This document shows, piece after piece, positions 1-64,000 of a stretch of 64,000 nucleotides of DNA. Numbering within the stretch: the first letter of the stretch is position 1; every line of letters starts with the position of its first letter. The notes beneath the pieces are model-generated. The model saw only the letters and a program-made list of their open reading frames with translations. It searched no databases and was not told the origin of the DNA. The stretch is taken from assembly GCA_963797635.1 (NCBI GenBank), contig CAWCPZ010000010.1, positions 204,909 to 268,908 on the forward strand. The letters are read 5' to 3'. Source of the stretch: an uncultured Actinomycetes bacterium (GTDB lineage: Bacteria; Actinomycetota; UBA4738; HRBIN12). A program made the position numbers and the translations under genes.

Positions 1-598
1 CACGGTGATGCCCTGGTCGTGCACCAAGCGCTGCAACGCCGCCACGACGTGTTCGGCGCCTTGCGGATCGAGCTGGGACGTCGGCTCGTCCAGCACCAGG
101 ATCCGAGGGCCGGCCGCCAGCGCCGCCGCGATCGCGACCCGTTGACGCTCACCGCCGCTCAACGTGCGGACGCTGCGGGCGCGCAACGGTTCGATGTCGA
201 GCAGATCGAGCGTCTCCTCCACGCGCCGGCGCATGTGCGCGGGATCGACGCCCAGGTTCTCCATGCCGTACGCGAGTTCGTCCTCGACGCGATCGAGCAC
301 GAACGAGGCGCCCGGATCCTGCGGCACGAACGCCACCGCGTCGGCGAGCTTGCGCGGCGGGAACTCCAGCGTGTCGCGACCGTCCACCGTCACCCGGCCC
401 CGGAAGGTTCCGCCGGTGAAGTGCGGCACCAGGCCGTTCGAGGCCCGCAACAAGGTGGACTTGCCGGCGCCGGTCGGGCCCACCGCCAGCGCGAACGTGC
501 CTTCGTCGATGTCGAGCGTGACCTCGGTGAGCGCGTCGCGCGACGTGTCCGGATAGCGGAACCGCACGTCCTCGAAGCGCAGGGCGTGATCGCTCATC
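1..598 (-). CDS. ECF/cobalt-type ABC transporter ATP-binding protein (EcfA/CbiO-like), 5'-partial at the window edge
   Basis: The reverse-complement translation gives MSDHALRFEDVRFRYPD...GPTGAGKSTLL...LSGGERQRVAIAAALAAGPRILVLDEPTSQLDPQG... with Walker A, ABC signature and Walker B motifs. The ATG lies at about 596-598 and the frame runs off the window start. It is not in the ORF track because it is open-ended. Confidence 0.8.
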
Positions 599-1379
599 CG
601 TCGGCCTTCTGCCGGGGGAGGACGCCGGGCACGGCCAGCAGGGCGATCGTGGCGAGCAGCACCGGCTCGGCGTCCGGCCAGGTGAGCGGGAACGTCGACG
701 GATGGAGGCCGCCACGCCCGGTGAACGCCGCCACCATGAACACCCCCGCCGCCACCAGGGCGCACACGGTCATGACCACGGCACCCGTGGACCATCGCGC
801 CGGCCGGTAGCGCGACCGTCGCCCGCGGCCGTGGCCCCGCGCGTCCATGCTCTCGGCGAGGGTCACGGCCTCGTCCATCCCGGTCTCCAACACGGGGACG
901 GCGAGCGCGGGGAGGGTTCGCCAGCCGGCGGTGCGCAGGCCCCGCATGCGTTGGGCCTCACGCACCTGGCCCACCATGGCGATCGTGCGCGGGGCGATCG
1001 AGAGCGCGAGCGCCGCCGCGAGCGCGGGCTCGTGGAACCGGCGCGGCGCCAACCGCACCACGCCGAACGGATCGGTCACCGCGTTGAAGGTGCCGAACAC
1101 CACCAGCAGGGTGGCGAGCCGCGCACCTTCCAGCGCCGCGAACGCCACGCTGCTGGCGTCGACCGTCCCGAAGAACACCAGCGCCGTGCGCACCGCCATC
1201 GTCACCAGCCCTGCGATCGCGAAGACCCGGAAGGAGCGAGCCATCGGCCCCGGGATCCGCTGCGCGGCGTAGACGAACCACGCCACCGCCACGATCATCG
1301 CCAGGTAGAACGGATCGGTCGTGGTGAACGTCACCAGCCCGGCGCAGGTCGCCCACACGAGCCAGGCCGCCGGGTGCAT
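594..1379 (-). CDS. energy-coupling factor transporter transmembrane protein EcfT (CbiQ family)
   Basis: 261-aa polytopic membrane protein with the EcfT-like C-terminal motif ...ESMDARGHG. Its stop overlaps the start of the downstream ATPase, as expected for coupled ECF T and A genes. Confidence 0.75.
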   Translation of the reverse strand: MHPAAWLVWATCAGLVTFTTTDPFYLAMIVAVAWFVYAAQRIPGPMARSFRVFAIAGLVTMAVRTALVFFGTVDASSVAFAALEGARLATLLVVFGTFNAVTDPFGVVRLAPRRFHEPALAAALALSIAPRTIAMVGQVREAQRMRGLRTAGWRTLPALAVPVLETGMDEAVTLAESMDARGHGRGRRSRYRPARWSTGAVVMTVCALVAAGVFMVAAFTGRGGLHPSTFPLTWPDAEPVLLATIALLAVPGVLPRQKADG

Positions 1380-1384
1380 CCTGC

Positions 1385-2290
1385 TATCCGCCTCCGCGGG
1401 AGATCTGTCGCCGTCGCAGGAACCAGCCGCCCGCGCCCAGCGCGGCGACCGCCACGAGGGCCAGCAGGGCGCCCATCGGAGGGCCGCCGCCGCGCGTCGT
1501 CGGCGACGCCGGCCGCCAGCGCGGTCACGGGCGAGGCCTCCACGACCTCACCGGTGGACGGATCCACCTGGGGGGAACGGTCCTTGGCGTCGTCTCCGTG
1601 GGACCCGTTCGGACCGGAGGACCCGTGGGGGGACGCGGACGCGTCGGTGCCGGGCGTCGACGTCGCACCGTCGGGTCCCGAACCGGTTCCTCCGGCGGTC
1701 CCGCCGTTCCCGTCGCCGTGCCCGCCGGTTCCACCGCCGTTGCCGTCACCGTCGCCACCTCCGCCGGGCGACGGTGGAGGCGTCGGTGACGGGGTCGAGT
1801 CCTTGCAGACGTCGTCGAACCCGAGCGCGGGCGGAGCGGCGTGCGTGGTGCCCGAGTCGCCCGAGCCCCACACCCACCCTTCCATGTCGCCGTCACCGAT
1901 CGAGGCCGAACCCGCCCCCGAACCGGCCCAGCTCCATCCGCCGGAGCCGTTCCCGTGCCAGTACCCCCAGAAATCCGGATAGGAGCCGAAGCAGTCGCCG
2001 CCGCTCGCGCCCACCCCGGCGAGCTGGCACACCGCCTGTCCACCGAACCCGAGCTGGTACTGCAGCCCGAACTGCGAGCCGGCGAGCTGCACCAGGTGGA
2101 TGCCGGTCACGCTCGATGCATCGAGGGCCACGCAATACGTCGTGGTCTGCGACCCCGTGTTCACGACGAGGGCCGCATGCGAGGCGCCGGACGCTTCAGC
2201 GGCGCACGCCGGAGCCGATCCCGCCACCGCCGGCGCCAAGGCCGGGAGGGCGAGGATCAGACCGAACGTGAGCGTCCGCAGGCGACGCAT
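1385..2290 (-). CDS. SCO2322-family secreted Gly/Pro-rich protein with a C-terminal membrane anchor; apparent frameshift near 1470
   Basis: N-terminal signal peptide (MRRLRTLTFGLILALPALAPAVAG), a conserved HAALVVNTGSQTTTYCVALD...FWGYWHG domain, then a Gly/Pro/Thr-rich linker. A neighbouring frame encodes a terminal TM helix (MGALLALVAVAALGAGGWFLRRRQ) followed by a stop, so the printed ORF probably has a 1-nt indel. Confidence 0.55.
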
Positions 2291-2293
2291 GGC

Positions 2294-3292
2294 TCAGCAG
2301 GCCCCCGTCGCCGGCGCCGGCCCCGCGACGGGCCCGCTCAGCGGGAACGGCGTGCGCAACAGCCCGGGGATCGCGCCGATCGTGGCTCCCACGTCGGGAT
2401 CGCCCTTCACGTCGCCGTCCCACGTGTAGGCCCACGCGCCGCATGCCGGGTACTGCAACGTGCGCAACGACTTCAGGCCACCGGTCGGGATCGGCTCGCC
2501 GCCGGCGATGTAGGCCTGGAGCACCAGGCCGGTCGAGTTCGCGTCGGTGGCGATGAACGCGGTCGAGTAGGACCAGCCGTCGTGGCCCGGATCGCGCACC
2601 GTCTCGAAGAACGCGAAGGGGTCCGATCCCCACGATGTGCGGTCAGCGGCAGCCAGCGCCTGCACGACGTAGGAGGTGGAGTTCGAATCCGAGGTGAAGA
2701 AGTCGGTGCCCGAACCGTCGTCGCAGTGGTCGTCGTCCGTGCCGGGCGCGTAGGGGGCATCGTAGGACCACCCACCGTCGGGGCACTGTGCGTCCAGCAG
2801 CCAGCTGGTGACGGACGTGGCGGGCTTGACCCCGGCGGCCTCGATCGCGAGGACGCCGAGCGCCTGATCGAACACCGCCGCGTCATCGATGTGCCCGTCG
2901 TTGCCGATCTGCGAACGGATCGCCTGCAGCAGGTTCGTGCCGCCGAAGGTGCGGGGGTCACGGCCGACGGCCGACGCCGCCATGACCACCTTGGCCTGCA
3001 GGCCCACGCCGGTGACGTTGCCCGCCGCCACCTGGCGGCGGAGGTAGCCGAGCGCCTCGCGCATCGCAGGGCGGCCGGACCCGGTGGCCACGAAGGCCAG
3101 GACCGCGTCGGCGGTCGACCCGATCGGTGAGAACGCCGGGATCGAGCCGTTCGGTCGCTGCATGCCGGCGATGAACCCGGTGCCGCGTTCGGCTCGCTGT
3201 TGATCGGTGAGCGCTGCCGACGCCGATGCGGGAAGCATCACGACAGCCAAGGACAAGCAGGCGGCGACGATGCGCCGAGCGTTCGGGGCCAC
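2294..3292 (-). CDS. prenyltransferase/squalene-oxidase repeat-containing secreted protein (terpenoid-cyclase-like alpha/alpha toroid fold)
   Basis: Start is GTG at 3292, preceded by the RBS GGAAAGGAG. The signal peptide is ...RRIVAACLSLAVVMLPASASA, and the body carries repeated QxxDGGW/GWSY-type motifs typical of prenyltransferase alpha-alpha repeats. The track's 2294..3340 ORF has an N-terminal extension I rejected. Confidence 0.7.
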   Translation of the reverse strand: MAPNARRIVAACLSLAVVMLPASASAALTDQQRAERGTGFIAGMQRPNGSIPAFSPIGSTADAVLAFVATGSGRPAMREALGYLRRQVAAGNVTGVGLQAKVVMAASAVGRDPRTFGGTNLLQAIRSQIGNDGHIDDAAVFDQALGVLAIEAAGVKPATSVTSWLLDAQCPDGGWSYDAPYAPGTDDDHCDDGSGTDFFTSDSNSTSYVVQALAAADRTSWGSDPFAFFETVRDPGHDGWSYSTAFIATDANSTGLVLQAYIAGGEPIPTGGLKSLRTLQYPACGAWAYTWDGDVKGDPDVGATIGAIPGLLRTPFPLSGPVAGPAPATGAC

Positions 3293-3414
3293 GAGTGGCT
3301 CCTTTCCGGGCGTCCATCGCGCCCTCACGGAACGGACCACCCGATGAGGATCGACGTCGGCGCCCGGATCGGCGCCGGCGGCCCGTCCCCGTTCCTCGAG
3401 GGTCGTTCAGCCGA

Positions 3415-3545
3415 TGCGTCGCGCAGGGCGGCCTGGCTCGCACACGTGACGCTGGTGAGCGCCGGTGTGCCTACAGTTGCGGGACAGCGCCGGAATCTGA
3501 CCGGCTTCGCCTCCGCGACGCGGTGTGTTCCGCACGCTAGCAGAC
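3415..3545 (-). ncRNA. cobalamin (B12) riboswitch in the leader of the ECF operon
   Basis: The minus-strand sequence ...GCGGAGGCGAAGCCGGTCAGATTCCGGCGCTGTCCCGCAACTGTAGGCACACCGGCGC...GAGCCAGGCCGCC matches the B12-element core (GGGAA..GGTGnnAnTCC..CnGnCCCGCnACTGT) and the 3' B12 box (GAGCCAGGnnnCC). It sits about 125 nt upstream of the GTG start at 3292, with a GC-rich hairpin (GGCGCCGATCCGGGCGCC) in between. Confidence 0.65.
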
Positions 3546-3733
3546 CCGCGCGGAGGCCCGCCACTCGTGCATGGGTTCACGGTTCCGGCCCGGCATCCGG
3601 ACCCAAGTCCCGACTTTCGACCTAGGGAATCGGGGTATCGCTGGACAGAGCCTCGGGTATAGGTTCGTGCAGAACGCACACGCGAGCCCGGCCCGGAACG
3701 CGGGTCGATCGCCGCGAAAGGAGCTTCTCCGAG

Positions 3734-5434
3734 ATGACCCGATACCTCTGCGTCGACCCGAGCCACACGCTGGGCGGTGAACCCGCTGCCATCGACCTGA
3801 CCGCCCAGGTCCGCCTCGAGCGCGAGTTCCTGCCGCGTGAATCCGCCTATCTCGCCGATTCCGGCGACGTGATCCGCCGGGTGAACGACCTCGGCGAGGT
3901 CGACGGCGCCCTGCGCGCGGCCGCCGTGCGCCGCATCCTCACCGGCACCACCACCCCGCTCGACGCGCCCGTGGTGTTGGTGGCCGGCGACCGGACCGAA
4001 CGCGTGCCCGGCCTCTACGAGATGGACGAACTCCGTCGCAGCGAGCGATCGGTGGCGTCCCTGCTCGATCGGTACGCCCAGACGAGCCTGGCCCGCGAAG
4101 GCTCGGAGGATCTCGTGGTGCTGCGCGATCAGCAGCCGCCCTTGCGACCGGACGGATCCACGGTGCAGCCCGGTCAAGGCCCCACCGTGCAGTCAGCACC
4201 CATCAGCCCCATGGTGGAGACGGTGTCGATCCCGGAGGTCCGGTCGGACGAGGCGATCGTGTTGCCGCAGGGCGTCTACCCCGTGCTCGAACTCGCGACG
4301 CGGCTCGCCGAAGCCGACGTCGAGACCGATTCGCTCGTCGACGTGATCCATGCCACGCCCTCGTACGGCTCGCTCGCCACCGAGGAGTCGCACCGTCCCT
4401 GGCGCGTGATCGTGGAGTGTCCCGTCGCCACCGGCGAACCGTTGACCCGTCACCAGATGATCTTCACGGGCACCGGCGAGACCGAACCCGTCGAGGTGCT
4501 CGGCACGCCCGCCGTCGGCAACGACGTGGTCCTGGACACCGCCGCCTCGAAGGAAGCGGTGATGCCGTTCCCGGCCCGGCGGGCCGAACGCGGTCTGCAG
4601 ATCGCATTGCTGGCTGCCGCGTTGATCGCGGCCGCCGTGCTCATCATCACCTGGATCTCCGGCGGGCTCGCGCTCGCGGTGCGGGAGACCCCCGTGTGGC
4701 TCGGCCTGTCGGTGACCCTGGGCGTCGCCGCGATGGCGGTGGGGTTGGTGGCGCTGGCGTCGCGGTCGGACGCCGAGGGCAACACCAACGACACGTTCGT
4801 GTTGCGCCGCCACTACGCGAGCCGCATCGACATGCTGTGGTACGCCACGCTGGCCACCGCCGTGCTGTTCTCCCTCTCGGTCGCCGCCGGCGTGATCCCG
4901 CCGATCCTGGCGTCCGAGACGCCGGTGCCGTCGGCGGCGATCACGTTCGACGCCGGCCGCGCGCTGGTGACGGCCACGGTGCAGGTCCAGACCCAGGGTC
5001 TGGCCACCGACCAACCGGTCACCGTCCAGATGCGTCAGTACAGCTCCGAGACGAGCAACGGCATCCTCATCGGTCTCGTCACCTCCACCGGCGATCCCTC
5101 CGGGGACACGGTGATCGGGGAGACGGTCTCGCTCGATGCCGGGGCTCGCTACATGAGCGTGCAGGTCATCATGGGCAACGATCCGGTGACGACGTGCACA
5201 CCGCTCGAAGCCGGCGGCCCAGGCTGCACCGTGGTGTCGGTGCCGCCGCTCGGCGCGGGCATCGTGCGGTTGGTGCCGGCCACCTCGGCGCTCGACGTGA
5301 TCGCGGCGACGGAGCCCACGACCAGCCCGGTCGTGCCGACGCCGTCCACCTCGGGCATCCCGACCCCGTCCGCCTCGGTGCCGACCTCGGCCGTCCCGAC
5401 GACGACGCTGAGCCCGTCCGCCTCGCCGTTCTAG
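3734..5434 (+). CDS. hypothetical membrane protein (cytoplasmic N-domain, 2 TM helices, extracytoplasmic domain, Pro/Thr/Ser-rich C-terminal tail)
   Basis: Single uninterrupted 566-aa ORF. Hydrophobic segments lie at about aa 290-340. The C-terminus is TTSPVVPTPSTSGIPTPSASVPTSAVPTTTLSPSASPF. No recognisable catalytic motif. Confidence 0.5.
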   Translation: MTRYLCVDPSHTLGGEPAAIDLTAQVRLEREFLPRESAYLADSGDVIRRVNDLGEVDGALRAAAVRRILTGTTTPLDAPVVLVAGDRTERVPGLYEMDELRRSERSVASLLDRYAQTSLAREGSEDLVVLRDQQPPLRPDGSTVQPGQGPTVQSAPISPMVETVSIPEVRSDEAIVLPQGVYPVLELATRLAEADVETDSLVDVIHATPSYGSLATEESHRPWRVIVECPVATGEPLTRHQMIFTGTGETEPVEVLGTPAVGNDVVLDTAASKEAVMPFPARRAERGLQIALLAAALIAAAVLIITWISGGLALAVRETPVWLGLSVTLGVAAMAVGLVALASRSDAEGNTNDTFVLRRHYASRIDMLWYATLATAVLFSLSVAAGVIPPILASETPVPSAAITFDAGRALVTATVQVQTQGLATDQPVTVQMRQYSSETSNGILIGLVTSTGDPSGDTVIGETVSLDAGARYMSVQVIMGNDPVTTCTPLEAGGPGCTVVSVPPLGAGIVRLVPATSALDVIAATEPTTSPVVPTPSTSGIPTPSASVPTSAVPTTTLSPSASPF

Positions 5435-5446
5435 CGGTGTCTCGGA

Positions 5447-6307
5447 TCAGGTGAGGCGCGGCGGTTCCTCGCCGCCGGCTTCGCCTTGGAGGAAGCGCTC
5501 GATCTCGGTGGCGAGTTCGTCGCCGGTCGGCACGCCCTCGCTGCCCGTCATCGACTCCAACCGGTCCAGGTAGGACCGCGCGTCCTCGTCGGCGTCGACG
5601 GCGGCGTCCAGACGCGTCCGCTGGTCGATCGCGGTCTCGGCCAGTTCGCCGAGCGGCACCTCGATGCCCAGGTGACGATCGAGCTGGGCCAGCAACGCGA
5701 TGGCGCCCGGCGCGAACGGTCCGCCCACGTAGTGGGGGACCTGCGCGTAGAACCCCACGGTGGGCAGGCCCGAGGACTGCATCGACATCTCCACCACGGA
5801 CAATGCGGCCGCCGGGACCCGGAGCAAACCGGCGGGGCCCTGTTCGACGTCGTCGGCCAGGAGGCCTTCGGCGGAGGCCGTGCCGAACACCGACACCGCG
5901 CGCGTGTGCGGGACCGCGGCGGGGATCGCGCCCAGGCTGATCCACTGCAGGGCGCCGAGCCGCAGCGCGATCTCGGACGCCGATGCCGCGAGTTCGCGCC
6001 AGCGGAAGTCCGGCTCGGGTCCCCGCAGCACCAGCACGTCGCGTCCGTCGATCGTGCGGCGTCCCACGGAGATCTCCGGCCAATCCAGATGGGTGAGCGT
6101 GCCGTCCACCACGTCCAGCACGGGACGCCGGGAGCGGTAGTCGAACACCGCGTCGGGATCGATCGTGGCGATCGTCTCGGCGCCTTCCGCCAGTCGTTCC
6201 GCCGCAGCCGATGCCGCGCCGCCCGCGTCGATCCAGCCGTCGAAGGCGCCCACGAGCACCGGCGCCACCAGGGCGGGGACATCGTCGCGGAGTCGGAAGA
6301 GCGTCAC
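5447..6307 (-). CDS. PAC2 (proteasome assembly chaperone 2-like) family protein
   Basis: MTLFRL...PVLVGAFDGWIDAGGAA... is the N-terminal signature of actinobacterial PAC2-family proteins. 286 aa. Confidence 0.75.
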   Translation of the reverse strand: MTLFRLRDDVPALVAPVLVGAFDGWIDAGGAASAAAERLAEGAETIATIDPDAVFDYRSRRPVLDVVDGTLTHLDWPEISVGRRTIDGRDVLVLRGPEPDFRWRELAASASEIALRLGALQWISLGAIPAAVPHTRAVSVFGTASAEGLLADDVEQGPAGLLRVPAAALSVVEMSMQSSGLPTVGFYAQVPHYVGGPFAPGAIALLAQLDRHLGIEVPLGELAETAIDQRTRLDAAVDADEDARSYLDRLESMTGSEGVPTGDELATEIERFLQGEAGGEEPPRLT

Positions 6308-6368
6308 CCCGACAGCTTAGGTCGTCGCGCCGCGAGCGCCGCAACCCGCCTGTGATGGGTGGGCTAGG

Positions 6369-6983
6369 GTGAACGGCTCCATGGTGTCCTATCCCGCCGA
6401 CCGCGGCTTCGACGATTCCTACCTGGGCGTGCCGCCCTGGGACATCGGCCGGCCCCAGCGGGAGGTCGAGGCGCTGATCGCTGCGGGCCGGTTCGAGGGG
6501 CCGGTACTCGATGCCGGGTGCGGCACGGGCGAGAACGCGCTCGCGATGGCCCGGCAGGGCGAGGCGGTGTTGGGCATCGACGCCTCGCCGCGGGCGATCG
6601 GCAAGGCGATCGACAAGGCACGCGAGCGCGGCTTGGAGCGCGCCGAGTTCCTGGTGGCGGACGTGTTCGCGCTCGAAGGGCTCGGCCGCACGTTCGACTC
6701 GGCGCTCGACTGCGGCCTGTTCCACGTGTTCGACGACCACGAACGGCCGGTGTACGCGGCGAGCCTGGCCGGCGTGGTGAACCCCGGGGGCACGTTGCAC
6801 CTGCTCTGCTTCAGCGAGCGCGAGCCGCTGGGATGGGGTCCCCGGCGCGTCACCGAGGCCGAGCTCCGCGCGACGTTCGACGACGGATGGTCGGTGACCG
6901 AGATCGTCCCGGCGGTGTTCGAGACCAACCGGGACGACGGCGACGTCCGGGCCTGGAGGGCGACGATCCGCCGAACGGGGTAA
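6369..6983 (+). CDS. class I SAM-dependent methyltransferase
   Basis: Carries the VLDAGCGTGENAL glycine-rich SAM-binding motif I and an acidic motif II (LVADVF). 204 aa, GTG start. Confidence 0.8.
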   Translation: MNGSMVSYPADRGFDDSYLGVPPWDIGRPQREVEALIAAGRFEGPVLDAGCGTGENALAMARQGEAVLGIDASPRAIGKAIDKARERGLERAEFLVADVFALEGLGRTFDSALDCGLFHVFDDHERPVYAASLAGVVNPGGTLHLLCFSEREPLGWGPRRVTEAELRATFDDGWSVTEIVPAVFETNRDDGDVRAWRATIRRTG

Positions 6984-7018
6984 GGGAAGGCCGCGCATGT
7001 GCCGATGCCCTGGGACAC

Positions 7019-7798
7019 ATGGCTCTTCGACGTCGGATCCGGTGTGCTTCCGAACGCGGCAGCGTGGCCCAGACGCTCGCGCTCGCGATGCTGGTGTTCG
7101 TGATCGCGGCCGGTGCCGGGCTGCTGGGCGCGATGGGCCGACTCGATCGACCCTCGGCGAGCGCTCCTTCGCCCGTGCCGGTGATCGACGAGGATGACGC
7201 CGTCGGACTCCTCCGGGTGCATTGCATCGAGCGCGGCGCCGGCATCGAGGTTCCCGCCGTCAACGCCAAGGCCGACGGGGTCCACGTGGCGATCGAGGGG
7301 ACCGAGGGCCAGAAGGTGTTCTTCCAGTCGGATGCGGGACTGGTCTACCCGATGCAGTTGCGTGAGAACGGGGGAACGTTCGAGCTCCCGCTGCCTCCGG
7401 GCTCGTGGCACGCCACGTGCGCTCCCGAGGGCTCGAGTGCACCGGCCCCGAGCTCCGGCGCCGGGTTCGTCGTGACCGACCCGGCATCCCGCTACGTGTC
7501 CTACCAGCCCGAGTGCCCGCTCGACGAGACCGGCCAGCAGCTCAACGGAGAACTTCCCACCAGTTTCGTCCAGGATCAGGACACGGCCATCCGCGAGGTC
7601 CTCGCGGACGACGGCCTCCTCGAGGGTGACCTCATCGAACGCGCCGGCTACCGCAAGTCGATCCCGGGCCAGGACCCGCCGAACCCGATGGCGTTCCGCG
7701 TGATGCGTGGCGACACCGTCGTGGGCGCGTTCGAAGCGATGGAGGGACCCGATGGGTGGACCTACTTCATGGGCGGGTGCCTGAACTCCGAAGGCTGA
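7019..7798 (+). CDS. hypothetical secreted/membrane-anchored protein
   Basis: I moved the start to the ATG at 7019 (MALRRRIRC...TLALAMLVFVIAAGAGLLGA signal-anchor), because the track ORF 6518..7798 would overlap the methyltransferase. Contains conserved Cys residues and no known domain. Confidence 0.5.
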   Translation: MALRRRIRCASERGSVAQTLALAMLVFVIAAGAGLLGAMGRLDRPSASAPSPVPVIDEDDAVGLLRVHCIERGAGIEVPAVNAKADGVHVAIEGTEGQKVFFQSDAGLVYPMQLRENGGTFELPLPPGSWHATCAPEGSSAPAPSSGAGFVVTDPASRYVSYQPECPLDETGQQLNGELPTSFVQDQDTAIREVLADDGLLEGDLIERAGYRKSIPGQDPPNPMAFRVMRGDTVVGAFEAMEGPDGWTYFMGGCLNSEG

Positions 7799-7805
7799 TC
7801 CGTGT

Positions 7806-8171
7806 TCACCGGTCGCGTTCGGCCACGATCGTCCGCAGCGTCGACATCGCGTTCATCGCCGGTGGGAACCCCGCGATCACCGCCGTCTGCATGATGACCT
7901 CGCCGAGTTCCTGCGGCGTGAGGCCTGCTTTGAGCGAGGCCCGCAGGTGCTGAGGGAGCTGGGCGGACCGGCCGAGCGACACCAGCGCCGCCACCGTCAC
8001 GAGTTCCCGGTCGCGCGTCGAGAGTTCGCTGCGGCGGTAGACGTCGCCGTAGACGACCTCGACGATCATGCGGCCCAGGTCGCCGAGCCCCTCGACGGCG
8101 GCCAGCGCCTTCTCGTCGTGGACCTCCAGGAACCGCGCGCGGCCGCGTTCGTATCGATCGTCGTCGCTCAT
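7806..8171 (-). CDS. carboxymuconolactone decarboxylase (CMD/AhpD-like) family protein
   Basis: 121-aa protein. The stretch ...DRELVTVAALVSLGRSAQLPQHLRASLKAGLTPQELGEVIMQTAVIAGFP is typical of the CMD/AhpD core helix. Confidence 0.75.
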   Translation of the reverse strand: MSDDDRYERGRARFLEVHDEKALAAVEGLGDLGRMIVEVVYGDVYRRSELSTRDRELVTVAALVSLGRSAQLPQHLRASLKAGLTPQELGEVIMQTAVIAGFPPAMNAMSTLRTIVAERDR

Positions 8172-8222
8172 GGGTGGACGCTACCGTCTCGGGTCGGTCC
8201 CGTCCTGCGCTAGGGTCGGGCC

Positions 8223-8693
8223 ATGTCGACGGACTTCGTTCCCGAAGGGTTCACGCCGCCGGACGGCCTGATCGCCGAGGCGTTCGTCCTGGAGCCCCTC
8301 GGGCCGCAGCACAACGAGGCCGATCACGCCGCGTGGATGTCGAGCATCGAACACATCCACGCGAGCCCCGGGTTCTCCGACGACTTCGACGACGACCCCG
8401 ACCCCTGGCCGCGGCCGATGAGCCTGGAGCAGAACCTGTCCGATCTCGAGCAACACGCGAAGGATTTCCAGGACCGTGTGGGATTCACGTACACGGTGCT
8501 CGATCCCGTGGATCGCGACGTGATCGGGTGCGTCTACCTCTACCCGTCGCCCCTCGACGGCGTGGACGTGCGTGCCCGATCCTGGGTGCGGCGCTCGCGC
8601 GCCGAGCTGGACGAGCCGCTTCGGCGTGCGGTCCGGGCATGGCTCGGCGGCCCGGAGTGGCCGTTCGAGCGGATCGACTACGCCGCGGGCTGA
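8223..8693 (+). CDS. small GNAT-like N-acetyltransferase family protein (conserved actinobacterial)
   Basis: 156 aa containing ...FVLEPLGPQHNEADHAAWMSSIEHIHASPGF, a motif recurrent in about 160-aa actinobacterial proteins annotated as GNAT-like. Confidence 0.5.
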   Translation: MSTDFVPEGFTPPDGLIAEAFVLEPLGPQHNEADHAAWMSSIEHIHASPGFSDDFDDDPDPWPRPMSLEQNLSDLEQHAKDFQDRVGFTYTVLDPVDRDVIGCVYLYPSPLDGVDVRARSWVRRSRAELDEPLRRAVRAWLGGPEWPFERIDYAAG

Positions 8694-8701
8694 CCCACCC
8701 G

Positions 8702-9532
8702 CTAGCGCAGCGTTGCGGCATCGGCGAACGCGGCCGCACCCACGTGGCCGACCGTGCGGAAGCCCACGCGTTGGTACACCCGCGCGATGTCCTCGCCGCC
8801 CGCCGACAGGAACACCGTCCCCACCCCGCGATCGATGGCGTCCTCCACCAACGCCGAGGTCACCGCGGCCCCCAGGCCGCGTCGCCGGTAGGCCGGCAGA
8901 CACGCCACGCCGGTGATCTCCGTGGCGCCCCCGAAGGGCTGGTGGCTCCCACTCGCGACCGGGATCCCGCCGACGGTGGCCACCGCCATCGACGTGAACC
9001 CGTCGCGGATCCGGTCGGCCGTGAACTCGAGCGTGCCCGCGGGGATCGCCGCCGCGGCCGTGGGCAACGCCTCGATCCCGGCCTCACCCACATCGGTGCC
9101 CGGCGCGCCGAAGCCCACCGTGGCGACGGCGACGGCGGTCGCGAGGTCGTCCTCGGGGCCGACGATCCGGACGTCGACCTCCCCGTCCTCCGGGCCGACC
9201 GTTCGGAACCCGTCGAGCGGCAGATGCATCAGCGGCATCTCGCTCACCTCGAGCCCCGCGGCCTCCGTGGCGTCGCGGACCCCGGGGGCGAGGTCGGCCA
9301 CCCATTCGAACTCCTGCGGCTGGCCGAGTTCGCGTTGGCGGGCGAGCACGGCTTCCACGCTGTCCACGTCGAACTGGGTCTGGCCCGGCGTCGGTCGCGC
9401 GTAGTAGCGCCACCCGTTGCCGGTGTTGATGAACAGGGTGAAGGGGCCGAACTCCTCGGTGATGGTGACGCCGCGCGGCACACCGTCGAGGTAGGCGTCG
9501 ATGCGCTGCAGGAGCGGGTTGGCTTCGGCCAT
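8702..9532 (-). CDS. GNAT family N-acetyltransferase (two-lobed)
   Basis: The C-terminal half carries an acetyl-CoA binding motif (GVACLPAYRRRGLGAAV). 276 aa. Confidence 0.7.
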   Translation of the reverse strand: MAEANPLLQRIDAYLDGVPRGVTITEEFGPFTLFINTGNGWRYYARPTPGQTQFDVDSVEAVLARQRELGQPQEFEWVADLAPGVRDATEAAGLEVSEMPLMHLPLDGFRTVGPEDGEVDVRIVGPEDDLATAVAVATVGFGAPGTDVGEAGIEALPTAAAAIPAGTLEFTADRIRDGFTSMAVATVGGIPVASGSHQPFGGATEITGVACLPAYRRRGLGAAVTSALVEDAIDRGVGTVFLSAGGEDIARVYQRVGFRTVGHVGAAAFADAATLR

Positions 9533-9585
9533 GCGTGCAGGCTACGAGGTCGGCGATGTCGTGGCGGCGGACTAGCATCGGCGGC

Positions 9586-10017
9586 ATGAGCGTTCCGGCC
9601 AAGATCAACATCGTCACCCTGGGGGTCGCCGACATCGAACGGGCGGCCGCGTTCTACTCCGCGCTGGGGTGGGAACGATGCGCTTCCGGTGGTGACGAGA
9701 TCACCTGGTTCCGCACCAACGGCGCCTACCTGGGGTTGTTCGGCTACGCCTCGCTGGCGGCCGACGCCGACCTGCCTCCGGAGCCTCGCGCGCCGTTCGG
9801 CGGCATCACGCTGGCGATCAACGTCGAGGCCGAGCAGGCCGTCACCGACGCGCTCGATGCCGCGGTCGCCGCGGGCGGCACGCTGCTGAAGGCCGCCGAA
9901 CGCATGGACTGGGGCGGGTTCTCCGGCTACTTCGCCGATCCCGACGGGCATCCGTGGGAGGTCGCCTTCAACCCGTTCTTCCCGATCGGGGCCGACGGGT
10001 CGATCACGATCGACTGA
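9586..10017 (+). CDS. VOC (glyoxalase/bleomycin-resistance/dioxygenase) family protein
   Basis: Start is the internal ATG (MSVPAKINIVTLGVADIERAAAFYSALGWE...). The beta-alpha-beta-beta-beta module pattern matches the VOC fold. Confidence 0.75.
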   Translation: MSVPAKINIVTLGVADIERAAAFYSALGWERCASGGDEITWFRTNGAYLGLFGYASLAADADLPPEPRAPFGGITLAINVEAEQAVTDALDAAVAAGGTLLKAAERMDWGGFSGYFADPDGHPWEVAFNPFFPIGADGSITID

Positions 10018-10020
10018 GCG

Positions 10021-10944
10021 TCAGTACCGGGCGCCTTCGGCGACGGGCAGCGCGTCCAGATCGGCCAGGTCCTCGGGTGAGAGCACGAGGTCGCCGGCGG
10101 CCAGGTTCTCCTCCAGGTAGCGCCGACGCTTCGTGCCGGGGATCGGCAGCACGTGCTCGCCCTGGGCCAACGTCCACGCGAGCGCGACCTGCGCGGGCGT
10201 GGCGCCCACGCGTTCGGCCACCTCGCGAACCCGCGCCACGATGGCCTGGTTCGCGTCGACCGCCTCGGCGGTGAAGCGCGGATTGTTCGACCGGAAGTCG
10301 GACTCGTCGAAGCTCGCCGCCGAGATCGCCCCCGTGAGGAACCCGCGCCCCAGCGGGGAGAACGGCACGAACCGGGCGCCGTGCTCGGCGCACCAGGGCA
10401 CGATGTCCGCGAGCGGATCGCGCGTCCACAGGCTCATCTCCGATTGGATCGCCGCGACCGGATGGATCGCGTGCGCCCGTTCGGCCTCCGCGACCGTGAC
10501 CTCCGAGAGCCCGAGGGCTCGCACCTTGCCGGCGCCGACGAGTTCGGCCATCGCGCCCCAGGTCTCTTCGACGGGGACGTTCGGATCGATGCGGTGGAGG
10601 TAGTAGAGGTCGACCACATCGGTGCGCAGCCGTCGGAGGGAAGCGTCGATCGCCGACCGCACGTGTTGAGGGCTCGCGTCGCGGTCGAGCGGGTAGCCGC
10701 CGTTCGGTCCCACGAGCAGGCCCACCTTGGTGGCCACCTCCACGCGGTCGCGGCGGTCGTGGATGGCCGCGCCGACGAGCTCCTCGTTGGAGAACGGGCC
10801 GTACACATCGGCGGTGTCGAGCATCGGGGCACCCAGGTCGATGGCGCGGTGGATCACGTCGACCGGGTCATCGTCGGCCTCGGCATCGACGTAGCCGAAG
10901 CTCATCGGCATGCACCCCAGCCCGATCCTGGCGGTTCCTCCCAT
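10021..10944 (-). CDS. aldo/keto reductase
   Basis: 307 aa with AKR signatures (DTADVYG, ...LYYLHRID..., GLSEV..., IPGTKRRRYLEEN). Confidence 0.9.
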   Translation of the reverse strand: MGGTARIGLGCMPMSFGYVDAEADDDPVDVIHRAIDLGAPMLDTADVYGPFSNEELVGAAIHDRRDRVEVATKVGLLVGPNGGYPLDRDASPQHVRSAIDASLRRLRTDVVDLYYLHRIDPNVPVEETWGAMAELVGAGKVRALGLSEVTVAEAERAHAIHPVAAIQSEMSLWTRDPLADIVPWCAEHGARFVPFSPLGRGFLTGAISAASFDESDFRSNNPRFTAEAVDANQAIVARVREVAERVGATPAQVALAWTLAQGEHVLPIPGTKRRRYLEENLAAGDLVLSPEDLADLDALPVAEGARY

Positions 10945-11093
10945 GCATGCACCCTATCGCCGCCTCCACGAAGCGCCGCTGTAGTCCGGTCGGGGGGACC
11001 CCGTCCGGCCCAACGCGACTCGGCCCATCGGCCTTGGGGTTTGGGCTGTGCGCCCGATGTGTGCCGGTGTCCTCCGATGGGAAGGTCGACACG

Positions 11094-12179
11094 ATGGTCT
11101 TGGGTGAGGGGGAGCCGGTCGTTGACGTCGTTCGCGGCGTCGTGTCGCTGCCCGACCTGCCCGCTCCCGCCCTCACCGATCATCTCCCCGAAGGCCCCTC
11201 ATGGCGCTATGAACCGGACTGGGACGGACTGCGCGTCGTGGTGCACCGGCGTGCGGGGCACACCGTGTTGGTGTCCGACCGGGGGAAGGCGATGGACCGC
11301 TACTTCCCCGAGGTGGTGCGGCACGCGTCACGCCTTCCCCTCGACTGCACGGTGCGCGGTTCGATCGTGGTGGTTCGGCGGTCCGGGTTCTCCTTCGATC
11401 GTCTGCGGTTGCGGATCCACCCCTCGGAGGCGCGGGTCGCCGAACTCACCGAGCGCTGGCCCGCCACGCTCGTGCTGACCGACCTGCTGTCGCGCGACAC
11501 CTGGGATCTGCGGCCGTGCGACCTCTCGGCGCGGCGCTTGCTGCTGGTCTCGATCGCGGAGGATTCGGACATCCCCGCGGCCTCGGCCGACCTCGGCCAG
11601 CTGGCAGCCGGCACGCCGGTCGTCGTGACGCCGCACACGCCGTTCGTCAGTTTCGCGATCCGGTGGCTCGAGGACCGGGACGAATCCGGGCGCGACGGCG
11701 TGATCGCGCGAGCGATGGACGGGGTCACGATGGTGCGGGTGCCCAGGCTCCGAACGGCGACCTGCGTGGTGACCGGGATCCGGCGCGAAGGCTCCGGCCC
11801 GCCGCACGCCTTGCGCCTGGGGCTCTACGACGGCGATGCCCTGGTCGACGTGGGGCGGACCACGTCGCTCCGTGGGTCGAGGGAGCGGCGCGGAGCGGCG
11901 CTCGCGCTCGCAGGTCTCGAGCGTGACACCCGGGCCGTGAACGGATGGATCGACGTCCGCCCCGAGATGGCCTGCGAGGTGACGTTCGCACGGCTGCGCG
12001 GGCGACGGTTCCGATCGGCGGCGCGGTTCATGCGGTGGCTGCCGGCGATGGATCCGCAACGATGCACGCTGCAGCAGTTCGACGCGATGGCACCGCCTCC
12101 GCCGGCAGCCCGCCGACGATCACGACGTGATCCGCCTCGACGTCTGAGGCTCGCCGTCAGCGCACCACCTTCGTGTTGA
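11094..12179 (+). CDS. ATP-dependent DNA ligase (LigC-like) homolog lacking the catalytic lysines (predicted inactive)
   Basis: Start at the ATG 11094 (MVLGEGEP...). It aligns along its full length to the LigC-type adenylation and OB domains. Motif I reads YEPDWDGLR (D where the adenylated K should be), motif III reads DCTVRGSIVVV (not DGExV), motif IV reads DGVIAR (K to R), and motif V reads MVRVPR (KxK to RxP). The C-terminal ...FRSAARFMRWLPAMDPQRCT is retained. Confidence 0.7.
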   Translation: MVLGEGEPVVDVVRGVVSLPDLPAPALTDHLPEGPSWRYEPDWDGLRVVVHRRAGHTVLVSDRGKAMDRYFPEVVRHASRLPLDCTVRGSIVVVRRSGFSFDRLRLRIHPSEARVAELTERWPATLVLTDLLSRDTWDLRPCDLSARRLLLVSIAEDSDIPAASADLGQLAAGTPVVVTPHTPFVSFAIRWLEDRDESGRDGVIARAMDGVTMVRVPRLRTATCVVTGIRREGSGPPHALRLGLYDGDALVDVGRTTSLRGSRERRGAALALAGLERDTRAVNGWIDVRPEMACEVTFARLRGRRFRSAARFMRWLPAMDPQRCTLQQFDAMAPPPPAARRRSRRDPPRRLRLAVSAPPSC

Positions 12180-12835
12180 ACATCGCGGTGTCCAACGCGC
12201 CCAACTCGCGGAGCCAGATCAGGAGATGAGCCTCCATGGCGCGAGCCGCGGTGATGTCGCCCAGATCGAGGATGTCCCGCCACCCGAAGGACTCCAGGAT
12301 CGCGGTGACCTCGGCCTTGGCGTCGGCGTCGTTGCCGCACAGCGGGATCGTGTGGTCGCCGCCGGCGAGGGCGCCCGGGTCGGTCATCAGCGCCGCCGTC
12401 ATCGTGTTCCACACCTTCACGAATCGAGCCTGCGGGAAGGGCGGCCTGCAACCGTTCGCCGAGCGAATCGGTGTTGGCGACGAACAAGCTGGGCGGCCAA
12501 CCCGACGCGTGGTCGATCGGGTTGGACGCGTCGAGCACGATCGTCCCGGTGAGGTGCTCGCCCCCGGCGCTCAGCGCGGCCTCGGAGCCTTCACCGTCGG
12601 TGGCGTTCACGACGATCTCGCCGTGGGCCATCGCGTCGGCCTGGGTCGTGAGCCCGATCTCCGGGTGCTCCGCCTTCCACTGCGCGAACGGTGGGTTCCC
12701 CATGGCGTCGCCCTCGGTGCGCGCCATCAACGCCTCGACGTCGCGCGTCCCGATCACGACGTCATGGCCTTTCTGGGTGAAGCCCTGCGCCAAGGTCCGT
12801 CCGACGGTTCCCGTGCCCACGATGCCGACCTGCAT
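12157..12835 (-). CDS. NADPH-dependent F420 reductase-like NAD(P)-binding oxidoreductase; frameshifted near 12425
   Basis: The N-terminal part (MQVGIVGTGTVGRTLAQGFTQKGHDVVIGTRD...) and the C-terminal part (MKVWNTMTAALMTDPGALAGGDHTIPLCGNDADAKAEV...) are in adjacent frames. Deleting one C in CTTCCCGCA restores ...QAALPQARFVKVWNTM. Confidence 0.65.
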
Positions 12836-12959
12836 CTGCCGCTCCCTTCGTCGTGGCACCATCTTGGGACATGCCCCACGTTCCGACTCCCGGGCCCGTC
12901 GCGCACCTGTCGTGGATCGAGGGGTGACCTTCCCGCCCGTCTCGCGCTACGGTTCACCC

Positions 12960-13370
12960 ATGACGGCGAAAGGAAGCGGCACGCCGGAAGACCCGTGGGT
13001 GTTGCAGACGCCCAGCCTCCAGTCGGAGTACCTGATGGCTCGGGCGCCGGACGCGGATCCGCCGGCGCTGATCTGCACGGTCGGCAAGACCGAACTGCGC
13101 TATCACCTGCGGGCGATCGAGGACCTGCACGCGATGTTGGTGGCCCACGGCGACTGGATGCCGCTGGGCAACGCCGACGAGCAGAAGCCCGCGAAGGACG
13201 GCACGGTCGAAGCATGGGCTCGCTCGACCGACAACCCGGTGGGCGGGTGGTACGGATTGAAGAAAGGGTTGCGCGGGCGCTTCGGCAACTACGTGCCGCC
13301 GGTGCTCGAGGTGCTGGGTCTCGCCGAGGTGGAGCACAACCCCCGCAACAACCGGATGCGCGCTATCTGA
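12960..13370 (+). CDS. conserved actinobacterial hypothetical protein
   Basis: Start at ATG 12960 (MTAKGSGTPEDPWVLQTPSLQSEYLMARAPDADPPALI...NPVGGWYGLKKGLRGRFGNYVPPVLEVLGLAEVEHNPRNNRMRAI). The upstream part of track ORF 12471..13370 is antisense to the reductase gene. Confidence 0.55.
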   Translation: MTAKGSGTPEDPWVLQTPSLQSEYLMARAPDADPPALICTVGKTELRYHLRAIEDLHAMLVAHGDWMPLGNADEQKPAKDGTVEAWARSTDNPVGGWYGLKKGLRGRFGNYVPPVLEVLGLAEVEHNPRNNRMRAI

Positions 13371-13464
13371 CTGCGCACAGTTGTGTGCGACCTGACGGCG
13401 CACCGTCGTGGGCGACCTGACATAGGCTGATCGCAGCCCGTGTTCCCCGAAGGAAGGACGCCCC

Positions 13465-13767
13465 ATGACCACCGTCGGACTCCTCGTTCGCCTCAAAGCC
13501 AAGGAAGGCAAGGAGCGGGAGGTGCAGCGGTTCCTCGAGTCCGGGCGCACCCTCGTCGAGGCCGAACCCGCCACCACCGCCTGGTTCGCGATCAAGCTGG
13601 GGCCGTCGGAGTTCGGGATCTTCGACGCCTTCCCGGACGATGCCGGACGCCAGGCCCACCTCGCCGGTCGCGTCGCCGAGGCGCTCATGGCCCAGGCCGA
13701 CGACCTGCTGTCCGAGCCTCCGGACATCCAGCCGGTCGACGTGCTCACCGAGAAGCTTCCCGGCTGA
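13465..13767 (+). CDS. antibiotic biosynthesis monooxygenase (ABM)/putative quinol monooxygenase family protein
   Basis: 100 aa, starting MTTVGLLVRLKAKEGKEREVQRFLESG...AWFAIK, with a ferredoxin-like ABM pattern. Confidence 0.7.
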   Translation: MTTVGLLVRLKAKEGKEREVQRFLESGRTLVEAEPATTAWFAIKLGPSEFGIFDAFPDDAGRQAHLAGRVAEALMAQADDLLSEPPDIQPVDVLTEKLPG

Positions 13768-13818
13768 CCCGTCGCCGTTCACCACGTAGCCTTCACCCTG
13801 TCCGAACCGAAGGAGGGC

Positions 13819-14295
13819 GTGATGCGGTGGTGGGTGGTGCTGCACGTGGTGATCGCGTTCGGGTTCGTCGCCGGCCTCATCGGCCGCGACATCACCCTCG
13901 CGAAGGCGCGTTCCACCGATGACCTGGGCCAGGTGGGGGCGCTCGTCGGCCTGGCGTCGCGGTTCGAGAAGCTGCTCGTGATCCCCGGGTCGTTCGCCGT
14001 GCTGGTAGCGGGCTTGATCGCGATGGTGGCGCAGGGCCGCTCGCTCACCGGCCCACGGAACGGCTGGCTCGTGGTGTCCCTGGTGCTGTTCGTGGCGCTG
14101 TTCGCTTTGGTGCCGACGGTGTTCCTGCCGCGAGGGAAGGTGTTCGATGCGGCGCTCGAGGATGCGACGGCGAAGGGCACGATGACGCCGGAGCTCCAGC
14201 GGGCGTTCGCCGATCCGGTGGTGGCGTTCGCTCGGAACGCCGAGCTGGTCGCGGTGGTCGTGATCATCGCGCTGATGGTGGCCAAGCCGTTCTGA
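13819..14295 (+). CDS. DUF2269 family membrane protein
   Basis: 158 aa with 4 TM helices, starting MMRWWVVLHVVIAFGFVAGLIGRD..., which matches the DUF2269 architecture. Confidence 0.65.
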   Translation: MMRWWVVLHVVIAFGFVAGLIGRDITLAKARSTDDLGQVGALVGLASRFEKLLVIPGSFAVLVAGLIAMVAQGRSLTGPRNGWLVVSLVLFVALFALVPTVFLPRGKVFDAALEDATAKGTMTPELQRAFADPVVAFARNAELVAVVVIIALMVAKPF

Positions 14296-14301
14296 CCTGC
14301 G

Positions 14302-14787
14302 TCACGCCCGGCGGCCGGCGTCGAGGAACCCGTCGTGGTCGTCGCCCAGCAGGAACCGTGGCCCGCTGCCGTTGACGCTCGCGGCGTCCTCGGGGTTGTA
14401 CAGGCGGCAGGTGGCGAGCGACAGGCAGCCGCAGCCGATGCAGCTGGTGAGGTCGTCGCGCAGCGCCTCGAGGTCGGCGATGCGTTCGTCAAGCCCGCGT
14501 CGCCAGGTGCGGGAGAGCTTGGCCCATTGCGCCTTCGTCGGGGCTCGGTCGGGCGGCAGCGTGGCGAGCGCCCCGGCGACATCGTCCAGGGAGAGCCCCA
14601 CACGTTGCGCCGCACGGATGAACGCGAGGCGCCGCAGCGTGTGTCGCGCGAACGCCCGCTGGTTGCCCGGCGTCCTCGTGGACGTGACCAATCCCTCGGC
14701 TTCGTAGAAGCGGATCGCCGAGGTGGCGAGGCCGCTCCGTTCCGCGACCTCACCGATCGCCAGCAGGTCGTCGCGGCCCTTCGTCAT
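14302..14787 (-). CDS. soxR: redox-sensitive transcriptional activator SoxR (MerR family, [2Fe-2S])
   Basis: Start at ATG 14787 (MTKGRDDLLAIGEVAERSGLATSAIRFYEAEGL...), with RBS GGAGGTG. Contains a MerR HTH and the SoxR-specific cluster motif CIGCGCLSLATC. Confidence 0.85.
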   Translation of the reverse strand: MTKGRDDLLAIGEVAERSGLATSAIRFYEAEGLVTSTRTPGNQRAFARHTLRRLAFIRAAQRVGLSLDDVAGALATLPPDRAPTKAQWAKLSRTWRRGLDERIADLEALRDDLTSCIGCGCLSLATCRLYNPEDAASVNGSGPRFLLGDDHDGFLDAGRRA

Positions 14788-14809
14788 CGCGGTCACCTCC
14801 GCGCGGGGC

Positions 14810-14840
14810 TTGACTTCAAGTGAACTTGAAGTTCTAGGGT
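14810..14840 (+). promoter_or_regulatory. SoxR-box promoter: TTGACT-(19 bp spacer containing the palindrome ACTTCAAGTGAACTTGAAGT)-TAGGGT
   Basis: The sequence is ttgacttcaagtgaacttgaagttctagggt. An 18/20 perfect inverted repeat sits between a -35 and a -10 hexamer with the 19-bp MerR-type spacer. It closely resembles the E. coli soxS operator CCTCAAGTTAACTTGAGG. It lies 9 nt upstream of the transketolase ATG and is divergent from soxR. Confidence 0.7.
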
Positions 14841-14848
14841 TCGTCGTC

Positions 14849-15538
14849 ATGGATACCACGACCGATCCCCTGACGCACGTGCGTGCGCTGATGGCGCGGG
14901 CCACCGGCGACGAGAAGCACGACGAGAGCACCACGTCGACCCTCGATGCCCTCTGGGTCCTCTACGACCGGGTCCTGCGCATCGATCCCGCGCATCCGGA
15001 CGCCGAGGATCGGGACCGGTTCATCCTGAGCAAGGGACATGGTCCCGCGTCGCTGTACGCGATCTTGGCGGCGAAGGGGTTCTTCCCGCCCGAGTGGCTC
15101 GACACGTTCCTCGATCACGACGGACGCCTCGGCTCGCACCCGGACCGCATGCAGGTGCCCGGCATCGAGGCTTCGACCGGCTCGCTCGGTCACGGGTTCC
15201 CGATGGCGGTGGGTGTGGCGCAGGCGTTGCGGGCGAAGGGCCGCCCGGACACCCGGGTGGTCGTCCTCACGGGTGATGCCGAGCTCAACGAGGGCTCCAA
15301 CTGGGAAGCCGTGATGCTGGCGCCCAACCTCCGCTTGGGCAACCTCACCTGGCTCATCGTCGACAACCACAGCTCCTCGTGGCCGATGGGACCGTGGGAC
15401 GCCTGGCTGCCCCCGTTCGGATGGGACGTGCGCGTCGTCGACGGTCACGATCACGACGCACTGGCGGCGGCGCTCGGGGTTCGTCACGCGGAACAGCCGG
15501 TGGCGGTCGTCGCGGACATCCCGGAGGGGGAGTGGTGA
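14849..15538 (+). CDS. transketolase, N-terminal (TPP-binding) subunit of a split transketolase
   Basis: Start at ATG 14849 (MDTTTDPLTHVRAL...). Contains ...RFILSKGHGPASLYA..., GSLGHGFPMAVG and GDAELNEGSNWEA. Its stop overlaps the next start (TGATG). Confidence 0.85.
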   Translation: MDTTTDPLTHVRALMARATGDEKHDESTTSTLDALWVLYDRVLRIDPAHPDAEDRDRFILSKGHGPASLYAILAAKGFFPPEWLDTFLDHDGRLGSHPDRMQVPGIEASTGSLGHGFPMAVGVAQALRAKGRPDTRVVVLTGDAELNEGSNWEAVMLAPNLRLGNLTWLIVDNHSSSWPMGPWDAWLPPFGWDVRVVDGHDHDALAAALGVRHAEQPVAVVADIPEGEW

Positions 15539-16415
15539 TGGCCGCCATGCGTGAGGCGTTCGCCGCCACGGCCACCGACCTGCTCGAAGCCGACGAGCGG
15601 GTGGCCATCGTGCTCGCCGACATCAGCGAGACCCTGCTGAGCGCGCGCGATCCGGCACGATCCCCTTCGCGCCGTCAACGTGGGGATCGCCGAGCAGACC
15701 ATGGTGGGCGTCGCGGCCGGGTTCGCCATGGAGGGGTTCCATCCGATCGCGCATTCGCTGTCGCCGTTCATGGCCGAGCGCCCCTACGAGCAATTGAAAC
15801 TCGACTTCGGCTATCAGGGCCTCGGCGGGACCTTCGTGGGCTCGGGCGGCTCCTACGACTACGCCGGAGAAGGCGCGACCCATCATTCGCCGGCGGACGC
15901 GTCGCTGATGCTCGCGATCCCGCGCATGCAGGTGCTGGTGCCGGGTCACGGACGTGAGGTGGACCAACTGCTTCGGGCGGTGGTGGCGAACGGCGAGCCC
16001 ACCTACGTGCGCACGAGCCTGGCGACGAACGACGAACCCCACGACGTGGCACCCGGCCGGCTCGAGGTGATCCGTCGCGGCGACGGACCCACGGTGGTGG
16101 CGTTCGGGCCCGATGCTCACGCGCGCGCTGGAGGCGACCGCCCACCTGGACGCCACGGTGGTGTACGCCACGAGCCTCGAGCCGTTCGACGGTGCGACGC
16201 TCCGCGAGCTCGCCGGAGACGCCCCCGACGTCGTGGTCGTCGAGCCCTGGTACGAGGGCACCGCGGCCGCCGTGATCACGGCCGTGTTCGCCGATGTGGC
16301 GGTTCGCCTGCGGTCCATCGGGGTTCCACGCCGGTTCATCCATCGCTACGGCACGTGGCAGGAGCTCGACGCCTCCTTGGGCATGGACGCCACGGGTATC
16401 CGAGCACGCCTGTGA
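15538..16415 (+). CDS. transketolase, C-terminal (pyrimidine-binding) subunit; two apparent +1 frameshifts (about 15665 and 16112)
   Basis: Three consecutive frames carry MAAMREAFAATATDLLEADERVAIVLADISETLL / VNVGIAEQTMVGVAAGFAMEGFHPIAHSL...PTVVAFGP / MLTRALEATAHLDATVVYATSLEPFDGATL...IGVPRRFIHRYGTWQEL. Deleting one C at each junction (tcccc, gggccc) restores a continuous transketolase C-terminal protein. Confidence 0.7.
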
Positions 16416-16472
16416 CGCAAGCGATCCGGTGACCCTCTCAGGTCGCCGGAGCGGGGCGTCGATGCTCCAAGC

Positions 16473-18515
16473 ATGCAGGAAGCGCAGCGTTCGACCGATG
16501 CCCTCGTGGACCCGGCCCAGCTGTTCGCGGCCGGTCCCGAGGCGCTGCTCGTCGTGCGCGAAGGCCGGATCGCCTGCGCGAACGAACGCGCACTCGATCT
16601 GGTCGGGCGCCCGATCGCCGGTCTCGACCTCCACGAGGTGATCCCCGATTGGCGCGCGGCACCCGACGATGCCGTGCCGTTCGAGGCGATGCTCCGCTGT
16701 GCGGACGGCGAACTCGCGATCGAGGTGCGCGTCCGCGAGCTCGAGGACGGGGTCACGGTGGCGTCGCTGCGAGACGCCCGCGCGCTGATCGCCGGTCGCG
16801 AGGCCGAAGCCGCGCTCGCCGATGCGGAGGAGCGCTATCGCGGCCTCGTGGAACAGATCCCCGCCGTGGTCTACGCCGACGACGGCAACGTCACCACCTA
16901 CGTCAATCCGCAGATCGAGCACATCCTGGGCGTCACGCCGCAGGCCTATCGGGACGATCCGAACATGTGGCTGCGCATGGTGCATCCGGACGACCGGGAG
17001 ACGGTCGAGTCGCAGAGCCAGGCGTTCATCGACGGCGTCGGGGGCGATCTCGCCGACTACCGGATGATCCGTCCCGACGGCGGGATCGTCTGGGTGCGCG
17101 ACCGCGCCTACGCCCACCGCGATGACGACGGCCGCGTGCTGTGGGAGCACGGCATCCTGTTCGACGTCACCGAGCTGAAGGAAGCCGAAGCGCGGATCGC
17201 GCACATGGCGTTCCACGACGGCCTCACCGGGCTCGCCAACCGGGAGCTCTTCGAAGAGACGCTGGCGCTCGCCGTGCAGCGCGCGAAGCGCGACGGGACG
17301 GTGGTCGCCGTCCTGTACCTGGACCTGGACAACTTCAAGCTGGTGAACGACTCGCTCGGCCACCATGCGGGCGACCGGCTGTTGATCCAGCTCGCCGACC
17401 GGCTCAGCGCCTGCACGCGCGACACCGACCTGGTGGCGCGGCAGGGCGGCGACGAGTTCCTCATGCTGCTCGCCGACCTCGGCCACGCCGACTACGTCGA
17501 GGCGATCCGGGCCGTCACCGACCGCGTGTACGAGGCGATGGCCGCGCCGTTCGACCTGGAGGGCACGGAGTTCTTCGCGCGGGGCTCCATCGGCATCAGC
17601 GTGCATCCCCACGACGCGCACGACGTCGAGACCCTGATGCGCAACGCCGACGTCGCGATGTACCGCGCGAAGCGGCTCGATCCCGGCGGCCACGCCTTCT
17701 TCGCCGCCGATGCCGACGACGCGCAGGACCGGTTGTCGTTCGCCACCCGCCTCCGGCAGGCGGTCGAGGACGAGAGCTGGTTGTTGCACTACCAACCGGT
17801 CATCGATCTCGCCGACCGGCGCATCGTGGGCGCCGAGGCGCTGATCCGCTGGGACGACGTCGCGGCCGGCATCGTCCCGCCCGGGGAGTTCATCCCCGTG
17901 GCGGAGGAACTCGGCCTGATCGAAGCGATCGGTGACTGGGTGGTGGACGAGGTCGCGCGGCAGCAACGTCGATGGATCGATGCCGGGCTCCACCTGGAGG
18001 TCTCGTTCAACCTGTCGCCGCGGCAGATGTGGACGCCTCGCCTCGGCGAACGGCTGATCGGCAAGCTCCACGACGCGGGGGTCGACCCTTCGTGCATGCA
18101 GGCCGAGATCACCGAGACCAGCGCGATGGCCGACCCCGAACGGACCCAGCGCATCCTGCGCGAGCTCCACGGGTGCGGTCTCCGGCTCGCGCTCGACGAC
18201 TTCGGCACCGGGTACTCCTCGCTCGCCCGTCTGAAGCACATGCCGGTCGACGTGTTGAAGATCGACCGCGAGTTCGTGCGGCACGTCGACAAGGACGTCC
18301 GATTGGCGGGGATGGTGCGAGCGATGATCCAGGTGGCCCAGAGCCTGGACATGGTGCCGCTCGCCGAAGGCGTCGAGACCGAAGGCGAGTACATCTTCCT
18401 GCGGTCGAACGGCTGTCGCCTGGCGCAGGGTTTCTGGTTCGCCCACCCGATGGCGGCCCGTGACTTCGAGCGGCTGGCCACCTCGGGCGAACCCCTCGGC
18501 CCGTCCACGATCTGA
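16473..18515 (+). CDS. PAS-PAS-GGDEF-EAL diguanylate cyclase/phosphodiesterase
   Basis: 680 aa. GGDEF motif: RQGGDEFLML. EAL motif: EALIRW..., DDFGTGYSSL. Two N-terminal PAS-like segments. Confidence 0.9.
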   Translation: MQEAQRSTDALVDPAQLFAAGPEALLVVREGRIACANERALDLVGRPIAGLDLHEVIPDWRAAPDDAVPFEAMLRCADGELAIEVRVRELEDGVTVASLRDARALIAGREAEAALADAEERYRGLVEQIPAVVYADDGNVTTYVNPQIEHILGVTPQAYRDDPNMWLRMVHPDDRETVESQSQAFIDGVGGDLADYRMIRPDGGIVWVRDRAYAHRDDDGRVLWEHGILFDVTELKEAEARIAHMAFHDGLTGLANRELFEETLALAVQRAKRDGTVVAVLYLDLDNFKLVNDSLGHHAGDRLLIQLADRLSACTRDTDLVARQGGDEFLMLLADLGHADYVEAIRAVTDRVYEAMAAPFDLEGTEFFARGSIGISVHPHDAHDVETLMRNADVAMYRAKRLDPGGHAFFAADADDAQDRLSFATRLRQAVEDESWLLHYQPVIDLADRRIVGAEALIRWDDVAAGIVPPGEFIPVAEELGLIEAIGDWVVDEVARQQRRWIDAGLHLEVSFNLSPRQMWTPRLGERLIGKLHDAGVDPSCMQAEITETSAMADPERTQRILRELHGCGLRLALDDFGTGYSSLARLKHMPVDVLKIDREFVRHVDKDVRLAGMVRAMIQVAQSLDMVPLAEGVETEGEYIFLRSNGCRLAQGFWFAHPMAARDFERLATSGEPLGPSTI

Positions 18516-18623
18516 CCCAACCTGGATCGAGCCGGGGACGCCGGCACCTCGACGTGCGTTGAGCGCGGTGTCCCCGGTGCCTGGGACGATGGCGGGCACC
18601 CACCATCCAAGGAGCGTGATCAC

Positions 18624-19010
18624 GTGCCCCGCACCACCGTCGAGTTCGAGGTCACCGGCTGGGAACCCGCAGACGCCGATGAGCATCCTGACGGGCTCGT
18701 CCTGGGCCGCGCCGTCGTCCGCAAGGTGTTCCGAGGGGACCTCGACGCCACCAGCGTCGCCGACCTGCTCACCGTGGGCCGCGGGGACGACGGGCTCGCC
18801 TACACCGCGATCGAACGCGTGGAAGGGACCTTCGCGGGACGATCGGGCACGTTCGTGATCGTGCACGGCGCGGCCGAGCCGAAGCCTCCCGCGCGCGGCA
18901 CGATCGTGGCGGGCGCCGGTACCGGCGACCTCGCGACCCTTCGCGGCACGGTCGAGATCGAGCACGATGACCGAGGCGCCCGGTTCACGTTCGACTACGA
19001 GATGGACTGA
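18624..19010 (+). CDS. DUF3224 domain-containing protein
   Basis: 128-aa beta-rich protein (MPRTTVEFEVTGWEP...FVIVHGAAEP...). GTG start. Confidence 0.55.
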   Translation: MPRTTVEFEVTGWEPADADEHPDGLVLGRAVVRKVFRGDLDATSVADLLTVGRGDDGLAYTAIERVEGTFAGRSGTFVIVHGAAEPKPPARGTIVAGAGTGDLATLRGTVEIEHDDRGARFTFDYEMD

Positions 19011-19043
19011 ACGCTACCCCCCACCGCTCCCTAGGATGGTGCG

Positions 19044-19751
19044 ATGACCGAGCGGGAACGGGGCCCTTCCATCTCGAGCGAGACGGCGAGCGAAGGCCGT
19101 CACCGGATGCGCGATATGGACACGCACACCCGAACGGACCTGATCACGATCGCCGTCGGTGTCCTGGTGCTGGTGGGGTGCGCCCTGCTCGCACGCAACG
19201 ACCTCACCGACGCCGAGGTCTGGATCTTCCAGGCGGCCAACGAACTCCCGCAGGGCTACCACGCGTTCGTGTGGCCGTTCATGCAGTACGGCACGTTCAT
19301 CACGATCCCGGTCCTGGCGCTGATCGCGTTCGCGTTCCGGCGGTTCCGCCTGGGGTGGGCGTTGCTGCTGGCCGGCACGAGCGTCTACCTGCTGGCCCTG
19401 GTCGCGAAACAGGCCGTCGAACGCGGGCGCCCCGGATGGCTCCTCAAGGGGGTCGAGACGCGCGAACGGTTCGGCGCCGAGAGCCTCGGGTTCCCGTCGG
19501 GGCACGCGGCGGTGGCCGCTGCCCTCACCGTGGTGGTGGCGGTGCATCTGTCGAAACGCTGGGCGATCGCGGCGGTGATCTTGGCCTGCGTGGTCATGTT
19601 CGGGCGGATGTACGTGGGTGCTCACCTGCCGCTGGATCTGGTGGGCGGCGCCGCACTGGGAGCGATCGCGGGCGGCGTGGCGAACCTGCTCATCCCGCCG
19701 AGGCCCCGACAGCATCCTGAGGGAGCGAGCGAGCACCACCGCGAACCGTGA
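19044..19751 (+). CDS. phosphatase PAP2 family membrane protein
   Basis: Multi-TM protein with PAP2 motifs (KQAVERGRP ... PSGH ... SRMYVGAHLPLD). Confidence 0.75.
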   Translation: MTERERGPSISSETASEGRHRMRDMDTHTRTDLITIAVGVLVLVGCALLARNDLTDAEVWIFQAANELPQGYHAFVWPFMQYGTFITIPVLALIAFAFRRFRLGWALLLAGTSVYLLALVAKQAVERGRPGWLLKGVETRERFGAESLGFPSGHAAVAAALTVVVAVHLSKRWAIAAVILACVVMFGRMYVGAHLPLDLVGGAALGAIAGGVANLLIPPRPRQHPEGASEHHREP

Positions 19752-19797
19752 TGCTGACCCACTTCCGGTGGCGCCCCGATCGGGTCAGGATCGGCTC

Positions 19798-21876
19798 GTG
19801 GTGAACCGTCTGCAGGAGTCCTCGAGAGCCCGAACGATCGCGTGGGTCGTGGGGGTGGTATCGGTCGTCCTGATCGTGGCCTCCCTGATCATCATGTACC
19901 TCGATCGAGGGGTCCCGTTGCCCGAGGACGTCACCACGGGAGACCTCAGCTACGGCTTGGACGTGCTGGTGAACATCTTCGTCCCGGTCATCGGCGTCGT
20001 GCTCGCGACGCGCCGTCCCAGCAGTCCGATCGGGTGGATGTTCCTGCTGGCGGGGTTCTTCCTCGGCCTGGGCAGCTTCACGCAGCAGTACGCCATCCGA
20101 GGCCTGATCGTCGAACCCGGCTCCCTGCCGCTGGTCTACGGCGTCGCCTGGGTGGCGAACTGGTCGTGGGCGATCCCGATCGGGGTGTTGCCGTTGCTGT
20201 TCCTGCTGTTCCCCGACGGTCGCCTGCCGTCGGAGCGGTGGCGATGGGTGGCATGGTTCGACGCCGTCGTCATCGCCGCCCTCACCGTGGGGGCGATGAT
20301 CCTGGCGGCGCTCGAGTGGAGTACCCCGTTCTCCGCCGATCCGGGCGAGGCCTCCGGCTCCTTGAGCGCCGCCGCGATCGTCACGTTCGGTATCAGCTTC
20401 CTCCTGATCCTGGTGTGCCTGCCCGTGTCGTTCGTGGGTCTCGTGACGCGGTTCCGACATTCACGCGGCGAGGAGCGGCTCCAACTCAAGTGGTTCGTCA
20501 CCGCGGCCGCGTTCGTCGCGGCATCGTTCGCGGTGACCGGCATCTTCGACGGCGCCGAGCTCCTCTCGACCTTCTCGCTGCTCTTCCTCTACGCATCGAT
20601 CGCGATCGCGGTGTTGAAGTACCGGCTGTACGACATCGATGTCGTGATCGGCAGGGCCGTGGTGTTCGCGGTGCTGGCGGCATTCATCACGATCGTCTAC
20701 ATCGGGCTCGTCGTCGGCGTCGGCACGCTGGTCGGCAACGATCGGAGTCCACTGCTCTCCGCGGTGGCCGCCGCGGTGGTGGCCGTGGCCTTCCAACCGG
20801 TGCGTGAACGCGCGCGACGGCTGGCCAACCGCGTGGTCTACGGCAAGCGCGCGACCCCGTACGAAGTGCTCGCCGGCTTCGCCGAGCGTGCGAGCGAGAC
20901 CTACTCCACCGACGACGTGCTGCCGCGGCTGGTCCGTGTGTTGGCCGAAGGGATCGGCGCCGAGCGTGCCACCGTGTGGCTGGCCGTGGGTTCGGAGCTC
21001 CGGCCCGCGTCGTCCTGGCCCGACGGCGCGACGGCCTCGCCGGTCCTTCGCCGGAGCGGTTCCGATCAGGACCTCCCGGCGTTCCCCGACCGGGAGCGGG
21101 CGTTCCCCGTCCGTCACGGCGGCGAACTGCTTGGCGCGATCAGCGTCGTGACGCCGCCGACCGAACCGCTGGGACCCGATCGTGAGCGTCTGGTGTCCGA
21201 CGTCGCCGCGCAGACCGGGTTGGTGCTGCGCAACGTGCGGCTGATCGAGGACCTTCGCGAGTCGCGCCGCCGCATCGTCGCCACGCAGGATGTTCGGGCG
21301 AAGGCGTTGGAGCGGAACATCCACGACGGTGCGCAGCAACAACTGGTGGCGCTGGCGGTGAAGCAGCGTCTCGCGGAGTCCCTGGTGGATCGCGATCCGG
21401 CGCAGGCCAAGTCGATGCTGGCCGACATCCAGGCCGAGACCCACGACGCGCTCGAGAACCTGCGAGACCTGGCCCGCGGGATCTATCCGCCGTTGCTGGC
21501 CGACCAAGGGCTCGCGGCAGCGTTGCAGGCCCAAGCTCGCAAGTCGGTGGTGCCGGTCGATGTCCATGCCGACGGGATCGGCCGATGTTCCCAGGAGGTC
21601 GAGTCGGCGGTGTACTTCTCCTGCCTGGAAGCGATGCAGAACGTGGCCAAGTACGCGAACGCCTCGCACGTGACGATCGACCTCGAGGAGTCGGGTGGCT
21701 CGCTGCGGTTCACGGTGGTGGACGACGGGATCGGCTTCGACCTCGGCGCGACGTCCTACGGCACCGGCCTCCAGGGGATGGCCGACCGTCTCGACGCCAT
21801 CAGTGGCTCGCTCGAGGTTCGCAGCGCCCCGGGCGGCGGGACGACGATCGAAGGCATGGTGCCGCTCGGCGCCTGA
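19798..21876 (+). CDS. sensor histidine kinase (multi-TM sensor, GAF domain, HisKA_3 + HATPase); no adjacent response regulator
   Basis: GTG start at 19798 after the PAP2 stop. Six or more TM helices, a GAF-like region (ATVWLAVGSELRP...HGGELLGAISVV), the H-box IHDGAQQQLVAL, and an ATPase region (VYFSCLEAMQNVAKYA...DDGIGF...GTGLQGMADRL). Confidence 0.8.
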   Translation: MVNRLQESSRARTIAWVVGVVSVVLIVASLIIMYLDRGVPLPEDVTTGDLSYGLDVLVNIFVPVIGVVLATRRPSSPIGWMFLLAGFFLGLGSFTQQYAIRGLIVEPGSLPLVYGVAWVANWSWAIPIGVLPLLFLLFPDGRLPSERWRWVAWFDAVVIAALTVGAMILAALEWSTPFSADPGEASGSLSAAAIVTFGISFLLILVCLPVSFVGLVTRFRHSRGEERLQLKWFVTAAAFVAASFAVTGIFDGAELLSTFSLLFLYASIAIAVLKYRLYDIDVVIGRAVVFAVLAAFITIVYIGLVVGVGTLVGNDRSPLLSAVAAAVVAVAFQPVRERARRLANRVVYGKRATPYEVLAGFAERASETYSTDDVLPRLVRVLAEGIGAERATVWLAVGSELRPASSWPDGATASPVLRRSGSDQDLPAFPDRERAFPVRHGGELLGAISVVTPPTEPLGPDRERLVSDVAAQTGLVLRNVRLIEDLRESRRRIVATQDVRAKALERNIHDGAQQQLVALAVKQRLAESLVDRDPAQAKSMLADIQAETHDALENLRDLARGIYPPLLADQGLAAALQAQARKSVVPVDVHADGIGRCSQEVESAVYFSCLEAMQNVAKYANASHVTIDLEESGGSLRFTVVDDGIGFDLGATSYGTGLQGMADRLDAISGSLEVRSAPGGGTTIEGMVPLGA

Positions 21877-22016
21877 TCCTGGGCGGAGGCCGGCTCCATC
21901 TCAGGATCGATATCCGGAGATCGGCTGGAGCTTGCGAGGTCCCGACATACCAGAAGCGATATGTCGCCTGAGCGCGCCCGAAGTCGCGAAGCAGGTGTGG
22001 GACCATCGGATGACGC

Positions 22017-23091
22017 ATGGAGATCGGCCTCTACACCTTCGCGGAGCTCTACCCCGACCCGCAGACCGGGGAGACGATCAGTGCCGAGCAGCGGATGCGG
22101 AACCTGCTGGAGGAGGTCGAGCTCGCCGACCAACTCGGCCTGGACGTCTTCGGCGTCGGTGAACATCACCGGCCGGACCTGATCGTGTCCTCGCCCGCGG
22201 TGGTGCTGGCCGCCGCAGCGCAGCGCACCGAGCGCATCCGGCTCACCAGCGCGGTGAGCGTGATCAGCTCCGATGACCCGGTCCGGGTGTTCCAGGACTT
22301 CGCGACGCTCGACCTCCTGTCGGGCGGACGCGCCGAGATCATGGCGGGCCGCGGCTCCTTCACGGAGTCGTTCCCGTTGTTCGGCTACGACCTCAACGAC
22401 TACGACGAGCTGTTCGAGGAGAAGCTGAAGCTGTTGATCGCGCTCCGTGAGGACGAACGCCTCACGTGGTCGGGCCGGCATCGTTCGCCGCTGGACGGCC
22501 GGGTGGGCGTCTATCCCCGCCCCGTGCAGGATCCGCTGCCGATCTGGGTCGCCGTGGGTGGCGCACCGGAATCGGCGTTCCGCGCCGGCACGCTGGGCCT
22601 GCCGATGGCGATCGCCATCATCGGGGGCCTGGCCGAGCGGTTCGCGCCCTTCGCCGAACTCCACCACGACGCGGCGCGCCAGGCCGGGTTCGATCCCGTT
22701 CCCCCGATCAGCATCAACTCCCACGGCTACATCGCGGAAACCACCGAGCAGGCGATCGAGGAATCGTTCCCCTACGTGGCCGCGATGATGAACACGATCG
22801 GCAAGGAACGCGGCTGGCCGCCGATGACCCTGGACCAGTACGCGGCGAGCGCCACCCTTCACGGTGCGAACTTCGTCGGCTCGCCACAGGACGTGATCGA
22901 CAAGATCCTGTTCCAGTACGACGTGTTCCACCACGACCGGTTCCTGGTGCAGTTCAGCGTAGGCACGCTGCCGCACGACAAGCTGATGCGCTCGATCGAG
23001 CTCCTGGGCAAGGAAGTCGTGCCCGTCGTGAAGCAGGAACTCGCCCGCCGCCAGGCCGAGTCGCTCCGTGGCTACCAGCCGAGCGCGGTGA
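22017..23091 (+). CDS. LLM-class (luciferase-like) flavin-dependent oxidoreductase, likely F420- or FMN-dependent; 3' end uncertain
   Basis: Starts [54 protein letters not shown].... The printed frame has no stop until 23369 and would run 300 bp into the convergent ATPase gene. A stop exists at 23089-23091 in the adjacent frame, so I suspect a terminal frameshift. Confidence 0.6.
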
Positions 23092-23593
23092 CGATCTGGA
23101 GTGCGACCTCGCGGATGGAGCCGACGTTCTCGAAGGTGAGATCGCCGACGGTGTCGCCGCGGCCCTCGGCCACCTGTCGTTCGGCTTCGGCCAGGTCGTC
23201 CTGCCGTCCAGCCGTCACCGATACGGAGAGCCGGCGTTCGATCTCGTCGAAGGGGAGCGTGAGCCGGACCACCGTGAGCGGCATCGCGAGCGCGGCCCGC
23301 AGGTCGTCCACGTCGCGCTGGGTCTCCATCATGCGCGCCAGCGCGAACCGGCGGACGCCCGTGTCGTAGTAGTTGCCCACGACGGCGTCGACGTTCTTCA
23401 GCATCACGGGCATCCCCGCCCAATGGTCGCCGCCCGAACCAGGGTCGAACCAGCTCAGCCAGTCGAGGTCGATCGCGCCGTAGCGCACGCCGCGCGCTTC
23501 GAGGATGTCGGCGATCTCCTCGATCGCCGAGGTCTTGCCCGTGCCGAAGGCGCCGGTGACCAGCACGGCTTCGGCGTCGGGGCGATCGGCCAT
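23072..23593 (-). CDS. small P-loop NTPase (AAA/kinase-like ATP-binding protein)
   Basis: 173 aa with Walker A ([19 protein letters not shown]) and Walker B-like (IDLDWLSW) motifs. Confidence 0.6.
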
Positions 23594-23599
23594 CGGGGC

Positions 23600-24049
23600 C
23601 TAGCGAGCCTTGCCTTCGCGGAGCAGCGACATGGACTTGTCGATCCGGCGCTGCCGCGTCTCGGCGGCCTTCGCGCCTTCGATCGACTCCACGTGCCAGC
23701 GTTGCAGGCTGTAGCTCAGACCGCCGAAGAACGCCTCCGCCGAGGGTTCCGCGGCGAGCGCGGCGGCGAAGTCCTCCGGGACCTCCACCTCCCGCGGTGC
23801 GGTGTCGAGCGTGACCTCGACGTCGACCACGTCGCCGGCCGACACGCCCGCGGCCGTCCGGTGCTCGGCGCTCAACGGGAGCATGAACACGTCGCCGTAG
23901 GCTGCCACCGTGCTTCGGTAGGTGTGCGCACCGATCGTGACCTGCACGGGCGGTCGCTTGCCCTTGCCGAGTTCCTCGACGACCTTGGCGGGGACCGGGA
24001 TGCCCGTGGCGGTCTTGCCGTTCAGCTGGATCGTGGCGCGGAATCGCAT
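23600..24049 (-). CDS. YdeI/OmpD-associated family protein (DUF1905 + DUF1801)
   Basis: Start at ATG 24049 (MRFRATIQLNGKTATGIPVPAKVVEELGKGKRPPVQVTIGAHTYRS...). The C-terminal LSYSLQRWHVESIEGAKAAETRQRRIDKSMSLL is typical of this family. Confidence 0.65.
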   Translation of the reverse strand: MRFRATIQLNGKTATGIPVPAKVVEELGKGKRPPVQVTIGAHTYRSTVAAYGDVFMLPLSAEHRTAAGVSAGDVVDVEVTLDTAPREVEVPEDFAAALAAEPSAEAFFGGLSYSLQRWHVESIEGAKAAETRQRRIDKSMSLLREGKAR

Positions 24050-24063
24050 GGCGACATCTTCGC

Positions 24064-24853
24064 TCAGCCGAAGAACTCCTCCAACACGGGAGCCATGGCC
24101 TCGTCCGTGACGCCGTGCGTCTGGCCCTCGAGCGTTCGGTAGCGGGCGTTGGGCAGGACCGTCGCCAACGCACGTGCCGCGTTGCGCGCCCAATCGGGAC
24201 TCGCGCCGCCGTCCATCACCAGGGTCGGCATCGTCACGGTGGCCCACCGCTCACCCTGGAGCGGGCGGCCCGTCATCGTGTCGCCCATGACCCTGCCGTC
24301 GTAGACCAGGGTGTGCGCCATCGCTTCCATGGCCGGCCAGAACGGCGCGCTCCGCATCGACGCCACGGTGTCGGCCGGCGCCGCCGCCCCCGTGGTCATG
24401 AAGTACTCGACGGCATCGCCTCGCCGGTCCCCGGCCACGAGATCGGTGAGCTGTGCCACGTAGTCCGGCGGGAGCGGGGGGCGGCTGTCGTCCACGACGA
24501 ACGGCGGTTCGTAGAGCGCGAGCCGATCGATCGGGAGGCCCCGGGATGCGGCTTCGAGCGCGAGGACGGCGCCGGAGGAGTGCCCGTACACGCACGCCCG
24601 GCCGCCGGCGACCTCGAGCACGGCCGCGAGGTCCTCCACCTCACGCTCGACGGCGTACGGCGCGGTGTCGCCGCTCGATCCACGTCCCACGACGGTCGTA
24701 GACGAACACGTCGCACCGCGCGGACAGGAGGGTCGCGAGCGGTGACATCGCCGCGGCGGTCGTGAGCGCGCCACCCACGAACACGACCGCGGGACCGGCG
24801 CCCGATCGATCGAACGCGATCGTGGCGCCGTCCCGCGACCGGACGTCGTTCAC
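24064..24853 (-). CDS. alpha/beta hydrolase; frameshifted near 24690
   Basis: The N-terminal part (MNDVRSRDGATIAFDRSGAGPAVVFVGGA...CDVFVYDRRG) and the rest (RGSSGDTAPYAVEREVEDLAAV...VYGHSSGAVLALEAA...) are in adjacent frames. Deleting one G in cgtcgtggga restores the frame. It is a paralog of the gene at 32836..33612. Confidence 0.65.
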
Positions 24854-26229
24854 GCCGGGTCTCTCGGCGGGATGTTCTGGTTCAGGTGGAACAGGTTGGT
24901 CGGGTCGTACCTGGTCTTGATCTCCGTGAGGCGCTCCCAGGTGGGTCCGGGGTAGGCGTCGTGCACCCGTTCAGCACCTTCGTCGTTCACGAAGTTGACG
25001 TAGGCGCCGTGGTCATCCTGCAGCAGCGCCTGGTGGAACGCCTCGACCCATGCCTCCCGGTCCCCCCGTTGATCCGGGTGGTCGACGAAGGCGGCCAGGT
25101 TCACCATGATCTTGCTGCCGCGGTGCGCGAATGCGGTCGCATCGGCCGGGACCCGAGCGATGGCGCCACCGAGCACCCGGAGTTGTGCGACCCGCATCGA
25201 GGCATCGGACGCCTCGAGGTGTTCGAGGATCGTCTCCGCGACCGAGTGGTCGATGCCGTCGACGAACATCGTGCGGCTGATGGCGACAGGGTGGTAGTCC
25301 TCGTCCTCGGGCATGTACATCTGCGGGTACGGGATCGCCCCCAGCATGTCGGCGATGGGCTCCGCCAAGGCTCGGAACGGTGCCAGCGCCCGTTCGCCCG
25401 CCTCGGCCTCGCCCGCGAACGTCATGAAGGCCAGCACCACCAGCGTGCCCTGCACGGCCTCCGGTACGAACGGCGCCGGGGGTGCGGGCATCACGTTCGC
25501 GATCGTCGAGAGCTCATCGGGAGCGCGGTCCGCCTCGGCGATGAATCCGGCGATCACATCGGCGGACGCGGGCAGCATCAACATGCCGCCCACCACGGTC
25601 CCGACCGGATGCAGGCGCAACTGCAGCCGGGTCACCACACCGAAGTTGCCGCCGCCTCCGCGGATCGCCCAGAACAGATCGGGCTCGTGGTCGGCGTCGA
25701 CCTGCCGGATCCGGCCGTCGGCGGTGACCACCTCGGCGGCGAGCAGATCGTCGATCGTCATGCCGTACTTGCGTGACAGGAACCCGACGCCGCCGCCAAC
25801 CGTGATGCCGCCGATCCCGACCGACCCGGCGTCGCCGAAGCCGGTGGCGAGGCCGTGCGTGCCGGCCTCGGCGGTGTACTCGGCGGCGGTCAGGCCCGGT
25901 TGCACCCACGCCGTGCGGGCATCCACATCGATCTCGAGCGCCCGCAGATCTCGCAGATCGAGCAGGATGCCGCCCTCGGTCGTGCTGTGACCCGCACCGC
26001 TGTGACCGCCGCTCCGGACGGCGAGTTCGACGCCGGTCTCGCTGGCGAACATCACCGTCCGCGCCACGTCGTCGGCATCGGCCGCCATCACGATGGCCGC
26101 CGGCCGGCGGTCGATCCCGCCCATGAAGGCGGTGCGCCGCTCGTCGTAGTCGTCGTCGCCGGGCACGATCACCCGGCCGCGAACGCGGTCGTCCAGGTGT
26201 GATCGCGTGATCGTGGGTTGCGTCGTCAT
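24850..26229 (-). CDS. FAD-binding oxidoreductase (PCMH-type FAD domain, BBE/vanillyl-alcohol-oxidase-like)
   Basis: 459 aa with FAD-binding motifs (...VRSGGHSGAGHSTTEGGILLDLR..., ...IRGGGGNFGVVT...). Its stop is coupled to the downstream hydrolase start. Confidence 0.85.
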   Translation of the reverse strand: MTTQPTITRSHLDDRVRGRVIVPGDDDYDERRTAFMGGIDRRPAAIVMAADADDVARTVMFASETGVELAVRSGGHSGAGHSTTEGGILLDLRDLRALEIDVDARTAWVQPGLTAAEYTAEAGTHGLATGFGDAGSVGIGGITVGGGVGFLSRKYGMTIDDLLAAEVVTADGRIRQVDADHEPDLFWAIRGGGGNFGVVTRLQLRLHPVGTVVGGMLMLPASADVIAGFIAEADRAPDELSTIANVMPAPPAPFVPEAVQGTLVVLAFMTFAGEAEAGERALAPFRALAEPIADMLGAIPYPQMYMPEDEDYHPVAISRTMFVDGIDHSVAETILEHLEASDASMRVAQLRVLGGAIARVPADATAFAHRGSKIMVNLAAFVDHPDQRGDREAWVEAFHQALLQDDHGAYVNFVNDEGAERVHDAYPGPTWERLTEIKTRYDPTNLFHLNQNIPPRDPA

Positions 26230-26239
26230 GGTTCCCTCC

Positions 26240-26725
26240 TCAGTCGTCGTCGTCGTGCCGCGCCTTCAGGCTCTCGCCCTGCTGCTTGCCCACGACACCC
26301 TTGAGCGTGTCGAGGTAGTCGGGCCAACCGCCCATGAAGTCGTCGCGGTCCTCTTCGCGCTCGAACCCGGTCTGCACCATCGTGAGCAGCGTCTTGCCGT
26401 CCTGGTCCTCGAAGGTGAGCGTCATCTCGGTGTCGACCGAGCGCCCACCCCATTCGGCGACCTTCATGGAGTGCCGGAACACCAGACGGTGCGGTCGATC
26501 CACCACGGTGAACACGCGCGTCTCGACGTCGGGCTCGACCCCTTCGGGCCCCATCGAGTAGGTGGAGGTGCCGCCCACGCGGACGTCCGTCTCGGCTCGT
26601 TGGATGGCCCACCCCTCGGTGCCTTCACCGTGGAGTTCCGCTTGGTTGGCGGGATCGGTGAACGCGTCGAAGACCACCTCGGGTGGCGCGTCGTAGAGGC
26701 GTTCCAGTCGCAGTTCGTAGGTCAT
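26240..26725 (-). CDS. SRPBCC family protein (AHSA1/Aha1-like activator of Hsp90 ATPase homolog domain)
   Basis: Start at ATG 26725 (MTYELRLERLYDAPPEVVFDAFTDP...). This is the usual partner of the upstream ArsR. Confidence 0.75.
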   Translation of the reverse strand: MTYELRLERLYDAPPEVVFDAFTDPANQAELHGEGTEGWAIQRAETDVRVGGTSTYSMGPEGVEPDVETRVFTVVDRPHRLVFRHSMKVAEWGGRSVDTEMTLTFEDQDGKTLLTMVQTGFEREEDRDDFMGGWPDYLDTLKGVVGKQQGESLKARHDDDD

Positions 26726-27063
26726 CGGTTCCCCTTCCCTTCCTTCGTGCGTTCGACGATCTGGCCCAGCCGGTCGAAGCGACGCTCCCACTGCAGCCGG
26801 TACACCTCGATCCACCGCGAAACCTCATCCATATCCCCGGCCTCGAGACGGCATTCACGTGTGCGCCCCTTTTTCTCGGTGGTCACGAGCCCGGCTCCTT
26901 CGAGGATGCGGATGTGCTTCATGACGCCGGGCAGCGAGATGGCAAGCGGGCGAGCGAGTTCGCTGATCGATGCCGGCCCGAACGACAGGCGCTCGAGGAT
27001 GTCGCGGCGCCTCGGGTCCGAGAGCGCCGAGAACGTCCGGTCGAGGGTCTGAGACTGAACCAT
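26722..27063 (-). CDS. ArsR/SmtB family transcriptional regulator
   Basis: Start at ATG 27063 (MVQSQTLDRTFSALSDPRRRDILERLSFGPASISELARPLAISLPGVMKHIRILEGAGLV...), which contains the winged-helix ArsR motif. Its stop overlaps the start of the SRPBCC gene. Confidence 0.8.
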   Translation of the reverse strand: MVQSQTLDRTFSALSDPRRRDILERLSFGPASISELARPLAISLPGVMKHIRILEGAGLVTTEKKGRTRECRLEAGDMDEVSRWIEVYRLQWERRFDRLGQIVERTKEGKGNR

Positions 27064-27133
27064 CTGGTTAAGTATCGCCGTCGAGGGCCGAAGCGTCAAC
27101 CGGTCAACGCGTCCCGCCGAATCGTTCCTCGGG

Positions 27134-28327
27134 ATGACGCCGGGCGCCCGGCGGACCGTTACCGTCCAGGTCGTGGAACGACGCACGTGGTGGGAGCGCC
27201 TGCGCGGGATCAACCCGCTGGTGGTGGACGGGCTCCTCGCCGCGACGATCCTGGGGCTCTCCCTCTTCGCAGCGACCCTCGGTCCCGAGCCGGTCGACCG
27301 CCGCGATCCCGACGCCTTCGCGTTCCTCCTGATCGTTCTCGGATGCGTGCCGCTCATGTTCCGCCGTCGGGCCGCTCTGCCGGTGCTGTGGATCGTGTGC
27401 GCATCGGCGATCGCCTATGCAGCGTTCGGCTACCCGGACAACCTGGTCGTGTCGCTGGTGCTGGCGACCTACACCGCCGCCTCGCTTGAACCGCGTGAGC
27501 GGGTCCGCACCCTCGTGGCACCGGTCGCGCTGGTGGCCGGGATCGCGGCGCAGCTCGCCGCGCAGACCGGCTTCAACTGGCTCGAGGTCGTGGGCGGCGT
27601 GACCTTCTCGGTGGCGATCCCCATCGCCGTCGGTCGCGCGGTCTTCAACCGTCGGCGGCGCCTGCGCGAGGATCGGGAACGGATGGCCCACGATGCCGTC
27701 GTGCAGGAACGGGCCCGCATCGCCCGTGAGCTGCACGACGTCGTCGCGCACGCGATGAGCGTGATGATCGTCCAGGCCGGAGCCGCCAGGACCGTGGTCG
27801 AGCGCGATCCCGGTGAGGCAGCGCGGGCCCTTCGTCGGATCGAAGACACCGGCCGGTTCGGCATGGCCGAGATGCGCCGGCTGATCGGGGTGTTGAAAGC
27901 CGGAGATGAGGAAGCCGAGCTGATGCCCCAGCCGGGACTCGCACAGCTCGACCAGCTGCTCGAGACCGTTCGGAGCGCCGGCTTGCCCGTCGAGGCCGTG
28001 ACCGAGGGCACACCCCGGCCGCTGCCTCCCGGTGTCGAGCTCACCGCCTACCGCGTCGTGCAGGAGGGATTGACGAACGTGCTGAAGCACGCCGGCGGTG
28101 CGCATGCCCGCGCCACGGTGCGCTACGAGGAGGACGCGATCGCGGTGGAGGTGGCCGACGACGGTCGCGGGGCGGTCGTCGACCCGAACGGCACGCCCGG
28201 CCACGGCCTGCTCGGCATGCGCGAGCGGGTCGCGGTGTTCGACGGCACGCTCGAGACCGGCGCCAGAGCGGGCGGCGGCTTCGTGCTGCGCGCCCGGATC
28301 CCGCTGGACGCCGAGGTGGATGGATGA
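27134..28327 (+). CDS. sensor histidine kinase (HisKA_3/NarL-type partner)
   Basis: N-terminal TM helices, H-box ([23 protein letters not shown]) and ATPase region ([13 protein letters not shown]...DDGRG...[11 protein letters not shown]). Confidence 0.8.
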
Positions 28328-28980
28328 GCACCACGGTGTTGATCGCGGACGACCAGGCCCTGATGCGGGGTGGGTTCCGCATGATCATCGACGCCGAACC
28401 CGATCTCGAGGTGGTGGGCGAGGCGATCGACGGCGCCGACGCCGTGCGGGGGTTCGAGCGGCTGCGGCCGAACGTGGTCGTGATGGACGTACGGATGCCC
28501 ACGATGGACGGGATCGAAGCCACCAGGCGCATCACCGACGCGGAGCCCGACGCGAAGATCCTGATCCTCACGACGTTCGATCTGGACGAGTACGTGTTCC
28601 AGGCGCTGCGTGCGGGTGCGAGCGGGTTCCTGCTGAAGGACCGTCCGCCCGAGGAACTGGTGGAGGCGATCCGGATCGTGGCGAGCGGCGACGCGCTGTT
28701 GGCTCCATCGATCACCAGGAGGCTCATCGAGGAGTTCTCCCGGCGACCCGTGGCGCCCGCTCCACCCGCCGAGCTGGCCGAGCTCACCGACCGCGAACGG
28801 GAGGTGCTGGTGCTGATGGCGCGAGGACTGTCGAACGCCGAGATCGCCGCCCAGCTCTTCGTCGCCGAGACCACGGTGAAGACCCACGTGGGCCGGGTGT
28901 TGCACAAGCTCCGGTTGCGTGACCGCGCGCAGGCCGTCGTCCTGGCGTACGAATCCGGCCTGGTCCAACCGGGCGCGTAG
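28324..28980 (+). CDS. response regulator, LuxR/NarL family
   Basis: REC domain ([14 protein letters not shown]...VMDVRMP) plus C-terminal LuxR HTH ([36 protein letters not shown]). Translationally coupled to the kinase. Confidence 0.9.
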
Positions 28981-29029
28981 TCGGCCCGCCGCCACGGGCG
29001 TCCTCCTGGGGGATGACCTCCGAACGGTA

Positions 29030-29052
29030 CCGGGGGCCGACGCGGCCCCCGG
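29030..29052 (+). terminator. GC-rich hairpin (CCGGGGGCC-GACGC-GGCCCCCGG) between the TCS and ABC genes; possible intrinsic terminator or attenuator
   Basis: Perfect 9-bp stem with a 5-nt loop and no U-tract, as is common for high-GC actinobacterial terminators. Lies 50 nt after the RR stop. Confidence 0.3.
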
Positions 29053-29105
29053 CCACCCGCTCCTAGCGTGGAACCCGACGGGAAGTCCACGTGAAGGAGA
29101 GGACG

Positions 29106-30056
29106 ATGATGAGCACCATCGAGGCGGGTCCCGGACCGGCGGACCTTCGGCACGACGCACCGGGATCGCCGGCCATCGTTGCGAGGGGACTCACGAAGCG
29201 CTTCCGCGCGGTCACGGCCGTCGACGACCTCAGCTTCGAGGTTCGACCGGGTCGGGTGACCGGGTTCCTGGGACCGAACGGCGCCGGGAAGAGCACGACG
29301 TTGCGGATGCTCCTGGCCTTGGTGAAGCCCACGTCCGGCACGGCCACCGTGCTGGGCCTGCCGTACGCGAGCCTGGCCCAGCCCACCCTCGCCGTCGGCG
29401 CCGTGCTGGAGGTCCAGAGCTTCCATCCGCTGCGCACCGGGCGGAACCACCTCCGGGTGCTCGCCGCCGCCGCGGGGTTGCCCGACGCGAGGGTCGCCGA
29501 GGTGTTGGACCAGGTGGGCCTGACCGATGCGGCCGACCGCAAGGCCGGGGGATATTCGCTCGGCATGCGGCAGCGCCTCGGGTTGGCCGGCGCGCTGCTC
29601 GGCGATCCACAGGTGCTGATCCTGGACGAACCGGCGAACGGCCTGGACCCCCAGGGCATCCGGTGGCTGCGCGAGTTCCTGCAGTGGTTCGCGGGTCGGG
29701 GCAACGCGGTGCTGGTGTCGAGTCATCTGTTGTCGGAGATGGCGCTGATGGCCGACGACGTGATCGTGATCGACCACGGACGGCTGATCCGCCAGGGCAC
29801 GGTGGCCGAGCTCACGGCCGGCGGTTCGCACCTGCGGGTCGCCTCGCCCGACCACGACGCGCTGGGTCGCGCCCTGATCGCGGCCGGCCTGGAACCACGG
29901 GCCGACGACGAGGGGGGCTACCTGCTCGAGTCCGCCGACCCCGAGCGGATCGGGCGGATCGCGCTCCAAGCAGGGGTGGCGCTGTCACGGCTGAGCATCG
30001 AGGAGACGAGCCTCGAGGACGCGTTCCTCGAGATGACGGAAGGGATCGGACGATGA
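29106..30056 (+). CDS. ABC transporter ATP-binding protein (ABC-2/DrrA-like)
   Basis: Walker A (GPNGAGKSTTLRML), signature (LGMRQRLGLA) and Walker B (ILDEPANGLD) motifs. Start at ATG 29106. Confidence 0.85.
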   Translation: MMSTIEAGPGPADLRHDAPGSPAIVARGLTKRFRAVTAVDDLSFEVRPGRVTGFLGPNGAGKSTTLRMLLALVKPTSGTATVLGLPYASLAQPTLAVGAVLEVQSFHPLRTGRNHLRVLAAAAGLPDARVAEVLDQVGLTDAADRKAGGYSLGMRQRLGLAGALLGDPQVLILDEPANGLDPQGIRWLREFLQWFAGRGNAVLVSSHLLSEMALMADDVIVIDHGRLIRQGTVAELTAGGSHLRVASPDHDALGRALIAAGLEPRADDEGGYLLESADPERIGRIALQAGVALSRLSIEETSLEDAFLEMTEGIGR

Positions 30057-30793
30057 GGTACGCGATGAGGTCGGAGTTCCGCAAGCTGATGACCACCCGA
30101 ACCGTGTGGGGTCTGCTCGCCGGGGTCGTGGTCTTGACCGGGCTGGGCGCCTGGGGAACGCTGCTCGGCCCGAACACGGTGGCCGGCGCGGCGTTGGAGA
30201 CGCTGCCGCTGTTCATCGCCGCGATCGTGGCCGTCACCGTGATGGCCCTGGTGCTCGGGGTGCGCACGTACACCGACGAGGCCCGGCACGGTTCGATCGT
30301 GCCCACGCTGCTCGCGACCCCGGAGCGCCGTCGCGTGATCGCCGCCAAGCTCGTCGTCGTGTCGGGAGCCGCCGCGGTCTTCGCGATCGTTGCCGCGGTC
30401 GTGGGAGCCGGCTTCGGCGCGATCTGGTTCGCGGCACATGGGACCGCGCTCACGGTCGGTGCGGGTGCCCTGGCACTGCTGGTGGGCAAGATCGTGCTGA
30501 TCGCGATGGCCTGGTCGATGATCGGTCTGGGCGTGGGATCGGCGGTGGGCCATCAGGTGGCCGCCATCGTCGGCTCGCTGATCTACCTGTTGGTGGTCGA
30601 GGACCTGATCGGGGCGCTCCTGCCGGGCGTGGCGAAGTTCCTTCCCAGCAACGCCGCCGACTCCGCGGTCGGGATGTGGGCCTCCGACGCCAACCTCTTG
30701 GCGCCCGCGCTGGGAGCGCTGCTGTTGGCGGCGTGGGTCGCGGCCTTCGTCGTGGCAGGGACGAGCCGATTGCAGCATCGGGACATCAGCTGA
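30053..30793 (+). CDS. ABC-2 family transporter permease
   Basis: Start ATG 30053 overlaps the ATPase stop. 246 aa with 6 predicted TM helices. Confidence 0.7.
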   Translation: MRYAMRSEFRKLMTTRTVWGLLAGVVVLTGLGAWGTLLGPNTVAGAALETLPLFIAAIVAVTVMALVLGVRTYTDEARHGSIVPTLLATPERRRVIAAKLVVVSGAAAVFAIVAAVVGAGFGAIWFAAHGTALTVGAGALALLVGKIVLIAMAWSMIGLGVGSAVGHQVAAIVGSLIYLLVVEDLIGALLPGVAKFLPSNAADSAVGMWASDANLLAPALGALLLAAWVAAFVVAGTSRLQHRDIS

Positions 30794-30821
30794 TCAACGG
30801 TCGTGAGACGATGCCTGGGTC

Positions 30822-32070
30822 GTGAGCAACGTCCACCATCCACGTCTCCAGGCGGTGGCCGAGGAAGACCGGGTCACGCAGATCGAGCTGTTCTTCGATC
30901 TGGTGTTCGTGTTCGCGATCACCCAGGTGACGGCGTTGATGGCGGACGACCTGACAGCCCGCGGCGTGCTCCGCGGGCTGTTGGTGTTGTCGCTCCTGTG
31001 GTGGTGCTGGGTGGGCTACGCCTGGCTCGGCAACGTGGTGCGGGCCGACGAAGGGCTGGGCCGCGTCACGATGTTCGCGGGGATGGCCGCCATGTTCGTG
31101 ATGGCGCTCAGTCGTGCCGGAGGCCTTCGTCGACAACCCGGAGGGTGGCCTGAGCGGTCCGGTGGTGTTCGCGTTCGCGTACCTGGCCGTGCGGTTGCTG
31201 CATCTCACGATCTTCTGGCTCGCCGCCGGCTCGAACCTCGACTCCGGCCTGCAGGGACAGCTGATCCGGTTCGCGCCCTCGGTGCTCGGGAGCACGGCGC
31301 TGCTGCTGGTCGCGTCACAGCTCGAAGGCCGCGCGCAGACCCTCACGTGGGTGGCGGTCATCGTGGTGGATCTCGGCGGCACGCTGCTCGCGGGCGCCTC
31401 CGGCTGGCGGCTGAACTCCGCGGCGCATTTCGCCGAGCGACACGGCCTGATCATCATCATCGCGTTGGGGGAATCGATCGTGGCGATCGGCCAGGGCGTG
31501 GCCCGGGAACCGATCTCGTGGCCCGTGATCGCCGCGTCCGTCCTGGGGCTGACGGTGGCGGGCTGCCTGTGGTGGGCCTACTTCGACGTGATCTCGTTGA
31601 TCGCCGAGCGGGTGTTGCGTCGCGCACAGGGCGAGGCGCGCACGCGGCTCGCGCGCGACGCCTACAGCTACTGGCACCTGCCGATGATCGCCGGCATCGT
31701 CCTGCTCGCGCTCGGCCTGAAGAAGGTGCTGGAGTACGTCAGCGACACGAGCCACCACACGTTGTCCGAGGCGCTCGACCCGCTCCCGCTGGCGGCCTTG
31801 TACGGGGGGGTCGCGCTCTTCCTGCTGGGGCACGTGGCGTTCACCTACCGGGTGGAGCACCTCGTGAAGGTCCAGCGGGTGGTGACCGCGCTCGTGGTGC
31901 TCGCGCTGATCCCGCTCGCCGCGCAGATCCCGGCGCTGGCGGCGCTCACGCTGGTGGCGGTCATCCTGGTGGCGCTGATCGCGTTGGAATCGGTGTGGTT
32001 CCGCGACTCACGCGAGCGCATCCGCCACGAGGAGGACGACGCGATCTCGCACCTTCAGCACGGCGGCTAG
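30822..32070 (+). CDS. low temperature requirement protein LtrA-family membrane protein; frameshifted near 31110
   Basis: N-terminus MSNVHHPRLQAVAEEDRVTQIELFFDLVFVFAITQV... is typical of LtrA. The continuation (VPEAFVDNPEGG...LLHLTIFWLAAG...) is in the adjacent frame (track ORF 31114..32070). Confidence 0.65.
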
Positions 32071-32100
32071 CGCCAGCTCGCGCGGCGAGTGTCGAGCTGC

Positions 32101-32778
32101 TCAGGTCCCGGGCGCACGCACGCCGACCTCGTCGAGGTGGGCGAGCAGGTCCGCGGGATCCGCGTACACGCGATAGGCGCCCGCGCGGGCGAGTTCCTCT
32201 TCGCCGTAGCCGCCGGACAGCAGCCCCACGCCGAGTGCGCGGGCGCGCCGCGCGGCGAGCAGGTCCCACACGCTGTCGCCCACCACCACGGAGTCCTCGA
32301 TGTCGGCCCCGAGCTGTTCGGCGGCCGCCAGGAACAGGTCCGGATCGGGCTTCGCGTGCGCCACCTGGTCGCGGGTCACCACCGGCACCCCGTCGGGCAC
32401 ACCGAGCAACGCGATCATGGGCGCCGCGCTCTCGATGTAGCCGCTCGTCGCGATCGACCATCGGACGCCGTACTCGGTGAGCGTCGCCAGCAGGTCGATC
32501 GCCCCCGGCAGGGGCCGCACCTGGTCCAGTCGCTCCGCGTAGGCCTCGGCGTGATACCGACGGAGCAGGTCGGCGTCCTCGGGCGTCACGGGCCGACCGG
32601 TCTCGCGCAGCATCGCGTTGGCGAGCAGACCGCCGCTCATGCCGATCCGCCGGTGGATACGCCACACGGACAGGTGGATGCCGTCACGCGCCAGGGCTTC
32701 CTGCCAGGCGAGCACGTGGTGATAGACGCTGTCCATCAGCGTGCCGTCCAGATCGAACAGGAACGCGGGACCGGCCAT
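32101..32778 (-). CDS. HAD family hydrolase (phosphatase / beta-phosphoglucomutase-like)
   Basis: Motif I (FLFDLDGTLMDS), motif II (SIATSG), and motif III/IV (K...GDSVWD). Confidence 0.8.
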   Translation of the reverse strand: MAGPAFLFDLDGTLMDSVYHHVLAWQEALARDGIHLSVWRIHRRIGMSGGLLANAMLRETGRPVTPEDADLLRRYHAEAYAERLDQVRPLPGAIDLLATLTEYGVRWSIATSGYIESAAPMIALLGVPDGVPVVTRDQVAHAKPDPDLFLAAAEQLGADIEDSVVVGDSVWDLLAARRARALGVGLLSGGYGEEELARAGAYRVYADPADLLAHLDEVGVRAPGT

Positions 32779-32835
32779 GTCTGAGCACTCTAGGCCGTGC
32801 GTGGACCCGCTGCCTGGGCGAACCCGAGCAGGCGG

Positions 32836-33612
32836 TCAGGCGGCGAAGAACGCCTCCAGCGCAGGCGTGATGACCGAGGGATCGACGTCGTGCGTCTGCC
32901 CCTCCAGCAGACCGTGCTGTCCGTTCGGGAGCAGGTCGGCCATCGCTCGGGCCGTCTGATCCATCCACGGGAAGCTCGCGCTCCCCGCCAGGACCAGCGT
33001 GGGGGTCGAGACCGACGCGACGAGCTCGGTGGGCATGGTGTAGTCGCCCATCACGGTGGCGTCGTAGGCCAACGTGTGCGCCAGGGCCTCCGTGGGACCC
33101 CAGAACGGCGCGTTCTTCGCCTGGGCGACGAACTCGTCGGGCATGCCCACCACCTTCGACATGAAGAACTCGACCGCGTCGCCACGACGATCCTCGGCCA
33201 CGAGTCGCCGGTAGGTCTCCGCCGTGTCGGCCGGAGGGCGCGGGAGCCCCTCCGGGATGTAGGGCGGCTCCCACAGGGCGAGCTTCGTGATGCTGTCGAG
33301 CTTCGCCGCCGCCTTCAGCGCCAGCACCGCCCCCGAGGACGTGCCGTACAGGAACGCCGAGCCCCCGGCCGCGTCGACGACCGCGGCGATGTCTTCGATC
33401 TCACGGTCCACGGCGTAGGGCTGGGTGTCACCGCTGTCGCCGCGACCACGGCGGTCGTAGTTGAAGGCCGTGTGGTCGGCCGCCAGCAGCTCGGCAACCG
33501 GTGCGTTCGACATGCGGTCCACCGACCCGCCGCACACCAGGACCACGGGAGGGCCTTCGCCGAGCCGGTCGTAGCCGATCGCCGTGCCGTCGTTCGATGT
33601 CACGTGTTCCAT
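32836..33612 (-). CDS. alpha/beta hydrolase (paralog of 24064..24853)
   Basis: Start at ATG 33612 (MEHVTSNDGTAIGYDRLGEGPPVVLVCGG...YDRRGRGDSGDTQPYAVDREIEDIAAVVDAAGGSAFLYGTSSGAVLALKAA). Nucleophile elbow GTSSG. Confidence 0.75.
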   Translation of the reverse strand: MEHVTSNDGTAIGYDRLGEGPPVVLVCGGSVDRMSNAPVAELLAADHTAFNYDRRGRGDSGDTQPYAVDREIEDIAAVVDAAGGSAFLYGTSSGAVLALKAAAKLDSITKLALWEPPYIPEGLPRPPADTAETYRRLVAEDRRGDAVEFFMSKVVGMPDEFVAQAKNAPFWGPTEALAHTLAYDATVMGDYTMPTELVASVSTPTLVLAGSASFPWMDQTARAMADLLPNGQHGLLEGQTHDVDPSVITPALEAFFAA

Positions 33613-34139
33613 CAGCTGTCCCCGTCCTGGTCGTGACGCGCCTTCAGGGTCTCGCCGCCGACGTGCTCGGCGAGCCGGTCGAAGAAGATCAGCGAGCCGC
33701 GCATCGCGCGGGAGTACTCGTCCGCCGGCAGGTTGCCGCCGCGCTGGGTGAACGTCATCTCGGTGCGGCCGTCGCCGATGTCCTTGAACTCGGCGGTCAG
33801 GACCTCGACGTTGCTGGTGGTGCCACCGGGGTCCGCCAGCGTCATGACCACGCGCTCGGGTTCCACGACCTCCCGGAACTCCCCCGCGAAGGGGATCTCG
33901 ATCTTGTCGGGACCGTGCAGCATCACGGCGCTCCACGCGCCGCCGGGCCGTGCGTCCATCTCGATGCGGTCGAGCGGGATCGAGGAACCGTGCTCACCGA
34001 ACCAGGTGGCGAAGCGTTCGGGCTCGGTCCACGCCTTGAACACGAGCTCGCGCGGGGCGTCGAACACGCGCACGATCTCGATGCCGTTGCCGTCGCTGTG
34101 GGCGGAGACGACGCCTTCGGGTGGGGTCTGATCAGCCAT
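33612..34139 (-). CDS. SRPBCC family protein (AHSA1 domain)
   Basis: Start at ATG 34139 (MADQTPPEGVVSAHSDGNGIEIVRVFDAPRELVFKAWTEPERFATWFG...). Confidence 0.75.
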   Translation of the reverse strand: MADQTPPEGVVSAHSDGNGIEIVRVFDAPRELVFKAWTEPERFATWFGEHGSSIPLDRIEMDARPGGAWSAVMLHGPDKIEIPFAGEFREVVEPERVVMTLADPGGTTSNVEVLTAEFKDIGDGRTEMTFTQRGGNLPADEYSRAMRGSLIFFDRLAEHVGGETLKARHDQDGDS

Positions 34140-34470
34140 CGGTGGCTCCTTCCTGGATCGATCGGAGATGGTCCTCGAGGCGGTCGAACCGGGGCTCCCA
34201 GAACCGACGGTAGTGGTCCAGCCATGCGGAGACGTCCCCGAGCGGGGCGGCATCCAAACGGCACGGGCGCCATTGTGCGACCCGCCCCCGGGTGATCAGC
34301 GTGGCGCCCTCCAACACGGTGAGGTGTTTGGACACCGCCTGCAGGCTGATCGGGAACGGTTCGGCCAGCTGGCTGACGGTGGCCTCTCCTTCGGACAGGC
34401 GGGACAGGATCGCCCGCCGCGTGGGGTCGGCGAGCGCCCCGAACGTGGTGCTGAGTTGGTCGACCGCCAT
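34132..34470 (-). CDS. ArsR/SmtB family transcriptional regulator
   Basis: MAVDQLSTTFGALADPTRRAILSRLSEGEATVSQLAEPFPISLQAVSKHLTVLEGATLI..., overlapping the start of the downstream AHSA1 gene. Confidence 0.8.
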   Translation of the reverse strand: MAVDQLSTTFGALADPTRRAILSRLSEGEATVSQLAEPFPISLQAVSKHLTVLEGATLITRGRVAQWRPCRLDAAPLGDVSAWLDHYRRFWEPRFDRLEDHLRSIQEGATDG

Positions 34471-34534
34471 CGCGAGATGCCTTCTTCCGTTAATCAACCG
34501 TTAGGTTGAACATAGAGCAACGCAAGGAGTTCCG

Positions 34535-36187
34535 TCAACGTTGATCGTCGTGGGTGGCGCTGACCGAGAGCAACTCGAAGGCTTCGGTCGGCTCACGCTT
34601 GCCCTTCAGGTCGGCCAGCCCCATCGGCCGCACGTCGACGATCACGTCGGGCTCGGTGTTGACCTCGTCCAGGGTCCGGCCGGCGATCGTGATGTGGCCC
34701 GGGGTCGAGAGGGTCTGCAGACGGGCGGCGACGTTGGTCGTGTCGCCGATCACCGAGAACGACCGTTGCGACCCGGCGCCCACGTTGCCGATCACGGCCA
34801 CCCCCGTGTTCACGCCGACACGGAACCGCGGCCAGTCCTCGGACGCGCGCACCTCCGTGGAACGGTCGCGGATCGCGATCGCCGCCCGCACCGCTCTCGC
34901 CGCATGGTCGGGCTGGTCGCCGAGCGCGTTGAACACCGCGAGCACGGCGTCGCCGGCGAACCGTTCGATCAATCCGCCCTCCTCGTCGACGACGAACGGC
35001 ACCACGACACCCCAGTACGCGTTCAACATCTCGATCACCTCTGCCGCCGGCCGGTCCTCGGAGAACGTGGTGAACCCGGAGAGATCCGCGAACAACACGG
35101 TGACCTCCTGCTCCTGCCCGCCCAGCTGCGCGAGCTCGGGTTCGGCGTCGAGACGGTCGGCCAGGTGCGGGCTGACGTACTGGCGCAGCAGCCGGTCCAT
35201 CCGCGCGAGCTCGCGCGCCGAGTCCGTCATGACGGCCACCTGGTCGCCGGTGAACCCTTGCTGACGGAGTTCCTCGCCGGTGCTGCCGAGGGTCCCCGAG
35301 GCGTCGGCACGCACGAGCTCGGCGAGCGCGGCCGATTGCCGATGGTCGAGCCGCTCCAAGGTGCGTTCCAGGTAGATGCCGCCGAAGGTTCCCGACGCGG
35401 TGCGCGCATGGCGGTACTCGTGCCGGGCAGCGAGCACGATCGTGGCGAACGCGATCGCCATCAGCACGTGCCACTCCCACCACGATGCCTGCCACGCGCG
35501 CCCGAACGCCATGGCGATCAGGGCCTCGGCGAGGAACACGAACGCCACCGCGACGGCCAGCGGAAGGGGGCGGCGGCGTGTGCGATAGATCCGCAGGTAC
35601 CGCCACGCCGCGAACAGGTAGGCCGCCACGGCGAACGGCAGCAGGACCAGCAGCCACGGCGCGCGTTCGGACTCGATCACGCGATCGAGCGGTCCGAACC
35701 CGGCCACCGAGGCCGTCGCCCACACGATCAACACGACGACCAGGCCCACGCGCATCGGCGCCTGCAGCCGACGCAGCGTCGCCTCGGTGCGCTCGTCCAT
35801 CTCGATCGCGGAGAGCGCCGCGAACCCCGCGGCCAGGATGAGTCCGGCGGGGGTGGCCAGCACGAACCCGCCGTTCGGCCCGTCGAGCACCACGCCGGGT
35901 GTGGCGAGCGCGTGCAACGCCAGGAACCCCGCGCTCGTGAGCAGCACCATCGACACCAGGAAGAGCCGTTCGTCGCCGCTCCGCCGCGCGACCTCGCTCA
36001 CGATCAGGCCGAGGGCCACGTTGAGCAGGGCGACGCCGAACACGAGCCAGAAGTGCGATGGATGGTGCTCCCAATGCACGTCGAGCGACGGGAACCCCAG
36101 CATCAGGGCCAGTCCCGCGAGCGGGACGATCAGTGCGGCCGCGAGGAACCAGGGTGAGGGCCCCGCGGTGCGGGACGCGTGTTCCAT
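34535..36187 (-). CDS. membrane-anchored class III adenylate/guanylate cyclase
   Basis: N-terminal 6-TM domain followed by a cyclase homology domain (VTVLFADLSGFTTFSE...RFAGDAVLAVF...VGVNTGVAVIGNVGA...SVIGDTTNVAARL). Same strand as, and immediately downstream of, the HK at 36230. Confidence 0.8.
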   Translation of the reverse strand: MEHASRTAGPSPWFLAAALIVPLAGLALMLGFPSLDVHWEHHPSHFWLVFGVALLNVALGLIVSEVARRSGDERLFLVSMVLLTSAGFLALHALATPGVVLDGPNGGFVLATPAGLILAAGFAALSAIEMDERTEATLRRLQAPMRVGLVVVLIVWATASVAGFGPLDRVIESERAPWLLVLLPFAVAAYLFAAWRYLRIYRTRRRPLPLAVAVAFVFLAEALIAMAFGRAWQASWWEWHVLMAIAFATIVLAARHEYRHARTASGTFGGIYLERTLERLDHRQSAALAELVRADASGTLGSTGEELRQQGFTGDQVAVMTDSARELARMDRLLRQYVSPHLADRLDAEPELAQLGGQEQEVTVLFADLSGFTTFSEDRPAAEVIEMLNAYWGVVVPFVVDEEGGLIERFAGDAVLAVFNALGDQPDHAARAVRAAIAIRDRSTEVRASEDWPRFRVGVNTGVAVIGNVGAGSQRSFSVIGDTTNVAARLQTLSTPGHITIAGRTLDEVNTEPDVIVDVRPMGLADLKGKREPTEAFELLSVSATHDDQR

Positions 36188-36229
36188 CGAGCCATCATGC
36201 AGGGTCGTCGCGGTCGTCCGCATCGCCCA

Positions 36230-37318
36230 TCAGGCCGACGGGATGGTGAACGCGATCGTGGTGCCGCCGGCGGCCGAGGGCCGGGCCTCGATCGCCCCAC
36301 CGTGCGCCGCAACCAGGCGCTTGGCGATCGCGAGCCCGAGTCCCGTCCCGCCGGCATCGGCCGACGTCACGAACCGGTCGAACACGAACGGCAGCTGGTC
36401 GAGGTCGATCCCCGGGCCCGTGTCGTCGACCTCGAACGTGGCGCTCGACGGGGTCGTCGCGACGCGGATCGTGACGGTGCCGTCCGGCGGGGTGTGCCGG
36501 ATCGCGTTCGTCAGCAGGTTGGTCAACACCTCCGAGAGGCGGACGGGGTCGGCCTCGATCGTGCCGTCCGTTCCGGCATCGGCCGCGATCGTCAGCGTGA
36601 CGCCGGCGTCGTCAGCCATGGACCGGAACGCCGTGGCGACGTCACCGGCGAGAGCCCGAGGGTCGACGGTCTCACGGTGCAGCTCGAGCACGCCGGCCTC
36701 GGCCATGGAGAGCGTGCGCAGATCCTCCAGGAGGCGATCCATCACGACGGTCTCCTCCACCAGGGGACGCAGCCGTTCGGCATCGGCAGGGTAGAGGCCG
36801 TCGAGCATGCCCTCCACGGTGCCGCGGATCACCTGCAGCGGTGTCCGGAGCTCATGCGCGACGTCGGCCAGCAACTCGCGGCGCCGCGCTTCGTCGGTCT
36901 CGAGACGTTCGGTCATCTGGTTGAAGCTGGACGTCAGCCGCCCCAGCTGCCGCGAACCCGTGACCTCGACCCGGGTGGTGTAGTCGCCGCCGGCCACGCG
37001 GTCGGCGGCGTCCATCAACGTGCCGATCGCGCGCGTGTTCCGCCAGAGCCAGCGCGCGCTCGCGATCAACGCCGCGATGACGGCGAGGGCGAGCGGCACC
37101 GTCACGATGGGGTGCGGCGCGTTGCCGCCGAACGCGGACGCCACCACCGTCGCGAGCGCCGCCACCAGCAGGACCACCAGGACCAGCACGGCGATCGCTC
37201 CCCGGCGGAACCGTCGTCCTGCGTCGAACCCCGGGCGTCCTCGGCCCGCCCACGGCGGCGGTCCATCCCAGTCCGGACCGCGCCAGGGCGCCCCGCGGCG
37301 GTCGTCGTGCTCAGGCAT
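36230..37318 (-). CDS. sensor histidine kinase (TM-HAMP-HisKA-HATPase, OmpR-type partner)
   Basis: H-box (LADVAHELRTPLQVIRG) and ATP lid (LTNLLTNAIRHT...DDTGPGI...GTGLGLAIAKRLV). Confidence 0.85.
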   Translation of the reverse strand: MPEHDDRRGAPWRGPDWDGPPPWAGRGRPGFDAGRRFRRGAIAVLVLVVLLVAALATVVASAFGGNAPHPIVTVPLALAVIAALIASARWLWRNTRAIGTLMDAADRVAGGDYTTRVEVTGSRQLGRLTSSFNQMTERLETDEARRRELLADVAHELRTPLQVIRGTVEGMLDGLYPADAERLRPLVEETVVMDRLLEDLRTLSMAEAGVLELHRETVDPRALAGDVATAFRSMADDAGVTLTIAADAGTDGTIEADPVRLSEVLTNLLTNAIRHTPPDGTVTIRVATTPSSATFEVDDTGPGIDLDQLPFVFDRFVTSADAGGTGLGLAIAKRLVAAHGGAIEARPSAAGGTTIAFTIPSA

Positions 37319-37991
37319 CGGCGAACCGGTAGCCGACGCCGTGCACGGTGAGCACGTAGCGCGGGTGTCCCACCTCGGGCTCGATCTTGCGACGCAGGTT
37401 CTTCACGTGCGCGTCGATCGCGCGCTCGTACGTGTCGACCGTGACGCCGTGCAGGGCATCCAACAGCTGGCCGCGCGTGAACACCCTGCCCGGTTCACGG
37501 ACGAACGTCGCCAGGAGCTGGAACTCCGTGGGGGTGAGGTCGACCGCGCGCCCGTCCACGCGAGCGCGCATCTTCGGCAGGTCGACCTCCACGCCGGCGG
37601 CACGCATCACTTCGGCTCCGGCCGTGGTGCCGTTCGTGCGCCGCAGGACCGCACGCACCCTGGCCACCAGCTCCTTGGGACTGAAGGGCTTGACGAGGTA
37701 GTCGTCGGCGCCGAGCTCGAGCCCGACGATGCGGTCGGATTCCTCACCGCGCGCGGTGAGCATCACGATCGGCGTGGCCGACGTGCGGCGGAGCTCACGC
37801 GCGACGTCGAGGCCGTCCATCCCCGGCAACCCGAGGTCCAGCACCACGAGGTCGGGACGATCGCCCCGGGCACTGGCGAGCGCCGCCGAGCCGTCGCCCA
37901 CCACGGTCACTTCGAACCCGGCGACCTCGAGGTAGTCGCGCAACGTCCGCGCGATCTGCATCTCGTCTTCGACCACCAGGATCCGCTGCAT
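37311..37991 (-). CDS. response regulator, OmpR/PhoB family
   Basis: REC (ILVVEDEMQIARTL...VVLDLGLPGMDG) plus winged-helix (LTPTEFQLLATFVREPGRVFTRGQLL...GYRF). Confidence 0.9.
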   Translation of the reverse strand: MQRILVVEDEMQIARTLRDYLEVAGFEVTVVGDGSAALASARGDRPDLVVLDLGLPGMDGLDVARELRRTSATPIVMLTARGEESDRIVGLELGADDYLVKPFSPKELVARVRAVLRRTNGTTAGAEVMRAAGVEVDLPKMRARVDGRAVDLTPTEFQLLATFVREPGRVFTRGQLLDALHGVTVDTYERAIDAHVKNLRRKIEPEVGHPRYVLTVHGVGYRFADA

Positions 37992-38056
37992 GGGGCGAGC
38001 CTCTCTCGCGAGACGGGCGGAGGCAACCGTGCCTCCGCCCGCGCCTCGCGACCTCG

Positions 38057-38467
38057 TCAGCCTGCAGGCGATGCCTCGGCCGGCGGTGTGTCGCCGTGCT
38101 CACGCTGATGCCACTCGCGAGCTCGTTCCTCGAACCGGCGCCGGCCCTCCTCGTTCCAGGGTCCCGGCCCGTAGCCTCCGGGCCCGCCTCGGCCCCAGCG
38201 ACCCGCTCCCCGCATGATCCCGCCGATCAGGAAGAACGCCCCGATCAGGAACAGCGGGAACAGGAAGAACCCCGGGAAGAACCCGCGATGCTCGTCGCCC
38301 ACCACGTGCACGACCTGGACCTCCTGGCCGTTGTCCTGGGCGACCTGCACCTGCTCGATGCCCTGGGCGATGCCGTTGCGCTCGCCCGCGTTGTACGCGC
38401 CGACCCCGATGCCGATCCCCGCGAGGATCACCACCACCACTGCCACGATCCCGATACCACGACGCAT
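38057..38467 (-). CDS. small hypothetical membrane protein (2 TM, Gly-rich C-terminal tail), first gene of the RR-HK-cyclase operon
   Basis: 136 aa. TM1 at IGIVAVVVVILAGIGIGV, TM2 at FFPGFFLFPLFLIGAFFLIGGI, then GAGRWGRGGPGGYGPGPW. Lies 65 bp upstream of the response regulator on the same strand. Confidence 0.45.
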   Translation of the reverse strand: MRRGIGIVAVVVVILAGIGIGVGAYNAGERNGIAQGIEQVQVAQDNGQEVQVVHVVGDEHRGFFPGFFLFPLFLIGAFFLIGGIMRGAGRWGRGGPGGYGPGPWNEEGRRRFEERAREWHQREHGDTPPAEASPAG

Positions 38468-38584
38468 GTCGTACCTCCTCGTCTCGCGTCTGCCTCCACG
38501 TTGGCGCCCAGATGTGAACCGTTCGTGAAGGACGTAGGGAGGTTCATCGGGTGCCTCCCTGGCCCTCGAGGCAGCACCAGGCGT

Positions 38585-39031
38585 ATGGTCGAGGTCCAGG
38601 TCATGCCCGCATCGGAACCACGCCGTATGGAACGGGAGGCGATGGCGATGGTCGGTGAGATGACCGCGGTACTGCAGGGCATGTTCGGTGCTCTCGACAA
38701 ATCCGATCCCGAGATGGCGCTTGCCTCGATCGGTGCCGATGCGCAGGGCATCGACGAGATCTCACGTCGATGGATGCGAGGGCCCGGTGAGGTCACCCGG
38801 TACGTCCGTGAACTCTTCGGCATCGCCGAGGACGTCCACTCCGAGATGCACGACGTGCACGAAGTCGACTGGGGCGAGACCGGCGTCGTCACCTTCTGGC
38901 TGGAACAGGACTACACGCTGGACGGCGACCGAGGACACGTGTCCGCGCCCACCACCGCGGTGCTGCGACGCGAGGGCGGGGCCTGGAAGCTGGCGTTGTT
39001 CCACTCCCTGCCCCTGCCGCCGGAGCCGTAG
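38585..39031 (+). CDS. nuclear transport factor 2 (NTF2-like/SnoaL/DUF4440) family protein
   Basis: Start at ATG 38585. The 5' part of the track ORF is antisense to the small membrane protein. Contains ...GADAQGIDEISRRWMRGPGEV...TFWLEQDYTLDGDRGHVSAPTTAVLRREGGAWKLALFHS, consistent with an alpha+beta cone. Confidence 0.55.
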   Translation: MVEVQVMPASEPRRMEREAMAMVGEMTAVLQGMFGALDKSDPEMALASIGADAQGIDEISRRWMRGPGEVTRYVRELFGIAEDVHSEMHDVHEVDWGETGVVTFWLEQDYTLDGDRGHVSAPTTAVLRREGGAWKLALFHSLPLPPEP

Positions 39032-39042
39032 ACACCGGCCGA

Positions 39043-39549
39043 TCAGGGAAGCGGGTCGAGATCCTCGGCCGGGTCGATCTGCCAGTGGTTGCAGTGCAGG
39101 GTCGTTCCGCGGAACTCGAACGCCTCCTGCCCGATCAGCGTGAAGCCGAGCGACCGGCAGATGCCGTTGGAGGGCGCGTTGGTGATGGCGGGGAAGGCGT
39201 GGATGGTGCCCCAGCGACCGTCCGCACGGGCGCGTTCCAGCAGCGCCGCCACCGAGCGCTTGCCAACGCCCTGGCCTTGGAACTCGGGCAGCACGCCCCA
39301 GCCGATCTCGCTGAACGGCGCGTCGTCGTCGTGACTCCAGATGCACACCGATCCCATGGCCTCGCCGTCGTCGGATTCGACCACGACGATCCACGAGGTG
39401 TCGGTGTTCACCGCGGCGACATCCTCCGCGAGCTTGCCCGGGATCTCCTCCCGTGGTTGCGGACCGCCGAGCTCGGTGTTCATGACCGGGTCGCAGCGCA
39501 GGCGCTCCCACAGCGCGAGGTCATCGGGTCCGACGTCCCGGAGCTTCAT
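39043..39549 (-). CDS. GNAT family N-acetyltransferase
   Basis: Acetyl-CoA site LPEFQGQGVGKRSVAALLERA. 168 aa. Confidence 0.75.
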   Translation of the reverse strand: MKLRDVGPDDLALWERLRCDPVMNTELGGPQPREEIPGKLAEDVAAVNTDTSWIVVVESDDGEAMGSVCIWSHDDDAPFSEIGWGVLPEFQGQGVGKRSVAALLERARADGRWGTIHAFPAITNAPSNGICRSLGFTLIGQEAFEFRGTTLHCNHWQIDPAEDLDPLP

Positions 39550-39589
39550 CCCAGCATCTTGCCACGGGCTCTGGCGGCGCAGGCCGTCG

Positions 39590-39976
39590 TCAGCGGCCGT
39601 TGATGTGCAGGATGTTGCCGTCCGGATCCTTGAACCACACGCCCTTGAAGCCGTCGGCGACGTGGACGTCTCCGTCCAGCGTGAGGCCCGGCAGGTCGTA
39701 GTGCTCGAACGTGACGCCCTTGGTGGTGAGGTCCTTGAAGATCGTGTCGAAGTCCTCGCCCACCGACCACGCCAGCGCGTTCGCCTGGTTCGTTCCGGCG
39801 TAGGCGGACTCGTAGACCATGATCGGGGTCTGCCCGCTGCGGTAGTTCACCATCCCGTCCTGGTCAGCCGCGTCGGCTACGAACCCCAGCGTTCCTTCGT
39901 AGAACGATCTCGCTGTGGTGACGTCCTTCACGGCGAGCATCGCCGTCGCATCCATCTCGTTCAGCATCCACATCAC
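39590..39976 (-). CDS. VOC family protein (glyoxalase-like)
   Basis: 128 aa, ...AVKDVTTARSFYEGTLGF..., with two beta-alpha-beta-beta-beta halves. Confidence 0.75.
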   Translation of the reverse strand: MMWMLNEMDATAMLAVKDVTTARSFYEGTLGFVADAADQDGMVNYRSGQTPIMVYESAYAGTNQANALAWSVGEDFDTIFKDLTTKGVTFEHYDLPGLTLDGDVHVADGFKGVWFKDPDGNILHINGR

Positions 39977-40085
39977 TCCTTCAACCCGTCGATACCCAGG
40001 ACCGCGTCATCCGAAGCGCGTCGTCCGTGGCTGGGAGTACGCTCGGGATCTCGTGGGTATCCACGGATCGAAGGGAGTGATCGAC

Positions 40086-40469
40086 ATGGGCAAGGTCGTG
40101 CATTTCGAGATCCCCACCGACGATCTCGAGCGGGCGAAGACCTTCTACGGATCGGTCTTCGGATGGCAGTTGCAGACGATGAACATGGGCGAAGAGGACT
40201 ACACGATCGCGATGACGGGCCCCGTCGACGAGAAGACCCAGCGCCCCACGGAGCCGGGTTCGATCAACGGCGGCATGACGCAGCGTGGCGGCTCGATCCC
40301 GGCGCCGGTCATCACGATCGAGGTCGACGCGATCGATGACTCGCTGAAGCAGATCGAAGCCGGAGGGGGCGGCGTCGTGCAAGCCCGCACCGAGATCCCG
40401 GGCATGGGCGCGTTCGCCTACTTCACGGACAGCGAGGGCAACGTCATGGGGTTGTGGGAGACCGTTTGA
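40086..40469 (+). CDS. VOC family protein (glyoxalase-like)
   Basis: Start at ATG 40086 (MGKVVHFEIPTDDLERAKTFYGSVFGWQL...GMGAFAYFTDSEGNVMGLWE). Confidence 0.75.
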   Translation: MGKVVHFEIPTDDLERAKTFYGSVFGWQLQTMNMGEEDYTIAMTGPVDEKTQRPTEPGSINGGMTQRGGSIPAPVITIEVDAIDDSLKQIEAGGGGVVQARTEIPGMGAFAYFTDSEGNVMGLWETV

Positions 40470-40542
40470 GGTCTCGCAGCCGCTGACACCGACTCCCAGC
40501 CGGCTCGCGAGCCGGCGCGGGGGAGTGGGAAGATACGCGGCC

Positions 40543-42469
40543 ATGGAGTCCGCGTTCGAAGCACCCACGGCCGAGCTGTTGCTGGACACGAAGACGCCGG
40601 CGGAGCTGGCGCTCTCGCCCGACGGATCGAAGCTGGCGTTCTCGTTGCACGCGACCGTCGCCGACGTCGGGTCCTATGTCCCGTGCGATCTCTACGTGGT
40701 GGATACCGGATCCGACGCCGACCCGGTGCAGCTCACCGACGGGGCGTTCGCCGACGTGCTGCCGGCCTGGTCGCCCGACGGTTCCCGGCTGGCGTTCCTG
40801 TCCGATCGCATCACGTCCGGGCATCAACTGCCGTACACGATGCCGGCCGGCGGTGGCGAACCGACGCTGGCGGCCACGCTCGACCGGTTCGGCCGAGAGC
40901 GTCGCGTGGTCGGGCGACGGGAACCGTCTCCTGGTGCTCGCCGCCGATCCCGGTTCCTACGGGCTGGACTGGGGAGCGCGTGCGGTCCGTGGCGCCGAGC
41001 CCGAGTCCGATCCGATCGTGCGGCGGCCGGGCGATGCGCGGCGCCGACTGTTCCTGATCGACCTCGGATCCGGAGACGTCACGGAGGTGGGTCCGCCCGA
41101 CCTCAGCATCTGGGAGGTGGACTGGGACGGCGATCACACCGCGGTGGCGGTCGTCGCCACCGATCACACGGGATCGGGCTGGTACCAGGGCGTGGTGGCG
41201 CGGCTCGATCTGCAGGCGCGCACCGCACACACGCTCTACGAGCCCGAGTGGCAGATGGAGGGGTTGGAACGCTCGCCCGACGGCACCCGTGCGCTGATCG
41301 TGGAGGGATACGCCAGCGACCATGGGCTGCTCGCCGGCAGCATCATGGTGATCGACGTCGCGACCGGCGAGACCTCCGATCCCTGGCCCGACCTGCAGTC
41401 GGTGGGCCTGGCGTCGTGGTGCGACGACGATTCGATCTGGTACGCGAGCACCGACGGCACCGGGAACGCCTGCGGCCGCATCTGGCTCGACGGCCGGCAG
41501 GAGGAACGCTGGCGCGACGACGCGTTCATCGGCGACGCCGTCACCACCCCGGCCTGCGTGATCAGCGAGGGTGCCGCCGACGTGTGGACCACCCACCAGG
41601 CGCACGCCACACCGCCCGAGCTCGCGCGGTTCGACCACGACACCGGTTCCTGGGTGCGCCGCACCTCGTTCAACGACCACATCGTGCGCGGGCGCGTGTT
41701 CCCCGACGCACGCACGATCCGGTGGATGGGCGAGGGCGACGTCGAGATCGAGGGCGTGTTGATGACGCCGCACGGCGCGGAGGGGCCGCTGCCGCTGATC
41801 GTCGGCGTCCACGGCGGTCCCACGTGGAACTGGGGGTCCTACTTCTCCGATTCCGAACCGAACGCGGTGCTGCTGGCCTCGGCGGGCTACGCGTGTCTGC
41901 TGCCGAACCCGCGCGGGAGCATCGGGCGCGGCCACGTCTTCAACCAGGGCGTGATCGGCGACGGGGGCGGGATCGACTTCCGCGACATCATGGCCGGGGT
42001 CGACCACGTGATCGCCGAGGGCATCGCCGACCCCGACCGGTTGGGTATCGCGGGCTTGTCCTACGGCGGCTACATGGCGGCGTGGGCGGTTGGCCAGACC
42101 GACCGGTTCGGCGCGAGCGTCGCGATGTCGGTGGTGTCGAACTACCTCTCGTTCCACCTCACCTCGGAGGTGTGGTGGTACGACCACGCGATCCTCGAGG
42201 GCGACTGGCACGACCCGGCGAGCCAGTACATGGACCGCTCACCGGTGACGCACGCACACAAGGGGTCGACACCCACGCTGATCCTGCAGGGTGCGATCGA
42301 CCGGTGCACCCCGGTGAGCCAGGCCGACGAGCTGTTCACCGCGATCGCCGAGACCGGCACCGAGGTCGAGCTGGTGGTCTACCCGCGCGAAGGCCACGTG
42401 CCGCTCGAACGCGGCCACGCCCTCGATGCGATCCGGCGAACGCAGGAGTGGTTCGACCGCCACCTGTAG
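40543..42469 (+). CDS. S9 family peptidase (prolyl oligopeptidase/dipeptidyl-peptidase-like: beta-propeller + alpha/beta hydrolase); frameshifted near 40890
   Basis: The N-terminal 115 aa (MESAFEAPTAELLLDTKTP...WSPDGSRLAFLSDR...) are in the frame of track ORF 40525. The remainder (SAESVAWSGDGNRLLVL...GLSYGGYMAAWAV...catalytic GxSxGG, D, H) is in the frame of track ORF 40676. One extra C near GACCGG. Confidence 0.75.
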
Positions 42470-42888
42470 TCGATCAGGTCGCGATCCGCGGCAGCGGGGC
42501 GTTCCTGCAGGACCCAGCCGTTGCCGTCGGGGTCGCTGAAGAACACCCATGAGTTCCACGGGCCACCCTTGCCGTCGGCGAGCCCGTCCTCCGTGAAGTG
42601 CTGGACCGGGCTGACGTCGACGCCGCGGCCGGCGAGTTCCTCGCGAGCGGCTTCGATGTCGTCCACGACCAGCTGCGGCCCCTGGAGCGAACCGGGTTCG
42701 GACCTGGTGATCCCCGTGCCCACCATGATCGAGCAGGCCGAACCCGGCGGCGTCAGCTGGACCACCCGGATGCTCTCCATCGGCGAGTCGTCGACATCGA
42801 CGACGAAGCCGAGCTGGTCGGCGTAGAACGCCTTGGCGCGGTCCACGTCGGTCACGGGCACGGGGAGCAACTCGAGCTTGTAGTCCAT
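42379..42888 (-). CDS. VOC family protein (paralog of 50603..51034); C-terminus possibly frameshifted
   Basis: Start at ATG 42888 (MDYKLELLPVPVTDVDRAKAFYADQLGF...). It is 27 aa longer than the paralog, with a non-conserved tail that overlaps the convergent peptidase gene. Confidence 0.65.
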   Translation of the reverse strand: MDYKLELLPVPVTDVDRAKAFYADQLGFVVDVDDSPMESIRVVQLTPPGSACSIMVGTGITRSEPGSLQGPQLVVDDIEAAREELAGRGVDVSPVQHFTEDGLADGKGGPWNSWVFFSDPDGNGWVLQERPAAADRDLIDYRWRSNHSCVRRIASRAWPRSSGTWPSRG

Positions 42889-42911
42889 GCGATGCGTCTC
42901 CTTCTCGTCGG

Positions 42912-43394
42912 TCAGGCTGCGGCGTCGGCCGCCTCCTCCAACACTTTGACCTCGATCTTCTGCATCTGCAGCATGGCCTGCATCGCCGCTTGCGAGCGAG
43001 CGGGGTTGGGGTCGCTCAGCAACTCGCCCATCCGCTCGGGGACGATCTGCCAGCTCAGACCGAACCGGTCCTTGAGCCATCCGCATTGACCCTCTTCGCC
43101 GCCGTCGGCGGTGAGCTGGGCCCAGAAGCGGTCGACCTCGTCCTGGTCCTTGCAGCTCACGTGGAACGACACCGCTTCGGTGAACGGGAACTGCGGCCCG
43201 CCGTTGATGGCCATGTACTCCTGACCGGCGAGCCGGAAGAACACCAGCGCCACGTTGTCGCCGCTGGGGGTGCCGTCGAGGCGCTCCACCCGCGTCACCT
43301 CGGCATCGTCGAAGAGCGACACGTAGAAGTTGGCGGCTTCCTCCGCCTGGGTGTCGAACCACAGGCATGGGGTGATCTTCTGCATCGGATCCAC
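42912..43394 (-). CDS. VOC family protein (PhnB-like / 3-demethylubiquinone-9 3-methyltransferase-domain type)
   Basis: Starts MDPMQKITPCLWFDTQAEEAANFYVSLF...; the ITPCLWF pattern is characteristic of PhnB-like proteins. Confidence 0.7.
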   Translation of the reverse strand: MDPMQKITPCLWFDTQAEEAANFYVSLFDDAEVTRVERLDGTPSGDNVALVFFRLAGQEYMAINGGPQFPFTEAVSFHVSCKDQDEVDRFWAQLTADGGEEGQCGWLKDRFGLSWQIVPERMGELLSDPNPARSQAAMQAMLQMQKIEVKVLEEAADAAA

Positions 43395-43426
43395 CTTTCT
43401 GTCGGTGCGAAGCGATCGTCGCTCCG

Positions 43427-43927
43427 CTACGAATCGTGGCGAGCCTTCAGGGACCCACCCTGCTTCTCGAGGAGTTCCTCCAGCTGGTCGTAGCCCTGGG
43501 ACATGCCGTCGGCCATCCCCGACTGCACCATCGCGTCGCGGGCTTCGACCGACTGGAACAGCGAGTTCGTGCGGACGATCGTCCGGCCGTCGCGCTCTTC
43601 GAGCACCATGGTGTCCAGCGAGACGTGGCCGGGTGCGCCCTCGAACTCGAACGTCTGCACGAAGCCGTCGGGCGAGGGGTCGTTGTGGAACACCCCGTGG
43701 AACCCGTAGGAGTTGCCGTCACCATCGCTGTGGATGTAGCGCCAACTGCCGCCGGCACGCGGCTCGAACCGCTCGATCGTCATCGTGTAGCCGCGCGGTC
43801 CCAGCCACTGCGCCAGCAGGTCGGCTTCCGTGAACGCCCGGAGGATCAGTTCGCGCGGTGCATCGAACTCCCGCTCGGTGAGGATCTGCGGAACGCCGGG
43901 TTCGGCGGTGACCTTGAGTTCGGTCAT
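43427..43927 (-). CDS. SRPBCC family protein (AHSA1 domain)
   Basis: Start at ATG 43927 (MTELKVTAEPGVPQILTEREFDAPRELILRAFTEADLLAQW...). Confidence 0.75.
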   Translation of the reverse strand: MTELKVTAEPGVPQILTEREFDAPRELILRAFTEADLLAQWLGPRGYTMTIERFEPRAGGSWRYIHSDGDGNSYGFHGVFHNDPSPDGFVQTFEFEGAPGHVSLDTMVLEERDGRTIVRTNSLFQSVEARDAMVQSGMADGMSQGYDQLEELLEKQGGSLKARHDS

Positions 43928-44319
43928 GACGTGCTCCTTCCTGTCGGATCGCTCCCCGGGTCGGGGTCGGGCGATCGGTCGGTGTCCTGCTCCTGCAGCG
44001 CCGCGAGGACCTCGTCGAGCCGCTCGTAGCGTTCTTCCCAGAACTCGCGGTAGGCAGTCAGCCACTCGGTGGCGTCCTGCAAGGGCTTGGCCCGCAGGTG
44101 GCTCAGGCGGGCGGTGGCGCGCCGGGTCCGGGTGATGAGGCCCGCGCGCTCGAGCACCTTGAGGTGGCGCGAGATCGCGGGCTGCGACATCTCGAACGGC
44201 GCCACCAGTTCGGCGACGGTGGCCTCGCCCTGCGTGAGGCGGGCCAGGATCGACCGACGCGTGGGGTCGGCCAGCGCCCCGAACACCGCATCGAGCTGAT
44301 CGTCCGTCGTCACCATCAT
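43924..44319 (-). CDS. ArsR/SmtB family transcriptional regulator
   Basis: Starts MMVTTDDQLDAVFGALADPTRRSILARLTQGEATVAELVAPFEMSQPAISRHLKVLERAGLI.... Its stop overlaps the AHSA1 start. Confidence 0.8.
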   Translation of the reverse strand: MMVTTDDQLDAVFGALADPTRRSILARLTQGEATVAELVAPFEMSQPAISRHLKVLERAGLITRTRRATARLSHLRAKPLQDATEWLTAYREFWEERYERLDEVLAALQEQDTDRSPDPDPGSDPTGRSTS

Positions 44320-44399
44320 GGATAACGTCTCCCTTATAGAACGACGATAGTTATACATGCCTGGACGGTGCTCCGTCAAGGCGTTTCGACATGGAGGCG

Positions 44400-45070
44400 T
44401 CAGGAGGGCTGCGGTTGCTCGCGATGCGTGACGTGGGCGATCAGCACCACGATGACGGTGACGATCCCGATCGGGATGCCGGTCATGACGAACCCGCCGA
44501 AGGGCACGCCCACCGGATGCAGCGACGCGAGGAGCGTGAGACGCCGAGCGTCGTTCGCGGCGTCGTAGCCCGCACCGCCCAGCGATTCCACGAACGAACC
44601 GAACGCGGCCAGCGCCAGCAACGTCAGCACCATGCCGCGGAACAACGCGATGCCCGAACCGGGAACCGGATGCCACCGGAACGCGAGCGCGGCGAACAGC
44701 GCCAGGCCGATCACGCCGGTGAGCAGATGGAACACGGCGTGTCCTCGCGCCTCACCGACGGCGACGAAGGCCGCGGCGACGAGCGCGGCGACGCCCAGGA
44801 CGGCGTCGATCGTGAACGCGATGCGCGCGAGCCGTTCGCCGCGAGCGGGGTCACGCGGACCGTCTCCCCGGCTCGCGGTTGCGGGTTCGTTCCAGGCCGA
44901 TCACCAGGAGCACGGCGCCGAGCCGCGAGCAACCCCAGCGTCGCCAGCGGGAACGAGGAGGACCCGGCGAGGGCCGTGGAGGCCCCGACCAGGAGGCATA
45001 CGCCTCCAGCCGCGATGAGGATCCGGTCCGATCGCATGCTTCGAGTGTGCGCGGGCAGGGCCTTCATCAC
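44400..45070 (-). CDS. hypothetical polytopic membrane protein; apparent frameshift near 44880 joins track ORFs 44711..45070 and 44400..44735
   Basis: N-terminal MMKALPAHTRSMRSDRILIAAGGVCLLVGASTALAGSSSFPLATLGLLAA (frame 1) continues in the next frame as ...GERLARIAFTIDAVLGVAALVAAAFVAVGEARGHAVFHLLTGVIGLALFAALAF... All hydrophobic helices; no known motif. Confidence 0.4.
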
Positions 45071-45208
45071 GATCGGGAGAACACCTCTCGTATCGGGGTG
45101 GAGGCACCACCCGCGACCCGTTCACCGAGTCGTCACACAACACCCCCTCCACAGAACTGCAGCAACGCGCTAGGTTGAAGATCTCGAGGGCACGGAAGGG
45201 GAACCCGC

Positions 45209-46066
45209 ATGGCACAGGCCACCGGAGCCAGCAAGCCCGACACCATCGTGATGGTCCACGGACTGTGGATGACCGGCCGGAGTTGGGAGCACTGGAAGGA
45301 GCGCTACGAGGCGCGCGGGTACACGGTCCACACCCCCGGCTGGCCGGGGTTCGACGTGGAGGTCGAAGCGTTGAACGCCGATCCCTCGCCGATGGACGAC
45401 CTCCACGCCGACGAGGTGATCGATTCGTACGAGGCGTTCATCAAGGGCCTGCCGACCTCGCCCATCATCATGGGCCACTCGCTCGGCGGCGCCGTGACGC
45501 AGGTCCTGCTGAACCGCGGCCTGGGCTGCGTCGGGGTCGGCGTCTCGGCTGCCACGGTGAAAGGCGTTCGCGATCTCCCGTTCTCCACGTTGAAGGCCGC
45601 CGCGCCGGCGCTGAACCCGTTCAAGCGAGGCAAGCCGGTGCCGCTCACCGAGAAGGAGTTCCACTACGCGTTCGCCAACACGACCACGATCGAGGAGTCG
45701 AACGAGTGGTACAAGCGCTACTGCGTCCCGGCGGCCACGGGCGTGCTCGCCGACATCGCGCTGGCCAACCTGCACCGGAACCCGCCCACCGAGGTCGACT
45801 TCGCGAAGGAAGGCCGCATCCCGTTGCTGTTCATCGGGTTCGGCGAGGACCACGTCGTGCCGCCCAAGGCCACGATGCACAACGAGCGCAAGTACGACGA
45901 CTCCGTCTCGATCACCGAGTACCACGAGTTCGAGGGCCGTCCCCACTTCCCTGGAGCCCAGGGGTGGGAGGAGGTCGCCGACTACGCGATCGATTGGGCC
46001 GAGCGGCACGCCGGGCTCACCGTGGCCGATCACGACGCCGCCGGCGACCCGACGACTACCGCATAG
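45209..46066 (+). CDS. alpha/beta hydrolase
   Basis: Starts MVHGLWMTGRSWEHW.... Nucleophile elbow GHSLGG. 285 aa. Confidence 0.75.
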   Translation: MAQATGASKPDTIVMVHGLWMTGRSWEHWKERYEARGYTVHTPGWPGFDVEVEALNADPSPMDDLHADEVIDSYEAFIKGLPTSPIIMGHSLGGAVTQVLLNRGLGCVGVGVSAATVKGVRDLPFSTLKAAAPALNPFKRGKPVPLTEKEFHYAFANTTTIEESNEWYKRYCVPAATGVLADIALANLHRNPPTEVDFAKEGRIPLLFIGFGEDHVVPPKATMHNERKYDDSVSITEYHEFEGRPHFPGAQGWEEVADYAIDWAERHAGLTVADHDAAGDPTTTA

Positions 46067-46116
46067 CGTTCATCGAAGCACCATCCGTTCGCCCGCATGA
46101 CCGGAAGGGGTTGGAC

Positions 46117-46512
46117 ATGGATGAGCACCCGAACGTCGCGATGGTGAGCGAGTTGATGGGCGCCATGGATCGGGGCGATGTCGCCTTCCTGGAGGACCAC
46201 ACCTCCGACGACATCGTGTGGCACACCGGCGGGAACAGTCGCGCCGCCGGCACGCGCCGAGGCAAGGACGAGGTTCGCCAGATGATGTCCGCGGTGACCG
46301 GCGACTCGATGAAGGTCCAGAACCACGCCATCCTCGGCGACGACGATCACGTCGTGGTGCTCGGTACCGCGAACGTCACGGCGCCCAGCGGCAAGAGCGC
46401 GGAATACAACTTCGTGAACGTGTTCCACGTCTCGGGCGGCAAGATCACCGAGGCCTGGGGCCTGGCCGAGAACGACGCGGTGACCGATCCCATCTGGGAC
46501 GAGTTCGCGTAG
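46117..46512 (+). CDS. nuclear transport factor 2 family protein (SnoaL-like)
   Basis: Start at ATG 46117 (MDEHPNVAMVSELMGAMDRGDVAFLEDHTSDDIVWHTGG...GGKITEAWGL). Confidence 0.65.
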   Translation: MDEHPNVAMVSELMGAMDRGDVAFLEDHTSDDIVWHTGGNSRAAGTRRGKDEVRQMMSAVTGDSMKVQNHAILGDDDHVVVLGTANVTAPSGKSAEYNFVNVFHVSGGKITEAWGLAENDAVTDPIWDEFA

Positions 46513-46600
46513 AACGCCGGTGGTATTGACCGGTTCAGCGTCGGAGGTGTAGTCCTTCATCTGGCTGCCCGCCGTAGCACCACGGAACGGAGGTTCAGCG

Positions 46601-46855
46601 ATGCCGGAGTTCATGGACGTGCACCGTGGCATGGAAGGGATCACGCCCGAAGGGCTGCTGGAGGCACACCGCGCCGACCTGGCGATCCAGGACGACGAGG
46701 CGTGCGTCTTCAAGCACGCGTGGGCCGATCCTGCGACCGGGCTCGTGTGGTGCCTGTCCGAAGCGCCGAACAAGGAAGCCGTCATGAAGATCCATGAGCG
46801 TGCCGGGCCACCCGACGGACGAGGTCTACCCGGTCCCCGTTCAGGCCTGATCGCG
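46601..46855 (+). CDS. SCO4226-family nickel-binding-like small protein (DUF4242); frameshifted near 46808
   Basis: Starts MPEFMDVHRGMEGITPEGLLEAHRADLAIQDDEACVFKHAWADPATGLVWCLSEAPNKEAVMKIHERAG. Removing one C in GGGCCACCC gives HPTDEVYPVPVQA and a stop at about 46855, which is the canonical C-terminus of this 85-aa family. Confidence 0.6.
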
Positions 46856-46863
46856 CGCCGGTA

Positions 46864-47061
46864 TCAGGTCTCGCGTTGGCTCGGTCGGCGCGGCGTGAAT
46901 TCGTCGCACGTGTCGCCGGCATGGATCACGCCGCGGACGAACCGACATCCACCCACCGACAGCCTGGGGAACATGAACTTGCACTCCGCGCACCGGACGG
47001 TGGGCTTGGGGGCCGGGCGGTAGTGGGCCGCCTCCTTCGAGAGACCTTGCACCTTCGGCAT
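46864..47061 (-). CDS. hypothetical small Cys-rich protein (CxxC...C...C, possible zinc ribbon)
   Basis: 65 aa, MPKVQGLSKEAAHYRPAPKPTVRCAECKFMFPRLSVGGCRFVRGVIHAGDTCDEF.... Lies 33 bp downstream of the serine hydrolase on the same strand. Coding status uncertain. Confidence 0.35.
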   Translation of the reverse strand: MPKVQGLSKEAAHYRPAPKPTVRCAECKFMFPRLSVGGCRFVRGVIHAGDTCDEFTPRRPSQRET

Positions 47062-47093
47062 CGGATCGCTCCTCCCCTCGAACGTGGTCGTCG

Positions 47094-48243
47094 CTAGGCC
47101 CTCGCCGAGCAGACCGCTCGTTCGAACACGTCACGAAGATCCACGAAGAGGTCCGGCAGCGTCGTCGGAGTGATCTGTCGGTTCACCGACACCACCGCCG
47201 AGCGACGCCCCGATCGGGTCGCCGCCATGAACTGCGTGAACCCGGACGTGTTCCCCGTGTGTCCGAACACGACCCCGCACCGCGTCCGGTACCGGAAGAC
47301 GGCGAGCCCGGCACGGTTCTGCCCGGGCCCCGTCGGTTCGGATCCGCCGTCGACGAAGGCGAACTGCGCCTGCTGGGTCGTCGCATCGAACAGCTGCCGG
47401 CCGATGTATCCGCGGATGAACCGGTTCTGGTCGAGTGGCGTGGACACGATGCCGCCGGAGGCCCACGACCAGCCGCTGGCGAGGAAGTTGGTCACGTCAT
47501 CCGGGGGATGATGGCCCTTCCACTGGTAGCCGTGCATGAACGGCGGTGGCATCGGAACACCTCGCGGAAGGGTGGTGTTCGCCAGTCCCAGCGGTCCGGT
47601 CACGAGGCGGGCCAGCAACTGCTCGTATCGCTCTCCCGTCGCGGCCTTGGCCATCAACCCGACCACGATGTTGTCGGAGTTCGAGTACTCGTAGGCACTG
47701 TCCGGCGGGAAGCGCAGGTCTTCATGCCTGAGATAGCTCAACAGCTTCCGGGGCGACGGGGCGTCGTGAGGGCTGGCGATGACCGCGTCGATGAAGGCCG
47801 TTGAATCCAGCACGTCGGGGATGCCGCTCGTGTGGTGGAGGGCCTGAGCCAACGTGACGGCGTGCCAGTCCGGGTTCGTCCAGGGAAGGAGCTCGCCGAC
47901 CGTGTCGTCGAGGGACATCACGCCCTCCTCGACCAGCGAAAGCGCCACGCCACCGCTGTACGCCTTGGCGGTGCTGGCGATCCGCATGTGCAACCACGGC
48001 CGCATGGGAGCGCCGGTCTTCAGGTTCGAGACACCGGCGCGGAACACGAGTCTGCGGTCGCCTCGTTGGACCACCGCGATCACGCCTGGCGGACCGTCGG
48101 GCCGAGCCACCAACGCGTCGATCCCCGCCTGCAATCGGTGGTCGGCGTAGTCACGCCCCGCCGAGGCCGAGGCAGGCGATGCGGTCGCGATGACACCGAC
48201 TGCGAGCGGCGATGATCAGGAGTGCGCGGGCGGGGGAACGCAT
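47094..48243 (-). CDS. serine hydrolase (beta-lactamase/D-Ala-D-Ala carboxypeptidase family) with a signal peptide; frameshift inside the signal peptide near 48190
   Basis: Mature region ...IASTAKAY... (SxxK), ...YSNSD..., ...HTGNTSG... (class C/PBP4-like motifs). The upstream frames give MRSPARALLIIA / LAVGVIATASPASASAGRDYADHRLQAGIDALV; one extra base separates them. Confidence 0.75.
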
Positions 48244-48295
48244 CTCGTCACTCTAGGAGCGGCGTTCAGCCACGGTCAAGGCGAGGCGGTCCCGC

Positions 48296-48721
48296 TCAGG
48301 CGGTGGCCGGTTCCATGAACATCCATCGATGCCCTTCGAGGTCGGCCGCGTTGTACAGGCGTCCGTACGGCTCGGTCTTCGGTTCGCGCAGGATCGTGGC
48401 GCCGGCCGCCCGAGCTCGCTCGCAGTGTGCGTCGACGTCGTCGACCGTGATGTGCACGCCGTTCACGATGAAGGGCACCTGCGACCAACGTGCTGCGTAG
48501 TCGCAGTGTTCCGCGTGGTGGGCAGGGCTCTCGTAGTCCTCGCCCGGCCATCCCAGGTAGACGAGCGCCCCGTCGAGTTCGATCTCGGCGTGCGAGACGC
48601 GACCGTCGTCGTCGGCGTATCGCTCACCGACCTCCCGGAACCCGAACGCGTCGCTCAGCCAGTCGACCGCTGCCGCGACATCCTCGTAGGACAACATCGG
48701 GATCGCTGCTCGCTCATTCAT
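48296..48721 (-). CDS. VOC family protein (glyoxalase-like)
   Basis: 141 aa, ...LSYEDVAAAVDWLSDAFGF...HITVDDVDAHCERARAAGATIL... Confidence 0.75.
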   Translation of the reverse strand: MNERAAIPMLSYEDVAAAVDWLSDAFGFREVGERYADDDGRVSHAEIELDGALVYLGWPGEDYESPAHHAEHCDYAARWSQVPFIVNGVHITVDDVDAHCERARAAGATILREPKTEPYGRLYNAADLEGHRWMFMEPATA

Positions 48722-48750
48722 GAAGGCACCGTACTCCGATGGCCTCGCGT

Positions 48751-49344
48751 TCAGCCCGAGATGGTGTAGGTCAGGTGGGTGGCGGTCGAGGAGACCCGCA
48801 CCGACTGCTGCACCAGCTCATGACGGCGGGCACCCTCGAACAGCGGCGTGCCGCCGCCGAGCACGATCGGCGAGAGATGGAGATGGAGTTCGTCCACGAA
48901 GCCGCCGTCGACGCACTGTCGAACGACGTCGGCGCCGCCCATGACGACCACGTCTTTGTCCCCCGCGGCGGCGCGGGCGTGCTCGAGCGCGGTCTCGAGC
49001 CCGTCGGTCTCGAACGAGAACCGCATGTCGAGCCGCACGTCAGCGGGAGCGGAGTGCGTCACGACGAAGAAGGGGGGCGTTGCCGCGAGGTTCGCGCCGT
49101 ATCCCATCTCATCGTTCCAACCGTGCGGTCCGTCCACGATGTCGAACAGGCGCCGGCCCATCACGACGGCGCCGGATGCTTCCGTGGCGTTCTTGAGTTC
49201 CTGGACATCGACCTCGTCGTCGCTGTCGATCGCCCAGGTGTGGAGCGGCTCTCCTCCGTGCCCCAGGCCGTGTGCGAGATCGGGCTCGGGGCCGGTCACG
49301 AACCCGTCGAGGGACATCGAGATATCGGCGATCACGTTGGTCAT
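48751..49344 (-). CDS. dihydrofolate reductase family protein (RibD C-terminal domain)
   Basis: Start at ATG 49344 (MTNVIADISMSLDGFVTGPEP...VVMGRRLFD...VVMGGADVVRQCVDGGFVDELHLHLSPIVLGGG...). Confidence 0.75.
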   Translation of the reverse strand: MTNVIADISMSLDGFVTGPEPDLAHGLGHGGEPLHTWAIDSDDEVDVQELKNATEASGAVVMGRRLFDIVDGPHGWNDEMGYGANLAATPPFFVVTHSAPADVRLDMRFSFETDGLETALEHARAAAGDKDVVVMGGADVVRQCVDGGFVDELHLHLSPIVLGGGTPLFEGARRHELVQQSVRVSSTATHLTYTISG

Positions 49345-49444
49345 GGGTGGCGCTCCTTCCAACACGCGGTCCGCGCGTGCTTGCGACCTCGTACCCAGGC
49401 GGCGCGCCGTCGAAGCATCGGGCCCTAGACTTCGTGACGTGGCG

Positions 49445-49987
49445 ATGCAGGAGCCGACACTGCGGGTGGCCACGGTCGATGACCTGGCCGCGATGGAGAT
49501 CCTGATGAAGGACTCGATCCGCGATCTGTTCCCCGCGGTGTACACGGCCGAGCAGACGCGATCGAGCGCCGAGTTCATCGGCGTCCCCGATCGGATGCTG
49601 GTCGAGGACGGCACGTTCTTCGTGATCGAGGCCGACGGTGAGCTGGTCGCATGCGGGGGATGGAGCCGGCGCGACAAGCTCTACACCGGTTCGGGCGAAA
49701 CAGCGACCGATGCACGGCTCCTGGATCCGGCGACCGAGCCCGCCCGCGTGCGGGCGATGTTCGTGCGGTCGGACTGGACCCGTCGCGGACTCGGCACGAT
49801 GATCCTCGAAGCGTCGGAGGCCGCGGCGGCGGCCGAAGGGTTCCGCTCGCTCTCGCTGATGGCGACCGAACCCGGGATCCCGCTCTACCAGCGGTACGGG
49901 TTCACGGTCGTCGACCGGGCACAGGTGCCGATGCCGGACGGATGCTCGATCACCTGCACCGCGATGGAGAAGCCGGTAGCCACCTGA
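49445..49987 (+). CDS. GNAT family N-acetyltransferase
   Basis: Start at ATG 49445 (MQEPTLRVATVDDLAAMEIL...MFVRSDWTRRGLGTMILEASEAAAAAEGF). Confidence 0.7.
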   Translation: MQEPTLRVATVDDLAAMEILMKDSIRDLFPAVYTAEQTRSSAEFIGVPDRMLVEDGTFFVIEADGELVACGGWSRRDKLYTGSGETATDARLLDPATEPARVRAMFVRSDWTRRGLGTMILEASEAAAAAEGFRSLSLMATEPGIPLYQRYGFTVVDRAQVPMPDGCSITCTAMEKPVAT

Positions 49988-50028
49988 CAGCCTCGGCGGT
50001 CGGCATCGATGTGCGAACCTTGCTTCTC

Positions 50029-50601
50029 ATGGGGATCACGCAGTACTACACGGCAACCACGATCGATGGCTACATCGCCGACGAGCACAACTCGTTGAGC
50101 TGGCTCTTCGAGGTGCCGGCGGGCGACGACGAGGTGGGGCATGAGGTGCGGTTCGCCGCGTTCATGGCCGACGTCGGGGCGATCGTGATGGGCTCGACCA
50201 CCTTCGAGTGGGTCGTCGAGCACGAACAGCTCCTCGAGCACCCGGAGAAGTGGCGTGCGTTCTACGGCGACACCCCGACCTGGGTGTTCACGCATCGCGA
50301 CCTCCCGAGCTTCGAGGGTGCGGACATCCGGTTCGTGCAGGGCGACGTTCGACCGATCCATGCGGCGATGGTCGAGGCGGCCGGCGACAAGAACATCTGG
50401 ATCGTCGGCGGTGGGGAACTCGTGGGGCAGTTCGCCGATGCGGGATTGCTCGACGAGATCCAGCTGAGCATCGCGCCGGTGACGCTGGGTGCAGGCGCGC
50501 CGCTCCTACCGAGACGCCTGCTCGCGTCCGACCTCACGCTGGTGAACCTGGAACGGCAGGGGCAGTTCGTGTCCGCGACCTACCGGGTCGGGAGCGCGTA
50601 G
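50029..50601 (+). CDS. dihydrofolate reductase family protein (RibD C-terminal domain)
   Basis: Start at ATG 50029 (MGITQYYTATTIDGYIADEHNSLSWL...IVMGSTTFEW...IWIVGGGELVGQFADAGLLDEIQLSIAPVTLGAG). Confidence 0.75.
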   Translation: MGITQYYTATTIDGYIADEHNSLSWLFEVPAGDDEVGHEVRFAAFMADVGAIVMGSTTFEWVVEHEQLLEHPEKWRAFYGDTPTWVFTHRDLPSFEGADIRFVQGDVRPIHAAMVEAAGDKNIWIVGGGELVGQFADAGLLDEIQLSIAPVTLGAGAPLLPRRLLASDLTLVNLERQGQFVSATYRVGSA

Positions 50602-50602
50602 G

Positions 50603-51034
50603 TCACTCGGCGCCGAAGCGACCGCGGGCATCCTCCGGGATCAATGGCTTGTCGGCGCGCACCCGCAACTCCTGCACGGCCCACGTGTTGCCGTCGGGGT
50701 CGGCGAAGCCGAAGAACGTGCCGCCGTCGTCCGGGCTGAACTGCATGATCTCGCTCGCCTCCACGCCGCGGTCGAGCAGTTCCTGCCGAGCGGCCTGTGC
50801 ATCGGGCACGACGAGCTGCAGCCCTTTCATCGAACCGGGCTCCATCTCGCGTTGCGGCGGCAGGTCGCCGAACACGATCGAACAGCCCGAGCCGTTCGGC
50901 GTGAGTTGCACCACGTGCATCTGCTCGTTCTTCGTGTCGTGGTCGAGGTGGAAGCCCACCTTGTCGCGGTAGAACGCGATCGATGCGTCGATGTCGCTGA
51001 CGGGAAGCACGACGACTTCAAGTGTCCAGTCCAT
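50603..51034 (-). CDS. VOC family protein (paralog of 42379..42888)
   Basis: Starts MDWTLEVVVLPVSDIDASIAFYRDKVGFHLDHD... Confidence 0.7.
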   Translation of the reverse strand: MDWTLEVVVLPVSDIDASIAFYRDKVGFHLDHDTKNEQMHVVQLTPNGSGCSIVFGDLPPQREMEPGSMKGLQLVVPDAQAARQELLDRGVEASEIMQFSPDDGGTFFGFADPDGNTWAVQELRVRADKPLIPEDARGRFGAE

Positions 51035-51062
51035 GGGTCTCCTTCATCGATGGTCGCTCGTG

Positions 51063-51830
51063 CTACCGAGCGTACGTCACGCGGCTGGTTGTCGCTGCCC
51101 GGTATCCCAGGTACACGGTGCCGTTGCGGAAGCGACGCTCGTCCAGCAGCTCGAGGTCCAGCCGAACGTCGTCGGGGAGCCAAGGGTTGCCACCGCCCAC
51201 GATCACGGGGGCGACGAGGATCCGGAACTCGTCGACCAACCCGGCGCGGATCGGGTAGCGCCTGATTCACCGAGCTTGTGGCTTCCCGGTACCCCAGGTG
51301 CACCGTGCCGTTGCGGAAGCGACGCTCGTCCAGCAACTCGAGGTCCAGCCGGACGTCATCGGGGAAGCCAAGGGGTGCCACCGCCCACGATCACGGGCGC
51401 GAGAGGCACCGGTAGCGTCCACTAACCCTGCGCGGATGGCGTGGGCAGCGAGGCCGGGGCCACCGATGCCGATGTCCGCGCCGGACGATGCCTTCATCTC
51501 CCGGATGGCGGCGGGATCGAACACGGACTCGAGACGCGTTCGCTCGCTGCGAACCTCCGTGAGCGTCGTGGAGAACACCACCTTGTCCGCCGCGCGCCAG
51601 ATCTGCTGGTAGTCCCGCAGGTACGGCGCCTCGGCGGCCAGGTCCATCGTCTCCCAGGCCACCATCACCTCGTACATGCGTCGCCCGTACAGGTAGGTCC
51701 CGACCGGTCGTTCGAGATCGTTGACGAAGGTGTGCACCTCATCGTCGGGCTCGGCCCAGTCGAAGTTCCCGTCGCGGTCGGCGATGTAGCCGTCGAGCGA
51801 GGCGAGCACCGAGTAGATCAGGTCAGCCAT
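51063..51830 (-). pseudogene. dihydrofolate reductase family (RibD C-terminal domain) gene interrupted by a degenerate tandem copy of its own 3' end
   Basis: The body (MADLIYSVLASLDGYIADRDGNFDW...IGIGGPGLAAHA) runs to about 51440 and then reads through a decayed copy of the C-terminal segment to a stop at 51267. An intact, in-frame copy of the C-terminus (IRAGLVDEFRILVAPVIVGGGNPWLPDDVRLDLELLDERRFRNGTVYLGYRAATTSRVTYAR*) follows at 51063..51260. Confidence 0.55.
51092..51440. repeat. imperfect tandem direct repeat (2 x about 170 bp, roughly 90% identity over the first 115 bp) covering the 3' coding end of the DHFR-family gene
   Basis: Copy 1 starts near 51092 with ccggtatcccaggtacacggtgccgttgcggaagcgacgctcgtccagcagctcgaggtccagccgaacgtcgtcgggga.... 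Copy 2 starts near 51277 with ccggtaccccaggtgcaccgtgccgttgcggaagcgacgctcgtccagcaactcgaggtccagccggacgtcatcgggga.... Copy 2 carries indels that break the frame. Confidence 0.6.
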
Positions 51831-51841
51831 GGATGAGGGTC

Positions 51842-52306
51842 CTACGAGTGTGGGTCCGGGGCCCACCCCGTGCGCTCGACCGACCACGTGAGCTCGCCGG
51901 TCGTGCACGTGCCGCCGCCCTGTGCGTAGCTCATCTCCAGCGTTCCTTCGCCGTGGCGCCACCGCAGGGTGCCGGCCACCAGGTCGCCGCTCTCGGTGAT
52001 CGCGAACGAGCGGTCGTGGTCCAGCCGGCGTCCGGGATAGGCCAGCCAGGAGATGCCGATCTCATCACCGCCGCCTTCGTCGCACGTGAACGCCAGCCGC
52101 TCGAAACCGAGCTTGCGCAAGAAGAGCCGTCCGTTGTCCCGCCGCAGGACGCTCGCGACGACGGTGTCGCCGGTCGAGAGTTCGCCGCGGTACTTGATGA
52201 TCCTGGCGGCGGACGCGGTCGCCGGCAGCGCGATCAGCACCAGCAACGCCGCGGCGATGCCGACCGTGGCGCGTCGTGCGAACGTGCGGTCAGTCTTGCG
52301 CTGCAT
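51842..52306 (-). CDS. hypothetical secreted protein
   Basis: Start at ATG 52306 (MQRKTDRTFARRATVGIAAALLVLIALPATASAARIIKYRGEL...), which has a signal peptide. About 130-aa mature domain with conserved Cys residues. Lies immediately upstream of the DHFR-family gene on the same strand. Confidence 0.5.
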   Translation of the reverse strand: MQRKTDRTFARRATVGIAAALLVLIALPATASAARIIKYRGELSTGDTVVASVLRRDNGRLFLRKLGFERLAFTCDEGGGDEIGISWLAYPGRRLDHDRSFAITESGDLVAGTLRWRHGEGTLEMSYAQGGGTCTTGELTWSVERTGWAPDPHS

Positions 52307-52778
52307 CAGACGAGGGTACCCCCGCCGGTGCCGGGAACGGGTCTTTGAACGTGAACGCTGTCGGCGACGGACCGTGCTGCCGGAGGTGCTCGAGCCGTTC
52401 CTCGGCCTCCGCGAGGGTTGGCGTGGTGCCTGCCGGGATCCACCACAACGCGCTGATGAGTTGCGGCATCGACTCGAACCATTCCTTGCGCCGTCGCAGC
52501 ACATCGGCGTGACCGCTCCGGAAGACGAAATGGCGCAGCGCCTCGAGTGAGCTCCAGACCGACATGTTGACGATCAGCCGGTCATCGCCGAACGCGCGGA
52601 TGCCGGTGGCGTCGCCGTCCTCGGTCTGCAGTCGCCACACGAAGCCCGGCGCGGCGTCGGCGAGCGCATTGACCGGTTCCAAGCGTTCGACGAACCCCGC
52701 CAGCTGTTCGGAATCCAGCGGCGCCTGCGGAAGGGCGATGTTCACCTGCGCCAGGTGATAGCCGTCGGTCCCGCCCAT
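52290..52778 (-). CDS. DUF3291 domain-containing protein
   Basis: Starts MGGTDGYHLAQVNIALPQAPLDSEQLAGFVERLEPVNALADAAPGFVWRLQ..., the typical DUF3291 N-terminal motif. Confidence 0.65.
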   Translation of the reverse strand: MGGTDGYHLAQVNIALPQAPLDSEQLAGFVERLEPVNALADAAPGFVWRLQTEDGDATGIRAFGDDRLIVNMSVWSSLEALRHFVFRSGHADVLRRRKEWFESMPQLISALWWIPAGTTPTLAEAEERLEHLRQHGPSPTAFTFKDPFPAPAGVPSSDAAQD

Positions 52779-52805
52779 CGCGCGAACCTAGCATCCGGAT
52801 CAGCG

Positions 52806-53789
52806 TCAGACGCGGCGGTGGCGGATCCACCACACGGTGGCCGCCGCCACGGCGATCGCCATCGCGAGGAAGATCGCCGTCTCGATCGCCTGGAAGGTCC
52901 AGAAGCGATCCGCGGGGTGGAACAGCTCCAGGTTGTAAGCGCCGCGTCCCACGTCGGCGAAGCATGCGGCATCGGCCGGCGGACAGATGCGCTGTCCGCC
53001 CATGGCCCGTTCACCGTTGGCGCGGAAGACCGCACCCACGCCGGGACCGCCGCCACCGTAGAGCCAGTCGCCGAGCAGGCGGTTCGGCGCGCGTTCGGTC
53101 ACGACCGGATACGTGCGCTCGAGGTGCTCCATGAACCGGGGGCGCAGGTAGACCGCGATGCCGAACCGCACCAGCACGAACCCGAGGATGGTGAGGGCCA
53201 TCGCCTTCACGGTCTTCGCCGTGACCGCTCCGATGAACGCGGCCAGCAGGGCCGCGAACACGGCGTATCCCACCGGGACCAGCCCCTGCTGGTCGTAGAT
53301 CAGCCACTGGAACCGATCGCCGGTCGCGGCGTTCAGCGGGCCGTACCACCAGGTGGCCAGCGCGGCGACGATGCCCACGGAGCAGGCGGTCACGAGCGCC
53401 ACGAACCCCAGCTGCGTCCACGCCCAGCGTCGCCGTGACACACCTTGGGTCCAGACCAACGAGACCGTGTCGTCGGCGAGTTCGCGCGCGATCGCGGGCG
53501 CTCCCCAGAACACACCGATCACCAGCGGCACGAAGGTGAAGGCGGTCAATCCCAACAGCCGCATCGGGAAGAACCGTGCCGCGAACGCCTGCGCCTCGTC
53601 CTGGCAACCGCCCGACACCGGCACGAACCTGGCGCCGTCCAGGTTCGCGATGCAGGCGGCCAGCCCATCGGCGTGGAACGTGTTCGCCATCGACCGCCCG
53701 GTGATGAACAGCACGGCCGCCGCGGCGACCAGCGCGGCAGCGGTGGCGAGGATCGCTCCCCGACGCTGACGCCATGCCAGCCAGATCAC
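52806..53789 (-). CDS. ABC transporter permease (ABC-2 type with a large extracytoplasmic loop)
   Basis: GTG start at 53789 overlaps the ATPase stop (GTGA). 327 aa. N-terminal TM (ILATAAALVAAAAVLFI), a loop of about 60 aa, then 5 more TM helices. Confidence 0.65.
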   Translation of the reverse strand: MIWLAWRQRRGAILATAAALVAAAAVLFITGRSMANTFHADGLAACIANLDGARFVPVSGGCQDEAQAFAARFFPMRLLGLTAFTFVPLVIGVFWGAPAIARELADDTVSLVWTQGVSRRRWAWTQLGFVALVTACSVGIVAALATWWYGPLNAATGDRFQWLIYDQQGLVPVGYAVFAALLAAFIGAVTAKTVKAMALTILGFVLVRFGIAVYLRPRFMEHLERTYPVVTERAPNRLLGDWLYGGGGPGVGAVFRANGERAMGGQRICPPADAACFADVGRGAYNLELFHPADRFWTFQAIETAIFLAMAIAVAAATVWWIRHRRV

Positions 53790-54670
53790 GTCGAGTCCTC
53801 CGGGCCGGGGAGCGTGCCCGCGTCGGGCGCGCCGAGGTAGGCGAGCACGAGGTCCTCGAGCGAGATCGGGTGCGTCTCCCATCCCGGCGAGCGCATCGGT
53901 CCGTCCATCCGCACCGTCAACGAACGCTGTCGTTCGGTTCGCTGCGAGGTGACGACGGTGACGCCGTCGGGAGCCGGTCCGTCCGCCGGTCCGATGAACA
54001 CGGCGTGCGAGGCCAGCAGATCGTCGACGTCGCCGAGCACCTGTACCCGCGAGTCGGACAGGATCACCAGGTAGTCGCAGCGATGTTCCAGATCGGCGAT
54101 CACGTGTGAGGAGAGCAGCACCGTCAGTTCGCTCGCGGCGACCTCGCCCATGAGCTCGGCCAGGAAGGTCCGCCGGGCCAGCGGATCGAAGCTCGCCACC
54201 GGTTCGTCGAGCACCAACAGTTCCGGTCGTTTCGCGAGCGCCATCGTCAGGGAGACCTGCGCGCGTTGCCCGCCGGAGAGCTCGCCGGTCCGACGCTCGA
54301 GCGGGATCGAGAGCTTCGCGAGACGTTCGGAGGCCGACGTCGGGTCCCACCGGTCGCCGTTCAGCCGGCGGCCCAACTCGAGATGATCGGCGACGGTCAG
54401 GTCGCGATACAGCGGCGTCTCCTGCGCGACGAACCCGACGCGAGCGAGCGACTCGGCGTCGTCGCGCGGCGCCTGGCCGAACACCGAGACCGAGCCTCGC
54501 GTCGGGCGGCGCAGTCCCACGGCCAGCCGCATCAGGGTCGTCTTGCCGGCGCCGTTCGGGCCTACGACCGCGGCAACCCGTCCGCGAGGGACCGAGAGCG
54601 TGCAGTCGCGGAGCGCCCACGTGCGGCCATAGCGTTTCGCGAGGCCGGTGGTCTCGAGCGCGACGCTCAC
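53786..54670 (-). CDS. ABC transporter ATP-binding protein
   Basis: GTG start at 54670 overlaps the GntR stop. Walker A (GPNGAGKTTLMRL), signature (LSGGQRAQVSL) and Walker B (LLVLDEPVASFD) motifs. Confidence 0.85.
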   Translation of the reverse strand: MSVALETTGLAKRYGRTWALRDCTLSVPRGRVAAVVGPNGAGKTTLMRLAVGLRRPTRGSVSVFGQAPRDDAESLARVGFVAQETPLYRDLTVADHLELGRRLNGDRWDPTSASERLAKLSIPLERRTGELSGGQRAQVSLTMALAKRPELLVLDEPVASFDPLARRTFLAELMGEVAASELTVLLSSHVIADLEHRCDYLVILSDSRVQVLGDVDDLLASHAVFIGPADGPAPDGVTVVTSQRTERQRSLTVRMDGPMRSPGWETHPISLEDLVLAYLGAPDAGTLPGPEDST

Positions 54671-55059
54671 GCGACGCCCTCCTGCTCGAACGCATGCAGC
54701 GTCGTGCCGAACAGCGCCTCGATGTCCTCGGGCTCGAGGCCGGCATCGCGGGCCTTCTGCAACCAGGCGTGCAACGAGCGACGCAGCGCGGCGTGGCTCG
54801 CGAGCGAGGGACCGGCGAGGGACCGCACGACGAACGTCCCCTGCCCGGGCCGTCCTTCGACCAGCCCTTCGTGTTCGAGCTGTCGGTAGGCCTTCAGCAC
54901 CGTGTTGGGATTGATCGCCACCGACTCGGCCACTTCTCGCACGGTGGGGAGTTGGTCTCCGGGTTCCAGCAGCCCTGTCCGGAGTGCCTGCCGGACCTGA
55001 TCCACGAGCTGCAGGTAAGGCACGACGTTGGAACGACCATCGAGCCGGAAACCGATCAT
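54667..55059 (-). CDS. GntR family transcriptional regulator (short YtrA-like subfamily)
   Basis: 130 aa. HTH region PGDQLPTVREVAESVAINPNTVLKAYRQLEHEGLV. First gene of the GntR–ABC ATPase–permease operon. Confidence 0.8.
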   Translation of the reverse strand: MIGFRLDGRSNVVPYLQLVDQVRQALRTGLLEPGDQLPTVREVAESVAINPNTVLKAYRQLEHEGLVEGRPGQGTFVVRSLAGPSLASHAALRRSLHAWLQKARDAGLEPEDIEALFGTTLHAFEQEGVA

Positions 55060-55154
55060 GGGAGCTCCTCACCTCTATTGTCCTAGCATCATAGGACATT
55101 CGTGCAAAGCGAGAGGTTCGATCGCCGCCGCATCACCGTCCACGTCGCATACGC

Positions 55155-56162
55155 GTGGAACCGATCGCGAGTTCGGAACGTAGTCACCCCGTGCACCGCC
55201 GCCGCGTGATCTCGTGCTGCCTGGGAACGATCCTGGTGGCCGCGGCCTGCACGAGTGCGACCGACCGCGATGGTGCGCCGTCGGCCGCCGGGGTCGTCCA
55301 GCCGTCGCCGAGCGAGAGCGTCGATGACGGCTGCTCCATGCCGGACGAGCTCCGGCCGCCCCCGCCGACGAACGCGCTGCGCGGGCGCATCGCCTACGGG
55401 CAGGGCACCAGCGAAGTGATGATCCTGGACCTGGCCACCGGCAGGACCACGCAGATCACGTCCAGAGAGGGGAGCAAGGGCTGGGACTTCGACCCGTCGT
55501 TCTCACCGGACGGTCGCACGATCACCTACCGCTCGGAGTATCCCGACGATGCCGAGATCCGTACGGTCGACCTCGACACCGGTGAGGATCGAGCCCTCAC
55601 CGACAACCTCGATGAGGATTGGTCGCCGGCCTACTCACCCGACGGACGGACGATCGCGTACGCGACGGATCGTGGCGGTTCCACGACGCACATCGCGGTG
55701 ATGCCGGCGGGCGGAGGTGAGACGACGGTCCTCGCGCGCAGCGTGCAGGGCGAATACCCGACCTGGTCCCCCGACGGCGAGCAGATCGCCTTCGCATCAC
55801 AGGTGGGGTCCGGCTACGAGATCTTCGTGGTGCCCGCGGACGGGAGTGGCACGCCGGAGCGCCTCACCGAGGACTCGGCACACAACTTCCTGCCCGCGTG
55901 GTCACCGGATGGCTCCACGATCGTCTTCCAGTCGAACCGTTGCGCGAAGGGCGAGCGGACGGACCTCTACGCGATGGATGCCGACGGATCGAACCTGCGC
56001 CGGCTCACGAAGGGGTTCGCCGAGCAGCCGACCTGGTCGCCCGACGGACGATGGCTCGCCTTCAACTCCTTCGACGGTCTCGCCGTCATGGACGCCCGAG
56101 GCGGCGAGGCGCGCTCGCTCGGCCTCGGCACCGGCACCCTCCCCGATTGGATCGATCCGTAG
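55155..56162 (+). CDS. TolB-like PD40 beta-propeller repeat lipoprotein
   Basis: Lipoprotein-like signal (ISCCLGTILVAAACTSA) and five repeats of the ...SPDG..IAF.S.R.G..EI... PD40 motif. Confidence 0.7.
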   Translation: MEPIASSERSHPVHRRRVISCCLGTILVAAACTSATDRDGAPSAAGVVQPSPSESVDDGCSMPDELRPPPPTNALRGRIAYGQGTSEVMILDLATGRTTQITSREGSKGWDFDPSFSPDGRTITYRSEYPDDAEIRTVDLDTGEDRALTDNLDEDWSPAYSPDGRTIAYATDRGGSTTHIAVMPAGGGETTVLARSVQGEYPTWSPDGEQIAFASQVGSGYEIFVVPADGSGTPERLTEDSAHNFLPAWSPDGSTIVFQSNRCAKGERTDLYAMDADGSNLRRLTKGFAEQPTWSPDGRWLAFNSFDGLAVMDARGGEARSLGLGTGTLPDWIDP

Positions 56163-56265
56163 CACGTCATGGCCGCATTGCGCCGCCGCGCACCGGCGAC
56201 CTAGACTCGCCCGCACGTCGGCCCGGTGGCCGGGTCGCATGCAGCCCGACGGAGGGAGCGCGCCG

Positions 56266-57138
56266 ATGCGGAAGTTCTCAGCGGTGGTCGTGGCCGCGAC
56301 CCTGCTCATCTCGATGCTCCAGGGCGCGATGCCGGCAGCGCACGCGGGCGGCGGCGCACCCACCTACTACCTCGCGCTCGGTGACTCCCTCGCCGCGGGC
56401 TTCCAACCCGGCAAGGGCGAGACGCCCGGCTACGTCGGGATGCTGTGGCGAAGCGTCCGCAAGGACCAGATCTCCTCGCTCGAACTTCGCAACGTCGGGT
56501 GTTCCGGCGAGACGAGTGGCTCCCTGATCACCGGCAACCACTCGCCGTGTCACTACGCGGCGGGCTCACAGCTGAACGCGGCGGTGGACTTCCTGGAAGC
56601 GCATGTCGGGGAGGTCGCGTTCGTCACGATCGACATCGGCGCGAACGACATCGTGAGTCGGTGCTTCGGTCCCAGCGGTCTGATCCCCACGTCCTGTGCC
56701 ACCGATCTGCGTCCCGGGCTCAAGCACCGCGTGCGTGCCATCGTGGATGCCCTGGCCGCCGCGGCGCCCGGCGTGCCGATCGTCGGGATGACGTACTACG
56801 ACCCGTTCCTCGGCCTCTGGGGTCTGATCCCCGGCGGTCGCGCGCTGGCACATGCTGATCAGCGCGCGTGGACGGTGTTCAACGATGCGCTCACGAGTGC
56901 CTACGGGCACGCCGGCGCGACCGTCGCCGATGTGGCGACGACGTTCCGGATCGACGACTTCGACCACACCGTGGTGGTGCCGGGTCGCGGCCGGGTACCG
57001 GTGAACGTCGCGCTCGCTTGCCGATGGACGTGGTTCTGCTCGGCCAGGCATACGTTCGACGTGCACGCGAACCGAACCGGCTACCGCAAGATCGCGACCA
57101 CGTTCCACCGGGTCCTGAAGCCGCTGCTCCCGACCTAG
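56266..57138 (+). CDS. SGNH/GDSL hydrolase family protein (secreted)
   Basis: Start at ATG 56266 with a signal peptide (MRKFSAVVVAATLLISMLQGAMPAAHA). GDS motif (YLALGDSLAAG), block III (GAND), and a C-terminal DxxH region. Confidence 0.7.
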   Translation: MRKFSAVVVAATLLISMLQGAMPAAHAGGGAPTYYLALGDSLAAGFQPGKGETPGYVGMLWRSVRKDQISSLELRNVGCSGETSGSLITGNHSPCHYAAGSQLNAAVDFLEAHVGEVAFVTIDIGANDIVSRCFGPSGLIPTSCATDLRPGLKHRVRAIVDALAAAAPGVPIVGMTYYDPFLGLWGLIPGGRALAHADQRAWTVFNDALTSAYGHAGATVADVATTFRIDDFDHTVVVPGRGRVPVNVALACRWTWFCSARHTFDVHANRTGYRKIATTFHRVLKPLLPT

Positions 57139-57195
57139 GCCCGATCCGGAGCAGCAGGCCGTTTCACGAAGCCGCGCTTCGGGGAAGTCAGGGCC

Positions 57196-58446
57196 ATGGG
57201 CGGTGAGGGAACCTACTCCAACGCGGGGCGGACGTTCTCGGCGGCGGACCTGGTCGATGAGACCGGGGTCACGTTCGCCGAGATCAAGTGGCTGACGATG
57301 ATCGGTGTGCTGCACCCGTCATCGCCGGACCGGTTCGGCCCCGGTGACGTCTTCCGCGTGAAGATGATCGCCGCGATCCTCGACGCCGGCTTCACGACCG
57401 AGCAGGTCAGCGGCGTGGTCGCGGAGGGCAAGCTCAACCTCGATCACGTCGACAACTACGTCGTGGTCGATCCGTCGCCGCGGTCCGACCGAACCTTCGA
57501 GACGTTCGCCGCGAGTCTCGGCGAGGGCCCTGCAGCGGCGATCCCCGGCCTCTATCGGATGCTGGGACTTCCGGAACCCGATCCCGCGGCGCCGATCGAC
57601 CGCAACGAGGAGATGATGTGGCGAGCGTTCTTCGACGGGTGGGCTCTGGCGCCGGACGACGACACGATGTTCCGAGCGGCCCGCCTGATCGGAGACGGAA
57701 CCCGCGACGGCGCGTTGGGGTGGGGCAAGCTCTTGGAGGAGCAGATCGCCGGCCCGGCCCGCGACCGGTTCTTCCGAGGCGAGGTCGATCGCTATCCCCT
57801 CGAGGTGGTCGACGCCGTCGGGAAGGTGATCCGGCTCGTGCCGGTGATGATGCGCTGGCTGGTGCAGCGCTACATCGAGCAGCAGGTGGTCGGCGGCATC
57901 GTCGACGGCTTCGAGTCGCTCCTGGCGGCGAGCGGCATGGCGCCGTCTCCGGAAGCTCCGCCACCACCGGCCGTGGTGTTCGTCGACATCGCCGGCTACA
58001 CGCAGCTCACCGAGGAGCAGGGCGACGAGCTCGCGGTCCGGCTCGCAGCCTCACTGCAATCGCGTGCCGAGACCGTGGCCGCCGCGCACGACGGGCGGCT
58101 GATCAAACTGATCGGCGACGGCGCGATGCTGCGCTTCGACGATGCACAGAGCGGGGTGTCCGCGGCGTTGGAGTTGGTCGAGACCTTGGATGACGACCCC
58201 GGCATCGGCGCGCACGCAGGCGTCCACGCGGGACCCGTCGTGGAGCGCGATCGCGATCTGTTCGGTCGCACGGTGAACCTCGCCTCCCGCATCGCCGACG
58301 TCGCGTCTCCCGGCGAGGTCGTCGTGAGCGAAGACGTCGCCGTCACGGTGCAAGACGACCCGGCGTTCGACCTCGAGCCGATCCAGGCCGTGTCGCTGAA
58401 GGGCGTCGCCGAACCGTTGCCGTTGTTCCTCGCGACCGCTGGCTGA
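57196..58446 (+). CDS. class III adenylate/guanylate cyclase domain protein with a MerR-like HTH N-terminus
   Basis: The N-terminus (FSAADLVDETGVTFAEIKWLTMIGVL) resembles a MerR HTH. The C-terminal CHD carries VVFVDIAGYTQL...LIKLIGDGAM...AGVHAGPVVERD...GRTVNLASRI. Confidence 0.7.
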   Translation: MGGEGTYSNAGRTFSAADLVDETGVTFAEIKWLTMIGVLHPSSPDRFGPGDVFRVKMIAAILDAGFTTEQVSGVVAEGKLNLDHVDNYVVVDPSPRSDRTFETFAASLGEGPAAAIPGLYRMLGLPEPDPAAPIDRNEEMMWRAFFDGWALAPDDDTMFRAARLIGDGTRDGALGWGKLLEEQIAGPARDRFFRGEVDRYPLEVVDAVGKVIRLVPVMMRWLVQRYIEQQVVGGIVDGFESLLAASGMAPSPEAPPPPAVVFVDIAGYTQLTEEQGDELAVRLAASLQSRAETVAAAHDGRLIKLIGDGAMLRFDDAQSGVSAALELVETLDDDPGIGAHAGVHAGPVVERDRDLFGRTVNLASRIADVASPGEVVVSEDVAVTVQDDPAFDLEPIQAVSLKGVAEPLPLFLATAG

Positions 58447-58485
58447 ACCGTAGAGTGGCACGTCCGACCCAAGGGGGACGCTGCG

Positions 58486-59295
58486 ATGACGACGCCAGTG
58501 ACGACGGGCACCGTGCCGGTGAACGGGCTCGAGATGTACTACGAGATCTACGGCGAGGGCCAGCCGTTGGTGCTGCTGCACGGCGCCTTCTCGGCGATCG
58601 ACTCGTCGTTCGGCGCGCTGATCCCGGGCCTGGCCGAAGGTCGCAAGGTCATCGGGTTCGAGTTGCAGGCCCACGGGCGCACGGCCGACATCGACCGTCC
58701 GCTGAGCAACGAGGCCATGGCCGACGACGTCGCCGCCGCGATCGAGCAGATGGAGCTCGGGCCGGTCGACCTCTACGGCTACAGCATGGGGGCGTTCGTG
58801 GCGCTGCTGGTCACGCTCCGTCACCCCCAGCTGGTGCGCAAGCTCGTGTTCATGTCGGCGACCTACACCATGAGCGGTGTCCATCCCGGTCTGATGGAAG
58901 GCCTGGGCGAGATGACGCCCGAGATGATGTACGGCTCGGAGTGGCACGAGGAGTACATGCGGATCGCGCCGCGCCCCGAGGACTTCGAGACGCTGTTCGC
59001 GAAGAAGACCGCGATGGATCAGGGCTACCAGGACCAGCGGGACGAGGACATCGCGGCGATCGAGGCCCCGACGCTCGTGATCATCGGCGACTCCGACCTG
59101 GTGCGTCCCGAACACGCGGTGGAGATGTTCCGCCTGCTCGGGGGCGGGGTGTTCGGCGACATGCCGCCCGGCATGCCGGTATCGCAACTCGCGGTGATAC
59201 CGGGGGCGTCGCACGTCTCCATCCGGTTACGCGCCGATCTCCTGGTGCCCATCGTCACGACGTTCCTCGATGCCCCGATGCCGGAGCGCGACTGA
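58486..59295 (+). CDS. alpha/beta hydrolase
   Basis: Contains HGAFSA and the nucleophile elbow GYSMGA. 269 aa. Confidence 0.8.
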   Translation: MTTPVTTGTVPVNGLEMYYEIYGEGQPLVLLHGAFSAIDSSFGALIPGLAEGRKVIGFELQAHGRTADIDRPLSNEAMADDVAAAIEQMELGPVDLYGYSMGAFVALLVTLRHPQLVRKLVFMSATYTMSGVHPGLMEGLGEMTPEMMYGSEWHEEYMRIAPRPEDFETLFAKKTAMDQGYQDQRDEDIAAIEAPTLVIIGDSDLVRPEHAVEMFRLLGGGVFGDMPPGMPVSQLAVIPGASHVSIRLRADLLVPIVTTFLDAPMPERD

Positions 59296-59310
59296 CGGCG
59301 TGGCTCAGGC

Positions 59311-59748
59311 TCAGGCGACCGGTTCGAGGACGAAGACCGGGATCTGCCGGTCGGTCTTCTTCTGGTAGTTCGCGTAGTCGGGCCAGGCTTCGACGGCGCG
59401 ATCCCACCACAGCGTCTTCTCGTCGCCGGTGACCTCGCGCGCGGTGTAGTCGCGTTTCGTCGCGAGATCCTGCAGCTCGACGTGCGGGTTCGCCTTGAGG
59501 TTGAAGTACCAGACCGGGTGCTCGGGGGCGCCACCGAGCGACGCGACCACCGCGTAGGTGCCGTCGTGTTCGACGCGCATCAGCGGGGTCTTGCGGATCT
59601 TGCCGCTCTTCGCGCCGACGGACGTCAGCACGATCACGGGGCGACCCTTCATGTCGCCGCCCTTCTCGCCGTTCGTGGCTTCGTAGCGCTCGACCTGCTT
59701 CCGCGCGTATCGGGCTTTGCTGGGTTCGTACTCGCCGGTCAGGGGCAT
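59311..59748 (-). CDS. nitroreductase-family deazaflavin (F420H2)-dependent oxidoreductase (Ddn-like)
   Basis: Start at ATG 59748 ([88 protein letters not shown]...), which is the canonical Ddn-family sequence. Confidence 0.75.
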
Positions 59749-59794
59749 GTCGCGGACCTCCTTGTCCTCAAGAGCAGGATAGGGCCGTCGAAGG

Positions 59795-60676
59795 TCAGCG
59801 CCCGGGCTGCACGAGACGAGCGAGGACGTCGGGCCAGTGGCCATCGACGACGTCGATGTGCTCCGCGCCGGGGAGGACGATCAGTTGCGAGCCGGCGATC
59901 CGGTCGGCGTACCAACGCCCGTGGGAAAGCGGGCAGCGCTCGTCGTTCTCGCCGTACCACAGCATGGTCGGGGCAACGACGTCGCCGAGGTCGATGTCCC
60001 AGGCGCCGCCCCATGCGAGGTTGTCCATCACCCCGCCGTCGACGTTCGCCAGCACGAGCCGCATGTTCTCGCGCCAGAGTGCGCGGTAGCGATCATCGCC
60101 GACGAACGGGGCCGTCTCGCCGGCGATGATGTCGTCGACGGCGTCATCGAGCGTGGCGAAGCGGCCGAACTCCTCCTCCCACTGGCCTCGGGATCCTTCC
60201 CACGCGCCGTCGAGATCTCCCGCATCCAGGAGTGCCAGCATCGCTCGTTCCTCGGGGAGGGACGACGGCTCGTCGAGCAGGCGCCAGGGGCCGACGCCTC
60301 CCACCACACCGAGGGCTCGCACGCCGTCGGGATCGGCGATCGCGGTGGCCACGGCGAACGGTCCGCCACCGGAACATCCGACGACGGCGTAGTCGTCGAG
60401 GCCGAGATGATTCGCGAGGGCGGCCGTATCTCGTCCCACCGCCAACAGGCTCGCCGTGCGCAGCGTGGTCGAGCCGCCGTAGCCGGGACGACTCACCGAC
60501 ACCAGCCGCACGCCGGCCTCGACGGCAGCTTCGTGACCCCACCGCCCCATCACGCGCGTCGACGGGGTGCCCGGGTGGTAGACGACGCCCACGCCGTCAG
60601 CGTCGCCGCCCTCCCAGTACTCGATGATCCTGCCGTCCGGGAGGACGTGGCTCCCATCATGCCCGGGTGTTGCCAC
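59795..60676 (-). CDS. alpha/beta hydrolase
   Basis: Nucleophile elbow GCSGGG. 293 aa. Confidence 0.75.
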
Positions 60677-60699
60677 GAGCCGATGCTACGCCGGGACCG

Positions 60700-61380
60700 T
60701 CAGGCCGATCGATCCTTCGCACGCTCCAGACCGTCGAGCATCAGGTCCAGGGCGAACTCGAATTCGAACTGGTCGTCGCAACCCGGGCCGACGACGGACT
60801 GGCCGTCGTGGGAGACGGTGAGGAACAGCTCGTAGATCGAGGGGTAGACGTCGGCCATCTGTCCCCACATCTCCGCCTCGGCCGCCGGGTCGGTGTCGGC
60901 GCTGTCGTTGAACAGCTCCTGCGAGAAGCCCATCAGGCGACTGCCCATCGCGTGCACGGCGTGGTGCGTCAGGTCCATCGAGAAGCCGCCGGTGCGGAAC
61001 ATGCCGATCATCGAATCCATGTAGGCGAGCACCGTGGGGGTCGGCTCGGTGCGCGACTCCATCACGCGCGACGCCCACGGGTGGCGGAGCAGCGCGCGGC
61101 GCGCCGACAGGATCCGCTCTCGGATCGCCGCCTTCCACCCCAGCTCGGTGGCGGGCGGATCGATCTGGGCGATCACGACGTCGATCATGCCGCCGAGCAG
61201 TTCGTCCTTGCCGGCGACGTGCTTGTAGAGCGCCATGGGCACGACGCCCAGCTCCTGCGCGATCTTCCGCATGCTGACGCCCTCGACCCCGTCCCGGTCC
61301 GCCAGGGCTACGGCGGTCTGCAGGACGCGCTCCCGGCTCAGGGGAAGTCGGGGAGCAGCTTCATCGATCTGCGTCGCCAT
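60700..61380 (-). CDS. TetR/AcrR family transcriptional regulator
   Basis: N-terminal HTH (VSMRKIAQELGVVPMALYKHVAGKDELL). 226 aa. Confidence 0.85.
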   Translation of the reverse strand: MATQIDEAAPRLPLSRERVLQTAVALADRDGVEGVSMRKIAQELGVVPMALYKHVAGKDELLGGMIDVVIAQIDPPATELGWKAAIRERILSARRALLRHPWASRVMESRTEPTPTVLAYMDSMIGMFRTGGFSMDLTHHAVHAMGSRLMGFSQELFNDSADTDPAAEAEMWGQMADVYPSIYELFLTVSHDGQSVVGPGCDDQFEFEFALDLMLDGLERAKDRSA

Positions 61381-61426
61381 GCGGCCAACCTTCTCTCATC
61401 GGGCGCCACCACGCCCAGGACTTGAC

Positions 61427-61479
61427 AGGTGTACGCCGTACACCTATGGTACGCCCATCGAGTGTACGGCGTACACCAC
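61427..61479. promoter_or_regulatory. pair of near-perfect palindromes (GGTGTACGCCGTACACC ... GTGTACGGCGTACACC), candidate TetR operators
   Basis: Two 16-17-bp self-complementary sites lie about 20 bp apart in the 130-bp TetR / MDR-dehydrogenase intergenic region. Confidence 0.5.
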
Positions 61480-61509
61480 CAAGAACACCAAGAACCCGGA
61501 GGAGATCTC

Positions 61510-62490
61510 ATGAAGGCGATCGTGCAGGATCGATACGGCACCCCCGACGTCCTGGAGTTCAGCGACATCGACGAGCCGGTGGTCGGCGAGGACGACGTCC
61601 TGGTCCGGGTCCGCGCCGCGGGATGTGGTCCGGACGTGTGGCACTTCATGACCGGACTGCCGTACCTCGCGCGACCGATGATCGGGTTCCGTGGGCCGAA
61701 GGTGCGCGTCCGCGGGTGGGATCTCGCCGGCACCGTCGAGGCGGTCGGCCCCAACGTCACGCGCTTCAAAGCCGGTGACGACGTCATGGGCACGTGCGAA
61801 ACGGGCTCCTTCGCCGAGGTCGCGGTCACGCCGCAGGACAAGCTGGTGCCGAAGCCGGCCAAGCTCACGTTCGAGCAGGCAGCGGCCATGCCGGTCTCCG
61901 GCTGCACCGCGTTCCAGGCCGTCAGCGACGTCGCCAAGGTGCGCGCAGGACAGAAGGTGCTGGTGATCGGCGCCTCGGGCGGCGTCGGCAACCTCGCCGT
62001 GCAGATCGCGAAGGCGCTCGGCGCCGAGGTCACGGGTGTGTGCAGCACCGCGAAGGCCGACCTGGTCCGATCGATCGGCGCCGACGACGTGATCGACTAC
62101 ACGCAGGAGGACTTCGCGGACGGGCGCAGGCGATGGGATGTGATCGTCGACACCGCCGGACGTCGCCCGCTGTCGAAGCTGCGGCGCGCGCTGGACTCGA
62201 AGGGGACCCTGGTGATCGTCGGTGGCGACGGGGGTGGCCGCTGGACCGGCGGGTTCTTCCGCGGCGTGCTCCGAGCGCCGCTGGTCTCGATGTTCGTCGG
62301 TCAGCGACTGCACGGGCTCTCCGTGAAGGAGGACCAGCCGACCCTCCTGGCACTGTCGAAGCTGATCGAGGCCGGCGACGTCACGCCGGTGATCGACCGC
62401 ACGTTCCCGTTGATCGAGGCGCCCGAGGCGATCCGCTACCTCGAGCAGGGCCATCCGGCCGGCAAGGTCGTCGTCACCGTCACGGCCTGA
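61510..62490 (+). CDS. NAD(P)-dependent zinc-type alcohol dehydrogenase / quinone oxidoreductase (MDR family)
   Basis: Start at ATG 61510 (MKAIVQDRYG...). GroES-like N-domain, Rossmann motif VLVIGASGGVGNLAVQIAK, and C-terminal GHPAGKVVV. Confidence 0.85.
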   Translation: MKAIVQDRYGTPDVLEFSDIDEPVVGEDDVLVRVRAAGCGPDVWHFMTGLPYLARPMIGFRGPKVRVRGWDLAGTVEAVGPNVTRFKAGDDVMGTCETGSFAEVAVTPQDKLVPKPAKLTFEQAAAMPVSGCTAFQAVSDVAKVRAGQKVLVIGASGGVGNLAVQIAKALGAEVTGVCSTAKADLVRSIGADDVIDYTQEDFADGRRRWDVIVDTAGRRPLSKLRRALDSKGTLVIVGGDGGGRWTGGFFRGVLRAPLVSMFVGQRLHGLSVKEDQPTLLALSKLIEAGDVTPVIDRTFPLIEAPEAIRYLEQGHPAGKVVVTVTA

Positions 62491-62496
62491 CCTGGC

Positions 62497-62970
62497 TCAG
62501 GGCATCGGCACCGGGATGCGGACGTCGGTCTCGCCGAGGATCCAGTGCTGCGTCGCGATCGCCTCGTACATGCGGAACTGGCGCGGCTCGGTGACGTCAT
62601 CGCGGCCCCAGGCCGAGAGCCCGTGTTCGACCGATGTCCGCGAGAAGATCTCGATGGCGTCGGCGAGTTCGTCGGCGGAGACCTGGTGCGCGACGGCCTC
62701 GAGGTAGACCGCTTGGCGCTCGGCCGGAGTGGTGCGCGAGTCGTAGATCACGATCGCGATCTCGGGCCGAGTCTCGATGTTGCGGGAATGGCGCGTCTCC
62801 GGCGACGAGACCCACAGGAACCGTCGGTGGTCGTCGGTCGCGAACCACACCGGGTTCGCCCACGGCGTGCCGTGCGCGTCGGCCGTCGCCATGGTCATGA
62901 ACCGGTTCGCGTCGATCACCGCGGTGACGACGGACCAGTGGTCGTTGGGGTCGCTCGTCGACATGCTCAT
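62497..62970 (-). CDS. pyridoxamine 5'-phosphate oxidase family (FMN-binding split barrel) protein
   Basis: Start at ATG 62970 (MSMSTSDPNDHWSVVTAVIDANRFMTMATADAHGTPWANPVWFATDD...). Confidence 0.65.
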   Translation of the reverse strand: MSMSTSDPNDHWSVVTAVIDANRFMTMATADAHGTPWANPVWFATDDHRRFLWVSSPETRHSRNIETRPEIAIVIYDSRTTPAERQAVYLEAVAHQVSADELADAIEIFSRTSVEHGLSAWGRDDVTEPRQFRMYEAIATQHWILGETDVRIPVPMP

Positions 62971-63303
62971 CCTTTCGCGGGCAGCGTGCCGGCGTAGCCC
63001 ACGCCGACACGAACCCACCGCTCGAGTTGGCGCTTGGTGCGGACGGCATCGTCGTCGACTCGCAGCCAGCCCTGCATCTGCCGTCCGCGCATCTCCATCG
63101 GTTGGACGCCCTTCGAGGCGAGCAAGGTCTCGGAGGTCTCGGGATCGGCACGCACCAGCAGGCCGCCCTGGCCGCTGGCGGCCACGGCCATGTTCCCGCC
63201 GATCAGGAACGCGAGGCCGCCGAACATCTTCTTCTCGGTCAGGTCGGCTTCGCCCTCGATCAGCGCTCCGGATCCTGGCGGCGAGGTGCTCGTCGTAGGC
63301 CAC
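62967..63303 (-). CDS. TfoX/Sxy N-terminal domain-containing protein; frameshifted near 63255
   Basis: The N-terminus MAYDEHLAARIRS (frame of track ORF 62497..63303) joins to ...EADLTEKKMFGGLAFLIGGNMAVAASGQGGLLVRADPETSETLL...MEMRGRQMQGWLRV (track ORF 62967..63227). Its stop overlaps the downstream start (ATGA). Confidence 0.6.
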
Positions 63304-63366
63304 GGCTCGATGCTACGACGGTGCTCGACCGTGTGTGTTCGCGACCGGATCGGGCCTCATCGTCGA

Positions 63367-63857
63367 TCAGTGATCGCTGGGTTCCGCCTGTTCCTCGGCG
63401 AAGTCGAACAGGTCGAGTTCGCCGGGCGACCGTCCCTCGGCGGTGAGCAGCGCTGCCGCTTCCGCGCGGTGCTGCGTCCCGTGGTTCACGACGTGCACCA
63501 GCATCTGCCACACGGGCACGCCTTCGTGGATGTGATCGACGAAGCCGTCGGTCACGGTCGGCAACCAGGCATCGACCGCCGACCATTCGGTGTCCCAGCG
63601 ATCGCGCAGGACGTCGACCGGCAGCAGGGGTTCGAGTTCCGGTTCGGGCCGCTCGCCGAATTGGCCGAATCCTGGAAGGCGTGGCGCCATCGCTGGGAGG
63701 CGCCGAGGTGATGGACGAGGATCGCGCCCAGCCCCCACTCGCCCACGACGTCCGTCCGCGCCCACACGGCAGGGTCCACTCCGTCGAGAACGTCCAGCAC
63801 CCGGAGCGTGGCCCATCGGTCGTAGGCGAACAGGAAACGGATCTCGTCGGCGTGCAT
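63367..63857 (-). CDS. DinB-family (DinB_2/DUF664-like) protein; frameshifted near 63665
   Basis: The N-terminus MHADEIRFLFAYDRWATLRVLDVLDGVDPAVWART...ILVHHLGASQRWRHAFQD continues in the adjacent frame as GQFGERPEPE...WQMLVHVVNHGTQHRAEAAALL.... Confidence 0.6.
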
Positions 63858-63960
63858 CGGCTACCACGGTAGTGCAGCGCGCATCAGATCGGTGGCGTCG
63901 ACGAGTGCGATGGCTCAGATTGGCATTGACATGGTGCCAAAGTGATGCCATAGTGCTGCC

Positions 63961-64000
63961 ATGGAACTTGACCCGTACATCGAATCGATCCACGAACAAC
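63961..64000 (+). CDS. start of an unidentified gene (MELDPYIESIHEQ...), truncated by the window end
   Basis: ATG at 63961, preceded by TTGACA (63927)-17 bp-CATAGT. Only 13 codons are visible. Confidence 0.25.
   Translation, partial: MELDPYIESIHEQ

Follow-up and report, generated by a model that had tools for sequence, protein, structure and literature searches.

Three-component modules and cyclase fusions in described systems

The sigE-cseA-cseB-cseC locus of Streptomyces coelicolor is an actinobacterial envelope-stress locus in which the OmpR-type regulator CseB is encoded together with a membrane kinase and, upstream, an accessory protein, the lipoprotein CseA, and in which transcription terminates after the first gene of the operon. 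Fusions of a receiver domain to a cyclase, exemplified by cyanobacterial CyaC, are the established link from a His-Asp phosphorelay to cNMP synthesis. In Staphylococcus aureus, SaePQRS pairs an intramembrane-sensing kinase with a P1 promoter that is autoinduced (PMC5083920), and the liaIH-liaGFSR locus of Bacillus subtilis has a weak terminator with read-through (PMC3567932). Features of the three multigene loci recur in a group of genes from an uncultured Actinomycetes bacterium, found within the 64-kb stretch of DNA analyzed here (64,000 nucleotides; the window).

A conserved trio followed by a separate cyclase gene

ORF listing and Pfam searches confirmed four minus-strand genes, encoding in order of transcription a small membrane protein (38057..38467), an OmpR/PhoB-family response regulator (37311..37991), a histidine kinase (36230..37318), and a membrane class III nucleotidyl cyclase (34535..36187). 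These are the identities given in the original prediction, whose statement that the gaps are 65 bp or less is also accurate: read from the sequence, they are 65 nt, −8 nt (an overlap, ATGCCTGA, common to trio loci), and 6 or 42 nt, depending on whether the cyclase starts at the ATG at 36223 or at 36187. That prediction also treated the four genes as a single unit. All four are indeed present, but comparison with about 170 related loci, by which gene units were judged, shows that only the first three form a conserved unit, and the locus probably consists of two units, the trio of small protein, regulator, and kinase, and a separate cyclase. At the 3′ end, a sigma-70-like promoter, TTGACG-18-TATGTT (34509..34538, minus strand; one found versus 0.1 expected in the promoter scan), overlaps the cyclase stop codon and is followed by a palindrome, TCAACCTAACGGTTGA, at 34494-34509. 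This promoter appears to serve the downstream gene pair with ArsR and AHSA1 domains (Pfam) and to mark the 3′ limit of the unit.

The regulator (226 amino acids) matches Response_reg (2e-31) and Trans_reg_C (2.5e-24), both above cutoffs, and its translation contains D52, T79, and K101; the predicted receiver with its phospho-acceptor Asp and the C-terminal winged-helix Trans_reg_C domain place it in the OmpR/PhoB family. Its sequence is 84 to 92% identical across loci, and its nearest solved structures are MtrA, BaeR, and RegX3. It scores below the cutoff of every NCBIfam equivalog model (best, 225 to 229 bits versus cutoffs of 273 to 380 bits), and membership in the named ortholog groups (MtrA, PhoB, BaeR, CseB, and others) was rejected on this basis, CseB with 190 bits versus a model cutoff of 350.

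The kinase (362 amino acids) carries HAMP, HisKA (4.3e-14), and HATPase_c (7.9e-29) domains and the motif HELRTPL with H155, the predicted features of a class I (HisKA) sensor histidine kinase; its best NCBIfam model, BaeS_SmeS, scores far under its cutoff. Its two transmembrane (TM) helices, with limits set by hydrophobicity, span residues ~41 to 63 and ~71 to 92 and are joined by an outer loop of only ~7 residues, GGNAPHP. A linker under about 25 residues is the structural criterion for the intramembrane-sensing type, to which the kinase is thus predicted to belong. As it lacks an extracytoplasmic domain, its signal must reach it inside the membrane or by way of a partner.

The small membrane protein and its promoter region

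A candidate for such a partner is encoded by the first gene. The small protein (136 amino acids) comprises two TM helices with a ~35-residue outer loop, a Gly/Pro/Trp-rich linker, and a C-terminal helix that is charged and conserved, the tail behind the TM helices being rich in Gly. It matched no family in Pfam or NCBIfam; there are 314 close homologs and, at 50% identity, 211 clusters, and 39 alignment columns are invariant. The structure model is poor (pLDDT 59.5). In the related loci examined, the small gene is always followed by regulator and kinase genes: the trio is adjacent and co-oriented in five loci (L001 to L005), adjacent in all genome loci (L006 to L041) where the contig reaches far enough, and adjacent also in two distant family members (L126 and L127). 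This synteny bears out the suggestion, already made in the original prediction, that the small protein belongs with the kinase, and we propose by analogy that it is an auxiliary partner of this enzyme.

What controls the first gene? Its Shine-Dalgarno sequence, GGAGG (38474..38478, minus strand; read from the sequence), is conserved across loci. Farther upstream, a direct repeat with an 11-bp period, TTCACGAACGG-TTCACA (38513..38529, minus strand), overlaps the −35 region of the promoter at about −38 to −22. Its consensus, TTCAC-N6-TTCACA, has its sole exact match in the 64-kb window here, occurs exactly once per related trio locus, about 46 to 62 nt before the ATG of the small gene, and was never found near cyclase orthologs elsewhere; we propose it as a putative binding box of the OmpR-type regulator. 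Nine nucleotides downstream of the box lies a −10-like hexamer, CAACGT (38498..38503, minus strand). Its conserved form is CAnCGT, in which positions 2 and 6 are A and T (column pattern A.CGT), a geometry that would fit the TANNNT −10 elements of actinobacteria, as established for Mycobacterium tuberculosis (PMC3898074). Upstream of the box, an ACCTCC motif (38538..38543, minus strand) is invariant in all aligned upstream regions, whichever gene lies upstream; the distant members L126 and L127 have it as TCCTCC.

It is somewhat unlikely that the small protein is instead the system's chief output, a protein induced by stress to protect the membrane like LiaI/LiaH or PspA-type effectors, with the two-component system sensing the membrane alone. 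Its gene does come first behind the only conserved regulator box, a hairpin that follows it (see below) would favor overexpression, and SaeS and LiaS are precedents for intramembrane-sensing kinases that can sense via their own TM helices. However, strict one-to-one linkage with the kinase over wide divergence is more typical of interacting partners, and the Pfam and NCBIfam searches linked the small protein to no known effector family. The two roles are not mutually exclusive.

The cyclase as a probable independent sensor-enzyme

Only in the window and in 2 of ~30 genome loci (L006 and L009), both from near-identical genomes whose small protein is 99% identical to that of the window, does the cyclase come directly after the kinase. 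The junction is kept in three species-level genomes and is therefore not a one-off assembly artifact. At the other loci, the kinase is followed by a gene for DUF1801, GNAT, AhpC/TSA, PNPOx, or ArsR, or by a convergent gene, and in some lineages unrelated genes begin 4 to 10 nt after the kinase stop. Conversely, cyclase orthologs (73 to 87% identity) sit in four unrelated contexts, and among 51 metagenome cyclase loci whose upstream DNA extends for 1 kb or more, not one has the regulator or the kinase upstream. Conservation of the four-gene order thus fails in relatives, whereas that of the trio holds.

For the cyclase start, previously placed between 36187 and 36223, the most probable position is 36187, since the two nearest relatives carry the upstream ATG in another reading frame. 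The protein then has 550 residues, and the ORF itself reaches 36223. Six nucleotides upstream of this ATG is a −10-like hexamer, CATGAT (36194..36199, minus strand). Among 10 close-ortholog contexts with flanks that otherwise show no relationship, 9 have such an NANNNT hexamer 6 to 7 nt ahead of the start codon (background frequency, 0.044; binomial P of about 6e-12), a value to be read with the fact that the hexamer travels with the cyclase gene, so that the ten contexts are not fully independent. Many distant orthologs have TAGGGT, TAGATT, or TAGACT 6 to 8 nt before the start. The hexamer of the window begins with C rather than T. No Shine-Dalgarno sequence was found upstream of the start on reading the sequence. 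This arrangement suggests that the cyclase has its own promoter giving a leaderless transcript.

The membrane domain of the cyclase (35426..36154, minus strand) has 8 predicted TM helices (AlphaFold2, pLDDT 75) in place of the 6 originally described, with invariant D48, W51, H53, H57, H104, W248, W249, E250, W251, and H252 at the predicted outer ends of TM2, TM3, and TM8. Behind this polytopic domain lies the catalytic domain (34592..35113, minus strand; residues 371 to 544; Guanylate_cyc, 2.2e-20), whose best solved relatives are Cya2 (2w01), CyaB (3r5g), and CyaC (1wc0). D380 and D425, for metal binding, as well as N497 and R501 show no variation among 21 sequences and align with those of CyaB, CyaC, and Cya2; with two metal-binding Asp and the transition-state Asn and Arg, the enzyme is predicted to belong to class III. 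Assignment as an adenylyl-specific enzyme failed, with Arg at the substrate-specifying Lys position (paired with Asp, or with Thr in class IIIb). R421 is invariant and position 490 is S, A, or T; therefore, nucleotide specificity is not assignable from sequence.

Pfam found only Guanylate_cyc and a weak 7TMR-DISM_7TM match in the cyclase and no receiver, HK, or HPt domain, and therefore any link to the two-component system would be only transcriptional read-through; the direct coupling of phosphorelay to cNMP synthesis originally envisaged is unsupported on this ground and given the missing synteny in relatives. Could the four genes nevertheless form one operon, in which two-component activation raises cyclase expression and so turns a His-Asp signal into cNMP in the lineage of the window? 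The genes share a strand, the gap is 6 to 42 nt, and no terminator-like structure was found in the 42 nt between kinase and cyclase, so that transcripts probably run on into the cyclase, perhaps with biological consequences in this lineage. The junction kept in L006 and L009, a cyclase only 2 kb from the trio in L002, and the unrelated genes closely following the kinase elsewhere, which point to a slot commonly used for cotranscribed passengers, favor the same model. We nonetheless consider it unlikely, since about 28 other genome loci and each of the 51 informative cyclase loci lack the adjacency, the repeat box does not accompany the cyclase elsewhere, and the lack of a receiver domain makes direct coupling impossible. 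Moreover, with no ribosome-binding site and with a conserved −10 hexamer suiting a leaderless start, the cyclase would be poorly translated from an internal AUG on a polycistronic RNA. A single operon free of internal promoters and terminators is further contradicted, as far as sequence can tell, by this hexamer between the third and fourth genes and by a hairpin between the first and second.

A covarying hairpin between the small gene and the regulator gene

This GC-rich hairpin (38006..38051, core 38014-38041, minus strand), absent from the original prediction, occupies the 65-nt gap. Its stem is a perfect GC helix of 12 to 13 bp (12-bp arms in the core), extendable to about 20 bp, with a folding energy of −48 kcal/mol (z, −3.2), and is unique within the window. 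It is present in 35 of 35 distinct loci, with 83% of alignment cells paired and a covariation score of 0.201 versus 0.124 in shuffles and at most 0.099 in slid controls. The outer stem varies in sequence yet stays paired, with 3 to 11 double changes per pair, and loci L020 and L126 have compensatory changes in the core. The core, GCGGAGG...CCTCCGC, is sequence conserved, even in distant members. Such conservation could also mean a protein-binding palindrome.

No Rfam family matched at E ≤ 1 in 33500-39500 (4,227 covariance models). The hairpin has a tail, GUCUCGCGAG, without a U-tract, and the terminator scan did not call it; an intrinsic (rho-independent) terminator was thus rejected, the stem being present and the U-tract absent. 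It is possibly a U-less actinobacterial terminator or an RNA-stability element, and we propose that it acts as a partial terminator or a transcript-stabilizing 3′ end. Next to it, a nearly invariant block, GAGAGGCTC (37997..38005, minus strand), lies 6 nt before the ATG of the regulator and is proposed as a candidate ribosome-binding site and/or −10-like element, GAGGCT; covariation support for a candidate mini-hairpin at this block was not found. That the palindrome in the gap is a DNA operator for a dimeric regulator, with an internal promoter of the regulator and kinase genes, is quite unlikely: the conserved core sequence, the near-invariant GAGGCT (A at position 2, T at position 6) 6 to 7 nt before the ATG, and the constitutive internal promoters of sae (P3) and lia (PliaG) speak for it, but an outer stem whose pairing outlasts its sequence, covariation above both controls, and the compensatory core changes are expected of an RNA helix, not of a sequence-specific operator.

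A proposed mechanism

We therefore favor independent units lying head to tail, a self-regulating three-component module and a separate cyclase sensor-enzyme, as the likely arrangement. A promoter with an OmpR-type direct repeat over its −35 region would drive the small gene, and the hairpin right after this gene may end or stabilize most transcripts, so that the small protein would be made in excess. Regulator and kinase, presumably translationally coupled, would be supplied by read-through and possibly by a weak promoter in the GAGAGGCTC block. The kinase would sense within the membrane or through its partner, and the small protein would be that partner, an induced auxiliary protein feeding back on the kinase by analogy with SaePQ-SaeS and LiaF-LiaS. 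The cyclase would work independently with its own 8-helix input domain and a −10 element of its own, positioned for a leaderless mRNA; a recent rearrangement in the lineage of the window may have put it behind the kinase, where it would receive at most poorly translated read-through transcripts.

More far-reaching, and very unlikely to hold in all its parts at once, is a combination in which the small protein founds an auxiliary membrane family for intramembrane-sensing kinases of uncultured soil Actinomycetota, the SD/anti-SD-like hairpin (GGAGG...CCUCC) and the upstream ACCTCC form an RNA-level switch setting the ratio of sensor partner to kinase, and read-through drives the His-rich 8-TM cyclase with its unusual Arg specificity residue, creating a young two-component-to-cNMP cascade.

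Comparison with known systems

Receiver-domain cyclase fusions, for which locus L045 (10610-11560) offers a further example, differ from the window cyclase, which has no receiver domain and whose proposed link is gene adjacency only. Like Rv1625c/Cya of M. tuberculosis (PMC9433096) and CyaC of S. meliloti (PMC10463352), the window cyclase joins a polytopic membrane domain to a class III catalytic domain with all four catalytic metal and transition-state residues; it has 8 helices versus 6, and a His cluster at one membrane face. Its conserved intramembrane His recall the heme-binding anchor of S. meliloti CyaC (PMC10463352), with no evidence of heme here. In its catalytic domain, the window cyclase most resembles class IIIb enzymes (Cya2, CyaB, and CyaC of Spirulina), with Arg replacing the substrate-specifying Lys.

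The trio shares with sigE-cseABC an OmpR-type regulator, a membrane kinase, an upstream accessory protein gene, and, as proposed, termination after the first gene; in contrast, it has no sigma factor gene, and its accessory protein has two TM helices, unlike the lipoprotein CseA. SaePQRS (PMC5083920) likewise has an OmpR-family regulator, a kinase with two TM helices, a short outer linker (~9 residues), and HAMP, genes for auxiliary membrane proteins earlier in the same operon, and, as proposed for the trio, an autoinduced first promoter with direct-repeat regulator sites and transcript levels that differ along the operon. No sequence relationship links the small protein to SaeP or SaeQ, there is one auxiliary gene rather than two, a stem-loop stands in place of the RNase Y site of sae, the constitutive internal promoter present in sae is only suspected here, and the hosts are Actinomycetota versus Bacillota. 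With liaIH-liaGFSR (PMC3567932), the trio shares an intramembrane-sensing kinase and an accessory membrane protein and, as proposed, an inducible promoter that drives small membrane protein genes first, then a weak terminator with read-through into the two-component genes, giving autoregulation. The two systems differ in type (NarL/HisKA_3 for LiaRS, OmpR/HisKA for the trio) and in gene order, and the small protein is not related to LiaF or LiaI. Overall, the trio is, by analogy, an uncharacterized SaePQRS/LiaFSR-like three-component module in uncultured Actinomycetota.

Organization and conservation of the three-gene module

The four minus-strand genes at 34535-38467, in a window of ~70% GC, were recovered exactly as the original prediction had them by ORF listing and Pfam searches. 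The first gene (38057-38467) encodes a small protein of 136 aa without a Pfam domain. It is followed by genes for a 226-aa regulator with Response_reg and Trans_reg_C domains (37311-37991), a 362-aa kinase with HAMP, HisKA, and HATPase_c domains (36230-37318), and a class III nucleotidyl cyclase (34535-36223; a 562-aa ORF with Guanylate_cyc at residues 371-544). A gap of 65 nt precedes the regulator gene, which overlaps the kinase gene by 8 nt (ATGCCTGA), and the kinase lies 6 nt from the cyclase ATG at 36223 or 42 nt from the ATG at 36187. D52, T79, and K101 are present in the regulator, whose closest solved structures are MtrA, BaeR, and RegX3; the H-box of the kinase reads HELRTPL (H155), and the linker between its two TM helices is GGNAPHP only. 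Both proteins fall below every NCBIfam equivalog model cutoff. The kinase also has a cytoplasmic N-terminal extension of ~40 residues (residues 1-38; 37205-37318, minus strand), rich in Arg, Gly, Pro, and Trp and similar in composition to the Gly-rich tail of the small protein; it aligns poorly between loci, and tblastn matches often begin at residue 20-60.

The small protein is the product of a real, well-conserved gene, with 314 close homologues (66 to 96% identity) and 211 clusters at 50% identity in a profile search, and it belongs to no family in Pfam or NCBIfam. All relatives come from metagenomes or MAGs labelled Actinomycetota, the distant ones all annotated as "hypothetical protein" and none of them named. 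The alignment shows an N-terminal TM helix, an acidic loop of ~35 residues (VQVVHV), a second TM helix rich in Phe and Pro, a Gly/Pro/Trp linker, and a conserved charged helix (GPWNEEGRRRFEERAREWH). Its AlphaFold2 model (pLDDT 59.5) is too poor to serve as a query for a fold search.

The order small protein, regulator, kinase on one strand is always found in the contexts of three homologues (loci L001 to L005) and recurs, by tblastn comparison, in 36 species-representative genome loci (L006 to L041). The distant family members P0400 and P0246 (loci L126 and L127) also have the three genes and lack the cyclase. The predicted synteny of the first three genes is thus kept in all loci compared.

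Proposed upstream control of the module

Genes upstream of the module vary by locus, yet all loci conserve ~75 nt 5' of the small gene, with the consensus ACCTCC-N8-cTTCAyGAnCnnTTCACATC-N9-CAnCGT-N7-GACGCGAGAC-rAGGAGG-N4-7-ATG. It includes a direct repeat with an 11-bp period, TTCAY-N6-TTCACA (38513..38529, minus strand), here called the regulator box, which has a single exact match in the 64-kb window, occurs once per module locus at a constant position, and is never present near cyclase orthologues in the cyclase-only loci searched. The box ends 9 nt 5' of a hexamer whose second base is A and whose sixth is T; the box thereby overlaps the -35 region, the layout of PhoB/OmpR-activated promoters. 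In L126 and L127, the hexamer and the CCTCC motif are retained along with the box. From these features, we infer that the small-gene promoter is autoregulated through putative binding of the regulator to the box. A one-mismatch box match at 45121-45137 on the plus strand (TTCACCGAGTCGTCACA) is within chance (expectation, 0.35). The ACCTCC at 38538-38543 (minus strand), 8 nt 5' of the box and invariant in every locus, is complementary to the Shine-Dalgarno sequence of the small gene and shares CCTCC with the 3' arm of the hairpin described below; a third regulator half-site and an ECF -35 element were both ruled out on spacing and sequence.

A conserved hairpin in the gap behind the small gene

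The 65-nt spacing behind the small gene stands as predicted, but a strong hairpin (38006..38051, minus strand) occupies this gap. Gap length is 58 to 75 nt among close loci and reaches 126 nt in L126; in every case a GC-rich hairpin is present, built on the core GGGCGGAGGC-loop-GCCTCCGCCC. When 35 distinct sequences are aligned, 83% of cells are paired, and each outer pair has between 3 and 11 double substitutions. None of 500 shuffles (mean, 0.124) and none of the slid controls (≤0.099) reaches its covariation score of 0.201, and compensatory changes in the core occur in L020 (GGCGGC/GCCGCC) and L126. The element has no Rfam match, lacks a U-tract, and was not called by the terminator scan. 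This terminator/promoter scan missed both the hairpin and -10 elements of the actinobacterial type, and returned, besides the ArsR promoter described below, only intragenic terminator-like sites, which were regarded as noise. A genome-wide repeat was ruled out, the hairpin being unique within the window; extra matches in L014 and L017 sit inside the coding sequence of another kinase. We read the hairpin as a putative partial terminator or 3'-end stabilizer, which would raise the ratio of small protein to the two-component proteins; the weak terminator after liaH provides a precedent (PMC3567932).

Directly before the regulator ATG lies a nearly invariant block, GAGAGGCTC (37997-38005, minus strand). 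It may be a ribosome-binding site or may contain a -10-like GAGGCT serving a constitutive leaderless regulator-kinase transcript, comparable to the constitutive sae P3 promoter (PMC5083920). A mini-hairpin before the regulator gene (GCGAG-AGG-CUCGC) was discarded because its covariation is no better than that of shuffles.

The cyclase as a probably recent neighbor

The cyclase was originally placed in one operon with the other three genes, and its linkage to them is absent from nearly all the related loci compared. Besides the window, L006 and L009 are the only loci in which it lies 3' of the kinase; both also share the ArsR-AHSA1 pair behind the cyclase, and their small protein has 99% identity to that of the window. 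At ~28 other distinct loci, the sequence past the kinase stop is unrelated, with genes for DUF1801, GNAT acetyltransferases, AhpC/TSA, PNPOx, or ArsR, or with convergent genes for glyoxalase, AHSA1, or a hydrolase. In other lineages, such unrelated genes begin 4 to 10 nt past the kinase stop, namely in L018, L019, L023, L032, and L038 (GNAT) and in L014 and L017 (AhpC/TSA), indicating that this slot is a recurrent landing site for passenger genes.

Viewed from the cyclase, which has thousands of relatives, the picture is the same. Four orthologues with 73 to 87% identity on long contigs (L042 to L045) lie in four different neighborhoods, and the two-component system of the module is absent from all of them; L045 retains the cyclase-ArsR-AHSA1 linkage. 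A metagenome scan added 80 cyclase loci (48 to 98% identity); 51 of these extend 1 kb or more upstream of the cyclase, and not one of the 51 has a regulator or kinase homologue there. L002 has a cyclase orthologue 2 kb upstream of the module. There (3012-5051), the orthologue's neighbor on the opposite strand is a HATPase_c fragment of 94 aa that shares only 33% identity with the window kinase, a layout that hints at repeated rearrangement here. ArsR/AHSA1 paralogues are found near the module in many loci, and the region is rich in these mobile paralogues. Within 34494-34538 (minus strand), a sigma-70-like promoter from the promoter scan, TTGACG-18-TATGTT, overlaps the cyclase stop codon and is followed, directly ahead of the ArsR-AHSA1 pair, by the palindrome TCAACCTAACGGTTGA, likely an ArsR operator.

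In L006 and L009, the ATG matching 36223 does not share the reading frame of the cyclase, which makes the ATG-GAA at 36187 the conserved start; the cyclase thus most likely has 550 aa and follows the kinase by a 42-nt spacer. This start has no Shine-Dalgarno sequence, and CATGAT lies 6 nt 5' of the ATG. Of 10 independent close-orthologue contexts, whose flanks otherwise cannot be aligned, 9 have a hexamer of this A2/T6 pattern (CATCAT, CATAGT, CATGAT, TATCAT, or GAAGAT) 6 to 7 nt ahead of the start codon. Against a background frequency of 0.044 in two registers, the binomial P is ~6e-12, a value to be read with the ten contexts as not fully independent, since the element is carried along with the gene. 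In many distant orthologues, TAGGGT, TAGATT, TAGACT, or TACGCT stands 6 to 8 nt before GTG or ATG, and one subgroup (54 to 58% identity) has a classical ribosome-binding site, GGAGGAGAC-GTG, instead. The geometry is that of the actinobacterial TANNNT -10 element (PMC3898074), and the spacing puts the predicted transcription start on the cyclase start codon. We conclude that the cyclase carries a candidate promoter of its own. In a kinase read-through RNA, the cyclase AUG would be internal, without a ribosome-binding site. The four-gene operon remains an unlikely reading, in the weak form of lineage-specific read-through from the kinase into the cyclase. When used alone, tight same-strand spacing over-calls operons in high-GC actinobacteria, where a leaderless gene may start only some tens of bases past a gene to which it is unrelated. 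The cyclase is more probably an independent sensor-enzyme that a recent rearrangement set beside the module.

Features of the cyclase protein

The best solved relatives of the cyclase are Cya2 (2w01), CyaB (3r5g), and CyaC (1wc0). Among 21 aligned family members, the metal-binding D380 and D425 are invariant together with N497 and R501. The enzyme is probably active. At the substrate-specifying position, occupied by Lys or, in guanylyl cyclases, by Glu, these members have an invariant Arg (R421, in ERFAGD), and the Asp/Thr specificity position (490) is S, A, or T in the family; nucleotide specificity cannot be read from such a sequence.

The membrane anchor had been described as six TM helices and models as eight (pLDDT 75, pTM 0.74). 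Invariant anchor residues (D48, W51, H53, P55, S56, H57, H104, W248, W249, E250, W251, and H252) are predicted at the outer ends of TM2, TM3, and TM8. In the region encoded by 35426-36154 (minus strand), four invariant His residues (H53, H57, H104, and H252), E52, E250, and the WWEWH motif cluster on the predicted outer face. The modeled cluster suggests a sensing site for a metal, protons (pH), or a cofactor, and a cyclase anchor with a His-ligated cofactor has a precedent in Sinorhizobium meliloti CyaC (PMC10463352). With its unusual conserved residues, the invariant Arg at the specificity position and the outward-facing His cluster, this family is a candidate new input type among membrane cyclases.

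Pfam finds no receiver domain in the cyclase, and the proposed direct coupling of His-Asp phosphorelay to cNMP synthesis is not supported. Receiver-cyclase fusion is the established wiring of a phosphorelay to a cyclase. In L045, from a genome related to that of the window, an operon at 9948-12738 encodes a HisKA_3 kinase, a Response_reg and Guanylate_cyc fusion, and a GerE-type regulator.

Comparison with known systems

Counting over 300 close homologues, and 211 clusters at 50% identity, the module is widespread and apparently uncharacterized in the family libraries and paper searches used, the latter returning no publication on it. Its cis layout is unusually legible, comprising a candidate regulator box, a -10-like element, a putatively attenuating hairpin, and coupled two-component genes, which makes it a ready test case for sensor-domain-less kinases that use small membrane partners outside Bacillota. 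Judged by its predicted mechanism, the module is closest to SaePQRS (PMC5083920). In that system, the regulator is of the OmpR type, the kinase combines a 9-residue linker with HAMP, the auxiliary membrane proteins are encoded upstream and exert negative feedback, and the autoinduced promoter has direct-repeat sites. The liaIH-liaGFSR system is a further parallel (PMC3567932). The proteins of the module, however, are unrelated to SaeP, SaeQ, LiaF, and LiaI and place it in neither family; since the regulator also falls under every equivalog cutoff, we file the module as a variant three-component system.

Follow-up and report, generated by a model that had tools for sequence, protein, structure and literature searches.

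A RibD_C-family gene with a diverged tandem 3' end in an actinobacterial metagenome assembly: a possible case of two strain haplotypes written in series

Results

The RibD_C gene and its doubled 3' end

The window, by which we mean the whole stretch of 64,000 nucleotides that was analysed (GenBank contig CAWCPZ010000010.1, from an uncultured actinomycete), carries on its minus strand a RibD_C (PF01872) gene in which the final ~165 nt of coding sequence are doubled head to tail. We set the start of this gene at ATG 51830 because intact orthologues are 188 amino acids long and begin at this codon. The gene body (51438–51830, minus strand, 393 nt) runs into a proximal copy of the repeat at 51437–51276, which is followed, at a unit offset of 186 nt, by a distal copy at 51251–51089 on the same strand. 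When the copies were aligned with gaps, 144 of the 164 columns matched and the remainder consisted of 17 substitutions and 3 one-nucleotide indels, which amounts to 88% identity. A blastn comparison of copy with copy gave E = 1e-52, and a repeat search of the window recovered the locus as direct-repeat families of 90 nt and 41 nt with spacings of 187 and 188 nt. It is the sole tandem repeat of this kind in the 64 kb. Thus, the repeat at the 3' end is real and goes beyond a chance match. Tandem Repeats Finder reported nothing at the locus, which was expected since fewer than two full copies are present, and the window holds no third copy of the repeat unit. Elsewhere in the window, positions 24280–24441 and 33043–33204 form a 162-nt direct repeat of 72% identity, 8.8 kb apart, which probably reflects paralogous genes.

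The reading frame of the body halts at TGA 51269–51267. The proximal copy (51276–51437) is frameshifted by single-base indels at 51416–51360, and it extends past the coding end into its own stop codon and 9–14 nt of the far end of a convergent gene. The distal copy is intact and, with its remaining codons (51063–51251, minus strand), continues in frame with the body to TAG 51065–51063; the distance from stop to stop is 204 nt, compared with the unit offset of 186 nt. An extra C at 51083 in the distal copy, relative to loci L003 and L007, lengthens the product from 188 to 193 amino acids. The initial annotation, made from the letters alone, had described a DHFR-family gene with a frameshifted proximal and an intact, in-frame distal 3' end, and our alignments and frame analysis bear this description out. 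Several of its details had to be changed. The gene is present but does not extend to 51962, as the GTG there is merely the start of the longest open reading frame, and the ~165 bp said to be doubled at about 90% identity are indeed a repeat, with a measured identity of 88%. The indels, which had been called compensating, sum to −1 inside the repeat and do not compensate; the body frame arrives at the original stop solely through 2 further nucleotides that are missing in the tail.

A protein reconstructed from the body and the distal copy scored 65.9 bits against Pfam PF01872 (cut-off 24.1; E = 5.6e-18) and covered profile positions 3–196 of 197. The open reading frame as written scored 36.2 bits and covered positions 3–155 only. 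By its passing of the gathering score, the gene is a member of the RibD_C/DHFR family (PF01872), for which an NADPH-dependent reductase function is predicted; the source names of its relatives are ‘dihydrofolate reductase (family protein)’. A search with the protein of the repaired gene found many relatives of 87–96% identity on metagenomic contigs, among them intact proteins of 188–193 amino acids.

Sequence on the far side of the repeat

Between the two copies lies a short tail (51252–51275, minus strand) that alignments with loci L001 and L005 assign to a haplotype that we call type A. It contains, in order, the last codons with 2 nt missing, TGA 51269–51267, a 1-nt spacer, TCAGGCGCT at 51265–51257, and ACCCG at 51256–51252, bases whose origin is ambiguous. 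The junction in the window therefore consists of TCAGGCGCT, ACCCG and ATCCGCGCC, and the exact junction string is TCAGGCGCTACCCGATCCGCGCC. TCAGGCGCT is the reverse-complemented end of a convergent RibD_C gene with a TGA stop. The resident convergent gene of the window ends differently, in CTACGCGCT with a TAG stop (50601–50609).

Beyond the distal copy comes a gene for a 143-amino-acid glyoxalase-family protein (50603–51034, minus strand), the product of which is identical to one that 6 other contigs encode and that has the Pfam record PF00903 there. It is cargo of a second haplotype, type B, and is absent from the type-A loci L001 and L005. The convergent RibD_C paralogue (50029–50601, plus strand; 190 amino acids, hereafter RibD_C-190; PF01872 E = 3.3e-17) aligns to L001, L002 and other loci and forms the right-hand anchor of both haplotypes. 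It is 30% identical to the gene under study. The order RibD_C gene, then glyoxalase-family gene, occurs twice on the minus strand within 3.5 kb (51830–50603 and 49344–48296). Between the pairs, protein identity is as low as 24% and 23%, and the pairing is therefore either ancient or independent in origin.

Arrangements in related loci

We carried out the comparison with orthologous loci that the initial annotation had proposed, using 15 related loci of 88–98% identity. In all 15 the 3' end occurs once, and two main arrangements can be distinguished. In type A (L001 and L005), the gene stop is one base from the stop of the convergent 190-amino-acid RibD_C paralogue. In type B (L002, L003, L004, L006, L207, L209, L211 and the short-read genome L007), the 143-amino-acid glyoxalase gene sits between the convergent RibD_C genes. 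L213 has a PAS-domain gene in this slot, L008 (P0023) carries a deletion that fuses the RibD_C gene to the last glyoxalase codons, and P0142 is a 345-amino-acid fusion protein. Judged by sequence, the type-A arrangement appears to have arisen by a precise deletion, from one stop-codon GTGA motif to the other, of the segment that carries the glyoxalase gene. Whichever reading of the tandem holds, the slot between the convergent RibD_C genes is a hot spot of gain, loss and fusion at the level of strains. Compared across L001–L008 and L207–L214, the slot at window positions 50602–51066 is empty or holds the 143-amino-acid glyoxalase gene or the PAS-domain gene.

Other differences among the relatives were seen nearby. 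L002, L004, L006, L207, L209 and L211 carry an insert of a guanylate cyclase and an SBP_bac_5 gene upstream of the RibD_C gene, between it and the DUF3291/hypothetical genes; this insert is absent from the window. L001 has an extra gene of 252 amino acids (6577–7335) between RibD_C-190 and the GNAT acetyltransferase gene, which is also absent from the window. The C-termini of the 193- and 188-amino-acid proteins differ through 1-nt indels a few codons before the stop, and L002 acquires the same extended frame as the window through a different inserted C (about 6555). These 1-nt indels may be real variants or homopolymer errors.

The tandem structure was absent from all related loci examined, and its truncated product, P0033, is a cluster of one member. 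A metagenome scan with the loose pattern TACCGGG N20–45 ATCCGCGCNGGNTT gave, among the matches listed, chance hits only, save for the known 17.8-kb contig.

Haplotype affinities of the two copies

The body and the two copies of its 3' end do not have the same nearest relatives. The body aligns to L001 without gaps at 97.5% identity, compared with 89–94% to type-B loci, and thus represents a type-A allele. The nearest alleles of the proximal copy are of type A (95.2% identity for L005b, 92% for L001), compared with 84–87% for type-B loci, and over its last 100 nt the copy reaches 97–98% with L001 and L005. The closest match of the distal copy is L002 (98.8%), followed by L004, L207 and L211 (98.1–98.2%), whereas identity to type A is 86–93%. 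This copy represents the type-B 3' coding end. The left arm of the window (57241 to 51247) aligns to L001 until 19 nt beyond the L001 stop codon, whereas type-B homology starts exactly at 51251, in the middle of the gene in L002, and then continues unbroken for more than 6 kb. In the window, the left flank is followed by the body, the A branch in full and the B branch in full, and then by the right flank. Both branches exist separately in the population as alternative haplotypes, one in the type-A loci L001 and L005 and the other in the type-B loci. The distance between the two haplotype classes is 7–14%.

Of the 17 substitutions that separate the copies, ten affect third codon positions; the copies therefore diverged as working alleles in separate lineages and not in place. 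Furthermore, the flank that was duplicated is not the resident flank: the proximal tail reads TGA-A-TCAGGCGCT and the resident RibD_C-190 end reads TGA-C-CTACGCGCT. As the TCAGGCGCT terminus is unlike the CTACGCGCT of the window itself, the unit was not copied from resident sequence. We had considered TCAGGCGCT as a mark specific to type A and rejected it, because it is also present in some type-B loci (L007, L209 and L212); all that can be said is that the gene end in the window is a different one. Taken at the level of sequence, these comparisons show that two haplotypes stand in series and that resident sequence was not duplicated in place.

Distribution of the indels

Between the window and L001 there are no indels over ~3.6 kb of coding sequence (55060 to 51440), followed by 5 events within 51414–51256. 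The few other indels between the two are almost all intergenic. An alignment of the proximal copy to the natural allele nearest to it shows 5 single-base indels in a stretch of ~55 nt and 2 or 3 more in the 25-nt tail; 6–8 indels are crowded into two patches at the edges of the copy. The centre of the copy, ~80 nt long (51359–51277), contains no indel and at most 1–2 substitutions relative to L001, and the 393-nt body is likewise free of indels. In the proximal copy, indels are about as frequent as substitutions or more so (5 to ~8 against L001, 5 to 2 against L005b), whereas the ratio in the flanks is about 1 to 25. Nine intact natural alleles, on the other hand, align without gaps over 549 nt. 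This pattern, next to a clean flank, matches the local loss of consensus quality that a false heterotype duplication would show at the duplicated piece.

One possible cause, that the noisy patch is a hypervariable stretch, was dropped. In sliding windows over the nine intact alleles, pi was 0.14 at the patch, only mildly above the 0.09 average for the gene, and parts of the body that are just as diverse show no such noise. Simple mixed-allele noise alone therefore does not explain the pattern. Nor is it that of a gene ‘caught mid-decay’, as the initial annotation had put it, since a pseudogene that decays neutrally would have gathered indels in the body and in the middle of the unit as well.

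Assembly context

The close relatives all belong to a single batch of ENA assemblies, whose contigs are named in the style of Flye (contig_N), and the genome records with contig_N naming are MFD bins of Microflora Danica, a long-read project. In that project, Nanopore reads were assembled with Flye --meta, followed by a single round of Medaka, and high microdiversity was reported for the soils (PMC12313526). Types A and B co-occur in one related sample, ERZ25039510, as L005 and L002, respectively. Apart from the tandem, the window is clean consensus, and both of its flanks are nearest to the same relative, L213 (97.5–98.5%).

Some of the related assemblies have irregularities of their own. L005 (ENA ERZ25039510 contig_23149, 389–398 kb of 410,671) contains at 1046–8564 a 7.5-kb foldback that is 97.4% self-complementary, with 164 mismatches and 24 gap openings, and has its centre at about 4805 inside RibD_C-190. 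The arms of the foldback carry different natural alleles of the 188-amino-acid gene, and from its sequence the foldback appears to be a head-to-head misjoin of two strains at the same locus. In P0016 (from L004), P0027 (from L005) and P0136, the 3' half of the RibD_C gene is frameshifted; a later shift restores the frame in P0027, whereas P0016 and P0136 stay shifted through to the stop. Several neighbouring genes are fragmented in L004 and L005. This points to frequent indel errors in the assemblies of P0016, P0027 and P0136.

Discussion

We believe, with modest confidence, that the tandem is a false heterotype duplication, in which two strain haplotypes of one locus were written one after the other in the consensus of a mixed-strain long-read metagenome. 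Four observations lead us to favour this explanation: the two copies match different haplotypes, the proximal copy ends in a foreign RibD_C-190 terminus, the relatives have a single copy, and the indels are confined to the edges. The excess of third-position substitutions, the presence of both types in ERZ25039510, the two-strain foldback in L005 and the frameshifts in P0016, P0027 and P0136 point the same way. Judging from the relatives, the source assembly would have been made from Nanopore reads only with Flye and Medaka, and molecules of both the A and the B type would have been in the sample. We propose that the join arose as the assembler switched haplotypes across the ~660-nt glyoxalase indel. 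The frameshifts would then be consensus noise, as reads from molecules without the A branch may have been misplaced onto its edges, with its centre covered by A-type reads alone. If so, there is no split gene, and the true genome would have either the A or the B arrangement with an intact 188-amino-acid gene. The initial annotation had rightly flagged an assembly artefact as a possibility, but it took the divergence of roughly 10% as evidence against one. We would reverse this argument, because 7–14% is the distance between the haplotypes and is what a mixed-strain artefact would give.

There are points against an artefact. Flye and Medaka would usually drop one of two branches and not place both in series. 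Since the rest of the window is clean and L213 is the closest relative of both flanks, nothing suggests that the strain changes wholesale at the junction. The 186-nt offset is a multiple of three and keeps the stop in frame, which would be a one-in-three coincidence. In addition, diversity at the noisy patch (pi 0.14) is not especially high.

The main rival is that the structure is a real recombination scar, which we regard as possible although on balance unlikely. On this view, a type-A strain that had lost the glyoxalase gene would have acquired type-B DNA from a relative. Homologous recombination in or beyond RibD_C-190 would have integrated the right end of this DNA, and its left end would have been joined illegitimately just behind the resident stop, by homology-facilitated illegitimate recombination or by end joining. 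If the donor DNA started within the donor's version of the gene, the resident 3' end would now be followed by another one that is silent. The frameshifts in the proximal copy would be later real mutations, or consensus errors from cross-mapping strains. Such a scar predicts the haplotype identities of the copies and the retained type-A stop and tail equally well, and it fits an otherwise clean window whose flanks keep the same relative. Homology-facilitated illegitimate recombination is an established process (PMC3240628), the slot between the convergent genes is a natural hot spot of rearrangement, where two independent fusions or deletions were found, and an imperfect 8/10 microhomology, CGCTSCCSAC, lies beside both breakpoints. 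However, the resident gene would have been intact just after the event, so that the 6–8 edge-clustered indels need a separate cause. There is no clean microhomology, of the 3–10 nt that an illegitimate joint would use, at the joint itself (ACCCG|ATCC), where 4–5 nt are of ambiguous origin. Both breakpoints lie where the haplotypes stop or resume being alignable, which biology does not predict, and the junction was found in no other related contig. Moreover, 163-nt direct repeats of 88% identity would tend toward recombinational loss. No comparable diverged tandem repeats were found in 822 kb of related loci, a null result that is evidence neither for the recurrence of such an artefact nor for the commonness of such scars.

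The initial annotation had favoured a duplication of the gene's own 3' end, perhaps an old segmental one. A tandem duplication in situ, through slippage or unequal crossing-over, that was old, 12% diverged and decaying would account for the head-to-tail layout, the in-frame offset of 186 nt and the frameshifted proximal copy. It is nevertheless very improbable. Each copy is 95–99% identical to an allele of a different strain (L002 at 98.8% for the distal copy, L005b at 95% for the proximal one) and just 88% to its partner. The bias of the substitutions to codon position 3 (10/17) and the terminus of the neighbouring gene in the proximal tail, which is not the resident one, also stand against it. 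Furthermore, none of the 15 related loci (88–98% identity) carries the duplication; this excludes an old event, and a young event cannot explain the divergence. We give still less credence to gene conversion from a nearby RibD_C paralogue, which had also been suggested, or to the template and variable repeat pair of a diversity-generating retroelement. There are paralogues within 2 kb, and a repeat of the 3' end just downstream resembles a variable/template layout. Yet the paralogues are only 24% and 30% identical at the protein level and about 60–65% at the DNA level, near the range of shuffled controls, so neither is the match for the proximal copy that the initial annotation had wished to see checked. 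A retroelement is further contradicted by the lack of a third unit copy in the window and by substitutions that are not adenine-specific, as those at A number 3/17 when counted on the distal copy and 4/17 on the proximal copy. The distal copy is, besides, a normal type-B coding end.

If the tandem is indeed two strain alleles in series, the divergence between the copies measures the diversity of the population and not the age of a duplication. It would then serve as a warning that what looks like a gene split by a diverged tandem copy may, in metagenome-assembled genomes, be strain alleles placed one after the other, which should be scored neither as pseudogenes nor as gene gains. If, on the other hand, the scar is true, a glyoxalase gene was regained by one-sided illegitimate recombination, which left a silent alternative 3' end behind the resident gene. 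One recombination between the 163-nt copies would then swap the C-terminus and put the gene directly upstream of the glyoxalase gene. The locus would represent a natural halfway stage in the gain of a cassette by an uncultured soil actinobacterium, of interest for gene flow at the level of strains, although no concept would be changed.

The gene itself compares readily with its family. The body joined to either 3' end makes a full-length member of PF01872, 87–96% identical to the intact proteins of 188–193 amino acids, whereas the frame as written departs from the profile at position 155 of 197. The scar, if real, would have its counterpart in homology-facilitated illegitimate recombination, which is known from Acinetobacter, Streptococcus pneumoniae and Pseudomonas stutzeri and from conjugation in E. 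coli (PMC3240628). There, too, homology anchors the incoming fragment at one end only, the other end being joined illegitimately, and the recipient and donor versions of a segment can come to lie side by side, differing by the divergence of donor and recipient. The locus described here differs from that process in that the joint has no clean microhomology and the clustered indels are left unexplained. False heterotype duplication, to which we would tentatively assign the structure, is a documented class of assembly error when the duplicates are adjacent (Ko et al., 2022, Genome Biol., PMC9516828). As in the documented cases, two divergent haplotypes would have been kept next to each other in one sequence, mimicking the duplication of a gene or part of a gene; such errors arise at indels or where divergence between the haplotypes is greatest. 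The documented cases concern the parental copies of diploid vertebrates, whereas here the haplotypes would be those of strains that co-occur in a soil metagenome, and the piece is only 186 nt long.
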